In this document: in pieces, positions 1 through 64,000 of the stretch | Numbering within the stretch: the stretch's first letter is position 1 | Layout: each line of letters begins with the position of its first letter | From: Podarcis filfolensis | Lineage: Eukaryota | NCBI GenBank assembly: GCA_964270895.1 | Contig: OZ185436.1 | Length of the DNA stretch: 64,000 nucleotides | Reading direction: 5' to 3' (one strand) | Notes under the pieces: model-generated | The model's database searches: none | What the model was told of the DNA's origin: nothing | What the model saw: the letters and a program-made list of their open reading frames with translations, nothing else | Made by a program: the position numbers and the translations under genes

Positions 1-38
1 TCAAAAGGTGGGTCATTTCAAACTTGTGCCCCCCACTC

Positions 39-41
39 AAA

Positions 42-72
<31 letters not shown>

Positions 73-74
73 AT
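39..74. repeat. (AAAT)9 microsatellite
   Basis: Perfect tetranucleotide run read directly. Confidence 0.95.
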
Positions 75-119
75 ATTTCACAGTTGCATTCAGTTACAGG
101 AAGTTATTTTTGTAGCTTT

Positions 120-230
120 TTACCTGTGGGAACATTTCAGCAATGGAACAAATTGCCAATAGAAGATGTGAAATCTATTCTTTTTGGCAAAGTTGCAGAA
201 GAAATATGGATGAACAATTGTTTAAGTTGT
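120..230 (+). mobile_element. Degraded CR1 LINE RT C-terminal fragment
   Basis: Translates as TFQQWNKLPIEDVKS, resembling CR1 '[15 protein letters not shown]' in the copy at 36.5-37.2 kb; highly diverged. Confidence 0.4.
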
Positions 231-1608
231 TGCAGTTATATACTACTATTGGAGGAGTTCCTTTTAGGAGTGAAAAGGACTCCAGAAGAGATTTATTCCA
301 TCCTTGTTGAAGTCCCTCTTCTCTATTAGGTAATTTCGAGGGATGAGTGCCGGGTGAGAAATAGGACCATGGCAGAGGTAAGGGGGAACCACTCCATTTT
401 TCTCATGGAAATAAACTTCTGCACACGTCCATAGGAGTCCTGGGAGCTTTCTGCAGTAGTGTATATTTTTAGTTTTGCTCCTTAAATGTATTTTTTAAAG
501 GGAGTTAATTGACAGAAAGCTAAGTCTTTGGGGAGTTTTGGGGAGTTATCGGCAGTAGAAGTTGTTGTGCATTCAGCAGGCCTCCTTCCTGTGGCGAAGA
601 GAAAACCCCATGCCTTGGAAGGGAGACACTGTCCAAGGTACGAAATGGAAACTCATTTGGCAAGTCTGTCTTTGGCAATGTGACAGCTTCTTTTCCTCAG
701 CCGATGCATTAGATATGACAGTGTGGCTGCATAGTGATGTTGCAGGAATAAATCTACCTCTTTTATTGATTGCATTATATTTCTTGTGCTCGCAGTTCCT
801 CAGAACAGCATTCTGCACGCAAGAGATTATCTGAAATACTGGGTTTCATCCATCCATCCATTTATTTAAATGTTTATATCCTGCAATGTCCCTTCCATTT
901 AAGGAATGCTCAGGGCTATGACAATAGATCATTAAGAACAGTGCAAAAATAAACAATGCAATCTGCACAGCCTCATTATTATAGAGAGGTTAGCAGTTCA
1001 ATCATTGTTCAAATGTGCTTTGAAACACTATGGTCTTTAGCAAATGCTGGAACGTCAACAAGGAAAGGAGCATATGAAGCAGAGAATGCTGAAGACCAGG
1101 CATCTCAGCCTCCATCAGCTGCATCTCAGTAAGTGTTGCAGCTTCTCCAGGGGCCACAAGTGGTAGGAGAAGGAGCCCCTTTAAACGCCTCGCTCCTCAG
1201 TGATTTAAGCAATAACTGGCTTCTTGAAACTGTCTTGGAAATTAAGCAGAAGCCAATGCAGTTTGGGATTTATTCCGTTCAAGACAGCATCACAATCTAA
1301 ACTGAACAGTAAGCTTTGAAACATGGAATTTGATTGCCCTTCCCCTTGCAAAGATATTAATTTAGAAAAATTAGAATCAGGAATCTATGGGGACTCCCTG
1401 TAGTTGTGATGAGTGACATGTGGAAGCAAAGTTATGACAGACAATCACATGCACACACATAGCTTCCCATGTGGATAGAGATGACTGGCCATGCTGGGAG
1501 TTAGCAGATTGCTAGCCACTAGCCACCTTCAAACAGGTGTTTCCCATTCACAGTGTTTAATTCTATGTTATTCCTTATTTTATTGCACTGCGGCTTTAAA
1601 GGGGATTT

Positions 1609-1632
1609 TGTGTGTGTGTGTGTGTGTGTGTG
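1609..1632. repeat. (TG)12 microsatellite
   Basis: Perfect dinucleotide run. Confidence 0.95.
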
Positions 1633-3084
1633 TTTTAATAACCTAGATTGCACATCCATTCCTCTGTCAGAATGTCTGTAGCGTGACATTCTGATGGATC
1701 ACAGACTTGGAAGAGGAAACAGCATATGGCTAGTAAAACAGAAATCCTTAAAAATGCAATGTTTTAATAATCAAAGATTCAGCAACAAAGAATGCTTCCT
1801 TGTGTTGAATCTATGATTTTTTTGTTTAAATATGGACAACTGCTAGAGTGCCACCCAGAAGAAAGGCAGTTCAAAATAATGAAGAAAATGAAAAGAATCC
1901 TGCACATCCAAGGAGGAAGGAAAGGGTGAAACATCCCTCCCACCTCCATGCCTTCTGTCAGCCATGGTGTATGAAGTCCGCAGGACTGATGCACTGCCCT
2001 CCCAGGGTCATGTGGTGAAAGGCATGGCAGGATATCACTCCCCACACTTCCCTATTTAAATGTCTACCCACCAAAAAGAAGAGGAAGAGGAGGGGGGAGG
2101 AGGAGATGAAGACGAAGACGACTTCTCTCCCATTTGGAACCTTCTTAATTTGGATGCTTTCTTCTGCCAGCATGGAGGTAAAGAGTTTGCACTTTGGCAA
2201 TGCTTTATTTATTTTGACAATCTCACTAGCTGTTATACCGATAAGGCTCATGCAGCAGATCTGACTGATGATAGATCCCCAATTAGCTCTGTGTGGCAAG
2301 CAAAAAAAGACCCGCCACACAATTCCGTCCTGATTTTGCATAAACAAGACTTGGCTTATTTAAATGTGGTGCTGCCTATTCTTGAAGTGTCATTGGTGAC
2401 TCTGCAGGAGACACTTCCTTGTGAGACCCTCTTCCCTTCCCCATCCCTTCCTTCAGCTCCAGAGAAGCCATTCATAGCCTTGCCCTAGGCAGCTATGAAA
2501 TAGCATTTCCTATTCTGTGGAGGTTTTTATTTGGATTGGATAATCACTCTCATATTTTAAGTTCAAACCATGCAGATCTCTCCATAACGAGGGCCAAACA
2601 AAGGCGAGAAGACGCTAAGCTGGGTACAATGCGCTCAGCGGCGCATGCTTCACATCCTGAACATTTTCTGTCTTCAAATTATTCCACAGCATTCTCTCCA
2701 GACAATGTAGACAAATGATTCGCGGGAATTATTTACCCCTGAATCATAATAGCCAAGCAGGCCTGTGACGCTAGCAGCCCTGTGTTTGCTAAATCCCAGC
2801 TCTCGCCAGAACTCTCACACATTTGTTCTTTATTACCAGAAGTAGCAGCCTAATGCCATGCTATGCATTTAATGGTCTCCAGTGCCACCAGGCAAAGACT
2901 TATGCTGAAACCTTTGTAATTCCTTCCTGCTTTATGGGAGGGGTGGAACATAAAATGCCAGGCTACCCATAACAGAGGAGAGACGAACAATGAAAAAGGA
3001 GACTTTTTTAGGCCTGTGTATATATGTATGCGCGCTCAAGCACCAACTATATATGCGTATATGGGGGTGGGCAAAAGGTGTCTA

Positions 3085-3170
3085 ACAGAGGTTGAAGGTG
3101 CGTGAACGGCCCAAGGTCACCCAGTGAGCTTCATTGCTGAGTATGGATTTGTGCCCTGGTCTCCCAGGGC
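3085..3170 (-). mobile_element. MIR/Ther1-type (Squam3-like) SINE fragment
   Basis: CORE-like segment 'cccaaggtcacccagtgagcttcattgctgagtatggatttgtgccctggtctcc' is the reverse complement of the + copy at 23838. Confidence 0.6.
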
Positions 3171-4168
3171 TATTGTTGCTGTTTTCAGTCCTCAAAAGGC
3201 ACACAAATGCATTTCGTTTGCATTGAAATGAATGGTGTCGAATAACATCACAATAACATAATTCGTTACTTAAGATTCTGCCACAGTGGATGGTGAGACA
3301 AGTAACATAGCTTTGACAGTAGCCAAACTGCAGTGGAATGGAAACAGTGCTGCATGCAACTTACATGCATTGGAACAGAAATCAATACCTCCTTATATCC
3401 CTACTCAATGTTGTTTCAAGCAATTGTCACCCTACACTTTTAAGTACATTTCCCCTTTGCTTTCCTTATCACAAAATGTCTGATTTTAGGGGGAAGTGGA
3501 TTTTTTTGCACACAGGTGAACCAGAAAACAGCAACATCCTGGAAGCGGTCAAAGAAAGTGATACCAAGGAAAGAGTGGACCTAGAGATCTCCCTAGTCTC
3601 TGAAGGCCTTTGGCATTCAAACAAACTAGCAAAGCAATGCAGGAGGCAAAATTAGGCTGGTGGGTGGGAGCTTAAAAGTTTCCTGGGTTGCCCAATGCCT
3701 CGCTCAGCAGCCTAAGTTGCACTGACTCTGCCATGCATTAGGCACATTTCCCAAATCAATTAGCAAAGAGCCCTTCCCTGCCCTTAGACTGCTTGCAAAA
3801 TGCTGCTAATGGGCCAAAGTAACAAGTAACAGTTGCGCTGAGCAAGCAGACTACACTGCAGCAATGAGAAGAAATGTTTGCTTTTTATCAAATTAGTGTG
3901 TCAATTAGCAAGTAAGTAAGAAATATTGAGGCAGAGTATTGAGTTTCAGACCCGCTTTCCACTTATTTGTGTTGATAACCTGTAGATTTTGGATCAGGAG
4001 TCTCTCCCATCTTCCCCAAGTTCTGTTGCATGTGGGTCACTGTTTGCTACCAAGAAGTGTGTGTGTGCATGTGCATGTGTGCATGCAAACCACACCAGAT
4101 CCACTCTGCATTCCTAACTGGGGAAGAGACTAATAATACCCTATATGCTAGGCAATATGCTGGTTTCA

Positions 4169-4527
4169 GTGACGCAGGTGGCGCTGTGGGTAAAACCTCA
4201 GCGCCTAGGACTTGCCGATCGCATGGTCGGCGGTTCGAATCCCCGCGGCAGGGTGCTCTCCCGTCGTTCGGTCCCAGCGCCTGCCAACCTAGCAGTTCGA
4301 AAGCACCCCCGGGTGCAAGTAGATAAATAGGGACCGCTTACCAGCGGGAAGGTAAACGGCGTTCCGTGTGCTGCGCTGGCTCGCCAGATGCAGCTTGTCA
4401 CACTGGCCACGTGACCCGGGAGTGTCTGCGGACAGCGCTGGCTCCCGGCTTATAGAGTGAGATGAGCGCACAACCCTAGAGTCTGGCAAGACTGGCCCGT
4501 ACAGGCAGGGGTACCTTTACCTTTACT
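4169..4527 (+). mobile_element. Full-length Sauria SINE (Squam1), young copy
   Basis: tRNA-like head (ggtggcgctgtgg…ggttcgaatcc), body with 'gcaagtagataaataggg', ACCTTT tail, CpG-rich. 13-bp TSD TATGCTGGTTTCA at 4156-4168 and 4528-4540. Confidence 0.93.
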
Positions 4528-5510
4528 TATGCTGGTTTCAAGACCTGCCTACAAAAGCTTCCTGTTGAAGTAGAGATGCTGATCCCAGGTGCAGGATCCC
4601 AATGGACCACTTTTACGGTCTGGCAGATCGTGACCTCTGAATTCTTCACCTGTCACTGCAATCATGGATCCTTTGAGCATTTGCAGAGACCTTGACTGCC
4701 ATGCTCTGGTTCCTGCCAATCCCATGGGCGTTGTTCTGGGAGTGGTGCCCTGTCTCCAACCCCCATGGAGCACAGGCAGTACATTCACTGCCATCAGGAT
4801 GCTGAGGTGTGTAATCTGTTCTGGAAGCCATGTTGGCAGAACCATCTATGGGCAGACATGTGTTTGCACAGCAGCCCTGGAGAGGGGATACATCTTTATC
4901 TGCTAACTTCATCTGCTCGAGCCCTTTGAATGTTCATTCCACAACACATCCATTTGGGTTTCTTTATCCCTAATAAATGCTTTGGTAATGAATGCAGACG
5001 TGCTGGATGGGGCAATTCCTTCATAATGCTAATCTCCGCTCACCCCATCATGCGAAGAGGACAGACCAGACCAGAATTCTTATGAAGCCGAGCAGCGCTT
5101 GCAGCTCTATGCGCTGTCACCAGGGAGCCAATTTAAGCTTTCCGCTGATGCTGCAACCCCTCTCCCCAACAACTCCATTGTTTGCAAGATGCATCACATC
5201 TTTTTCTCTGCTGTCAGGTTGTGAGCGATCTCTTGTGTATCGGGGAAGAAATTTTTTATAAGTGTGTAATGCAAAGCACTCTGCCGAGCCTGACATTGTT
5301 TGAGGTGCACAACAAAACTTTGCCACTGGGTGCAACGGATGAGTTCATGAAAGGAAGAAGGAAAGTGGAGGAGACAGAGATGGTGCTGGGAAATCACACT
5401 GCACCATCGAGCATTGGGGAAGGGCTTGCATCTGACAGGGGAGGGAGTGGATATTATCGGAGAAAGCAATTGATTTTGGTCTCAGCCCCCGAGTAGACAT
5501 AAAGAAGGAA

Positions 5511-5757
5511 CAATGTGGACGTTGAAGATGTAAAAAGCTTGTGCAGATAGTTCTTATTAAGCAGATATTAGACAAGTTCATGGAGGATCATGCTGCCAAT
5601 GGCTATTAGCTACGATGGCTTTGTTGTATCTCCACTGCTGGTAGACCTCTGAAAGGCTAGTTGCTGAGCAATGGAGCATTGCTGCACTCTGGACCTGCTT
5701 GTAGGCTTCCCATAGGCATCTGGCTGGCTACTGGGGAACAAAATGCTGAGTGAGATG
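5511..5757 (+). mobile_element. CR1 LINE 3' fragment (end of RT plus 3' UTR)
   Basis: 'attagacaagttcatggaggat…atggctattagc…ataggcatctggctggctactgg…aaaatgctg' matches the CR1 3' pieces at 54.2 kb and 32.8 kb (inverted). Confidence 0.7.
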
Positions 5758-5801
5758 CCCCCACCCCACCCTGGCACCATCTACTGGTTCTGAGTGTGGC
5801 A

Positions 5802-6604
5802 TTGCGCAGCGAGTCCCCCCCCCCCATGGAAATAAAGACACATGACACAATTATTAAGGTTAATGGGCTAAATAAGGCTACAACTTTATTGGTTACAGGT
5901 GATGAGCAGTATTGGCTTAGGCATTGGTCCTAACAGACTATCCAGCTTCAGCCTGTTTGCTTGAAGTCCGGGAAGGGTTAACCACCAGTAGGGGGAGTCC
6001 TGCTGATGCACATCAACTAGGAACTCCCCCAGGGTCACCGCTCGGGGGTGTGCCTTAGGCCCTCACCTCCAGAGGCTTCGGACAGGGCCATGCCCCCCGG
6101 AATACTTTATTGGACTACCCTTCAATATGCAGGGCAGGTGATGTGCTTCCTCCCCTCTTCCATCTATAAAACAATACCAATACCAATGCCTAACCACCAA
6201 TACCAAGAAAGTTGTGACGATTTGCTACAAGGTAGGCGAAAACCAAGTGGCTGGTGCCAATTTGCCAAGTGGGAAAATTCCTACCAGGTCCCTCAACAGC
6301 GACCAACCAAGGTCCATAGCAAGGTCAAGGAATGAAAACCTTAAAAGGTGGGAGGGTGGGAAACAGGAACAGCTGGTAGGCGGGAAAAGAGGGAGATCCC
6401 CAGCCACGCTTGCATTAAATAGGGCAGGCCACACCCCCAGAGCCAGACGATTGGCTGACCAGGGGGTGATGCGGCCAGGGATTCGTCCAATCATGCGGGG
6501 GCTGGGCTCCAGCTGCAGCACGCATGGTGGGGTCGTGACGCCCACAATCCCACCTCCTCTGCAGGGCGGAAGTGGTTTTGGCATTCCAATGAGGGTCTGT
6601 GCTC
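5802..6604 (-). mobile_element. Probable solo LTR (Gypsy/ERV-like), about 800 bp
   Basis: Minus strand has CCAAT/GC-rich U3-like region (6449-6492), TATTTAA (6415-6421), then AATAAA at 6106-6111 and 5885-5890. Flanked by direct repeat GTGGCA (5796-5801, 6605-6610). No internal coding domain. Confidence 0.6.
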
Positions 6605-9271
6605 GTGGCACCCTTTGCTGCAATTCATCACCAACTGACTCCAAACTATGGGTGCCATATGTAGAGAGAGTAGCGAGAACAGGACTTTTTGCCTTGTTGA
6701 GGTGCACTCTCAGAAGGAGTGAGAGGGAGGTGGTGTTTGGGAAGTCTTTGCTTTTGCAGAGTTAGGTGGCAACATCTCTTGAGACGTGATACTCGAATTT
6801 CAGAACACTTATGAATACAGGGCAGCCCTGTTATCTGCAATGCAGCCTGAGCTTTTAATTATGAAATGGCAGGCTCTGCCAAACAGTTTCATTTCATCTC
6901 CAGTCCAACCCTTTATATGTGATATTACATACAGCAAATCTTCCTAAGACCAAGCACACAAACAAAGCCTGGTTGATCCTTATGATGCATGTGTTTCCAA
7001 GGAATAACACAGACTATCTGACCCTTTCCTGTTTCAGAGATGCCAGCACCTGTGTGACTTCCTCCCTTCACCCTCTCTTCCTCTTACATTCACAGCCTTC
7101 ACCAAACCCTTCTCCTCATCCCCCACAATGTAAGTTCAGAAGGGAAGAAGGAACCCCATAGCTGCTTCCCTTGATGTGGCACAGCATTCAAAGAATGCCC
7201 TTTCAGATTCCCTTCGCCTTCTCTTCCCTCACTGTGACTGGGCTTGTTAGGGAAGCAGGCCCCAGAAAACCTTCTTGCTCCCTTGCCCTTTCAAGGCTTA
7301 GCCAGCAATAATCGATTGAAGAGGCAAGGCCTCACCAAAATAATTGCAAATAATAATTTAAATCCCTTGAAATGTGCTTACCCTCCATTTTCAACACCCA
7401 TGGAGAATGGAATTTGGGAGCATGAAGATGCACAGGGAGCAGCTGTGGGTTGCTATGGCAATGCACTTATTGGGGGAGGGCATCTTGCACCACACCCACT
7501 TTTCAGCCAATCAAAATTAATGTGAAACAGAATAGAGGTTGTGTACTATTGAAATTATTGAAAAGCAACTGCTGCTTCCCTCTAAACAAAAAAAATAAAT
7601 AAATGTTGTTGAGATAGCTCTCTTGTACAATTTGGCTGTTGTGTGATGATGGACAGCTCCTTTGGTTGAAATCAGAATCAGCTCTATAATAACTGCAAAT
7701 TCTTGGAAGTGCTTTGGGCAGGGTGGGGTGGGGTCATCTGTTTTCTTGCTGGGCTTTTACTGTTGATATACGCTCACTGATAGTGCTGCATGCATGTGGC
7801 CTTTTCTATTGTCCCTTAGGAGTTGTAGTTTCCAATGTCACGGTAAGAGACCTGCTTGGAACTTCAACCACCTGTTCTCTCAAAACAAACACACCTCTAT
7901 GACCAAGAGTGGTTAGTGATGGTGGGCAAAAACCGCATACAAGAAACAAGCGAGAGAACTGAGCAAACAGAGAAGATGTTCAGCAGATAAAAGGCTGCTT
8001 GCTTGGATGTTCTGTTCAGAGCACTCCATGAGTGTTTCAGTGAGAAGAGAAACGTAAATGAAAGAAATTCTGTAAAATGCGCCTACAAGGTCTTGTTGTC
8101 AAATGGCAGAACAGGAAAAAATAAATAAAGCAGCAGGCTTCGTAGTTCATGCAGTTTCACAGCAGCTGGCGGGCATTTCAGTAGGAACATGGAATTCACC
8201 ATTAAATAACAAAACAGCTCACTTTGGGTATCTAGTCTGCAGAACACTGACCATCCATTTTCAGAATCTCATTTTACTTTCCAAGTAAGGGGGAAGAAGT
8301 GGTGCTCAGTCTGTAATACTACCAAGTATTATGAACTGTACAAATTCATCTTCCTAATTAGGTGATTATGAACTTTGACAGCACCGCTATGCTTCTATAA
8401 AGTTATGAGCTTATTTAAGAACGTGCTTTGTTTGAAATAGTTCATAAGACAGAAAATCAAAACTATAATCCAAGCAAAGTTAGTGAATCTGCAACCCTAT
8501 ACTCACCTTGGAGTAAGTCTCGTGGAGCTTATAGGACTGTGCTGTTGGAGTGTGCAGCAATTCAAGGGGAAGTGTCACCAAATCTAATGTGTGAACATGA
8601 ATTTTGAAAAATACAAGGACAAGAACTAACTTGTATTCATAGGATTAGTACATTTGCATGAGTGTGGATATATAGTAATTTAAAAATGTACAGAGATGAG
8701 AACATATGTCTGAGAGAACTTATATTGTAATCCTTGTGGCTATGGTGATATGAAGACTTCACTTAGCTATGCAACAAATGATTAAATTGGGATTCTTCAC
8801 ACTTAAAGAGAATGACAATCACAAGTTGGTGTTATTGTTTTCATTATAAAAGATGGTCAGCCACTCCTCTGTATAGACAATTAAGCAACAACTCCCCTTT
8901 CAGTAATTGTGTATTGACTGAACTAATGTTGAAAAGCTTATAGACCTCCAGGTTACAAATGAAATTGTCATTTGGATTTGCATCCTTTCCCCCACCTCTG
9001 GGAAAGATAAAACCCTATTGGTATAGAATGTCTGTTTTAAAACATATACCTACAATGTTCTAGAGTTTCTGAAGGGGCCCAGTAGTTCCTAATAGTTCTC
9101 ATTCCACCTTGCTTTTTTAAAAAGTTAATAAGCCAGGAGTGCATTCTCAGCTCCCGTAGGCTGAGTTAAGCAAGCCTTTCTCTTTAGCAGACTCGTGTGT
9201 TTTTTCTGTCTGAGAAATAACTTCAACAATTGGACACCCAATAGGGACAAAACGAGGCCAGAAGTGCCTTT

Positions 9272-9862
9272 GGCCACATTCACACCATACATCTCTAGCA
9301 CCATGCCACCACTTTAAACATCATGGTGTCTCCCAAATAATTATGGGAAGGTATAGTTTGCTACAGAGTTGCTAAGAGACCCCTATTCCTCTCCGAGAGC
9401 TATTCACAGGGAATTTTGGGAATTGTAGCTCTGTGAGGAAAATAGGGGTCTCCTAGCAACTCTCCTTCATGGATCACTGCCTTGTCGTAGCAGAGGGGCT
9501 TGAATAACTCAGAGAAGCTATGAGCTATGCTGCGCAGGGCCACCCAAGATGGACAGGTCATAGTGGAGAGTTTTGACTAAACGTGATCCACCTGGACCAG
9601 GAACCGGCAAGCTAATCCAGTATCCCTGCCAAGAAAACTCCATGGAAGCTACTAACATGAGTTTGACCAAACTGCGGGAGGCAGTGGAAGACAGGAGTGC
9701 CTGGCGTGCTCTGGTCCATGGGGTCAGACACGACTAAATGACTAAACAACAAAGCAACTCTCCACACTCTTAACAAACAACACCTCCCAAAATCCTTTCA
9801 GGAAAACAGTGACTGTTCAAAGTGGGATCATAGTGCTTTATATGTATGGTGTCAGTGTGGCC
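9272..9862. mobile_element. PIF/Harbinger-like MITE interrupted by a BovB-derived insert
   Basis: 21-bp TIRs GGCCACATTCACACCATACAT / ATGTATGGTGTCAGTGTGGCC (19/21) and 3-bp TTT duplication. About 293 bp once the insert and one TSD copy are removed. Confidence 0.8.
9466..9752 (+). mobile_element. Short bipartite BovB (RTE)-derived element: 5' region fused to 3' end
   Basis: 9466-9646 resembles the BovB 5' region (gatcactgccttgtcgt…gccacccaagatggacaggtcatagtggagag…tccagtatccctgccaagaaaactccatgga). 9647-9752 is the BovB 3' end (…ctggtccatggggtc…gacacgactaaatgactaaacaac). 11-bp TSD AGCAACTCTCC at 9455-9465 and 9753-9763. Confidence 0.85.
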
Positions 9863-10061
9863 TTTTCCTCACTCTTCTGATGAAATGGGCAAGCACTAGG
9901 AGTCAGGGCCCCATGAAACAGCCTCTCTCTTCCTGCAATAAGCTATTCTGAGCTGGCAATCTGAGATTAGGTTAATGGTGTGACCTGCATTCTATTCTTC
10001 ATGTAGGTAACTAGGGAAGAAATGTGCTGACTTTGATAGTGAGCAATGTCCCAGCCTCTCC

Positions 10062-10081
10062 ATATATATATATATATATAT
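10062..10081. repeat. (AT)10 microsatellite
   Basis: Direct reading. Confidence 0.95.
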
Positions 10082-10198
10082 TTCTCAAGTATATTCTGTA
10101 CAGGAACAACCGAATTAGTTCCTTTCTGGAGGGGCCAAACTAGAACTGGAACTAATTCTTTTTTCAAAAATGAACTTTCCAAGAACTGATAATGACAA

Positions 10199-10345
10199 AC
10201 ATTCACAGCATACATTTAAAGCGCAAGGCTTCCTGCAAAGGATTCTGGGCATTCTCATTTGCCCCCTCACAGACCTACGGTTCCCAGCACACTTAAACTA
10301 CAGGTTCTAGGATGCTTTGGGGACATTGTGTGCTTTCAGTGCGCT
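10199..10345. mobile_element. Degraded copy of the Harbinger-like MITE family
   Basis: Starts 'acattcacagcatacatttaaagc', similar to the TIR at 9272; internal 'cttaaactacag' motif shared with family members. Confidence 0.6.
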
Positions 10346-10754
10346 TTTCCTTTACTCTTGCAACTGGGCTTTTGTTATTGCTGCATCCTTTTTACAAGCA
10401 TCCTGTACACATGTGCAGCCAAGCTCAAATGCTTCCATGGGGCATTGTCACCTTGCTTCTGTTACATAACAAATGTGCATTCTGTTTTATGCTAGGTTTT
10501 CTTTGCAAGCAGCCCCGAAATTTGAAGCCTGTCTTGTCCCCCCACTGCACCACTGACTCGTGCCTAAATGTTTCCTGTTTGGTCAATTTTCTTCAGCATG
10601 TAAAACATCCACACAAAAGATCTTTCTTTTCTCGTTTGATATCAGGGAATACATAGACAGATAGCAACATGGGAAGAGCCATGTGCTTCTCAAAGATTGT
10701 AAAGCATAATGTGGAGCTTTTCAGTAAGCGAAGGATTAATGACAACTACATCTC

Positions 10755-10900
10755 ACCCTTGCTCCAACTCTTCTGTCCTCACGACAACCCAGTGAGTTAA
10801 GGTAGACTGAAAGGTAGTGACTGGTCCAAGGCTACTTGCTTGGCTAGGGATTTAAACCACAGCTAATATGATGCTCAAACCACTACACCACATTGGCTCT
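10755..10900 (-). mobile_element. MIR/Ther1-type SINE fragment
   Basis: 'caacccagtgag…gtgactggtccaagg…ggatttaaacc…aaccactacaccacattggctctc' is the reverse complement of the tRNA head seen at 23838. Confidence 0.65.
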
Positions 10901-12912
10901 CCGATGAATCCTCATTGAGAAAATCTCAATGCATCTCCTCCACCCCCATCCAACATGGGAGATGCCATCTTCCACAATCCCAACTTTTTATGTGTAACTG
11001 CATGTGAATAAACTAGAGACATGTATTTCTATAGTATAGACAATGTATGTCCAAGAATGGAACATGGTTTCTTTTACTCTCCCAAATTCCCTTGCAATGG
11101 CAGTTATAAAGACGAAAACGAAACCTCATGAAAATTTGGTGCACCATTAAATATTTTTTTATCTTTGCCTCAAGCCCCTCCTGTCTGTCCAAGCTTGCTT
11201 TAAAATTTAAAGAGAGGAAAGAAGGAGACAAAATGGGGGTTGGGGGGAGGGAGAGAGAGAGAGAGTGAGAGCTTGTAAACTTTTGTGCTCTGTGCCAAGG
11301 CAATAAAAGTCTACTGCTCCAAAGAGGATACATTTAGCGAAGTCCACCTGCCATCCACATAATGTTTCCTATTGTTGCAGATTCACAATTATTCCAAAAT
11401 ATTTGCTTTGGGAAGAAAAGGGGGCTGCTGGTTTGTTTATCTCTTCGTGTAAGCTCCCAGAGCAAGAATTTATAATGAAGAAAGCCATTTTGGACTCCCT
11501 CAAGCAAATCTCTCGAGGCCCCTACAATACTGTTTATTAAAACTTCACGGTGCCATGGGGAATGTCTGCATGTGTTAATGAACAATAGTTTATAAATGCA
11601 ATTCTGCTTTTGAAAGGGTACATCTCACAGGCGTTTTGCAGGAGGCACATCCCACCGTTCTTCAGCCGGCAACTGATTTTAAACAGGGTCCATTTTCTGA
11701 ACAAAGCAAGAGTTGAACGACTTTTGCCACATGAGCTACGCTGTGAATACAATCTTCCTCAAGGCCAGACCTCATTCACTTCTCACTCCACAGTGTGAAT
11801 AGCAATGAAGGTTTTGATGAAGTCCCACCTTGACCATGAATCTCTGATGCTCAGTTGGAAGCACAGTCAAGACACTCCATTTTGTCTCGTCTTGACTGGG
11901 GATTGCACTGGGCCCCTGGAGGGTGTAACTTATCCTTTCCACCAGGGTCAGCCCAAAACGTGAAGTGAAGGACAGGTTGGCACCCACCCCGCCACCAGTC
12001 TATGTTCAGAAGTTAACTGGGCAAGCAGTTGAATTTTTACCTCCATATTAGCCATAGGACACTGCACTTCCACACACATGAGGGCAACATGCTAGGTTAG
12101 GGCAACACAGCTGTGCCCTCACCACTGTTGCCTGCCTCCCAGCAGCTGTCACCTGAAGTGGCCATCTCACTTTGTCTAATGGTAGGGCCAGCTCCTTATT
12201 GAATCCAACACTTCAGAAATTAGAAAAGAAGGCAACTTTTGGAGTGCTACTGTTCTGCCAAGCAACAACAAACAGGGTTTCTGAGCTGGACGCATCATGG
12301 TAGATGAAAACAGTGGGGCTCTATTTTGGATGTGTGCCTGCATAACCGTTTTGCTCCTATTCTACTTTTTTTTTAGGCGCAATTGGCGTCATCAAAGCAG
12401 TTGCCCTGTATTGATTGAAAGGCAATGACTTTAACATTTCATACCGTCAGCCAGAGATAACAGCCCCTGTGGGGAAATGAATCTTAAACTGTTGCTGAAT
12501 GGCTGGAGGAAATGGAACCTAGAGAAAAAGCTCAGGGAGGTGAGAATATTGAAACTGCTCCATATATCGGTTAGCGTTGTCACAAGGATTCGAGAGCAGT
12601 TTGAATCTTTGCAATAGGTTTGGGGTGAGCAGGTGAGGTCAAGGCACCTGCTTACCTCACACCTTGCTACCATCTCTGCCTTCCCCCTATCCCTGGCCTC
12701 ATTAATTTTGAAGCAGAGGAAGGTGGAGAACCCTCCATCTTGAAAGATTTTGATGCCTCTTTTTAAAGCTGAGAAGTGCATTGCAAAATGTGCAGAGGTG
12801 TGAAAACCAAAGGGCAGCTGCATTTTGATCCATGCACTAAGTCCAGGAAGTGCAAATCAGGTCTGTTCACTTAAAAATGTGGACTTGAGGATAACATCCT
12901 CAAGTATCCCTA

Positions 12913-13088
12913 GGCAGGACTATAGCTCCGTGGTGGAGTAAATACCCTGCATGCAAAAGATCCCAGGTTCAGTATCTCCAGGAAAGCCCCCTGTCTGACC
13001 CTGGACAGCAGCTGCCAGTCAAGGTTGACAATACTAAGCTAGATGCGTCAGTGGTCTTAGTCAGTATAAAGCAGCTTCCTGTGTACTA
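12913..13088 (+). mobile_element. Squam2-like tRNA-derived SINE (about 175 bp, diverged)
   Basis: Head 'ctatagctccgtggtggag…tcccaggttcag', 3' part 'gacaatactaagctagatg…agtataaagcagcttcctgtg'. Confidence 0.75.
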
Positions 13089-13332
13089 CAGTTATTTTCA
13101 TTTTGCCAAAACAACCAGAGCAAGAAGTTGCCCTTGCAGTACCTCTGGGAAATGTTCAAGCTCAGACTTTGATGAGTCTTTGGGAGGAGAGAGTGTCACT
13201 GTGCAAACTGTTTTGTGATGTATTTAGGATTTGTATAGATTAAGGGGTCTACGATTACTAAATAAACGTACTAAATAAATTCAAGCAACTTTACAGGACA
13301 GTTTCGATAAAGGGGGTTGATTTACTCCTTCT

Positions 13333-13347
13333 TGCCACCAGGTGGCA
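13333..13347. promoter_or_regulatory. Candidate CTCF-type motif (palindrome TGCCACC-A-GGTGGCA)
   Basis: CCACCAGGTGGCAG matches the CTCF core CCASYAGRKGGCRS; motif match only. Confidence 0.4.
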
Positions 13348-13917
13348 GGAAGTGTCGCTGCGTGTCTCAGCATCTTCTTCCAGATCAATTTCAAAGAAGG
13401 AGGCAGTAAAGCTGAGATCTGTGCTTTTCCTGTCTCCCCCACTGATGTTTCCGTATTGTAAGTGGATTTCTCATATGGGCGTAACAGGCAGCACCTTTCG
13501 CTAAAGATGAGCAGAGAGTCAAGATGAGAAGAAATGGATTGTGTATATGTAATAATGAGACACAAGTTAGAGTGGATGACAGCTCGGGATGAGCGATGGG
13601 CCAATAAGAGAGTCACAAGATACAAGATGGGCAAAGTTCATAGATAATTGCCTAAGCTTTTCTCCCCCCAAATTGGGGCTTTTTTCTCCAGCCATTTTTC
13701 TTCTGGTGAGGGTTGCTTTCAGTTACTGAGCTTGACCAGGCCAAAAATGGCTGAAAAGAAAGACGTAAGGTCCAGGAGAGGAAACGTAAGTGGGGAAAAG
13801 GTTTGCTTTGTCCCTCCTACTTATTTGTTCAGCACTTTTAAATGCCTTTTATCCACCTTTACAGGGAGCCACTGGCAACCTGATTCTGCTGCACGGGTCT
13901 GCAATTGTCATGTGAGG

Positions 13918-14104
13918 AAAGGGCCATAGCTCAATGGTAGAGCATCTGTTTTGCATGTGGCAGGTTCCAGGTTCAATGCTCAGCATCTCCAGCTAGGCCT
14001 GGGAGAGACTGCTGCCTAAAATCCTGGAGAGTTTCTGCCAGTCAGTGCAGACAATACTGAGCTTGATGGACCAATAGGTCTGACTCAGACAGCTTCCGAT
14101 GTTT
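13918..14104 (+). mobile_element. Squam2-like tRNA-derived SINE (about 185 bp)
   Basis: A-box 'tagctcaatggtagagc', B-box-like 'ggttcaatgc', tail 'gacaatactgagcttgatggaccaataggtctgactcag…cagcttcc'. Confidence 0.8.
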
Positions 14105-14593
14105 ATCTGGCTGAGGCTAATGTGAGTTGTAGCCCAGTAACATCCAAAGGGCACCAGGTTGGTGAAGGCTGCTGTATACCATTGGCTTGGATTTGTTTTC
14201 CTCTGTCTTACGTTGTTCTCTGTGGCAAGTTTTATCAGCGCTTAACGCTGCCTTGTGGATATGACAGGGCAGGTCTCCCACAGGTCCTTTCCCCTGTTCT
14301 CTCTCTCTTTCTCTTTGCAATGGCTTTTTGTTTTCACTAATAAAGCATGGACTAACAGCTTGGCAATTACCAAACTGAAATTTGTGGGAAATGGGGTTTG
14401 GCTGATAGTTAAAGTGGTCAAGGGCAAGGCATCATCAAAAACCTTGGCCCATCTTAGACTGCTATAAGGTGGAAGTGAATGAAAAGGGGACAAAATTCTT
14501 TAGTTGTGCCTAAACTGGGATACACCAGATGCACAACAAATGGACAGAGGGTTCCCTAAGTTCCCTTTGGCTGTTCTGGGTCTCTGATGTACA

Positions 14594-14774
14594 NNNNNNN
14601 NNNNNNNNNNNNNNNNNNNNNNNNNNNNNNNNNNNNNNNNNNNNNNNNNNNNNNNNNNNNNNNNNNNNNNNNNNNNNNNNNNNNNNNNNNNNNNNNNNNN
14701 NNNNNNNNNNNNNNNNNNNNNNNNNNNNNNNNNNNNNNNNNNNNNNNNNNNNNNNNNNNNNNNNNNNNNNNNNN
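14594..14774. other. Assembly gap (181 N)
   Basis: Run of N read directly. Confidence 1.
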
Positions 14775-15768
14775 TCTGGCTTCCCTTGTGAACATGCCAT
14801 CCATCCCACTGCCTCAGCTGCCTTCTTGCAGTCAGTAAAGCAGTGACTTATTCCTGGCACACACAGCTGTTAGGGTCAGGAGGCAATCCAGAGGGCAAAA
14901 TGCAGACCCTGGTCCTAGAACAGCCTTTGAAAGTGCTGTTCTATCTGCTGAAGGAGGTGGAGAGCCACATGTGCACAGGTTGCACACCTGTGGGATGGAC
15001 ATTGTTTGGAGTGACTTATTCAAATCTCCACCCCTCAGAGACTAAGGGCCAGGCACTGTCTCTTAACATAAGCTGCCTCATGGGATTGTTATGGGGGTAA
15101 AATAGAGGCAGAGAGGGATCCAGGAGTGCTGCCTCCAGCTTCTTGGAGGAATGGTGGAAAAGCATAAAAATAAAAATCTGTATGTGCTGTTGTAAGCTGC
15201 TTTGAGCACATAAAAATGCAGGTTATAAATAAATAAAATTCACAGAGGTTGGGAGATGCAGGAAAAACAACGTAGAAATTCCAAAGTGGCGTGAGGGAGA
15301 AAGTCTTCGTAGTGATTACTGTACAGCCTTCCAAAGGAAAACTTGCACAGCCACATGACCTCAGCAGGCTGTTATACCACCTGCACCTGTAATGGAGGGT
15401 TTGGATGGAAACAGCCTCTATTTAGACTTTCCATCCCACTCTCCCTCCCTCAACAGCTTGAACTCCATTTTAATGCCATTATCCATTTGTAATGCTTGCA
15501 GTTCAGAGCTACGGTTCTCATTAAGTAAATAAATAGCACGGCCCTTACCTGGAGTTGTCTGACTTGCGTGCTCCTGTGCTTAACAATTTCTCGATCGTTT
15601 TGAATTAGCCACCCTCAGAGGCACAATGCCAGGCCTAGTTTGACCTATAAGAACGTTCTTATGTTCTTCACAGCAAGGACTGAGGGTAGCTCCAGGGTAG
15701 ATAAGACCTGTTTCGGTACTGCCAGTAAACACTCCTCAGCCGGTAGCAGACATCACAGCGCAGGTCCA

Positions 15769-15848
15769 GGAAAGGGGTGTAGCTCAGATGAATAGCACGT
15801 GCATTGTATGCCAATTCAATCCCAGATTCAATCCCCAGAAAGACTGGG
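15769..15848 (+). mobile_element. Squam2-like SINE 5' head fragment
   Basis: 'aggaaaggggtgtagctcag…agcacgtgcattgtatgc…cccagattcaatcccc'. Confidence 0.5.
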
Positions 15849-18800
15849 GCAGCCTTTATTTAAAACTCTCAAGGCAGTGCTGGGCTAGGTAGGCAAATGG
15901 TCTGAAAGCTTCTCAAGTTAGGGAAGTCCTGAGAGGGGAAAAGCTCAGCCAGAACCTATGATATATAGCCCTTCTGTGTTCACAGAAGGCACTCCAAAAG
16001 CTGGCTTGTTTGTAACAGTAGGGACACGGAACATGGTCCTAGAACCCTGTCTCTCAATGAACACATGTATCAGATGCTAGCAAGGGATGGTGGGAGGAAC
16101 CTCACAGGCCCTTTCTCAACCACACCTGTAATTCTCACTCTACTTTCCCTTTTTTCAGCTTTTTCTTTCTGAATTAAGCACTTTGCTTTAATCTCAGCAG
16201 AAGAACTCGCATCACCAAAGCTTGACAGACTTACCCTGAGATGTGTAATTATGATGTCCAGAAAGGTAACAGTAAGCAGCTTTTGCAGCCCATCCATCAT
16301 CTTCAGCTCTGCTTCTCCTTTGTAAAATTGTCGCTTCAATGACTTGGCTCTTCCTTAGGTTGTAAAAGGTGGTGTTTTGCTCCCAATGAATAGTGAGCCA
16401 GGTGCCCCTAGAAAGTTCAAAGCAGGTCAAGAAGGAGATAGCCATCCCTTGTTCCCACCAGTCCCAGCATCAAGCAGTCAGAGGTCTCAGACTATGGAAG
16501 TGGACCCAGCATTAGAGTTGAGCCTCATTAGGCTCCTGCTAGGGCTTAGCAAAGGTCTGTCACCAGCTGGTTCCTCCATCCTAGCTACTGATGCTGCTGC
16601 TCCACCTTCTCACTGTCTACTCTTTGGTGACTTGCCCTCTAATTGACTGGGGCAGAGGGTGGGTGAGCAAGCAAACAAACAACAAAGAGGAGTTGTACTG
16701 CACTTGGCACAAGATGACTCACTCATCCTCTCTCCCACTGAGGGTTGGTAGATAAGAAGGAGAAGCAATAGCTGCCGTATGTATTTTCACTTCACATTTC
16801 AAGGGATGACACTGAGGACATTGCTCAAGGGCTCCTCTTACCAGCGAAACCTGGTGCAGTTCTTGTAGGATGGTTCCATTTTTTGCCATCATGACCAACA
16901 GCCATTCAAATATCTATCCTCCATTGATTTGTCCACTTTTAAGTTAACTAAGCTGTATCTGGTAGCAATAAACTCTATAAGTCACAACTCAGAGCATATT
17001 TCTGTCACCCTATATATATTTTTTTACCCCTGTAGCTTGCTTCTATGCTTTCGTGTTCCATAAATGCATCTTTTTTCACAAAGCAGCCAAAAATTGAGAC
17101 TGGAGAAAACATTCTGAAAAGTATGTTGCTTCTAAAGTTGATTGTGTTAAGCACTTGTTATAGGGACTAGAGATTTTGCAAAGTCCTCTCCCTATTCGAA
17201 ATCTGGAATCACATATATACATAAAGCATGAACGGGGGGGGGGGGGTTCAGTCTTTAATGCTGACATTTGGCTCTGCCCACTGATTGGTTCCTTATTGTT
17301 TAGTTTGATCAAGAGTTTACTGTACAAGGAGGTTAATTATTGTGGCTTCATTTGCTATTTGAATCTTTATACTGCCCCAAATCTCTCTTGTTACACTGCA
17401 ATTACAGTATTTTATCTCGTAGTATAAAGCTGAGCTTTAAGGACATGTGGGTAGCTACTGTAGCTATTGCTAGGATAACTGCAAGGCATAACACTTAGGT
17501 TTACACAAAATCATTTTCATTTTCAAAGGACAGAAGAGCATAAAGGTTTTGGCAATAAGACAAAAGAGTCTTTAAAACACCTTCTTAGTTAATTCACTTG
17601 CCATATGATCTATGGCAGGCTATGCTCACTGCATCACCCAATGGCAAGAAGAAGCTCACAATTCCTTATGTTATTGAATTAGAAGTTAATAATAGCTGCA
17701 GCAAGCTTGGCTACCTAAGATCTGGGTCCCAGATGCCACAATACTTTATTAGACAGAAACAACAAAGCCTCTTGGCTGATTCTTCTTCTGCAGTAAGACA
17801 ACATAAAAATTTCTACCTTCCAGGGACTTCCCTTAATAAAGTAGAAAGATAACATGAGAGGAAGGCCTCCCTTGGGTCTAGAGGCAAAAGGTTCTCATAA
17901 TGTTCTGATGGTGACTCACGCGTACTACAGGTAACAAACCCTATACTTGATTTCACAGTGGGGATGAGAAAGAAATTTGGGGAATACACTGTTCCCTGGC
18001 AGTCCTAACCAGCCTAGCAATTATCTGGCTAGAAAACTGAATGAGCAAGAGGAAGAAAGGAATGGATGTGCCAAATGCATCAATTACAGGTGACTGTCCT
18101 TGACTGTCTTTGTAAAGCAACAATAGGTTGTGAGCAGACCAACTGGTTTTTCAATTTCTAGCCCTAAAATGGGGTTTGCATTCTGACATGGGGTGTGTGA
18201 GAGTGAGTGTGTTTCTTGGAGACACAACTGGCTATTAACAAAATCATACACCTCTTTCTGATATTGCACTGAAACTGCAATGGGACTCGTGGAAATACTG
18301 AGGAAGATTCAGCACCTATCCAAAGGGTTTTGGCTCCAGAACTGAAGATGAATCCAAAGACTAATGACAAGGACCCAGGTCAGTTGTCTATAAGGGCATA
18401 TTCATATGGAAAGTTTGAAGTTCATTGTATTGAATAGTATAAGGGCTCAATTAGCACCCAGCAGTTTTGACAACAAGCATAATTCCATGGGAGCTGTCCA
18501 GGGTACTGAAAGATGTGTCTCTTGTTACTCTTCAGTCCAATTCCATTCTTGACCTTCTGAGTCTCTTTCTCTCTGGTCCTTATTCTAACTACCTGTTCAA
18601 ACTTACTTCCTTCGGACTTCACCATGGGCTCATCCTCGTCAGAATAGGACAATAGGCCCATTGATGCCCAAACAACTTGCCCAAGTGGTTTGCATTGCAT
18701 TGCACATAAGAAATCACTAAATAACTAAGCAGCCAGGGGCCAACAAACAAAGGAATAAGGAAGAATATTGTCTGCTTTAAAAATCAGCGGGGAAGGTTGC

Positions 18801-20454
18801 TTTCAAAGAACTAGAACTGACTGCTTTTCAAATTACATTTTTGGCCATTTCCCTAACTTTAGAACCATTTTTCTAGACTTTTGTTCCCTGCCCAAAAGTA
18901 GCCTGGGATACTGGCTCGGATACACTGTCACTTCTAACTACCAAATCCTGGACAAACCACAGTTCTGCTACAATGACACATTCTTTGAGAAAGAAAGATA
19001 TTCCATGCAGATCTCCCAGAATGCCTGTAATTTCCCAGCCATTTATCATAAAGGTCTCTAGGACATTAAATAGCTTTGTTAAAGCCTTGTACAATTGAAA
19101 TGGCTAGGAGACAACTTAGTTCTCGGCACAGAAATGGACTGCCCAGATTTACCCTGTGGGGGTTTTTATAACCAGACAGCTCTCAAGGGTTTACTTTGAA
19201 ATGGCCAGAGTCATGGCAACATGTGTAAACATCCAAGTTTCATCCCCCTTACCTGAAAACTTTTTAAGCAAAAAAACTTCAAGCTTCTAATTTTCCTGGT
19301 TACCCCCCCCCCCAAAAAAAGAAAGAAAGGTAGGGATTCTCAGAAGCCAGAAAACAACAGATGCCCACTTAAAAAAACAACAACACACACACTTAATCAC
19401 TTTGGGGTGTCTGAATCTATTTGTCAACACATAATACACTTAATCACAGGCAAGCCAGAACGGGGGGGGGGGGGGGAGGATGCATAGGCCTGTGCTTTTG
19501 AGGGGGCCTACTCTGAGTCCCCCGGTAGAGTTTATTGAAATGGGACTACATTTCCCATCTGACCTGGGCCTACTACCAAAATGGGGCCTACATTTTCCAT
19601 TTAGCCTGGGCCTACTACCAGCTTTGCATGGCCCTGATCACAGGTATCCAAAAACCCCAAGCTCTACCTATCCACTTTTGTCTCTCTGCTTTTTCATCAG
19701 TTTGGAAAACAGGAATCATGGAAAGTTACTTCAGAAAGCTCATTTGGGATGGCAATTAGCTGCTCGTTTCCCTTCCTTGCTGACTATGCACTTCCAAGTT
19801 GATTATTAGCCATGATATGAAGACAAGTAGCACCTTCTAAACTCCCAGTAATGTAATGCACAGTGCTCCTGGGCCAGGTGAAGTGCTGATGGAGCTGGCA
19901 TTTGACCTTCGAAAAGGAAAAGGGTAAGGGGGTGAAGAGAAAAACAGAGCATATTCCAGTGATGAAGCCTGACTGTGAGATGTATTTCTCTTTTGCTGGT
20001 AAAGAGCAAGGGGATGAATTCAGCATTGTGCTAAGACATTTGTTCCATCAGTGCAAGCATTTCTGCTCACCAGGCAAAACAGTCTCCCTTCTTCTTCCAC
20101 ACACCCTGTTCTGGGGGAGTCCCAACCCTCCAAAGTGCATTTGGGGGTAGCTTGTGGGGGTATACAAGGGCAGGAGTGCTCTGTTGCATTAGCAGGAGCC
20201 CTTGTACAAGCTTCGACTAGCAGAACGAGCTAGTTGAATCCAGCCCAGTAAACATATCAGTAATTGAATCCATATCCAGACTTGTAGTCCATGGATTGCA
20301 GACTGTCGACTGAGTGATGATGTTCTAATGTCACAGAGAGATGCTTGCCTGTTGAAGATAACCATTTTCTGGAATCCCACCACTGCGGCTGTCATGACTT
20401 TCAGGAGAGTCATGGAAATTAATTGCCTACCTCTGCCATTGTGAAATGGGAAAA

Positions 20455-20586
20455 CAGGAGTGCCCAACCTGTGCTCCAACAGAGGTCTCTGGACTACGAC
20501 TCCCACCATCCCTGATCACTGGCAAGGCTGGCTGAGGCTGATGGGAGCTCAACAACTTCAGGTGGGCTACAGGTTCCCCACCCCTG
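20455..20586. mobile_element. hAT (Charlie-like) MITE
   Basis: Degenerate TIRs CAGGAGTGCCCAACC / GGTTCCCCACCCCTG and internal palindromic 'ggactacgactcccaccatccc…gatgggagc'. Confidence 0.65.
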
Positions 20587-20638
20587 CTGTAAAATTATCA
20601 GCGCTTAATAAAGTGGGCTTCTAACTCTCAGAAAGATA

Positions 20639-20880
20639 CAGTGGTACCTCGGGTTACATACACTTCAGGTTACATATGCTTCAGGTTACAGACTCTGCTA
20701 ACCCAGAAATAGTGCTTCAGGTTAAGAACTTTGATTCAGGATGAGAACAAAAATTGTGCTTCGGCAGCACAGCAGCAGCAGGAGGCCCCATTAGCTAAAG
20801 TGGTGCTTCAGGTTAAGAACAGTTTCAGGTTAAGAACAGGCCTCCGGAACGAATTAAGTACTTAACCCGAAGTATCACTG
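20639..20880 (+). mobile_element. Tc1/mariner (Tigger-like) MITE, copy 1
   Basis: TIR CAGTGGTACCTCGGGTTA / TAACCCGAAGTATCACTG, TA duplication at both ends, repeated CTTCAGGTTAAGAAC motifs. Confidence 0.9.
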
Positions 20881-20996
20881 TACTCCTTTTCCCACTGCTC
20901 CTTTTCCCACTGCCATCTTTAAGGCTTGCTTGTTGACATTGAGGCTTCACTGGACAAGAAAAGAAGAGCTAGATGACACATTCAAGAGGGGGGCGA

Positions 20997-21138
20997 CTAC
21001 TTGACATTCAGAAGACATCTTAAGGCAGCCCTGTTCAGGGAAGTTTTTAATATGTAATGCTGTACTGTTTTTAGCACTTGACTGGGAGCCGCCCAGAGTG
21101 GCTGGGGGGACTCAGCCAGATGGGTGGGGTATAAATAA

Positions 21139-21180
<42 letters not shown>
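20997..21180 (+). mobile_element. L2-type LINE 3' end with (ATT)14 tail
   Basis: 'gaagacatcttaaggcagccctgttcagggaagtttttaa…gggagccgcccagagtggctgg…gatgggtggggtataaat' then ATT repeats; near-identical to the copy at 22388. Confidence 0.8.
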
Positions 21181-21182
<2 letters not shown>

Positions 21183-22387
21183 AGTGGCCAACCCACATGA
21201 AAATGGCATTCCAGGTGTTTATTGAACAGCCATTAGTATCTCTTTCCAGAAAAGCAAATTTGTAGATGCTATGTAACATTTGTAGATGCTATGTAATGGA
21301 TGCATGGAGCCTTTTCCCCACCACTGGGAAATATCTATCACCTGAAACTAGACTTCTGAATGGGCACAATGTGATCATGCACTATATTCCCCAGAAAACT
21401 CATTTTGAGCTTTTCTAAAGTGTGCCTCAGCAGTGTGGTGAAGACAAGGTGAGTTCTGAGTGGAGTAGCTGCTGAAATAACTACAGAAGCTGTTCAGCAT
21501 GGAGCCAGATGACAACTTGCTCAGCCTAAATGAATTCGCATCGTTCTCATCATTTGTTTGTATGAATCAGTCGTTCTACTTCCCCCTCCTCCCATCAAGG
21601 TTGCTGTGTGCTTTATCTCCACATAGTTCAGACAACTACGTGCAACAATTGGAATGAGTGATTGGAGCAACAACTCCAACACAAGGAAGCTGCCAGCAAC
21701 TTGCAACACAGGAGCAAAAATCTTTACAGCTTTCTTTCTCCCTCATTTATTTTGCAGGTTTTATTGCCTTCAGGGTCCCCCACACTCTGACCTTTGCTAA
21801 TGAATATACTGAAGGCCTGTCCACATTTGTTAGGTGGGAGCCATGGTGTAATCAATCCTGACTCAGCAGACACACCAGTTAATGGCATTAATACCCGGTT
21901 AGCAGAAAGGGTCACCAAGTGCACAGGAATATTATTTCCTTCCATTATGGAACAATGACAAAGAGAGAAATCAGTTGTGATGGCAAGACATCATTCGGGA
22001 CTTATGGGCACCTAGGCAAAATTCAGGTCTCTGGGGAGCAGCGGCTACTGAGCTTCATTGCTAAAGCCCTGAATAACTGCAAAGCCAGGACAAATCCTGA
22101 GCAAACTTTGACCATTGCCTCATTGGTCATGGTGCCTGCCATCCAGCATCATTGTCTAACAAGGCAACATATTCCATCCTCAGATCATATGTTAATATGT
22201 GTTACATTATTGGCAAAGAGCGTTCAGAAGGAGCAACATAGAGACGGTATAAGAAAACAACTCTACGATAGAAGTATTAACCAAAAATCAAGGGAGCATT
22301 TCAAGACTGCTGAGATGGGTTGGTGGGGAAGTTATATCCCAACACCAGCACCATGTTTCAGACAACATGTATTTATTTCTCAGACAC

Positions 22388-22540
22388 TATCTGACTTTTA
22401 GAAGGCATCTGAAGGCAACCCTGTTTAGGGAAGTTTTTAATGTTTGAAGTTTTATCGTGTTTTTAACATTCTCTTGGGAGCCACCCAGAGTGGCTGGGGA
22501 AACCCAGCCAGATGGGCAGGGTATAAATAATAATTATTAT
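22388..22540 (+). mobile_element. L2-type LINE 3' end, same subfamily
   Basis: 'ttagaaggcatctgaaggcaaccctgtttagggaagtttttaatg…gggagccacccagagtggctggggaaacccagccagatggg…tataaataataattattatt'. Confidence 0.8.
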
Positions 22541-23575
22541 TTTTTGTGTGTGAACAAGTGCTCTTAAAATTAGCCTTTGGTGGGCAATTTAGTCATGACT
22601 ATATTCACGAACCCTTGCCCCATCCTGAGGGAAATGCTTTCACCCCTCCTCTGAACACTAAAATGGTGCCACTGACTGAAAGGGAACAAACCATCAGCTG
22701 TATAATTGTTTTTTGCAGCACTGAGCAGGGGAGATTTCTGAGTCCATTTATATTCACAACATTCTGTAAGGCAAGAAGGTTGGGATGAGAGATGAATGAA
22801 GATGCTAATCCTGGGAGTTTCGTTTCCCAACAGAGCTCTCAGCCTGGGATTCCTCCCTCGCAACATCTGCATCCGCAAAACCTGCATCTGCATTTCCTGC
22901 CACATCAGCAAATACAGCCAACACCTCTGAAGTAAGAACAAAGGTGTTTCTGTTGGTGCATAAGCTTTTCTAGTGGTCAAATACTTATTACACTGAGTTA
23001 GAGCATAATGTGCTCTTGATGGGAGCAGTTTACCCCTTGGCAGCAGGCATTCATGGAGGTTTCAATGAACTACCAAGTGATTCATAGGCTTGAGTCTTCC
23101 CAGAGATTTAAGAGAATCTTTAGGAAGATAAACACTCCTATCTAATAAGTGCCATTCATATTTAAAACAAAAGGAGGATAAAGATAAAATAGATCCCAGG
23201 CTCAAAATGCACACCCATATTTTCATATGCTGTCAAGGCTTTCAACTAGCAATGGGGGGGATGACAGGAGGGAAGGGCACTCTGTGTGGGGGTTGAATTG
23301 CCTCTATAGCAGGAACAGAGTACTTTTTTGAGCCTGAGGGCCAAATTCCCTTCAGAGCAACCTTCTGAGAGCTACATGCTGGTGGTGGGTGGAGCCAGAG
23401 GTCAAAGTGGGTGGGGCAACAAATGTAAATTTAGTCTTTTTACAGTAGGCTAGTTTCTCCACACACTCATATGCCACTCTCCAGGTTCCATGCAGATGAG
23501 CAAGAGGCATTATCAGAGTTCAAGCACACATTCTGGTCTCACTTGTGGTGTGAAACAGATCCAGTGAGGGGCTTG

Positions 23576-23763
23576 TAGGGTTGCCATATTTTAAAAAGTG
23601 AAAATCCAGGCACAAATGTCGTTGGGCCAAAATCTTCCAACATCGACATGGGTTGCCATACGTCCAGATTTTCCTGGACATTTAAGCGATTCCTGCCTAG
23701 ATACTGTTTCCAATGGCCAAATCCCAGCAATGTCTGGGAAATTCTGGACCTATGGTAATCCTT
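23576..23763. mobile_element. hAT (Tip100-like) MITE
   Basis: TIR TAGGGTTGCCA / TGGTAATCCTT (degenerate); 8-bp flanks GGGGCTTG and GAGGTTTG (6/8), consistent with a decayed hAT TSD. Confidence 0.7.
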
Positions 23764-23837
23764 GAGGTTTGCCGAGGCCGAGTTCTGAGTAAGGCTGCAC
23801 ATCCGGTCCAGACAAATCCCAGATCCCAAACCAAATT

Positions 23838-23960
23838 GGGCCAATGTGGTGTAGTGGCTAAATTGTTGGACCAGGAGAACAGAGTTTCAATCCCCGCTCA
23901 GCCATGAAGCTCATTGAGTGACCTTGGGCTGGTCACTGTCTCTTAGCCTAACCTACCTAA
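23838..23960 (+). mobile_element. MIR/Ther1-type (Squam3-like) SINE 5' part
   Basis: 'gccaatgtggtgtagtggcta…gtttcaatcccc…gtgaccttgggc…gtcactgtctcttagcctaacctacc'. Confidence 0.7.
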
Positions 23961-26429
23961 TGCAGCCTTCAAGTAAGACACAGCTGAAGGTGAATGCAAC
24001 TCAGGAACCAGAGAGATCCTAAAGGCCTGTGGACAACTTCCAGGCTTCTGTTCTAAGTTCAAGGCTCTGGAGATTTCTGTATGTGCTTGAGCCTCTGACT
24101 TCTCTTTTTTCTATTTTAAAACTAACCATTCTTCTTTCACTAAACCCATTGAACTTCTGCAATTGGCTGGGCTCATCTTACCCTTGCAGCTGGGAAGCAG
24201 GATGCAAAAGCTGGAAGCCAAGATGTTCTGGAGTTCTGCAGCTGTTCACAGACAGAGAAGCAAGTGGCAGCATCTCTTCGGGCAGCAATGCTTAATCATG
24301 CTACCCAGAACCTGTAGGTGGGATTGTAATCACCCTCTAAATTCAGTTTTGCAAGGGAATGATTAGATGAGCCTTGCAAGGCGCTGTGGTCTGGGAAAAT
24401 CCAGAATAAATTTTCTGCCATTCTAGCTTTATGCAGTGTGTTCCCCAGCACCCCATAGATTCACCTATATCATGTCTGCTACATCCTGTGATGAAGTGAG
24501 CCTGGGAGATGGGGAAGCCAGCCTGGGTTCCATTGAAGAGCAGTTGTTCCCTCCATTCTTCTGCCTGCTCCTTTCCTCCTTTTTTTAAACAAGCATTTAG
24601 AAGAGAGCAGCTGGGCTTCTAAAAGTTCGTTGCGATGACGGATAAATAATCTAAAGATTGGCTGAAACAAGCAAACAAACAAGCGGATGAAACCCTGAGG
24701 TCTTCTGGCTGGGGCCAAGAGCAAGGAGGAAAGTATTAGCAATTTCATCGCAGTAGAGAAAAGCAGGTGCTTTAGACATAATTCTAAAGCATCTCAGAAA
24801 GCAGAGTCAAGAAGATGCAAGAATGTACAAGTGATCATACAAGGTGTTGGCCCACATATGCCTAAGTATATAACTCAAGCATTCTGTGCAACTACAAAAT
24901 AAGGGAACTGGCGATTATTACTATGGAACTATTAGATACTGGAGAGAAGCATTCTGGGTTGTCCCAGGAACTGGAGGTGGTGATGGAGAGGATATTGAAT
25001 CGCTTGCAATCAAGCAGAGAGATGACAGGCAAGTGAAGGAAAGAAATAAAACACATATAGCAACTTCGCATCTGGCAAGACATCTGGCAATTCCCCTGCA
25101 ACCCACAGGAACTACTTGAGACTTGAATCATTGTACTAAATTGATAGGTTTTGCACTGTCTAAATTCAATGGAACACATCGTTTGGCATGCAGGGGCTTG
25201 GACTTGCCCGCCTCTGACACGGCAAACTGGATTTCAGAGGAAACATTGGAACATGCAATAACACAAACTATGTAGTAGGGAGCAGTGGCTCAGCTCTCTC
25301 CACACCTCACCGTCACACATTTAACATGGTTCCTGTTAAAACTACAAAGGCAGAAATTGTGGGGAGCAGTGCACATGAGTATGCTGGGTGCAGGAGCAGT
25401 GCACAGTGCCCTGCTCCCTCTACTCAATTTGTGCTCTCAAGCACTCCTGAATAGAACTGTAAGTCAAATGACACTGTGGTTTGATGTTGGCAGGAAGAGC
25501 CTTCCTCTAAGATACCTGCTGTTGAGCTGCCCTGCAGTGATATGAACTGGCTAAGGCAGGAGGCTAGTTCTGGAATGGGAGTAGACATCCTTGGTTATAT
25601 GGCATCTCAGTTATGGTAAATAATTGTCTTTGGGTTGGACTGCCTCTTCTGCTGCTGCTACATTGTGGAACACATCTGAATCTGTGTTGTGATCTATCAC
25701 CTGGATGTTCTGCCAGTGTGCACAAAGGATATCCAATACACACAGAGAGAGATCAGCAGCAATGCTGGTGTCCAGGAACATGTAGCAATGGACTGCAAAC
25801 TACGCTCTACAGACCCAGCTTTTATTTGACCAGGCTGTGGATTTATGCTCCCTGCTGTTCTATTTCATTGGCATTTGGAGTTTATAAAACAGGCAAACAG
25901 ACGGAGGAATCAAGCAGTTCACTCAAAAGATTCCACCCAATGAGCCCAATATCAATCTCACGCAGAAAGAGGGAGAATGCAAATTGTCTCCTGGAAGACA
26001 TCCAGTACTCATTCTGCAGGCACATCTCCCCTGCGCATCTGTTGCTAACACTTAGATGTGATGAGATCAGTATGTGGATGCAATGAGTGGCCATGCAAAT
26101 GTAGGAGTACATTTTGGATAATCTTAGTGACTCCCAATTATTTTCTCCTATTCCAGAACTCCAGTGCTATCCTATATCTCTTTGCTATACACAGTCAGGT
26201 GAACCAAAGTATACCTTGCCTAGCAGATGCAGAGGCAGAACTATGACATAAGATAAACAGCAAAGATTTCAGATGCTAAGCAGAAGAAAGTTACACCCAA
26301 CCAACAGTTTCGTCCATAGAGCTAGATACCAGTGGTTTATTTGGAATGCAAGGAGTAATGCGGACTAGACAGTCCAAGAAAGAGGCAGGAAACCGTCCTC
26401 ATGGCAGGATTAAAGTGAGTAACACATAA

Positions 26430-26895
26430 GGAAAAAAGCATGTTCTTTTATCTGTCCTAAATCTTCCAATGTTCAGCTTCATTGGTTGGCCACGAGTTCG
26501 ATTGTCAGGAGAGAGGGAGAAAAACTTTTCTCTACCCACTTTCTCCATGCCATGCATGATTTTATAATCATACATTATATCGTCTCTTGCATACCTTTTC
26601 TCCAAACTTTGTTGTTTAGTCGTTTAGTCGTGTCCGACTCTTCGTGACCCCATGGACCAGTCCCAAATGTTGTAACCTTGCCTGATAGGGGAGTTGCTCC
26701 AGCACCTTAACCACTTGGGTTGCCATTTTCTGAACGTTTTTGAACTCTACAACATCCCTTTTGGGTGGAGGTGACTAGAAAGGTACACAGTATTCCAAAT
26801 GTGCTCATACCATAGATTTGCATTACGGTATTGGCAGCTTTATTTTCAGTTGCGTTCTTAATGATCCCTAGCATGGGATTTGCTTTTCTTTCAAC
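26430..26895 (-). mobile_element. CR1 LINE RT C-terminal fragment, interrupted by a BovB tail
   Basis: Minus translation LEKR…DYKIMHGMEKVGREKFFSLS…RTRG.PMKL…RFRTDKR and upstream KANPMLGII; frameshifted. Confidence 0.85.
26609..26660 (-). mobile_element. 52-bp BovB extreme 3' end
   Basis: Reverse complement ctggtccatggggtcacgaagagtcggacacgactaaacgactaaacaacaa, the same terminus as the element at 9647-9752. Confidence 0.9.
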
Positions 26896-28150
26896 AAACT
26901 ACACTTCCCAGGATTCTTTGAGGAAAGTAATGAGCTTTAAATGTGCATTTGAATACGTTTTAAATTCATGGCGTGGATCTTCCCATTGTGGCGGGACATC
27001 ATTTCTGACCCAAGTTCCATGTTTCTCAATGACTTTCTCAGCTGACGGGAGCCATTTGGGACAGATGCAAGATGGATGTCGCACCTCCACCTAGTTGAAT
27101 GGCTTGGCCATTTTCTTGCAAATGAGCCCAGCTCTTTGGAAAGGGAACCCTCAGGTGGCAGCAGGCTGCCCTTGTACTCAATCAGCTCTGCATTATACAA
27201 CATGGAGTGCAATTACTGAGCCTGCTCTTAAACTTCATTTAGGGGCCAGGGGAGCAATTTTTTGATTTATGAAATAATATCTTTCTCCTTTTGTGCAGTA
27301 AATATTTGGCGAGCATACGGGTAGATGCTCATTCATATCTTGCTGCAGGGCATGTTCTGTAATAACATCACTCAGTTTGCAATATAGACAACAGCTGGGA
27401 AGAAGTACAGGGAATTCAAGGATCGTCGAAAGTTCCCGTACTGCACTTTGAAGGAGGCAAAACAAGCAGAACAATTCATGTTTGGAATAATGAGGAAATT
27501 ACAGGAAACTATGACCCAGCTGATCAAGCATGTCTACCCCAGCCCACACACTCAGTGGCTGAACTTGTTTCATATCCTCTTAGGGCTGAACTTTTCCTTG
27601 ACCATTCTAACCAATGCCACTTCCTCAGCTCTTTTGTTTAATTGGAAAGGACACAGACCCATGTCACAATCTGTGAATTAAGAAGCTGAGGGTGTTGTTG
27701 CACTACTGCTCATTAAAAAAATACTTATGGGGCACCCCACTGAAACAAAGTATGTGTAACCAATTCATATTTCAAGCGATGCATCCCATAAGTCATTTGT
27801 CAGTTTGAGGGCTTAGAACAAAGGTGAGCAAGCTTTGGCTTTCCAGATGTCAGACTCCAGCTCCCATCAGCCTCAGTGATTTGAAGAACAGTCATCTAAC
27901 TATATTTGGATGCAGCTGCAGTGGTGGTCAATTCTGAAGATAGCCCACCCTGAAAGACAGGCTGCAGAGCTACCTGTAGCATCCTCATGTCTAGATCTCT
28001 GTGGCTCCTGTTGTAACTGCACAGCTTTCACCATGGCTCAGTATAAGCATCAAACCACCACTAGGTGGAAGATGACTTTTCATACCCTCTATTATGGGAT
28101 GTGGGGCATAGAGGGTGACTTGGAATGAGTAGTCTCCAAGCTTTGGGATA

Positions 28151-28151
<1 letters not shown>

Positions 28152-28199
<48 letters not shown>
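28152..28199. repeat. (ATT)16 microsatellite
   Basis: Direct reading. Confidence 0.95.
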
Positions 28200-29126
28200 T
28201 TGGTGCCACAAGTCTGCATTGAGCTGTGCAACATCCAAGCAAACAAGTAATCCTAAAAGCACAGTGAGGGTAATTATTTTGGCGAGAGAACTCTGCCTTT
28301 CTCTTGCTCTTCAAGCCTCCAGGTGATTCATTTCTCTATTCCACTTCATAGCATAAGGCTAGGCAGTAAGGCATTGTGGGTAAGCTAGCTATTTCAAGAA
28401 TAATTGCAGAGCAGAACACTTATCCTTACAAAGGAGACATTTATTTACCAGAGGCAGAATGGGAGAAGGGTTTAGGCAAGCAGAGAAAATAAACTTCAAA
28501 ACACATTGCTAGCTAAATTACTTTAGTTTATTTGCCCTTGATCTCTCAAGTGTAGGCTGCGCTTACTTTAGGGAAAGGCCAGGAAATGCTGCATTGGTCA
28601 CTTCCACATCAAAAGGGCCTCCTTTATACAATGAAAGATATTTCTTGCTGGGGCAAGGGAGAAGAACCTGCTCTGTGGACCAGTCCCAGAAGGACACAGC
28701 AGAATCTTCAAGGGGCAATTGTAGGATTATTGAGGACAAGGTAGAATAATATTGCGGGGGGGGGGGGACTCCCTATCTTTTACTTTGAGTGTTACTGGTG
28801 CATCTTATTTGCCATATTGAGCTATCACAATTTTATGTTTGCAGTCTTTGATTCTTCTGTGAGCTTCAAATATTTGCAATAAAAATATACAAGGGATGGG
28901 GAGAGAGAATAAGGGTGTCATTGAAATCTGCCTTTATGGTTCTTTCACTGCAGAAAGAGTTGGTCATTCTGGCATGTTACAATGCCAGAAACTCCTGAGC
29001 TGTGCAAACTAGGGCCCAATGGTAGAAAAAGAAGGGTAACACGAGGCAGCTCTTCTTGCATCAAAAGAGCTGGGATGCAGAAATTAAGCTTGTGAGTTCA
29101 ATGGCTCCCAGAAATGCTGCAGTCTC

Positions 29127-29628
29127 TTTTTTATAATAATTTTTTAATTAAATTTTAGCATATTATCATACATGCCACAAAATTTCATATCTTATACAAT
29201 CTTTTTGGACTTCCATCAGCACCTCTGATGATCCACCATTCTTATCATTTCTTCTGCATTTCTTAAATTCATATTGCCTTTAGTTATCTTAATTAACAAT
29301 CCTCCTCTTTGTCCATTTTTGCAATAATTCAAATAATTCACTCACAAAACTTCTTGCAAACCTACAAACGTAATCTGATTATCACAATTACTTTTCAAAT
29401 ACAAACACCAGTCTTCTGTGAATCTCTGGTCCCGCAGGTTTCGAATTCTTCCTGTCAGTTTGTCTAATTCTGCATAGTCCATCAATTTCATCCTCCATTC
29501 TTCTTTCGTCAGTAATTCTTCTTGCTTCCATTGTTGTGCCAATAATATTCTTGCTGCCGTCATTACATATAAAATCAACTTACAATCCTTTCTATTTATA
29601 TCCTCTCCTACAATGCCAAGTAAAAATG
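29127..29628 (-). mobile_element. 5'-truncated L1 LINE (ORF2 C-terminus plus 3' UTR)
   Basis: Minus translation FLLGIVGEDINRKDCKLILYVMTAARILLAQQWK…EWRMKLMDYAELDKLTG, short A tail. 18-bp TSD CAGAAATGCTGCAGTCTC at 29109-29126 and 29629-29646. Confidence 0.88.
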
Positions 29629-29799
29629 CAGAAATGCTGCAGTCTCAAGAACACCAGCTTCAGCTAGAGAGCCAAGGTGCATTTTGTCCCCTGGCCTGCC
29701 TTGTACAATCCAGTACTAGAGTCATGAATTGGAAATCAAGTAGATCTGTTTTGTTGGGGCTCCCGACAACTGGAGCCCCACATAATGTGTACGCAGGCA

Positions 29800-30300
29800 C
29801 CTGTTCAGATGCACACGTGCATATTCGTGTCTCTTCTCCCTTGGTTTTGCCGAGGAACGGTTCTAGCATCGTTAGCAGGGCTGAAGTCATCATTTTTAAA
29901 AACCGAGTCCTTTTTGTGCTTTCTCAGGATGAGAGAAATGCATTTAAAGGTAATTGGATCCAGTTACTTCCTAAACAGCTAAATATTTACATGGAGGCGG
30001 CCTATTAATCACAGCCCCATATGGCAGGAACGCTTGCGCAGACACTTTGGGCGAGGGCTTTGCGCCAGTCTGCTTGTCTCACGGACGTCTCCCTGACAGC
30101 TCCACTTCCATCACAATCAGCTGCGACACCATAATTACAGATTCGGGAGGTTTGCCGCCTTCGAATGATTGATTGTTTGATACACACAATTTAGGAGATA
30201 GATGTTCTTATGTAAATTAACTATTTAGCGAGGGACATAGCTACACGGCAAAGAAAACCAGGAAGAAGCAGTTATGCCTTGCTAGGCCGACGTGTCACTG
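29800..30300. promoter_or_regulatory. Candidate conserved non-coding or enhancer block
   Basis: Repeat-free; 10 CpGs in 30001-30180; TGACAG (30094), CCATAATTA (30129), TGATTGAT (30166). Conservation not verified. Confidence 0.45.
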
Positions 30301-31896
30301 TAGAGATTTGGGTTTCTTGATAGGACGCTGAAGTGAAGACTGTCTCCAGTCTCTTCATGATGGCCGTGAGGGGTTTCTTAACTTAGCATTGGGTAGAAAT
30401 ATTGATGATCTGTCTTTGCCGTCCAGATTCCAAGGGCTCCGGAATAGGACTGATTCTTAGGGTGAATCCATACAAAAGCTTTCTGAGAGAGATAGTGGTG
30501 GTATAATATCTTAAATGGTATCCGACTATTGTTTCTGTTTACAGGTTTTCATAGTGTTTCAATAATGCGTAAAATTTTATTTTACTAGAGAAGTAAAAAG
30601 AAGCAAAAGAAACTCATGTGCACCCCACAGGAAACAGTGTCTCTGTTTTATCATGTTGGCATGGGATTGCCTGCTTTTAGTCCTGTTAAATATAACACAA
30701 ACACCAAGCAAACAAGAAGTCCAAATCTTTAGTGGTCGCTTATGTTCTTAATATGAACTGTGGTCTTCTTACCCATTTCCCAGTCAAAGGAACGCACAAA
30801 GCAGATAGTTAAGTATTTATTGTCAGAAATAACGCTTACAGTTCTGGATATCTACGCATAACAACCTAATGGCTATGAACCTATTCCCAAGTCTGCGTCC
30901 TCTGGAGTGGTTGCAGCAACAGGGGACCACTCTCCCTCCACCAGTTTATGTACCTTTCCCCAACAGGCTGGGGAATAAAAGCCTTTTCGGAGTCCTGGTT
31001 GCTGCTTCAGTTCCATTGCTTGTTTGCTTTCTCAATTGGTTTCTCCCTGGAAACTGTGAAGTTGTCACACAGTCAATGAGATTTAGCTACACAATTATGT
31101 CACTGAGGACAAATGAAGCTCATTCAAGATAATTCAGACTAAGGGGAATTCCCTAACTCCGTATAAGTTTGTTTGCCCTTGGCGACATTATCAGATTATT
31201 AAATCTCACTGGCTATGTGTGACAACTTCACTTCTTGTGTGAAGAGAAAACATTTTTTTCCCATTTTTTTAAATAAAAAGGCAAACAATTGAGGCTTGTA
31301 TGAACTTTAGCAAGTGGGTGCAAAAAGGCAAACAATTGGGAAGGATGGGGGATATTCCTCCCCCCCCCCAGTGCCTTTGCACTGAAATTGTTTACTGTAG
31401 AATACTCATCTCCACTGTAATTTTTTTTTAAGGTGAAACCACCATTTGTGCACACAGGAGGAATGGTCAGTCTAAGAAGAAAACTACTTAGTGCAGCTGT
31501 ACAGTTATTGCTGAGAGACATAAAGACCTCACACCTGTTCTGTGGATGCTGAAGAATCTCGTGAAAACTAAAACTCCCTCCTAGGACTTCCCAGGACTAA
31601 TTAAAGACACAAAGTTTTAGCATCTCTTGTCAGCAAATCCATGCCACCCACCCCCTGGTTGGAATTGTGTTGAGAAGTGCAAACATGGCTGGAATTTACC
31701 TTGAGAGACACTAAAGAGGGAGGAAAAGTTAGCAGAGGCCCTTCATAGTCTCTGGATAGGGCAGTTGGGAAATATTCAAAGTGAAAATCATGCTTTCTGT
31801 GTAGACTGTACTTTCCAAGGATCAAGATGGTAGATTTTAGTTATAGTGAAGACAAGGGGGTTGATAGCAGAGATTGACAGACAGCAGCTATCAATT

Positions 31897-32219
31897 GAGG
31901 GTGGGGGAGGAATTTGCTTAGTACCTAATCTGTACTTCCCAAACCAACAAGCAAGCTGAAGCACTGCTGTCCATCAGACTGTGCGGTTCTCTGAATTTTG
32001 TGATGCAGCCGTCCAACTGTGTGCAGGAAAATGGATTTATTAACAAAAATATGACACAGCGTATTAGGGGAAATTGCAAAAAGTGTGTATATTAGGCAAA
32101 AAATATCAGGAGAAATGGGCACAAAAATGCATATGAATTTTTGTGCAGGCATTTAAAAGAAAAATTCACAAACTGGTGCAGAAACTGAGAAACTGAAATT
32201 GACAGATTCATCACCAGTA
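31897..32219 (-). mobile_element. hAT-like MITE (TAGGGATG-type TIR), diverged
   Basis: Ends 'gagaaactgaaattgacagattcatc', the reverse complement of the start of the 51421 copy; same AT-rich interior. Confidence 0.65.
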
Positions 32220-32434
32220 GATGCCAGAGGGGCTGTTAGCAGGCCCTGTTTGTTTTTGCTGAGGCTAGAGTAGCTAGACATACAGGACTGTCATGGGGAG
32301 TACAAGAATGTGGTAGTGACTTGGCAAGTGCCCAAGCTCATACCTTGTATGAATCCACAATAGCTCTTAATGAAATAGTACGTCTTATGAGACTCCTGCC
32401 TCTGCTTGGCAGTTTCCCCTCCCATTTCTTCCCA

Positions 32435-32613
32435 GGGGCAGGGTCATAGTTCAGTGGTAGAGCATGTGCTTTTCATGCCAAAGGATCCCAGGTTCACTAT
32501 CTGGCATTTCCAGGTAAGGTTGGGAATGTCCGCTGTCTAAAACCCTGGACAGCCAGTGTAGACAGTACTGAGCCAGATGGAACAGCGGTCCGACACTGTA
32601 TTTTCTTATGTTT
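32435..32613 (+). mobile_element. Squam2-like tRNA-derived SINE
   Basis: 'catagttcagtggtagagcatgtgc…cccaggttcac…gtgtagacagtactgagccagatgg…ttcttatgttt'. Confidence 0.78.
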
Positions 32614-32828
32614 GGCAGTGACCTGTGTTCTTTATGGGGTGATGTCATTTAGCCAGCTGTTTTCAGATGTCCTACCCTCCAGGGAACCCTTTCCATTGCT
32701 GAGGATTCCCCCTCTCTCACACACACATACAGAATCCCAGTGTATTGCAAAAGTTTCTGGGGGACGTTTGGGCATTCACTCGGCGGACCTGGTGCACTGG
32801 CCAAGCCTAATGGGTTTCATTGTTGTTG

Positions 32829-32960
32829 GGACATAAGAAGAGTCCCACTGGATCAGGTCAATGGCCCATCTAGTTCAGCATCCTGTTCTCACAGGGGCCA
32901 ACCAAATGCCCCTGGGAAGCCCTGAATGCAACAGCACTCTTCCTACTTGTGTTTCCCTGC
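32829..32960 (-). mobile_element. CR1 LINE 3' UTR end
   Basis: 'acataagaagagtcccactggatcaggtcaatggcccatctagttcagcatcctgttctcacag' is the reverse complement of the CR1 3' terminus at 54.4 kb. Confidence 0.78.
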
Positions 32961-33711
32961 ATGAAGTGAGAATGTGACCTATCGTGCCCTCTTCATTCCC
33001 TTCGACTGCACATTATTGGAGATGGGCTAGAAAGCAATCTTACAGGGAAGCTTGGATACCAGTAACTGATATTCTCATTCAGGAACATCAAGAATCCCTA
33101 GAACACAGCTTGAAAGACATTGATCTAGCCCCTCAGGTGAGGTTCCTTTGCATCTACAGCCCCACTGACTGACAGCCATGTTATGTTGTTTGGGCTCAAA
33201 ACCATTATCACTCTTCACCTCCCCCAAAATCAAAAAGGACTTGCTTCTCTTTTCCTTTTGCACTGCAATGGCACTGGCACCAATACTGAATGGGTATTGT
33301 AATATTAACTTCCTAAATGTACTGCAGAAGGCAGAGTGAGGAGGAATTGCTGCAGTGGAGATAACCTTGCAGTGGATGGAAAAGCCTATTTGCTTTCCCA
33401 TTTTTAATAAAAAAGAGGGGCAGGTGTATGTGCATGTGGTGGCAAGCACACCCACATTCTCCCTTCTGAATTCAGTTCAACAGGAAACTTAGCAATGACA
33501 AATGTAATTTGAATTTAATTAGCATGGACATCTACTTCCTTTTGTGTGGGATTTCCCCTGGTGGTACCTTGCCAGTGCCAAGTGTAGATTATTATGTCTT
33601 AGCTGCAGAATCCAAATATTTGATTTAATGGCTCTGTACCTGGCTAGAGGAGCCCCATTTGCTTAATTAACTAGCCATAAGAGTCAGAAACCTTCTGTGG
33701 CATGTCAGCTA

Positions 33712-33915
33712 CTATAGTTGGGGCAGAAATTTAATTCAGATTCAGAAATAACGGGAGAAGCAAAACAAAATTCGCACTTTTCTGAATTTTGCAATGCAGT
33801 TTCCCAACAAAACAATAAAATCAACATTAGGAAAAATTGTGCAGGCAAACTTATAACATACAACAATGTATTATCTTGGGGGAAATTGCAAATAGCAAAA
33901 ATGGACACATTTTAG
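33712..33915. mobile_element. Fragment of the TAGGGATG-type hAT-like MITE family
   Basis: 'ttttctgaattttgcaatgcagtttccc…gggggaaattgcaaa' shared with the 31897 copy. Confidence 0.5.
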
Positions 33916-35051
33916 CACATTCTTTCCCTTTCTAGATAAGACACATCAGTCATAACCCATCAGGGATGATAGCACAATGCTCTGTAGTCAATCAGCTTTA
34001 AATACATGATTATGTCTCTGAGATCAATTGAAGTACTTTAAGAATGAGAGCAGGAGATGAGAACACAAACAAATACAGAATCGCATTTGCAAAGGGAGGC
34101 ATTTTTTCATCACTCCTAAGAGCGGTTGCAAAAAAACTTTCAGCCCAGATTAACTATCAGGTTTGTGGTTTTCTTACTCCAGGATCCTGTCCCCCTATAA
34201 TTATGGGAGAATCTGTGTCAAGTTCTCTAGAAAATGTAGCTTTGTGTGCACACTTAGTATAGCTAGAATTCATAGCAGGAGGTGAAAGCTGTAGCCTGTG
34301 CAAATTGCTGGTTCCCTTCTCCCAGGGGAGCCTTCCAGCCCCTGAATGATCAGTCCTCATACATTTCATTTGGGAAGAGGAAATGCCTCCATTGCGTTCT
34401 TGCCTGTGCTGGGAAGCATGCAGCTCTTGGCAAGCTGACTCAGCAATGTTTGGCAGAGTGGGAGCCGGTGACATATAGCAGGAGGCAGCTAATGCTTTGA
34501 TTGAGGCAGTGAAGGAATCTTCAAAGCAACTTTGCTTTATTACCTACTGGCTGGATTGTAGCTCAGCTTCCACTTGAAAACAGCCCATTACGCTTTACGG
34601 TAATAAAAACGAACACTTGGATATAAAATTTATTGCCACAGAATAATGAAATGCTGGCAAGGATTTTACTCGCTCAGATGTTCTGTTGATCTTTCCCACC
34701 CACTCTTTCGCACTCTGACTACAACTTAGAATAATAACATGGAGAATATAAAAAGAGAAAGCTGGGGAAGAGTTAAGAGAGCAGCTGTCCAGGCCAAACT
34801 CTTGCAGTGGAACTGGAAGCCTATACCTAGAACATCCTTGCATGGGGCTGCCCTTGAAGCTGGCCTGGAGGCTGCAGCTAGTGCAGAATGTGACTGCTAG
34901 GCTAGTAAGCGAGGCAGTCAGACAATGAACATCTGTATGCACCCTTAGTGTAGCTAGATATTCAGAGGAAGGGACATAGAGTAGAGAGGCAAGAACTGCA
35001 GCTTGTGGAAAATAGTTGGTTCCTGTCTTGAAAGTGTTTACACTGGCTGCC

Positions 35052-35106
35052 AGTGAGGTACCAGCCCAATTCAAGGTGATAGTGCTAGCATATAAAGCCC
35101 TAAATG
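35052..35106 (+). mobile_element. L2 RT C-terminal fragment
   Basis: Translates as AQFKVIVLAYKALNGL, typical of L2 ORF2. Confidence 0.6.
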
Positions 35107-35239
35107 GCTTGAGTATTATTTATTTATTTATTTATTATTAATTGTTATTTATTATTATTATTATTATTATTTCTATTTCTATTATTTCTTTATTAAAAGA
35201 TCCCAGGGTGGTGTACAATATTAAAAACACATTACAGAA

Positions 35240-35595
35240 TGGCAAATCAAGTTGATGGACTATGCCGAAATGGCAAAATTAACTGGGAAGCTCAGGAATC
35301 AAGAAGACAAGATTTATTTATTTTTTAAGGGAAATGTTTATAATGTATATACAAAATCATTGTAAGCAGGTCAAAAACATTAGCAGGATTTTAAATACAC
35401 TTGTAATAGAGCGTATAGATAACCTAGGAAGACGAAAAAACGGAGAAGTATTGATATACAGTTGAAAATAGAATCAAAGGGACCCAAGGAAGGAATGGGG
35501 GGAAGTCAGAAGATTCAGACTAATCTCGATATTTGGATTTTGAATTGTTTTATGTTGTATGTTTATATTTTTGAAAATCAATTAAAAAGATTATA
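35240..35595 (+). mobile_element. 5'-truncated L1 LINE 3' end
   Basis: (E)WQIKLMDYAEMAKLTGKLRNQED, homologous to the 29.1-29.6 kb copy. 17-bp TSD AAAAACACATTACAGAA at 35223-35239 and 35596-35612, with a TT/AAAA nick site. Confidence 0.88.
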
Positions 35596-36499
35596 AAAAA
35601 CACATTACAGAACACCAATGATAAAAACATAATAAAAATCATACTGACATACAGCCTAATAATAAAATAGTCATCATAATAACAGGCTCCTCCCGCACAC
35701 TTCCACTTTTAGATTATGTAATAGTCCAGAACAAGGCAAACCACAACTCATCACCGACCCAAAGGCTTCTCTGTCACTGACAGGCAGGCCACTCTTGAAG
35801 TATGTAGAGTATAGAGCATATTTTCCTGCAGAAATTACAGTGCTCTGTAGCAACAATGCAGATGGGAAGCTGCTTATATTTTGATACAGTTCAGATCAAT
35901 ATTCCCTGTGTTTCCAGTCTTTGAAGATCACATAAACTACCATCCAATCATTTCCAGTGCCTCTACTACTGATAAAATCTGTGGACCATGTATGCAGCTC
36001 TGTGAGACTTTGACAGGAAATAGATATTCCTTCTCTCCACCCTTCCTTCCTTCCTTTCCTCTCCATTCGCAAAGCATGTACCAAAGCTACGGCTATCTCT
36101 CTCACACACCCTAGAAAGAAAGAAAGCTTAATCTCCATCTTCCTGTTTCTTGATGTTACAAAATAGAGGGGGAAGAGTTAGAGAACAGCATGGAGACACC
36201 CTTCCCTGATTTCTCTCTCCCTTTTTTGGCATATCCTGTCAGCACAAAGAGCACCGCTGCTGTGTGTTCCTCCCCATACTTTTAATTAGTTGTTTCTAGT
36301 CTAGTTGTAGATATAGGGTCCCCTAATTACATATACGCGAATGAGGCATTTAGGAAGCTGGAAGAGGTAGACTCCCACGATGTCAAATTCAAGAGCAAAC
36401 AAAACCTTCCTCCCTAGCACTCTTTCCACTCCTATCCTATTGTGAGCCTGTAGAAATGCCTCAATAGTTGGCGGCAGAAATGTGAAGGCAGAAGCCGAA

Positions 36500-37243
36500 G
36501 ACACCTGGCTTGAGAGCAGTACATGTGAAAAGGATCTAGGAGTCTTGGTTGACCACAAACTTGACATGAGCCAACAGTGTGACGCGGCAGCTAAAAAAGC
36601 CAATGCAATTCTGGGCTGCATCAATAGGAGTATAGCATCTAGATCAAGGGAAGTAATAGTGCCACTGTATTCTGCTCTGGTCAGACCTCACCTGGAGTAC
36701 TGTGTCCAGTTCTGGGCACCACAGTTCAAGAAGGACACTGACAAACTGGAACGTGTCCAGAGGAGGGCAACCAAAATGGTCAAAGGCCTGGAAACGATGC
36801 CTTATGAGGAACGGCTAAGGGAGCTGGGCATGTTTAGCCTGGAGAAGAGGAGGTTAAGGGGTGATATGATAGCCATGTTCAAATATATAAAAGGATGTCA
36901 CATAGAGGAGGGAGAAAGGTTGTTTTCTGCTGCTCCAGAGAAGCGGACACGGAGCAATGGATCCAAACTACAAGAAAGAAGATTCCACCTAAACATTAGG
37001 AAGAACTTCCTGACAGTAAGAGCTGTTCGACAGTGGAATTTGCTGCCAAGGAGTGTGGTGGAGTCTCCTTCTTTGGAGGTCTTTAAGCAGAGGCTTGACA
37101 ACCATATGTCAGGAGTGCTCTGATGGTGTTTCCTGCTTGGCAGGGGGTTGGACTCGATGGCCCTTGTGGTCTCTTCCAACTCTATGATTCTATGATTCTA
37201 TGATTCTATGATTCTATGATTCTATGATTCTATGATTGTATGA
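36500..37243 (+). mobile_element. 5'-truncated CR1 LINE with intact RT C-terminal frame and (TCTATGAT)n tail
   Basis: Open frame to 37123: [12 protein letters not shown]…[10 protein letters not shown]…[15 protein letters not shown]…[12 protein letters not shown]…[10 protein letters not shown]. Seven perfect octamer units at 37181-37236. Confidence 0.96.
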
Positions 37244-38739
37244 CCATGGCCAGCCTTTCGAGTTCAGCTCCTGTGCAAAAGTAGCCATTTCCCTCTTCAC
37301 AGGTGGAAAAGTTCCAGAGTGTGAGAGCTTCTGTGGCTGTGGAGTTCATGAGGCAGAGGACATGTGGAAGAGATAATAAGAGATTAGCATTGGGATCAGC
37401 GCCGGAGCATGCACCTGCGCTGCCCAGGGTGGGTGTGCTCCCAAGGGGGGTGGGGGGTAGAGGGTGCCCTCCCAGGCATGTGATAGCTGCTCAGGTGCAT
37501 GGAGTGGTGTGCACGCCCTGCAGCCGGGGGTGGAGCGAGCTGTCAAAATGAAGGGGGAAGGGAGCAATGCCATTGGCAAAGCAGCGCAGCTCCCCCCCCT
37601 TCTCCCAATGGTTTGGGGTAGACTTGGGAGTCACAGGCAGGCCGCAGGCCGAATGTCACCCCCTCCTCAAAGACACCCGAGGTGGGTCACGCTCACCCCT
37701 TCCTCCACCCCTGATTGGGATCTATTTCTGCTCCACCCTCTGAGGGAGCTATATTTAGTGAGGGAAAGATTTAGATTCCCCTCTACACTCTCTCTTTCTC
37801 CACACACACACACACACACACTGGAAAAGGAAGATAAGCAGGAGCAGTAAGAATTTACATGTGTTTAGCACATACATTCACCCACAAAATCTAAGGGAAG
37901 CCGTGTCACCCTAGGTGCTGATGTGTTGGTGTGAGGAGGATGCTACTTCTACTCTTGGGACAAAATTCATCCCTCACGGAGCAGCATCTCACTCTGGTAT
38001 AGGCTCCCCATTAACTGCTCAAGGCTCTATTAGGATATTGTGAATTGGGGCACACAGGAAAGACTATATTTGACACAACTCATCTCAAGCCTTTCATGTT
38101 CCTTACTAAATGGGGGAGATGGGAGAGCAAGTGGGCTGGCCCATTGTGCATAATTTGTTAGCTTTGTCATAAGGCTGCAGAACAATAATATTTGTTCAGG
38201 GAGTTCAAGCCATTGTTAAAATGACAGGAATCATTCATTACCTGTAGTGAATTATCCTACTATTTTCTCTCAGAATAATCCATGATACACACACATGTAT
38301 TTTTCATATATTCTTAAAATGAAAATAAGCTTTGGGAGAGAGTTATATAGAGCAGAGAAGCAAGTGGGAGTACAGCTCTTTCTTTGCCTCTCCTTATGGG
38401 ATCTCAAAAGTGTGGTTTCTTTGATTCAGGAATATACTTTTGGAACACAACAGAAGCCATTTGGAGGCACCCTCAGTCTACATTCTGACTGAGGCAATTG
38501 TGTTTCTTCTATGCATATCCAAACCAAACTGGGTTGCCATGGTTGGAAATTGTGTACCATATAACTCTGGTAAAACTATTTCAGTCTCTTGCAAGAAAAT
38601 TAATATTCTGGGATCCACCCAATAATTGGCTTCTCTCACTCCAGGTACTCACACCACACTTCTGCGGATACTCTCAGGCTCTGGGGTATAATATCCTTAG
38701 GGCCGGCCCTATTATTAGGTAGAGAGAAGCAGATGTTGC

Positions 38740-39560
38740 AGTAATTTCTCTCTTACTGAGTTCAACAATTTTGATACCTTTTGATTTAATTAAGAGGTTC
38801 ATTTGGCTCAGCGGTGGGTTCCTTAAAAGGGCCTGACAGTTGTTTACAGTAAGGACCTTCTGAGTTAGCTCCTCTACTTGGAGTGAGACCGGGAAATGGT
38901 CGCTCTCAAATCTTGGTATGACCTCTAGGTTCTTTGCAGGTGGGAGAAGGTTCTCAGAGACAATAATATAGTCGATGGTGCTCATTCTAATTCCAGACTG
39001 GTAGGTGAACTCAGCTGGGTGGTCCTTCCTAAGGCACCATTTAGAATGTGAAGACTCAGTTTGAAGGTCATTTGTGCTAGGCAGAGACCTGCAAAGTTTG
39101 CCATTTGATCTTTTGAGTCTCGCATTGTGAGAGGGCCTTCCGCCTCCTCCAAATTTGGGGGGGGGGTGTAGCCTAACCATGTATATAGGGTGTATATAGG
39201 GTCTGGTTGTTTGGGCTTAGTCTGGCATTTAGGTCACCTCCCAGAACCACCATTGAGTTTGGGTTTTGCAGTATAAGGTCTGTACCCTTCCAATTCGCCC
39301 CATCTGGCTTTTATATCAGATTTCTGGAGCACGAGGGGCATGTAGGCGTTAATAAGTAGTAGAGCCTTCTCGTTAAAATGTAGCAGTGTGGCAATGGCAT
39401 GTGGCTTGAGTGTGGGTAGGGGCCTTGGTGTGGAGTTGTTTTAGACATCTCTCCAGTGGAATAGGTTGGGATTGTGGTGAATAGGTAAGATACACTAGCA
39501 AAAATAGTCCCAAATTGCTGTACCCAATCCGGATAGTATCCTCAGATCTCTAGGAAAGCG
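38740..39560 (-). mobile_element. Non-LTR retrotransposon APE-type endonuclease fragment (RTE-X-like), frameshifted
   Basis: Motifs across frames: LLINAYMP, VLGGDLNAR, SKDQ..N..G…LHILNG, FTYQSG…STIDYIIVS, SDHFPV. Clade assignment tentative. Confidence 0.8.
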
Positions 39561-41654
39561 TATTTTGAGGGATTTGGGGGAGGTGACGCGGGGTGGCATG
39601 GAAAACACCTAGGTGCTTCCAGCCTTTTAATACTTCCAAACAAGAACCTGCAATTTTATAGTGCCAACTTGTTCTGCCTAGGATGATTTATTGATGCAAT
39701 AGGCTTTGGTGTATTTCACTTGAGAATATATTAGCCAACAGTGTGAGGTGTCAGCTTTCCTTAAAACAGAGCAGTAAACCTTTCTCTGCTCCAGGTGACA
39801 CACAAACTCATTGCTTTGCAGTAAACAGAGCTCAAAAGGAATAATAATAACAATAACAGCCTGATTAAAATTACTCTACCCCACCCTCAAGCAGGAAAGA
39901 TACGTGTGACCATAGCACCCTTGAAACAGCATTTCAGTATTGTGTTGTGTTTGTTGCCAGCCTTCATCAGTACATTTTTTTCCTTCTTAAAAAATCAAAT
40001 CAAAGGAGGAGTCCACAGTGCACATCTCATAGTACGGGTGTTGGGATGCTGACACTTTAGTGAACCCAACATGCAGTCAGAACCTGGATTTCTGAGCAGG
40101 CATCTGCAAGCAAAATTTGATCATCAGTCTCCAGAGTGATAGGAGCTACAGTAAAGCTAGGCATTATGAGGGGGCACTGCTGCCACCAACCCACATCTCC
40201 CCCTATGTTTCTCCCAGTAAATATCTAATAAAAGAAACATGTGTCTTGATGCCATCATACTCAAGAGTTTTTCTACTTCCAGCAGAGAGCAACCAATTAA
40301 TTGGAATGGGGAAAGAGAAACCCTGAACACTAAGATGGCACCGGGGGATACTTTTTAATATCAGTTTGTTCCTGTGCCCATTTTCTACGTTTCAGTCCAC
40401 TATTCATGCTTCTCTCCCACATACTATTGATTCCTTCCTCCCTGGGTAGCCTGCGAAGTAAGCCAGAACAGCAGGCTCTGCCTGTCTTAAACAACAATCT
40501 CAGAAAGCCTTGTGGTTGATGCATAGGCCCAGAAAGATTCTAGCAATGTCGTTTCCTCTGCCCTTCAAATGACTGTCCAGCATGTCTGCTTGCCCTGAAA
40601 ACTCACTCTGAATTAAGAAGCAGGAAGTGTTTTGAGGAGGATTGTGATACTGTGTGCCATTGCAACAAACTCAGTCTTGTACACTGACTTGTGCCTTCCT
40701 ACTTGGCCTGATATCATATACCTGTGCATCACATAGTCTTTTTTCATGACTGATAGGTGCCCATTTTAAAGGCTGAGCTGGGAGAATTGGGAGAGAGTAA
40801 ATTACATAAGCCTTTCTTGACTTTGTCCTAATGCTTCTAAAATATTTCCAGATCAATTTCCCATCTCTTCAATGCTGACTCTTGGTTGATCACCTTGTTT
40901 TGGTGTCACAACTCCTTCAGCCCAATTCTGAGATCCTTAAATCTCTGGTGGGGCTCCAACAATGCAAGCACTCGGGTCTCTATAGAGACCTTCAGTGTAA
41001 ATCTCAGAATGTGGAAAGTAAATGTTACTTTTGAAGCTGGAGAAAAAGCAACATTGAACTGACCTTCCATGCAAGTAGCTCTTTAGTCTCCAGGTCTGAA
41101 AGCTTTTGGTGAATTGGGGGTATCATTGGTGGTAGGGGGTCTGTGCCATTAATTGCTCTAAACACCATTCTGGCCAAGCACTTAAGGTACAGAATGGAGT
41201 GTTGGATAACTAAATTTTATTGTATTTTGCATTCAAAGTGCTGAAAAGCATTTTTCTTCACCCCCAACCAACATGCATAAGGGGAACCAAGAGTGGTTTC
41301 AGTGTAGACTGGTGTTGATTCTCTAGTATTTACTTTCACTAACATGTAGGACTTGATACAGAAGCTCAGCCCCACTGAGGACAACATTTAGATGAGATAG
41401 CATTACCCACCTTTGTTCACATCTGTGCCCCCGTGGCAATTAAATGAGATGCTGTCCAGCTTAAGATCAGAAGTGACACTTGTGTGAGGAGCACTGAATA
41501 TTCTCCTGCCTTCCTTCCCTATCTCCCCACGCACTTTTATGACGATCAGAGTCAGCCTTGGGGGAAAGAACCCTAGAAGAGCTAAATCGATTCTCACAGT
41601 GACCCATCAGATACCAAAAGAAGGTTGGGTGACAGCCAGAATGTGTGGTAGTAA

Positions 41655-41830
41655 GACTGCACTATACACATAAAGTCTTATCAAACCAATTTATAGAGTC
41701 ATGGCTTCCCCCAAAGCATCCTGTGATCAGTAGTTTGTTAAGGGTCCTGAGAGTTGTTGGGAGACTGTTATTCCTCTCTTACAATTTCTAGAATTCCCTG
41801 CAAAAATGGGTTGGTTGTTAAGCCACAATA
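41655..41830. mobile_element. Degraded Harbinger-like MITE copy
   Basis: 'agagtcatggcttcccccaaagcatcctg…gtagtttgttaagggt…gagagttg' matches the interior of the 9272 element. Confidence 0.55.
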
Positions 41831-43366
41831 ATAAATAAGATGCTTGACCTCAAAAGATGCATATTCTTCTAGATTCTTCATTCTTTTGCACAGAAAGGTA
41901 GCTTGTTTCAAGAGATCAGGAGCACAGAGCAGACCAGAATATATTTGCCTGCTTTAAACCAGGTTATTGGGACACTGACATAACTGTTGTTGTTTTTTTT
42001 AATCCTATTTAAATGAAAACAATTTGATTTCCATTTTACAACTCTGATTTTATGTATGTATATACACATACACACACATATCCATTTTTATTCACCCTCA
42101 AGCTTGAGTAAAGTCAATGTGAGGAACCACTTTGCATTACTGGGCTTTTGATTGTCCTCAAATTCCAGTGTAGCAAAATGGATTTGCTGTCACAAGTGGG
42201 TAGGATAATTAGAGAGTGCCCGCTCACACGCAGCAATCTTAGTAATTTATTGGCAGCTCGTGACTCTGGTTGTGATGGACAGGTGCTTATTTTCTTATTT
42301 TACAGTGTGAGCAGAGAGAATTGGGAACTGCCTGAGACAATAACTCATCCCTTCCAGCCCATTAGTGAAACACTTAGCGATGGGAGAATGCCCAGGAAGA
42401 CAATTTAGATGCCAGTCTGAATTCCAAATGTCCCTTCTGCAACCAAGGTCTTTTATGATCAGAGCTATGGCTGTGGGCTGAAAAAGATGTACAGTGAGAG
42501 TGTATGGCCACAGTGACCAAACCACGACCACAGTTTGGGTGACAAATGCTCAGAGCTGCCATGAGCCAAGTATGCAAACTGTCAAGCAACAAAAGCAAAG
42601 GAGCATCTTATAAGGCTGCAGGCAGTACATAATCACCTCCTCCCACGTACAGATTGCCTGTTCCCTCGGCAAATATCTGCATCACTTATTCTGTGGTTTC
42701 AAATACAAGAGGAGAATTATATCTTCAAAATGTGCTTTTGTTCAGAGTGGAATTCTCGGACTGATAAACAGGTTCTTGGCTCATGCTGCTGCTGGATACA
42801 CCAAGTTGAGAAAGAGATTGTGAGTGCCTTCACTAAACTGGCACCCTTGAGATGTTTAGGACTACAGTTCTTACCAGCTCCAACCAGCTGATAAGTTGAT
42901 GGGAACTGAAGTCCAAATATATTGAGGTTTACCTGGTTGGCAAAGGCTGGGATAAAATAATGGGCAGCTAGGTAGAAAGGATACCCCTTTTGCACTGTGG
43001 TTGCCCAACAACTTCTATGTCAAGGAGAATAAGTAAATTGTCATGCTAGGTGGTGGAAATGCTCTAAAACAGTGCAATGCCCTGTTTGCCCCTATTTCTC
43101 AGAAATAGAACAGGCCAGTTGGGGCGATAATCTCTGCATCACCTGAAATGGCATTGCACCAAGTCCTTCATAGCATATGTCAGGACATGAAGAGGGTTCA
43201 TAAGTAAACACCAACAGGTCTCACTAGAAAACTGTAAGTCTTTCAGTTTTATTTGACTCAGAACAACCCACAGGACAGTATACGAGGGGCTCCCATCTTT
43301 ATTGGCATTCCACCTGCTTTTCTTCACATGGCCCTTCTCTTTGATCTCCCAACCCAAGTCTCCTTA

Positions 43367-43586
43367 CAGTGGTACCTCGGGTTACATACACTTCAGGTTA
43401 CAGACTCCGCTAACCCAGTACCTCGGGTTAAGAACTTTGCTTCAGGATGAGAACAGAAATCGTGCTCCGGCAGCACGGTGGCAGCGGGAGGCCCCATTAG
43501 CTAAAGTGGTGCTTCAGGTTAAGAACAGTTTCAGGTTAAGTATGAACCTCCGGAACGAATTAAGTACTTAACCCGAGGTACCACTG
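43367..43586 (+). mobile_element. Tc1/mariner (Tigger-like) MITE, copy 2
   Basis: TIR CAGTGGTACCTCGGGTTA / TAACCCGAGGTACCACTG, TA duplication. Internal variant carries a second 'cagtacctcgggttaagaac'. Confidence 0.92.
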
Positions 43587-46500
43587 TACTGCGTTGTTTT
43601 AGTGGAGATGTTTTATGGATGGGCTGTATTTTAATGTTTCTATGTTTCTGGTTTCTACGTTTCTATGAACTGCTTAGAAGCTATATATAAGTTTTTATTT
43701 ATTTATCATAAATATATATATTGGGAGAAACTTTGGACTATCCTCTCTCCACACAAAGGAAAACCTTAGGTAAATTATCCCACAGGGGTAATTTATGGTA
43801 ATTTAAGGGTGTGATTTATGCTCATCTGAAAACAATTTAATCGGGGTTTAGAAGTCATGCAAACATATTTGTGTGGTTGTGTGCAGTTAAACATGGCCGT
43901 CAGCCCCAGATGACACCATGAGATTTGCCCAATCCCCCTCTTTGCAAAAAACTCCTGAGGCCAGCCTTGGCAGCCTGAGGCAGTTTCTCTTGCTCAGAGC
44001 ATATCTTATCAAAGGGACTCAGGGGGCTGTCATCTACTGCACTGTCAAAGCCACAATTCCACATCCTGTTGCTGGAAAGAAATTGACAGAAGCTGATTCT
44101 AGAATATTCTATGTTCTGAGCTGACAGCTGTCACTCTCCAACACTAACTGCTCTCTTGTGTTAACATTTTCTGAGATGTTCTTGCTTCAGGCAGCAATCT
44201 ATTTTACCAAATCTGTCAGTTCCTTGCAATATATGATTTACAGGGAGTGTGGGACGTGGAATTACAAAAGTCAATCAATCAAAAGGCTTTGGAAGAAAAT
44301 GGATTCCCCCTTCATTCTACTGTGAAACAAATATTTTCAAAACACAAAATTCAACAAAGTGAATTTTAATGATGATTAGCTATACCTAAAGTGAGCTAAC
44401 CTTTGTCCAATAATAAGAGCAAAGAGAGGTTGCTTATGATCTACAAATTATTCAAGGGCACCCTAAACATTACTAGGCAGGGCAGTATTCAAAAAGGCAC
44501 TTTCCAGATCACAGTGTTTCTTTCAGTAAGGAGAGGCTGAGATGAAGTTTGCAGAAAATGTGGAGGCAGTTGGAAGTGGTTATCTTTTGAGAGAGTGGCT
44601 GCTGGGCTTTGAGGTCAGGAGAGCAGATAAACAAGAAATTATCCTCTTATAAATGCAGTTCTAAGAGTCCACACCCCCATTGTTTTGGCTGGGTTTTGTT
44701 TTAACACTGAAAGCTCTCAAAGCCCACTTGAGGTGAGACTAGTCCTTGGTAGTGGCACAGCTTCAGATGTGATAAGCTTCAAAACCAACAATCCTGCTAT
44801 AGGCATGTGTTGCCTCCTAAATTCTAATATTAAGGGATCAGCTTTGTTTCAAGAGAGCCTAATCCAAATTTCTACCCTAGGGTAGCATTTTCCTTCTCTG
44901 AGCTCTGCCAGGCAACTACTGACTGGAATAACAGACTCCTGGAGGTGAGGGGCTCCGAAAGGGTCTATTTCAAAATGCTCCTAGCAACTGAAGCATAGGT
45001 GCCCCTTCATCCCTCTTCTTCATATTTCACCCTGATGCTATGACTCTGAACATATCTTGGGAATATCCAGAGCAACAGGGGGAGCATTTTTAAATTGTAA
45101 CCAGCACTAGGACCAGCTGGTGAAGGGCAGGGAATAAATTTAATCACCATCATTGCCATTTTCCAACAGAATTAGTTTTCTTTTACATAATTCCTAGTAT
45201 CTAGCTGTCTGCTGTCCATTTCCTTCACATAGGCAGAATGTATAAATCAACATGGGCATGTGCTACCCTAAACACAAATGTCACTAATGCTGAAAAGTGG
45301 TTCTGAAATGGCAATCCATCACCAGAAGGAGGACAAGAGAGGATGTACATTTGCATTTTTTTTAAAAAAAAATGCATGCTAATTTATATAATAGATGCAC
45401 TTAGGGCCAGATGCAGCTAATAAGTGTCACTACCAGAAACAACACAAGAACTCCCACTAGCACAATGTGGCTTCCCCTCTCTCCTCCCCCTGCCCCCACT
45501 ACTGGGTCAGGGGGTGCCAGGGGAACCCCTAGGACAGCACAAGGGGAGGAAAGGGGCGTTTGTTCTATCTGGCAAGCTGAAATCCTTGCACCGAGGGGTT
45601 GATCTTCTTATCACTGCATGGAATTCCTCCCCTAGAACTAAGAGAAGCAGATTACCAATTAAACTGCATTTGCTTAGTTCATGAGTGGCTTACGTGATGG
45701 GGAAGAGCTGCAGCCATCACCTCTCCACAGCAGCATCACTGATGCTTTCCAGGAAGTGGTGGTGGTGGTGGTGGTGAGGTCAGGGCTGCATGGATGCACC
45801 TGCCAGGCCAATCTGGTACTCCTACTGGGGCATCTGACCTCACTGCTGCCCTGCCCCTCCCGCTGCAGGCTGCTTCTTTCTCAGCCTGCTCTCTGGGTGC
45901 TAACCATTGCTGAGCAGCCTTAAGGTCCCTGTTCTTGCTTCTCAGGGTTCTTTCTATTTAGACTGAACATGGACCAGAGAACCCTTCAGACAGAAGAGTG
46001 TAAAGGAGGACACATGACCACCTTTGGTGCTAGTGAATAGTATGTGAATAAATGCTACCTTCCTTATCTAAATTTTGCTATCCCAGAGACTGTGACGTCC
46101 TGGGAGTTCAGTGCCTAATCCATATTATTCATAACACACCGACAGCTGACCTCTGCCAGCTTATTAGGGTTTGGGAGGCCCAGTTTATCAAGGCTGTCTT
46201 GCTGCCCTTACTGGACTTGCTGCTGGGTCCTGGAGAGAGCCCCACAAAAGTTGTCCCATGAGCTCCAGTCTGTCACACTGCAAAGTGGTGTTGCAACTTG
46301 TACTGACTCATAGGGAAACAGAGCATCCACTCGCCCTATAAAGGAAAGGGTATGCCAAGGGCTTGTCTGTCTGCTTTTGCAGCAAGGTTTAACTCTGGCT
46401 AGCTCCCATGGCTTTTGGTGGGCTGGTTTGAAGAGCTGAGCTGCCATAAAGCACCGTCATCGTTTTTGACGATGTCCTGATTATTGGTTCAGCTGCTTTG

Positions 46501-47892
46501 AGGGCATTTAGGGCAGAAATGTGGCTTATAAATCTGTCTAAGAACGAACAATATAAGTAAGGAAATAGATAAGGTTGGGCCTTCTGGTTTTGGTGGCAAG
46601 GGCTTGAGCAAGGTACAGCAGTGTTCCAGCAAATGGGCTTGGTTCAGAGTACGACATGCAGCGTTCCAGCCATCTACCCCATAATTAAAGGTCGTGTGCT
46701 CTTTGGTTAGCTTTGCCACTGTGGAGGCATCAGGACAGGGTGTGCGGTCTCAAGGCCAGAAGAGGAGATGAAGGGTGGCAGCCAATGCACCTTTTGTGAA
46801 GTACACAAAGCGCGTCCAATGATATCCTTACCATTCTGGGGGTTAAATTCATGATGCCAGAGATTGCGTACATCTCCAAAGCCGTGCATCTGAGCCGACT
46901 TCTCCCTGAGCTGCCCGGCTATGATTAGATTGAGACGCTGGAATTGTATTGATTTCAGCTGTTAGCAAAGTTGTTGTCATTAAGTTAAAAGACGCTTGAG
47001 CGATCGCAGGGAGCAGAGGTGCCGGCTGCCTCCCAGCATAGTTCAAATGACTGAATTTTAGAGAAGGGCATTAGCTGCTCCCTACAAAGCAGCTGCATTA
47101 GACCCAGACATGCTTGGCGGGCTTTATCAATGTTTAATGCAGTGAAACAGGGGCTGTTGCTTCTCCCCTCTTCAAAGCCAGAAGCTTGCTCACCGAGTGG
47201 AGACTAATGAACGGAGTTCTCACTTTGCCCGAGATGACCTTGAAAGAACGGAGAGGAAAGCAGTGAAAGCTAAGGGTCAAAGGCCATCGGTGAACATGCT
47301 GCTATATGTGTGCTAATGCTCGTTAATGGACATTGCCTTTCCCAACCCTGCAGGATCCTGGCTAAGCATTGTATTCATAGCAAGGAAAGCTGAGACAAAA
47401 ATGAAGGTCGTTATCTCTCTAGGTCATATGCCTTGGAGCTGAGCGTGTAGCCTAATGATATTAACATTAAGCATTGCTAGCATATACAACTTTATACATG
47501 TTCCAGTGGCTTTCTGTGCATAATCTGCATAATCCTGTCAACTAGGTCAACATTATCATCTTTATATTGCAGGCATTCTCAACCAAAACGTCACAAAATA
47601 GGGTTGCATCCAACACTGCTCTTTCACCAGCACAGTGAACTTCTGCTCATGTACAATGGACCCTTCCCTCTCTGCTCCCTTGCAGAACCCGCTTCCTCAG
47701 ACATCCTCAGAATCTGCTCCAGAGGACCCTCTAAAACAGAGTAAATTCCAGTGGAATTCTGTGTGCACTACACTGGATAAAACTCACAGTCAGCAAGCTT
47801 TTGAGTTACCCAGAATTCTCCATCAGGTTAGGTGTTAAGCATACTAAGGAAGGAGAGGAAAAGCTGTCAATGTTGTAGCCACGAAGTCTGTA

Positions 47893-48134
47893 CAGTGGTA
47901 CCTCGGGTTAAGCACTTAATTCGTTCCGGAGGTCTGTTCTTAACCTGAAACTGTTCTTAACCTGAAGCACCACTTTAGCTAATGGGGCCTCCTGCGGCGG
48001 CTGCGCCGCCGGAGCCTGATTTCTGTTCTTAGCCTGAAGCAAAGTTCTTAACCTGAAGCACTATTTCTGGGTTAGCGGAGTCTGTAACCTGAAGTGTATG
48101 TAACCTGAAGCATATGTAACCCGAGGTACCACTA
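47893..48134 (-). mobile_element. Tc1/mariner (Tigger-like) MITE, copy 3, opposite orientation
   Basis: Same TIRs and TA flanks; interior is the reverse complement of copies 1 and 2. Confidence 0.92.
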
Positions 48135-49033
48135 TATTTGGTTGCAGACTTTCAACAGAGAATAGAGGGGGATAGCAAACTCAATAGGCTCATCTAGATG
48201 CTGCAATGCAGGTTTTTGGTTGCACCTAGGACTGATCCACCCCGTTTTGAAAATATAAGAAAGTGTTTCTGTACTGACAGGTGCCCATGGTAAGCAATGA
48301 GCACTTAGGAAAAATCTTTGCAGAAGAGATCAGATCAAAGCATAAGACTTTTCTTCTTCAGCACATGCCAATAATGCTTTTTGGGTCTGGGACAAATCAC
48401 TTGTGAATTTTGAGAGTGCAGGATAGATAGTAAAAGATAACCATTTTTTGAAAATTAAATGTACATTTTTATCAGTGGAGCTGAACCATTCTAAAGCCAC
48501 TTTAGATATCACTTGAGTCTAAGGACACATGATGCTTAAATTGGTTTAAGCTCAAATTGGTCTGTAATGTGAATGTGAAACCTACATTGACAAGAACATA
48601 CATTTGATTTCTCTTCCACCTGCTACCCTGCATTAACAAGGTTCACACAATTGGAAAAAACAGAAGTGACTCACATGCAGTTTTTCCTATTGCCTATGAA
48701 AATTGTTTTTACATGGAAGCTTGAAGCCACCAGGCACCAAAATACAGAGGCAGGATAGGGGCCGCCATTGCAGAGCAGGTGAACCCTAGAGAACTCAGGG
48801 AGATATATACACATATATAATTTACAAAAGACTTGACATATAATAACTAACAACAACAAAGGGTTCAATACAACTATATCTTACTCTCTTTTTTTGCTTG
48901 CATTTACCTTTATTTGCATTATACTGTGCTACAAATTGCTATGACACCTTGCTGATCTTTTTAAGTTTGTTCTAAGTCATTGTTTTTATTGTTAAAGAAA
49001 ATAATCATGCATGCATACATCCCTATATCCTAC

Positions 49034-49078
<45 letters not shown>
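49034..49078. repeat. (AGT)15 microsatellite
   Basis: Direct reading. Confidence 0.95.
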
Positions 49079-49097
49079 TCTTGCTCTTGTTCTTGTT

Positions 49098-49490
49098 GTT
49101 TATTAGATTTTATACCACCCTTCATCTGCAGATCTCAGAGCAGTTCACAATATAAAATACAGAATAAAATCACAAAGAATATAATAAAACCAAGAACAAG
49201 AAAAAACACACCAAACCTCCTACAAACACATTTAAAAGGACATAGACCATTAATCAGCCAAAGACCTGGGTGAAGAGGAATGCTTTCACCTAAAGATGTA
49301 TAATGAGGGTGCCAGGTAAACCTCCCTAGGGAGAGCATTCTAGAAATAGGGGGCCACTGCAGAAAAGGTCCATTCTTGTGTTGCCAGCCTCCAGAGTTCT
49401 CATGGAAGAGACACATGAAGAAGGGCCGCAGATGATAATCGCAGAGTCTGGGCTGGTTCATATGGGGAGAGGCAGTCCTTGAGCTATTGC
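49098..49490 (-). mobile_element. L2-type LINE 3' fragment
   Basis: 'ttttataccaccctt…cagagcagttcacaa…cctccctagggagagcattc…gggggccactgcagaaaagg', typical inverted L2 3' region. Confidence 0.7.
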
Positions 49491-51420
49491 ATACCTTCCC
49501 AACTGTCCTGATTTGACTGGGACATCCCAGAATTACAGAAGGCATCCCAGCTTCCAACTGGATCCTGGAAAATCCCATCCTTTGGTCCCACACTCTTGGC
49601 ATGAGTTTATATCGATGCCTGTTTTAGCTCACCTTTCAGCCCTGCTAGATGGCCTACCCAGAAGCCTTTTTGAAAATATCTGCAGACAAACAAACAAAAC
49701 TTTCCTGCAACATTATTTTCTAAGAGTTCCTTTCTTTTCTCTCATCAAATGAAACGGAGAAGGATAAAGCGAGGTGGTGGTGGGGAGAAGAGTGAGAGAA
49801 GAGGAACAAAAATACTTTTGCAAATGGGCTTTCCACACTCTCAAGGAACTCTCCACAACACTCATTTATTTCCCTATTAAGGCAGCAGATGGCAAAGTGC
49901 TAATGAATGTGAAAGACACAGATATCTGCTGTAAACAAACAGAACGGGGCTGAATCAAGGAGGTTTTGAAGAATGCGGCAGATCTGAGCGAAAGTCAATC
50001 AGTCTCCCACAAACACCATTCCTTCTGGCAAGAAAGGAGAAGAGATTTCAAAAGTCCAACTATTGCATCCACAATAATCAGCTCCTAATGGAGCAGTTGG
50101 ACATATCCAATTAATACCCAGAAGCAGATGAGGGATGTGAAAGAAAGGCCAAGTGCTATGGTGACTGGTAGCCAAACTTCACCAGAGCGCTCATGGTCCT
50201 GTCATCCTGCAGAGTTTCACTCAGGACCAAACCAACGTGATGGCCAAATGATCTAGTGTTGGTTTGTTGATGTTGTTGTGTTTTGATGGGGGAAGGGATG
50301 CTTAAACCATTCTTCTCTTCTAAAGTCCAGATATGAATGCCCATTGCTTTTCGCCTGCAGTGGGAAAACTACACATATGTGTATGTGTTTTTTGCACTGA
50401 GACCCATTGCCGCTTTGGATGGGTAATAGTGAAGTGGGAAAGAGCAGCGGCCAATTTAGGGCAGCGTGACTGTTTCCACCGCACTGGGCATCATAACTAT
50501 GATGCAGTGAATTGAGCAAAACGGAAGGTGAGAGGCAGCAGGGTGACGGATTTTGGCCTTGCACGGGGCACCACTGAAATTTGAAAGACCAAAATCCGCC
50601 TTTGGAAAGAGTAAAACATCTGTTCCTCCAGCTGATTGTTGGGGGCTTACAAAGTCCAGTGTGGAACACACTGATAGACATGGTGATCAGCTGCTTGTTG
50701 CAGTTTGAGAAACTAGGTGCACAGGGCAATGCCAATGAGCTGATGTCTGATTTTGTCCTGATTCCACCCCAGCTCTCCTGCTGACTTCCAGCTTGGTGTG
50801 CATGTTTTAAGTGAATTCAGCCAAGGATCTCAGTATCTCCTCTGGCCTTAAGCTGCCATAAATGTCACCTCCATCCTCACTTATTCATAGGCTCTCATTT
50901 CCAGCCTTACTGCTCCACTGATACATTTTTTAAACCCCTTCTCCTTTTTTCTGACCCCTGGGGGGACTTTGCGTCATTTGGCTTCTCTTGCAAGCATGTG
51001 AGCTGCATTCAGAAATGTTCACATGAATCTAAATGAGAAGGCAATAAAAGGAGGACTTCTCTGGGTCCCCAAACTTATATCCCAGCAGAGTCAAGGCAGG
51101 CGTGATGGAGAGGAGGAGATGACCTTGCATTTACCTAGTCTGGGTCATTTGCACAGCAGTCACTTGTGATTAGTAAATGACTCAAAGATTGGGTATGATA
51201 AATGTGCGTGAAAAGGCCACTCTGGAGTGCAAATTATTGGGTTGGTTGGCTATGGCAATGCACAACTGATGAGCTGTGGCTGGCAGCATACTGGTGCTAT
51301 CATTGGCAATTGCATTGTTTCAGAGCCAGTGTAGGCCCTGGTTTGTCCCACGACACACTGATTGTTCAAAGCTCCATTGACTGCTCATTCTGCTATCGGA
51401 GCAAAGGTTGTAAAGTAGAT

Positions 51421-51855
51421 TAGGAATGAGCAAACCTGTCAATTTCAGTTTCTCATTTTTCCAGCATCAGTTTGCAGGTGTTTTTCTTTTTAAAGTCCTC
51501 ATGAAAATTCACTAGCATTTTACTGCAAATTTCTTCTAATATACACATTCTGGCATGCAATTTTGCCTAATATATACATTTTGGCAAAGTATATTTTCCC
51601 TAATATTTATATTTTCCTTAAAATAGTGCATTTTATGTTTTTTTTCACTGATGTACTATGCATTCTTATGCACACTTTACATTAGTATATGCATTTTTGT
51701 GCATGTTATTTGGCTGGAAACTGCACTGCTAAATTGGGAGAAGTATGAATTTTGACAGATGGCTATGTTTTGGTTTGTGTATTGTTTCAGAAATGGCAAA
51801 ATTATGTATATTTGCCTTTAAATGAGAACGGAATGGAATCCCACCCCCCTTCCTA
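51421..51855 (+). mobile_element. hAT-like MITE (TAGGGATG-type TIR)
   Basis: Ends TAGGAATG… / …CCTTCCTA; 8-bp flanks AAGTAGAT / GAGTAGTC (5/8); family shared with 31897 and 54788. Confidence 0.68.
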
Positions 51856-54204
51856 GAGTAGTCCAGTGGTGTCACTGTGAAAGACAGCTTGTCCCATTAC
51901 TGCCAAGACCCCTCTCAGCAATGTGCAGCCATGAGGGAGTATTTGTGCATAGTGCAGTGCCCCATCAACTCCTGTCATGAGACAGTGTCACTCCCGGGTG
52001 TGCACTCTAAAACTCTCACCAAATTTTTTTGCAAAGCAAGGCATTCTGAAGCAGACATCCAAAGCAGACATCCTCAGTAGGCATATCAATGTGCAAAATG
52101 GGTGGTTGGTTTTTTTTGAAGGCAGAAAGTTTGAAAACCACTGCTCCAAATGGTGGCAGTGTCTAAAGAGACCATCTCCTCATGTAGCGGTTTCTCCCTT
52201 AACACTATAACAGATCCATTTTCTGCAAACAACACCCACTTATTCTGTCAAAATGCTCCATTAATTAAATTTCATGCACACATTCAGAAGCATTTCCTCA
52301 GCATTTAATTATTTTAAATCAGAGCACCTCCTTTACTCAGACACTTCTAGGGAATCAGTGCAGAAGGAAAACCAAAGGGTACCATCTGCTTTGCTAATTC
52401 CATGCAAATTGCACAGGAAACTGGTTCCATGGAATGGACTCCACCAGCAATACACTCAAGGAACTGGAAGGCAATAAGATACTTACTTCCCTTGCTAGAA
52501 AAACATGCAAAGATGGATGGGGGACACACATTCCATTCACTGGGATTGTGGAAGGAAAAAGCTAAAACCCCTTTTCTCCACCATGTTCCAGATTGCCTCT
52601 CTCCTGTGACTAGCCAGTTAATGCAACATGATCTTTATGGCCTGAATTTCATGCATCTCCACTGTGTTGTCAACAAGAAACTTCACTATGCTCATCCACA
52701 AAGGAACACCTCTAGAAGAAAAGCCCAAGACTGGCATGAGAACCACTGCACCCACATAACATTCCCAGAAACAGTGAAGTGTGCCTCAGATGGTTTTGGT
52801 GACCTAGGCAAATGAACCAGCCCAGGCAGGCTGGAGGAAGCAGAGAGCTGAGTGAACCTGCTCTCCCTGTCAAAGACACACATGCTGAAGTGCAGTGGGA
52901 CACACTGTTCACTTTAAATAGGTTTAAGGCATATCTGGTTATCTCACTGGCTGATTGCGAAATCTAAATGCCTGTGTTTGAGAGTTGGTCAAAACAGCTG
53001 GAACGTGGCCAAAGATAAGTTAGGGATATGTCAGTCCCTTCACTGTGTGGACCCCACCTCTCACAAGGAGCGCAATCAGATGAAAAGGCCAGGCTTCCAT
53101 AGGCATGAGACAATCATCAGCCTGGACATGAGAAAGGTTAATGCCTTTGGAACACATGTCTTATGAAGAGTCATATTTAGATTATGGAAAGGGAGAAAGA
53201 GATGGGCTAGGTCTGGGTCAGGACAACCTAATTGGAATCTTCAATTATGACTCTTTAACCTGCAGCACCTATTTCTGCATATACAATGACTTAGCACCTT
53301 TCATGAATTCCAGTAGTTTCTCCTGTGCCTCATTTCTCATTTCCTTGGGGAAATTTATGGCATTAACATTGGCAATTCAAAAACCTATTAGTGGTGACTC
53401 TGTAACCTTTTCCTAAGAATGTCCTTTTAGGGCAACTCACACAAATGGACATATCCCTATTTTATCTAGGGAAGCCGCCCAAGGAAGCAGAGATGGCTGG
53501 ACCACCAGATGTTGGTGACAAACGGCAAAGAAACACTTTACAGCATAATGCTGTGGGACATTTGCATAGTCTAGCAGTGGGAAATGGAGTTCGAAAGAGA
53601 AAAAGGGGAAAATCAAGTGTGGGAGGTGGAGATCTAGAATTCCCTCCCCTTCTATGATCTACCAGTTGTTTAGGGCTTCTCTCACAGACAGCTCCTATAA
53701 GTGGTACTGCTCAAAATCCGTACCTAGTCCATCTCCGCTACTTCACCCAACCAATCTCTTTTTAGCTAAACCATTATTAGCTTAGCTAGCAGTTCCTCTG
53801 TGACATTAGAGTCTATGTCCTACGTTCAGTCCTGTGTAGAGTCATGTGCATAAAAATGAAAACTGCTTCTCTGACTGTCCTTTTCTATCTTTTCTACATA
53901 AGCATTCAAGCGATTTCCAAAAGTGACACGAAGAAAGTGCACTAATTACATCTGATTCCCAAAGAGAAATAATCACACCAATCCCTAGATGGTAACACTC
54001 CAGAGGCTGGCAATACGAAGGACAAATCTCCACCTAAAGCTTTCCACACAGCCTCGGAATTAGTTTGATTCTGCCAGGCATATGAATTCTGAGCGGCGCC
54101 TAAAGGGCATGTTGCTGTTTATATGCTTTCATTATTATCTGAAGTTGTATTGTTGATGCAGTTACTTATTTTGTGCAAATGTTTCAGCAGTTACTTTATG
54201 CGCG

Positions 54205-54442
54205 TTGAGGATAAATTCATGGAGGACAAAGCTATCAGTGACTACCAGCCATGATGGCTGTACTTTACTTCAAGAATGCCTCTAAATACCAGGTGCTGGG
54301 GAACACAAGTGGGAAGAGTGCTGTTGCAATCATGTCTTGCCTGTGGACTTCCCAGAGGCATCTGGCCAGACGTTGTGAGACCAGGCTGCTGGAATAGATG
54401 GGCCTTTGGTCTGATCTAGATGGACTCTCTTGATGTTCTTAG
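54205..54442 (+). mobile_element. CR1 LINE 3' end
   Basis: 'gataaattcatggaggacaaagctatc…ccatgatggct…gatgggcctttggtctgatct…tcttgatgttctta'. Confidence 0.78.
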
Positions 54443-54787
54443 GATCCCTGCCAACAACCCGTTGTCCTACCTTCCACATTCTAGCATTCCAGCTGAGCTA
54501 GGGGTCTCCAGGGGCAACACAATAGCCCTCTTAATCAGATATCAAGTGGGACAGAGAAATTTGCCCAGAGTAAGGCCAGATTGGCTGGTATAACCCCTGT
54601 GGCTCATGAAGGAAGCATTGCTTGTTGTCAGTTGGCTTTGCTTGCCATCAGACATGGTCAGCTAGCTAAATCTGATTGGCTACATAGTGCCATGATATCA
54701 CGGCATTCCACTATCATCCCTAATTGGTTGAAATTGGCATTTGTGAAGTGAAAACTCAAAATGGGCAACTCTAATCACAGACACAGG

Positions 54788-55182
54788 TAGGGATGGAAAA
54801 TTATAATTGGTTTGCGTTTTTTAGCAAACTGACCTAATTCTGGATGAATATACCAATCAGACCACAATTGTTCTTTGGATTTCAAACTTTCTTAAAATTT
54901 TGCTATATACCTTTGAACTAAAAAAACACACTGAAATGCCTTTAAAAATACATGTTTTAGGGTAAAATGTTTAGAAATGCAATAAATAAAATACATTTTA
55001 AAATACTTATCTTGCAATTCAAATACAGTATATGTTTAAATATTTATTTCAGTACAGTACTGATTTAAATATGACTGTTAATTTGGATTTTGTTTAAATA
55101 AAAAAATAGATTAATGAAGCAATGGTGCAAAATGAACACATGCAAAATTTACACGGCCCAGAAATTGATCTGTCCACCCCTA
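54788..55182. mobile_element. hAT-like MITE (TAGGGATGG / CCACCCCTA TIRs)
   Basis: Matching TIRs; 8-bp flanks GACACAGG / GTCATAGG (6/8). Confidence 0.68.
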
Positions 55183-58019
55183 GTCATAGGTCAAGTATAT
55201 CTAGTGTGGTTTTTAAAACATCCAAAGTTGTAAACAACCAAAATGGGTGTGAATCAATCACATTATATCTAATAACAAGGTTGTTGTTTTTTAATTTCAC
55301 AGGCTTCTGTTAATTGGAGATGATTTCCCCCAAAGCATTGCTCACATTTTGGGTACCAGCTAATTGACTATTGCAAAATACATATTTTAAAACTTCTGCT
55401 GTTAATTTTTTATAAAATTCCTTTTTGCTGTAAGCATGACTCCCTCTATTTTCAGACAAGTAGCATGTGTGAGGATGCACTAGAAGGCAAAACAGGCCTG
55501 GGGGTGCCACTAAGATATGCAGCAAAATTGAGGAGCGGGGAAGCATCAATATACTGTAGTTCAAAAGAGAGAAAGGGGGGTGGGGATAAAATAGTGAACT
55601 GCATCAGCAGTTGGAGGATTTGGAGGATGAAAGGTCCACTTCAAGCTGCAGCAGAGGAGAAAAGCGGAGAGAAGCAGGGCCACTTGAGCAGTGCAGTTGA
55701 AAAAATTTCAACTTTTGGTGCCTCCTGTCTTTGAACTTTCCCATCCCAGCTGGTCATTTGCGTACCCTCCCAAATGCAGGGTGTGCATCTTCCCATCCGT
55801 GTTCCTGCACCAGTCACATGACCAGCGTGAGATCATGGAGCCCAAAAGATACGCCTTTGGAGGGGGGGCAATATTGCAACCAAAATCACTTAATATCACG
55901 GCACTCAAAATGGCCACTGTGCTCTCACAGGGAGAAATGGGATATCCCAGTTTTTCCAGGACACTTGCAGAGTATGCATTAGAACAGCTTATAACTAAGA
56001 ACTTGAAGCTGAGCCTTTTTTTTCTTTCTTCCCTTCTCCCTCCAAATGTATTTCCTTTGCGTGTCATGGCTTTTTACATTGTAAGCCTGAAAACAGAGAC
56101 TGCCTCTATTTCCCCTCCACCCAGTGAGGAGAAGTTGCCGTGGGAGCCTTTTTTGGCTGAAGAGTATGCTTAATTTAATATATATATGCATAAAATTAAG
56201 GGATGTGTGGATGCCCATAGAGAGGAAACACAGGACTCACACTCAGCAGAATGCTCATTTTACTCCCCATTTTGTGGCTCTCCACGTGAAATATATTAAC
56301 AACCTTGCTTTCTGCGTTAATCAGCACTATAGCCAATTCATTAGCTAATACTGATCTGCCTTTGGTGTTTTTCTATTCCAAAAAGGTCTGCACTGCTGGC
56401 TTCCTGACATATTTTCGGAATCATAGTTATAGTTGTGTTTTTTATCTCCTTCATTAATTCAGTCCTACAGGCCAATCTTTGGTTTAATAATTTCTGGTGC
56501 ATGGCTGTAATTATATAGATTTCTTTGTTTTATTATAGATGCTGTTGTAGGATTCGAACCTCCCCCTGTTCCATTTGCTGAAAGGGTAGCAAGTTGCAAG
56601 AAAAGTACACAATATTGCTGCCAGCTCAGTTCAAGGATAGACCAAACTGCCCGGCTTCCTTTGTCCTACCCCAGGCTATTATATTCTTTGGGGGGTGAGA
56701 TTCTGTCTGTCTCCCATACCTTCACCTTAGTACCTTATTGTGAGGCTGGGAATCTGAGTTGGGAAACAAAAGGATGAGCCTGGAGGCTATACTACCGTTT
56801 TATTTGGGGAGATTTTCAATTAAAAAGGTTTATGGGTCACTGACTGGAGTCCCCTCTCTGTCAATATATCTGCAAAATGAGTAGGTAATGAGAGGAATCA
56901 TTACTGTGCTCAACCCCCTGTGGAATGAGTTCAGGCCCCAACAGCTCAGCCTCTCCCTCCCATGCAAAATGACACTTGAAAGTCAAGATGGTCAACCGAC
57001 GTGACCGACAGCAGGGGGAGTAGCTGACGAAAGCAGAAGGAAAGCACCCTTCCTGGCTGCAAGGAGTGAACTTCATATGCAATTAACTTCTGTGGAAAGT
57101 CTTGGACTTAATCATGAATGTGTTTGTGCCTATAATGGGAAAGCTCCTGAGGCTGCAGCCCCAAGCATGCATTGGGAGTTAAAATACCGCTGTAGTTTGT
57201 GGGACGTGCTCCAATCTAATCATAGCACTGTAAAAAAAATGGGTATGTTATGAATGTAGTGCCTGTTGTGGGATGTGAAACACAAGAGCAGTCAATTACA
57301 ACATTCCTAGAGTGTACATGTTTAGACATGGGGAGGGATGTTTGTCCAGCCAGCACGTAAACTTCCTGTTTCCCTCTGGGCTGAGACAGACTTCCTCCGC
57401 ATGTGACTAGAGGTGGGTGTGGCCTCACCTGTGCAGGTAATGATAAAAGCACAGGGCAGGGGCAGCCATCTCTCTCTTACCTCTTCATCTTCTTCCAAGC
57501 AACATCTACTGAGTGAAAGATGCTCTCTTGGCTCCCAGCCAAGAGAGGACAAAGGGACTATCTTCTTATAAGATAGATTACAAATGTATATTACTTCACT
57601 AAGCCTAAGTCCGCCTTCTGGGATCTGATTGTGAACAGAATGTGAGTAAACTCTTTTCATACTTTTGTAAAGAACTGTGTCGTGTCTTCTATTTTAAGAG
57701 GGAATAAGGGGAAATTACCAGAGTGATTATTATAGAGGCTTAAGCAAGCCTGAGCAAACGCTGCCATTGCAAACTTAAAATAAAGGGAAATGTTTTACTC
57801 TGCTGATATTTTGGGAACTTGTTAACACAAGTTGGATAAGGATATAATCAGACAATATATCCTCTCCTGCATCCCTGAACATTCCCACACCTGTGTGGAG
57901 TGGCTCAACCTTATAGCGGTATTTCTTTAAAATATCTAGAAAGTAGCGCAGGTGCCACTGGAAGCAGAGTTTGCATGATGACACATGTATGAAGGAGGCA
58001 CATGGTGACAGCTAAAATA

Positions 58020-58392
58020 CCGTATTTTTTTGTGTATAACATGCCCCCGTGTATAAGACTCCCCCTTTTGGGGGGGACTCCAAATTGAGAAAATGAGAGG
58101 GACACTGCCCAAACTTGTTCCGTTTTTTGGGAGGGGGGTTGCCAAAAATCGCTCATCTGCAGGAATGCCACAGCCAATCGCAGCACATCAATGAAGCCAC
58201 CAATTGTCTGCACGCTCGCCGAAAGCAAGCGACAATCGCCCGCCCAATTGCCGCAGCGGCTAATAGCCAGCAGACCTTGCCACACTGACCAATCACCCAA
58301 AAAAATGCTCCACTATCCGTGTATAGACAGCCCCCTATTTTTAGCATAATTTTTAATTTAAAAAACCTCGTCTTATACACGGAAAAATACAG
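58020..58392. mobile_element. Tc1/mariner (Tc2/pogo-like) MITE
   Basis: TIR CCGTATTTTT…GTGTATAA / TTATACACGGAAAAATACAG, TA on both flanks, subterminal GTGTATAAGAC repeats, CpG-rich core. Confidence 0.82.
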
Positions 58393-58664
58393 TAAATGGT
58401 GCAATGCTATGGGAAGCTGGCCCATCTTCCTCGAGTTTTTGCATACAAGGCCTTAGGTAGGCCTGTGTGGTCCACTGCCCTTCTACTGCCATTGACCATT
58501 CTGCCTGGAATAACAGCTAATTCATTTTGTAGTCATACAAATAGTGGTTTGGAATTCAGTGTGTCAGCCAGCCAGCCAGCCATTCTCCACCTCCATCACC
58601 GCAGACACTCGGTAATCCAAAATTACCTCACAGTTTACCAAAATGCACGCTATCTGCGCATTTA

Positions 58665-59215
58665 AGGCATTCCGGAAGCTGCAACTAGTGCAGAATGCTG
58701 CTGCCAAGGAGCAATGTTTGTGAGACTGTTAGATGGAATCACATGACACAGATCCTGAAAGCACTGCACTACCTGCCTGCAAGCTACAAACCCATTTCAA
58801 GCTGTTGGTACTGGTGGAAAATCCCTATATGTCTTAGGAAGACCCAAGTTCTTAAAGGAGTTGTCTCCTGCACCGAAATACCTACCAGCCCAGCAAGGGA
58901 AGGCCTTTTTCATTATCTTGCCAACAGGCTTGATGATGACACAGATCAGAGCTTTCTCTGTTGTGGCCCTATTGTGGAATTCCCTCCTCATGGAAGTTTG
59001 GCTGTCCCCCACGTTTCTTTTTTTCAGATGTCAGCTGCTGACATATTTGTTCATCCAGGCATTTCAGAGATGGGCCTGAACTGAATTTAGTGCCCTTTTG
59101 GACTATATTGCTTTTAAGGTGTTTTCATTATTGTTGTAAATGATGGCATTTTTACTGAATTGTGCACAGCCCTGTGCTCCTTTTGAAGGAAGGGTGGTAT
59201 GTAACCTTAATTTTT
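58665..59215 (+). mobile_element. Degraded L2 LINE RT C-terminus and 3' UTR
   Basis: RKLQLVQNAAA…HMTQILKALHYLP and RAFSVVALLWNSL motifs; frameshifted. Confidence 0.8.
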
Positions 59216-59944
59216 CAAAAAAAAATTAAGAGTCCCCTAGTTTTTTGGCCTCCTATGTGACATTCTGCCCCCACCCCAAAAACCATGTCCATGCAGTGTA
59301 TGATCCTGAATTTGGCTAAACTGGGCTGCTTTTAAAGTTCTAGCGAGGAATGAAGGAGTGGACTGATTTGTGATTGCAGCTGCGCTTTCTAGCGTTGTAA
59401 CAGTCAGCTCATATGCTAAATGCATGCTAGTCATTACTCATTATTAATCTAACTAATTGACAGTCTCCGGCATGCACCTGACCTATCACTGCAGCAGATG
59501 TTGTCTTGGGCTAATCTATTGTTCTGTGGTTAAATGTTAGGAATATTTGGAAGATGTACAAAATATTTACCTTGTGAATTAACCTCACTGTTTATTTTAC
59601 ATCTCTGGTAGCAATTAATTAACAGCTTGTCCTGACTGGGGGAAGGTGCTGCATTTGAATCTCAGCTGGTATTGAAACAACACTTTCAGGTTCATGTTAA
59701 CGAACCTGCCAATGAATTTAACAAAAGTATTATTCACAGCTTATGTGAGGGGGAATATTGGTAGGTTCCAAACCAGTTTATGCTTTAGGCTATACTTCTT
59801 ATCGGGTCAAAAATTATGGGTAAAATAAGCTAACAAGCTCAAGTCATACATCTCTCCTAATCACCAGCTTCATGTTATTTACTGTAATTTTTCAACCAGC
59901 ACCTTCAACATTCCATGACTCAGTTACCCTTAATATTCCACAGT

Positions 59945-60330
59945 GTCCTGAACCTGTAGCCTACCTGGCAGCAAGCCTGTAGGCCAAGTCCAAACTTTAC
60001 AGTTTGAGGGTTGATCCACACAAGCCCAAAGGAAGCGATGTTCAGGGTCAATCCAGGTAGCCAAGTCCAAAGTTCAGCAGTCAGGATACAGTCCTGTGTC
60101 AGACTTGAGCACAGTCCCATATAGGCCCAGGAGCGTACAAATCAAGGTCCATCAGCATGAGGAGTTGAGGAGACACAACACCTCAACTCTGCTTCCCTTT
60201 GGTATTTTTGCACACTGGTTGTGGCATCTGGGCTTGACGAGGCCTGTCCTGAGGCAACTCCAGCTGAGAAATCACACACTCCCTCCCAGAGCTAACAAGC
60301 CCCACCTGGCTAGCTAGGGAGCTGGGTTGT
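59945..60330 (-). mobile_element. Possible old LTR remnant
   Basis: Repeated 'gccaagtcc/agggtcaatccagg' modules then 'cttccctttggtatttttgcac…cagctg', reminiscent of inverted Gypsy LTRs. No clear termini or TSD. Confidence 0.3.
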
Positions 60331-61089
60331 GGGCCCTTGCCTTTCCACAGTTGTCCCTCCGTTGGGCATTTAGTGTCACCAGTCCAATGCTGTGGAACAT
60401 TCTTCTAGCAGAGATTTGGCAGGTGGCCTTGCCCTTTAACTTTCAGGTGCCTGTTAAAAGACTCCTTTGATGCTAAGAGGCCTGTTCTGTCCTGAGACTT
60501 CTCTCAATCTGGATATTATAAACAAAATTCCACAAAGCTCTCAGATGTGTATTTTATTGAAGTTGACAAGGCACATGCAGTATTTGCCCACATTCCAGTA
60601 GGCTGTTCTTTTGGCTCTGGATGTGGTTAGGAAGCTCTTTATGAAGTTCTGTAAGAAGGAGTGAGTTTACCCCTCTTCCTGGACTTGCAAGAACTAAACA
60701 GAACTAGGTTGCAAAAGAGAGGGAGACGTTTTATGCGCTCTGGGCAGAGCCCATAGAAACTTGAATATTACTGTGCCTTCATTTCCCAGCCTGCCTTGAG
60801 GTCTAGAGTACTTTTTCTTAAAGGAGCAGCTTTATTATTCCTTGTACTGTATCTAATACTAATACACAGGTTTGCTATGACTAACTAACTGAACCCTGAG
60901 GGAGCAGAACAAGGCCTTTGCAGTTGTTTAAATTGGTTAGCCAATCACTTTAATAATTATTTGTATTTTTAATGATGTTTTATATTTTATTGGTGGATAC
61001 TGCCCTGACATTTTATAATATATGGCGGTGGTTGGGGGGGGGTACATACACACACAGAGAGAGAGACAGAGAGAGAGACAGAGAGAGCA

Positions 61090-61468
61090 GGGACATAGGT
61101 GGCACTGTGGTCTAAGCCACTGAGCCTCTTGGGCTTGCCAATCGGAAGGTTGGCGGTTTGAATCCCTGTGATAAGCTGAGCTCCCATTGCTCTGTCCCAG
61201 CTTCTGCCAACCTAGTAGTTCAAAAGCACACCAGTGCAAGTAGATAAACAGTTGCTGCTGCAGCCAGCAAGGTAAACAGTGTTTCCATGCACTCTGGCTT
61301 CCATCAAGGTGTCCCATTGCACCAGAAGCAGTTTAGTCCTACTGGCCACATGACCCGGAAAGCTGTCTATGGACAAATGCCAGCTCCCTTGGCCTGAAGC
61401 GAGATGAGTGCCACACCCCATAGTCGCCTTTGACTGGACTTAACCGTCCAGGGCTCCTTTACCTTTTT
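61090..61468 (+). mobile_element. Sauria SINE (older subfamily)
   Basis: 'gggacataggtggcactgtggtctaa…gcaagtagataa…ggccacatgacccggaa…ctcctttacctttt'; more diverged and CpG-depleted than the 4169 copy. Confidence 0.9.
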
Positions 61469-62204
61469 TACACACACACTTCCCAGGGTATCCTATTATT
61501 GGTCTCTTCCTAGCCTTGAAGGCAGGTACTCTGTTGTTCAGGTAGAGTGTCTGACAGAGAACATATCCCATCCTGTCTATAATTCCCCAGGGATTTCCTT
61601 GGGTTTCTCTCCCTTCCTCTCTGCAGATGCAGCAGGCAATGGGAATGTGTCACACAGGTTTGAAGGGAGCTTTGGGTGGCAGGATTTTTCTCAACATTAA
61701 TCAAAATGGGCTTTGTGGCCTAGCATGTCAGGATATCTGCTTTAATATTGTGAGGCAGGTGAGCAAAGCTCAGAGGAGCTTATACACCATGCTCCAGTCC
61801 CGGCTGCTGACATACTGCAGGCTCTGTTTAAAGCTGTGGAAATTTCAGCCCAGATCTGCAATTTGGATAAAGAAAGGGGGGCGGGGGAGATATATTTCAT
61901 TGAACCTTTTCTGTTTGTGTGTTATAAATATTTTATTCCACCCTTCAGTCATATTCCCACAGTGGCTTGCAGGAGAAATAAAACAATTAAAATGTAAAAA
62001 CAAAAAAAGCCCCACGTGCACAGGGAAAGTCGCAACATCATAAAAACAGTTGGCAGGATTAAAATGTCTCAAGCATGGCCTCTGTAAACAAGATGTAAAC
62101 AAACCTAGTACTTTGTATCTCCAGAGTTAGGCCTCCCCCTCCAAAAAAAACAACCCCCCCCAACATGTACGGTTTAATGGAACTAACTGAGGGCAGAGCA
62201 ACAC

Positions 62205-62352
62205 CACACATTTAAAGCGCACAACTTCTCACAAATAATCCTTGAAACTGTAGCTCACCCTCACAGACTGTAACTCACCCTTAACAAACTACAGTTCCCA
62301 TAATTATTGGTGCATTTTTGTGTTTGTGTACTTTAAATGCAGGGGGTGTGTG
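62205..62352. mobile_element. Degraded Harbinger-like MITE copy
   Basis: 'cacacatttaaagcgc…cccttaacaaactacagttccc…tactttaaatgcagggggtgtg'. Confidence 0.55.
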
Positions 62353-63485
62353 CAACCCTTGTGTAGATAGCTATGTATGACCTCACTTCAAAATGTGCTC
62401 AGTCAGCCCCATTGCACTTGAGGGCCCTCCTAGACATTTTGCAGAGTGGGGCCCTAGACTCCTCCCTCAAATCCTGCCCTGATGTTCACCTCAACTGTAA
62501 TTCAAGAGACACAGGCCAGAAGCCATCACCACAGTCGTCTTAACACATAGTTTGAGCCTGGCATACCATCCCATTATCCCTTTCTCTAGCCCTCAAGCAG
62601 CAGTCTTTCCTCTTTTATTTATTCCCTCCTTCTTGTCTCACAGTAAACCCAGAAGAATACAGGGGTGTTTTATTTTTATTATTTTTTTCTACCCTGAGTG
62701 TTTGGAAAGTTAATACCTTTTAAAAATCTGCCCGTAATCTCATAAATATAAATTACAGTATTGTGCAGAGTCACAAAGGTGCAAAGAAAGCAGGGCAGCT
62801 AAATCCTACATGCATTTCACTGGCCTTTTAAGGCGCACGGCAATCCTTGATGTACAGCACTAGAGATTACACACACTGATGTGTGCTGCATGCATGATGT
62901 ACTCATTGGGACAGAGGGAGGGAGGGAGGGAAGGACTCTCTGCTGCCGTGGTCCTCTCACAGCCTGATTGCTCCTTGCCCAGGGCTGCGGCATGGCTGGA
63001 ACTGTTTGGCAATCATCCTGGCCCTTACTGACATCATCGATGGTCTCCCCTTCGCACGCATGGCTGGAAGCACGAAGACAGTGCTGGTGGGCTAGTTCAG
63101 AATTTCTGTACTACAGTGCAGCTGGACTGCAGTTTTCAGACTGTTGTCCTTGGATGTTTTTGAGATGTAAATGCCTGGGTTTTTCTTGTTTAATTTGTGC
63201 AGCGGATGCCTGTTTTCTATGCTGTTCCTGGATATGGTCCTGTCTTGAATGTGTCCTGGGCCTGATTGCAATTCGCCCTGCTGCCATAGCTGCAGCTCAA
63301 ACCCCATCTAACCTCTGGCAATCAGGAAATGTGATTTGTTGCTGCCACCACTTCCCCCCCCCCAAAAAAAGGAGTCCCCTCACTCATTCCCCACCCTCGT
63401 TTTAATTTGTTCCAAGACCTTGACAGCATTTAACTCAGGAGTAACATGGGTTAGCCTTGGAACAGCTGAAGCAAAATACCTTTGA

Positions 63486-63657
63486 GTATCGGAGCCAACT
63501 CCTCAGGCTGAGGTGCCTTCAGCCCCCTCCCCCCTAAAATATTTGAGGGGGCCAGCCCCCCCAAGTTGCCATTCAAATGGTGTGCATGCACCACATCATG
63601 TGATTGATTAGGCAGGGCGGGGCTCCCCCCCATATTTTATTCAAGTTGGCACCCCTG
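63486..63657. mobile_element. hAT-like GC-rich MITE
   Basis: Ends GGAGCCAACT… / …AAGTTGGCACCCCTG; internal 'aaaatatttgaggggg' and 'ccccccatattttatt' inverted modules. Confidence 0.6.
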
Positions 63658-64000
63658 CCTCTAAACATGTGCTTCCCCACAGGCAGCTGCAATCTCACAG
63701 TGCATTGTTCATGCAGGTTTTTGAGCAAGCAGTCAGTGCCTGCAGCCTTTTCTCTCCACATCCTCTCCCAATTTCCTGCACAGTAGATGAAGATACTTTG
63801 TCATGTTTTAACATGGCTGCACTCACACCAGGGGCTGGAGTCAACTAAATACTTGTGCTAGCAGGAACGAGCTCAATATGTCCTACTAGTGCAACAGGGC
63901 TTCCCCCCTCTCCTTGCCCCATGCACACTCTGTCCATCAGCTCTGTGGGGAGAAGTTTGCTCCATTCAGCACGCAGAATTTTTTGCCATGACGGAACACT

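Follow-up and report, generated by a model that had tools for sequence, protein, structure and literature searches.

The window, that is, the whole 64-kb stretch of Podarcis filfolensis DNA that was analysed, contains a 287-bp mini-BovB (9466-9752), in which 181 nt of BovB 5′ sequence are joined to 106 nt of BovB 3′ end. The element was inserted as a single unit by target-primed reverse transcription, with a target-site duplication (TSD) of 9-11 bp that starts at T/A (here and below, a slash outside brackets marks a join in a sequence). That it is a bipartite BovB derivative which arrived as one unit is, in our judgement, close to certain. By analogy with ruminant Bov-A and the bipartite elements of the RTE clade, we lean towards the view that it represents a lineage that is non-autonomous and moves with BovB proteins supplied in trans, with the deletion present in the RNA that was copied. 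The initial annotation had proposed 181 + 106 nt, a junction at 9646/9647 and an 11-bp TSD, all of which proved exact to the base; its description of a bipartite BovB derivative under one TSD is borne out, with a true BovB 5′ end and a BovB 3′ end in place. The features are as follows.

9272-9862, no strand assigned: host palindromic MITE-like repeat; 49-nt terminal arms, 80% complementary; inner hairpin at 9365-9463
9455-9465, plus strand: 5′ copy of the TSD, AGCAACTCTCC; begins with A, the preceding base being T at 9454
9463-9590, plus strand: candidate HDV-like ribozyme layout, from by-eye pairing on the P. muralis sequence
9463-9468/9492-9497 (P1), 9479-9481/9489-9491 (P3) and 9470-9477/9583-9590 (P2), plus strand: candidate ribozyme helices
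9466-9646, plus strand: 5′ module, BovB nt ~4-184; extreme 5′ end, whole 5′UTR, ORF ATG and the next two bases
9642-9737, plus strand: residual mini-ORF, MEATNMSLTKLREAVEDRSAWRALVHGVRHD and stop; BovB start codon (9642-9644) fused in frame to the BovB ORF end
9645-9648, plus strand: deletion junction 9646/9647; 2-nt microhomology GA at 9645-9646
9647-9752, plus strand: 3′ module, last ~116 nt of BovB; 35 codons, stop, short 3′UTR, (CAA)2 tail at 9747-9752
9753-9763, plus strand: 3′ copy of the TSD, the same perfect 11-bp repeat
41640-41820, minus strand: diverged paralog of the host repeat ('empty site'), continuous across the insertion point

The 287-bp unit is an insertion, since the host-repeat paralog reads straight through the insertion point. 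A perfect 11-bp direct repeat, AGCAACTCTCC, flanks it. Such a repeat is not rare by itself (six 11-mers recur at a spacing of 250-350 bp in the window); we identify this one as the TSD because it abuts both BovB termini exactly and because the host-repeat paralog is uninterrupted. The final two bases of the TSD (CC) are identical to the opening bases of full-length BovB (CCCTTCATGG...), and the true TSD is therefore 9-11 bp long, with the copy beginning at BovB nt 2-4. The window element opens (CC)TTCATGGATCACTGCCTTG..., and full-length P. muralis copies open CCCTTCATGGATCACTGCCTTG... (also printed as CCCTTCATGGATCACTGCC...). In P. muralis, Bov-B LINE insertions are marked by (CAA)n tails and by duplications whose first base, A, follows a T (PMC13295347). 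The T/A start of the TSD fits the 'TA' insertion signature of that study; the published signature, 'Tn-TA', also has an upstream T-run, which the window insertion site lacks. The (CAA)n tail of the window element is likewise of the Bov-B_PMu type and not the (ACCTTT)n of the Sauria SINE.

The inner hairpin of the host repeat has arms of 38 nt and gave weak miRNA-precursor-like Rfam matches (mir-448, E = 7.7e-4, 30.8 bits versus a gathering score of 90), which are taken as hairpin mimicry. Elsewhere in the window, positions 14594-14774 are 181 N in a row (an assembly gap or masked).

The two halves were compared with full-length (~3.2 kb) P. muralis Bov-B copies with their flanks, taken from the supplement of PMC13295347 (Nakatsuka & Ohshima, 2026); comparisons with P. 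muralis sequences, including the mismatch counts, were done by eye. Counted in this way, the 5′ module is identical to one printed full-length copy at 170 of 181 positions, with 11 mismatches and no indel. Where full-length P. muralis BovB reads ...AAAACTCCATGGA and then CAAAGACAACAGG..., the window has AGCTACTAACATGAG instead, which gives the junction ...AAAACTCCATGGA/AGCTACTAACATGAG... (CCATGGA/AGCTAC) between 9646 and 9647. Hand translation of the printed P. muralis copies establishes that the ATG within CCATGGA is the first ATG of the long BovB ORF. The frame from this ATG reads MDKDNRHIKVMTLEDEPLRSEGVQHATGEE...KVQCCKEKYCIGTWNVRTMNLGK and enters the start of the endonuclease domain (...CIGTWNVRTMNLGK); an in-frame TAG lies ~70 nt upstream of it. 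Since CCATGGA holds the initiator ATG, the 181-nt half amounts to the complete 5′UTR, the ATG and GA.

The 3′ module is collinear, from AGCTAC to the (CAA)n tail, with the BovB 3′ ends on two ENA contigs, L003 and L004 (alignment A2: L003, L004 and window 26595-26700). In full-length copies AGCTACTAACATGAG lies ~116 nt from the 3′ end, after ...GTTCT(C/T)GA. At the two breakpoints full-length BovB thus reads ...CCATGGA/CAAAG on the 5′ side and ...GTTCTCGA/AGCTAC on the 3′ side, and the ~2.9 kb removed by the junction codes for endonuclease and reverse transcriptase. The junction is in frame with the last ~36 codons of the BovB ORF, and a fusion ORF of 31 codons is all that remains of that ORF in the window element. 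Its translation begins MEATNMSLTKLREAVEDRSAWRALVHGV...; further on, 10 bp are missing between 9726 and 9727, a deletion private to this copy, and the shifted frame closes with ...RHD and a stop. The only other BovB-like sequence within the 64 kb is a 52-bp 3′ tail at 26609-26660 (minus strand), a severely 5′-truncated copy (CTGGTCCATGGGGTCACGAAGAGTCGGACACGACTAAACGACTAAACAACAA) lying inside another interspersed repeat; it retains the 10 bp deleted from the mini-BovB.

A SINE in the strict sense (the SINEBase definition) has a Pol III head derived from tRNA, 5S or 7SL RNA. ARAGORN found no tRNA head in the window element, and Rfam gave no match of it to a ribozyme, tRNA, 5S or 7SL RNA at E up to 10. 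It is therefore a headless bipartite LINE derivative and not a SINE in this sense, and 'SINE-like', the label used in the initial annotation, was a loose one. What was found is a TSD-flanked unit with the parental 5′ end, the parental 3′ end and tail, and without the ORF, as in the bipartite elements known from RTE and BovB. Elements that lack an ORF and consist of a LINE's 5′ and 3′ parts alone typify the RTE clade, with RTESINE1/2, WALLSI3, MAR4_MD and RTE-N2_Lch as examples (Kojima, 2018, PMC5786205). The window element is thus a headless bipartite non-autonomous RTE/BovB LINE, a well-described class. RTE-N2_Lch (5′ 214 bp + 3′ 70 bp; PMC5786205), RTESINE1/2, WALLSI3 and MAR4_MD resemble it in having the extreme 5′ and 3′ ends without an ORF or a Pol III head. 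They differ in belonging to other RTE lineages and other hosts, and in that their multi-copy status is established, whereas the window junction is known from one locus.

Bov-A itself is an internally deleted Bov-B, and in a squamate, the python, SINE-1_Pmo consists of BovB 5′UTR and 3′UTR parts that align with BOVA2 (Kojima, 2018, PMC5786205). As this class has been described and SINE-1_Pmo, like the window element, is a squamate element with BovB 5′ and 3′ parts, elements of this kind are well known, and squamates already offer a parallel to Bov-A. Of the novelty suggested in the initial annotation, the structural parallel to Bov-A therefore stands, but the class is catalogued and the python element is a squamate precedent. 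In the literature searched (Repbase and Dfam lie outside it) we found no description of a lacertid bipartite BovB family or of a BovB ribozyme. The Sauria SINE, likewise non-autonomous and found in squamates, owes its mobilisation to a BovB-like 3′ end; it differs from the window element in its tRNA-related head, its (ACCTTT)n tail and its duplications starting with T. Membership of the Sauria SINE was ruled out by the (CAA)2 tail, a TSD that starts with A and the absence of a tRNA head.

HDV-like ribozymes at the 5′ ends of LINEs (RTE, R2, L1Tc) form a nested double pseudoknot of helices P1, P1.1, P2, P3 and P4 and cleave at the first base of the element. A candidate layout of this kind can be drawn on the P. 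muralis sequence: P1 pairs CCCTTC (nt 1-6) with GAAGGG, P3 pairs GCC with GGC around a 7-nt loop, P1.1 pairs GC with GC, P2 pairs TGGATCAC with GTGATCCA, and P4 is a long stem-loop domain. All of the candidate helices fall within the retained 181 nt. In the window copy candidate P2 is paired at 8 of 8 positions and closes the MFE fold, and in the squamate-type mini-BovB on contig L005 (see below) it shows one compensatory change, from A-U to G-C; candidate P1 and P3 are decayed in the window copy. In MFE folding, the 5′ module could not be told apart from shuffled sequences (z-score -1.25). Bipartite RTE elements usually retain the extreme 5′ end, possibly owing to the 5′ self-cleaving ribozyme that some RTEs have (PMC5786205), and such a putative ribozyme is a plausible reason for the retention of the extreme 5′ end here.

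For comparison with other BovB derivatives, an exhaustive HMMER search was run with the 54-aa junction-spanning ORF as query, and matching ENA metagenome contigs with host DNA were retrieved. One of them, L008, carries a classical Bov-A unit of ruminant type, ...GAGAATTCCATGGAC/AGAGGAGCCTGG... (in longer form /AGAGGAGCCTGGCAGG...; also ...TTCCATGGAC/AGAGGAGCCTGGCAGGCTACAGTCCACGGG...), which adjoins a BovB 3′ end reading ...AACTCAATGGACATGAGTTTGAGCAAGCTC...GTGATGGACAGGCAAGCCTGG.... Two unrelated papers on ruminants print motifs and a primer that agree with its junction. The unit uses the same start codon as the lizard element and is joined in frame 14 codons further 3′. The ruminant Bov-A junction is ATGGAC/AG(A/G)GGAGCCTGG, and about 22 codons of the ORF end are kept, compared with ~36 in the window. 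The coincidence of 5′ breakpoints, which the initial annotation had put forward, is thus real, the start-codon motif being the same on L008, and the different 3′ partner claimed alongside it corresponds to the 14-codon displacement. Bov-A units, as they occur in Bov-A2 and Bov-tA, accordingly resemble the window element in being internally deleted BovB with the same start-codon motif on the 5′ side, an in-frame ORF end and a (CAA)n-type tail, and differ from it in the 3′ partner and in the number of codons kept (~22 versus 36). In Bov-A, only the distal part of the 5′UTR is known to be retained, the extreme 5′ end being absent; the unit is found either as a dimer or following a tRNA-derived head, at a copy number of the order of 10^5. 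Membership of ruminant Bov-A was ruled out for the window element, whose junction is ATGGA/AGCTAC with ~36 codons kept: the 5′ side is the same, the 3′ side differs.

Start-codon junctions were also seen on three further contigs. The tRNA-headed ruminant-type copy on L006 reads ...TTCATGGAC/TCAATGGACGTGAGT... and is joined at the codon homologous to the lizard 3′ partner (lizard GAA-GCT-ACT-AAC-ATG, ruminant GAC-TCA-ATG-GAC-ATG); the junction on L009 is similar, with a few extra bases. A ruminant-like BovB mini on L007, ...CCCCATGAAC/ATGAACTTGAGC..., has the start codon joined 3-4 codons further 3′. Ruminant genomes, from which these contigs derive, hold hundreds of thousands of BovB-derived copies, and because they are so numerous we treat L006, L007 and L009 as selected examples and not as evidence of a hotspot. 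The recurrence is moreover partly one of ascertainment, since a protein search finds only in-frame junctions that resemble the query. Of the recurrent fusion hotspot suggested in the initial annotation, what stands is that start-codon junctions recur; this can equally be read as retention of the 5′UTR and start codon with deletion of the ORF, and the 'hotspot' is better described as the 5′UTR/start-codon boundary. A search of viral contigs with the ruminant BovB tail pattern gave 0 matches, and a full-text literature search with the ruminant BovB parental strings returned nothing.

The ruminant-type contigs show some further features. The tRNA-headed SINE copies at L006:300-670 and L009:709-1028 have a BovB 3′ segment longer than that of classical Bov-A (ATGGAC/TCAATGGACGTG...) and end in a tail of LINE type, (CTGAT)n. 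Such copies may represent a long-form subfamily or chimeric products of SINE and LINE RNAs, and classical Bov-A could stem from a form like these by loss between two ATGGAC repeats. On L008 (216-530) the Bov-A unit ends in GACTAAAACAACAACAACAA, a squamate-like (CAA)n tail, and the adjacent BovB LINE 3′ end carries (CTGAA)n; an older tail of the squamate kind thus seems to have survived in the SINE part.

A counterpart to the window element is a squamate-type two-ended mini-BovB at L005:205-586 (protein P0079), in which the 5′ end and the first 27 codons of the ORF are joined in frame to the terminal ~116 nt. Its 3′ part starts at exactly the nucleotide used in the window (GA/AGC), again on a GA microhomology, whereas its 5′ part extends 81 nt (27 codons) beyond the ATG. 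With an ORF start of MNRNKRLKD..., it represents a different BovB lineage, at a divergence of about 13% from the window element. In the protein library it is a singleton, and no clear TSD was recognised around it. The window halves are 94-98% identical to full-length lacertid BovB and only ~87% identical to L005, which argues for independent origin at the same 3′ point and not for common descent. L005 was not chosen for its breakpoint, as the search would find any BovB ORF end; the identity of the two 3′ breakpoints is therefore not a product of selection by us and we regard it as suggestive. Should GA microhomology be favoured, however, the last 200 nt offer only about ten sites of this kind, and we rate the coincidence at roughly p = 0.01-0.1. 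A strong hotspot of 5′ truncation at the 3′ breakpoint was considered and rejected. Among 165 occurrences of BovB ORF ends, some 18-20 have their break no more than a few codons upstream of it; an ordinary excess of short copies gives the same fraction, which is hence not counted as evidence.

We speculate that BovB repeatedly spawns one minimal design in unrelated hosts, namely the whole 5′UTR with the initiator ATG, fused in frame to the last 22-36 codons, with a preferred switch point ~116 nt from the 3′ end, although we consider this unlikely on present data. Such a switch point would be common to the window element, the L005 mini and the long-form tRNA-headed copies of the L006 type, the 5′ end would be defined by the ribozyme, and both boundaries would be due not to chance but to some constraint, functional or mechanistic, on the part of the BovB reverse transcriptase.

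[quoted passage not shown] The retained first ~184 nt comprise the complete 5′UTR from the true 5′ terminus and the ATG, and may fold as an HDV-like self-cleaving ribozyme; the retained last ~116 nt, including the (CAA)n tail, would have to be recognised by the BovB reverse transcriptase. The 3′ end would thus supply the recognition site and the retained 5′UTR would define the 5′ end of the element, the deletion having presumably been present already in the RNA that was copied. We favour a propagating non-autonomous lineage because one two-ended mini (P0079/L005) is found among the 29 squamate-type representatives of BovB ORF ends in the protein library and because RTE elements in general behave in this way. 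Against such a lineage we count that a second copy of the junction is missing and that a one-off switch of template would produce microhomology and intact ends just as well. No second copy occurs within the 64-kb window, and libraries of 5.8 billion and 1.84 billion proteins contain no ORF with the window junction. Since squamate-type BovB ORF ends have only about 29 representatives in those libraries, a family would have had to be very abundant to show up. With the junction-spanning ORF as query, a word-indexed protein search turned up 9 ordinary BovB ORF ends, none of which has the junction. The junction pattern had 0 matches in metagenome, prokaryote-genome and viral contigs; the blanks in these collections carry little weight, since control patterns from ordinary lacertid BovB gave either two chance matches in unrelated DNA or none.

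The template switch just mentioned would have happened during integration: after ~116 nt the enzyme would have changed template at the GA microhomology to position ~184, on a full-length BovB RNA or between two BovB RNA fragments, and then run to the 5′ end, leaving this locus as the sole carrier of the junction. We hold this to be possible but doubtful. The microhomology of only 2 nt is in keeping with it, as is the fact that the sequences searched (the 64-kb window, the proteins and contig collections poor in lizard DNA) yielded no further copy of the junction. The rearranged BovB on L003 suggests, in addition, that the BovB enzyme switches template frequently; on this contig a BovB 3′ end in direct orientation is closely preceded by a BovB 3′ segment in inverted orientation (L003:1-125 versus 211-330), an arrangement that resembles twin priming. 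However, every bipartite family begins with such an event and the copies of an amplified family outnumber the founders; the parts retained here are also exactly the two functional ends, with the start codon in frame, although an in-frame join has a 1-in-3 probability by chance. A third possibility is that a full-length BovB was inserted and later lost ~2.9 kb from the genome by microhomology-mediated end joining. The GA microhomology is compatible with this and the window copy bears another small (10-bp) deletion, but full-length copies are rare in P. muralis, at 435 of 52,041 BovB insertions (<1%; PMC13295347), and a single deletion that spares both functional ends and the frame is improbable in its own right; nothing in the sequence calls for such a loss, and we judge this course of events quite improbable. 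Collapse of a full-length BovB by the assembler is hardly credible: BovB is a high-copy repeat, but collapse is expected over long identical sequence and not at a 2-nt microhomology between unrelated parts, and the flanks and TSD are clean.

BovB is a LINE known for horizontal transfer. If the junction in the window is multi-copy, as the preferred reading of a lineage mobilised in trans would have it, lacertids would have their own headless parasite of BovB, and with it a natural experiment on the minimal cis requirements for BovB mobilisation, 184 nt of 5′UTR and 116 nt of 3′ end. A junction confined to this locus would make it one more rearranged LINE insertion. The start-codon junctions of the lizard element, of ruminant Bov-A and of other BovB derivatives, together with the 3′ breakpoint common to an independent squamate mini, may give hints as to where the switch occurs and which parts of the RNA are needed.
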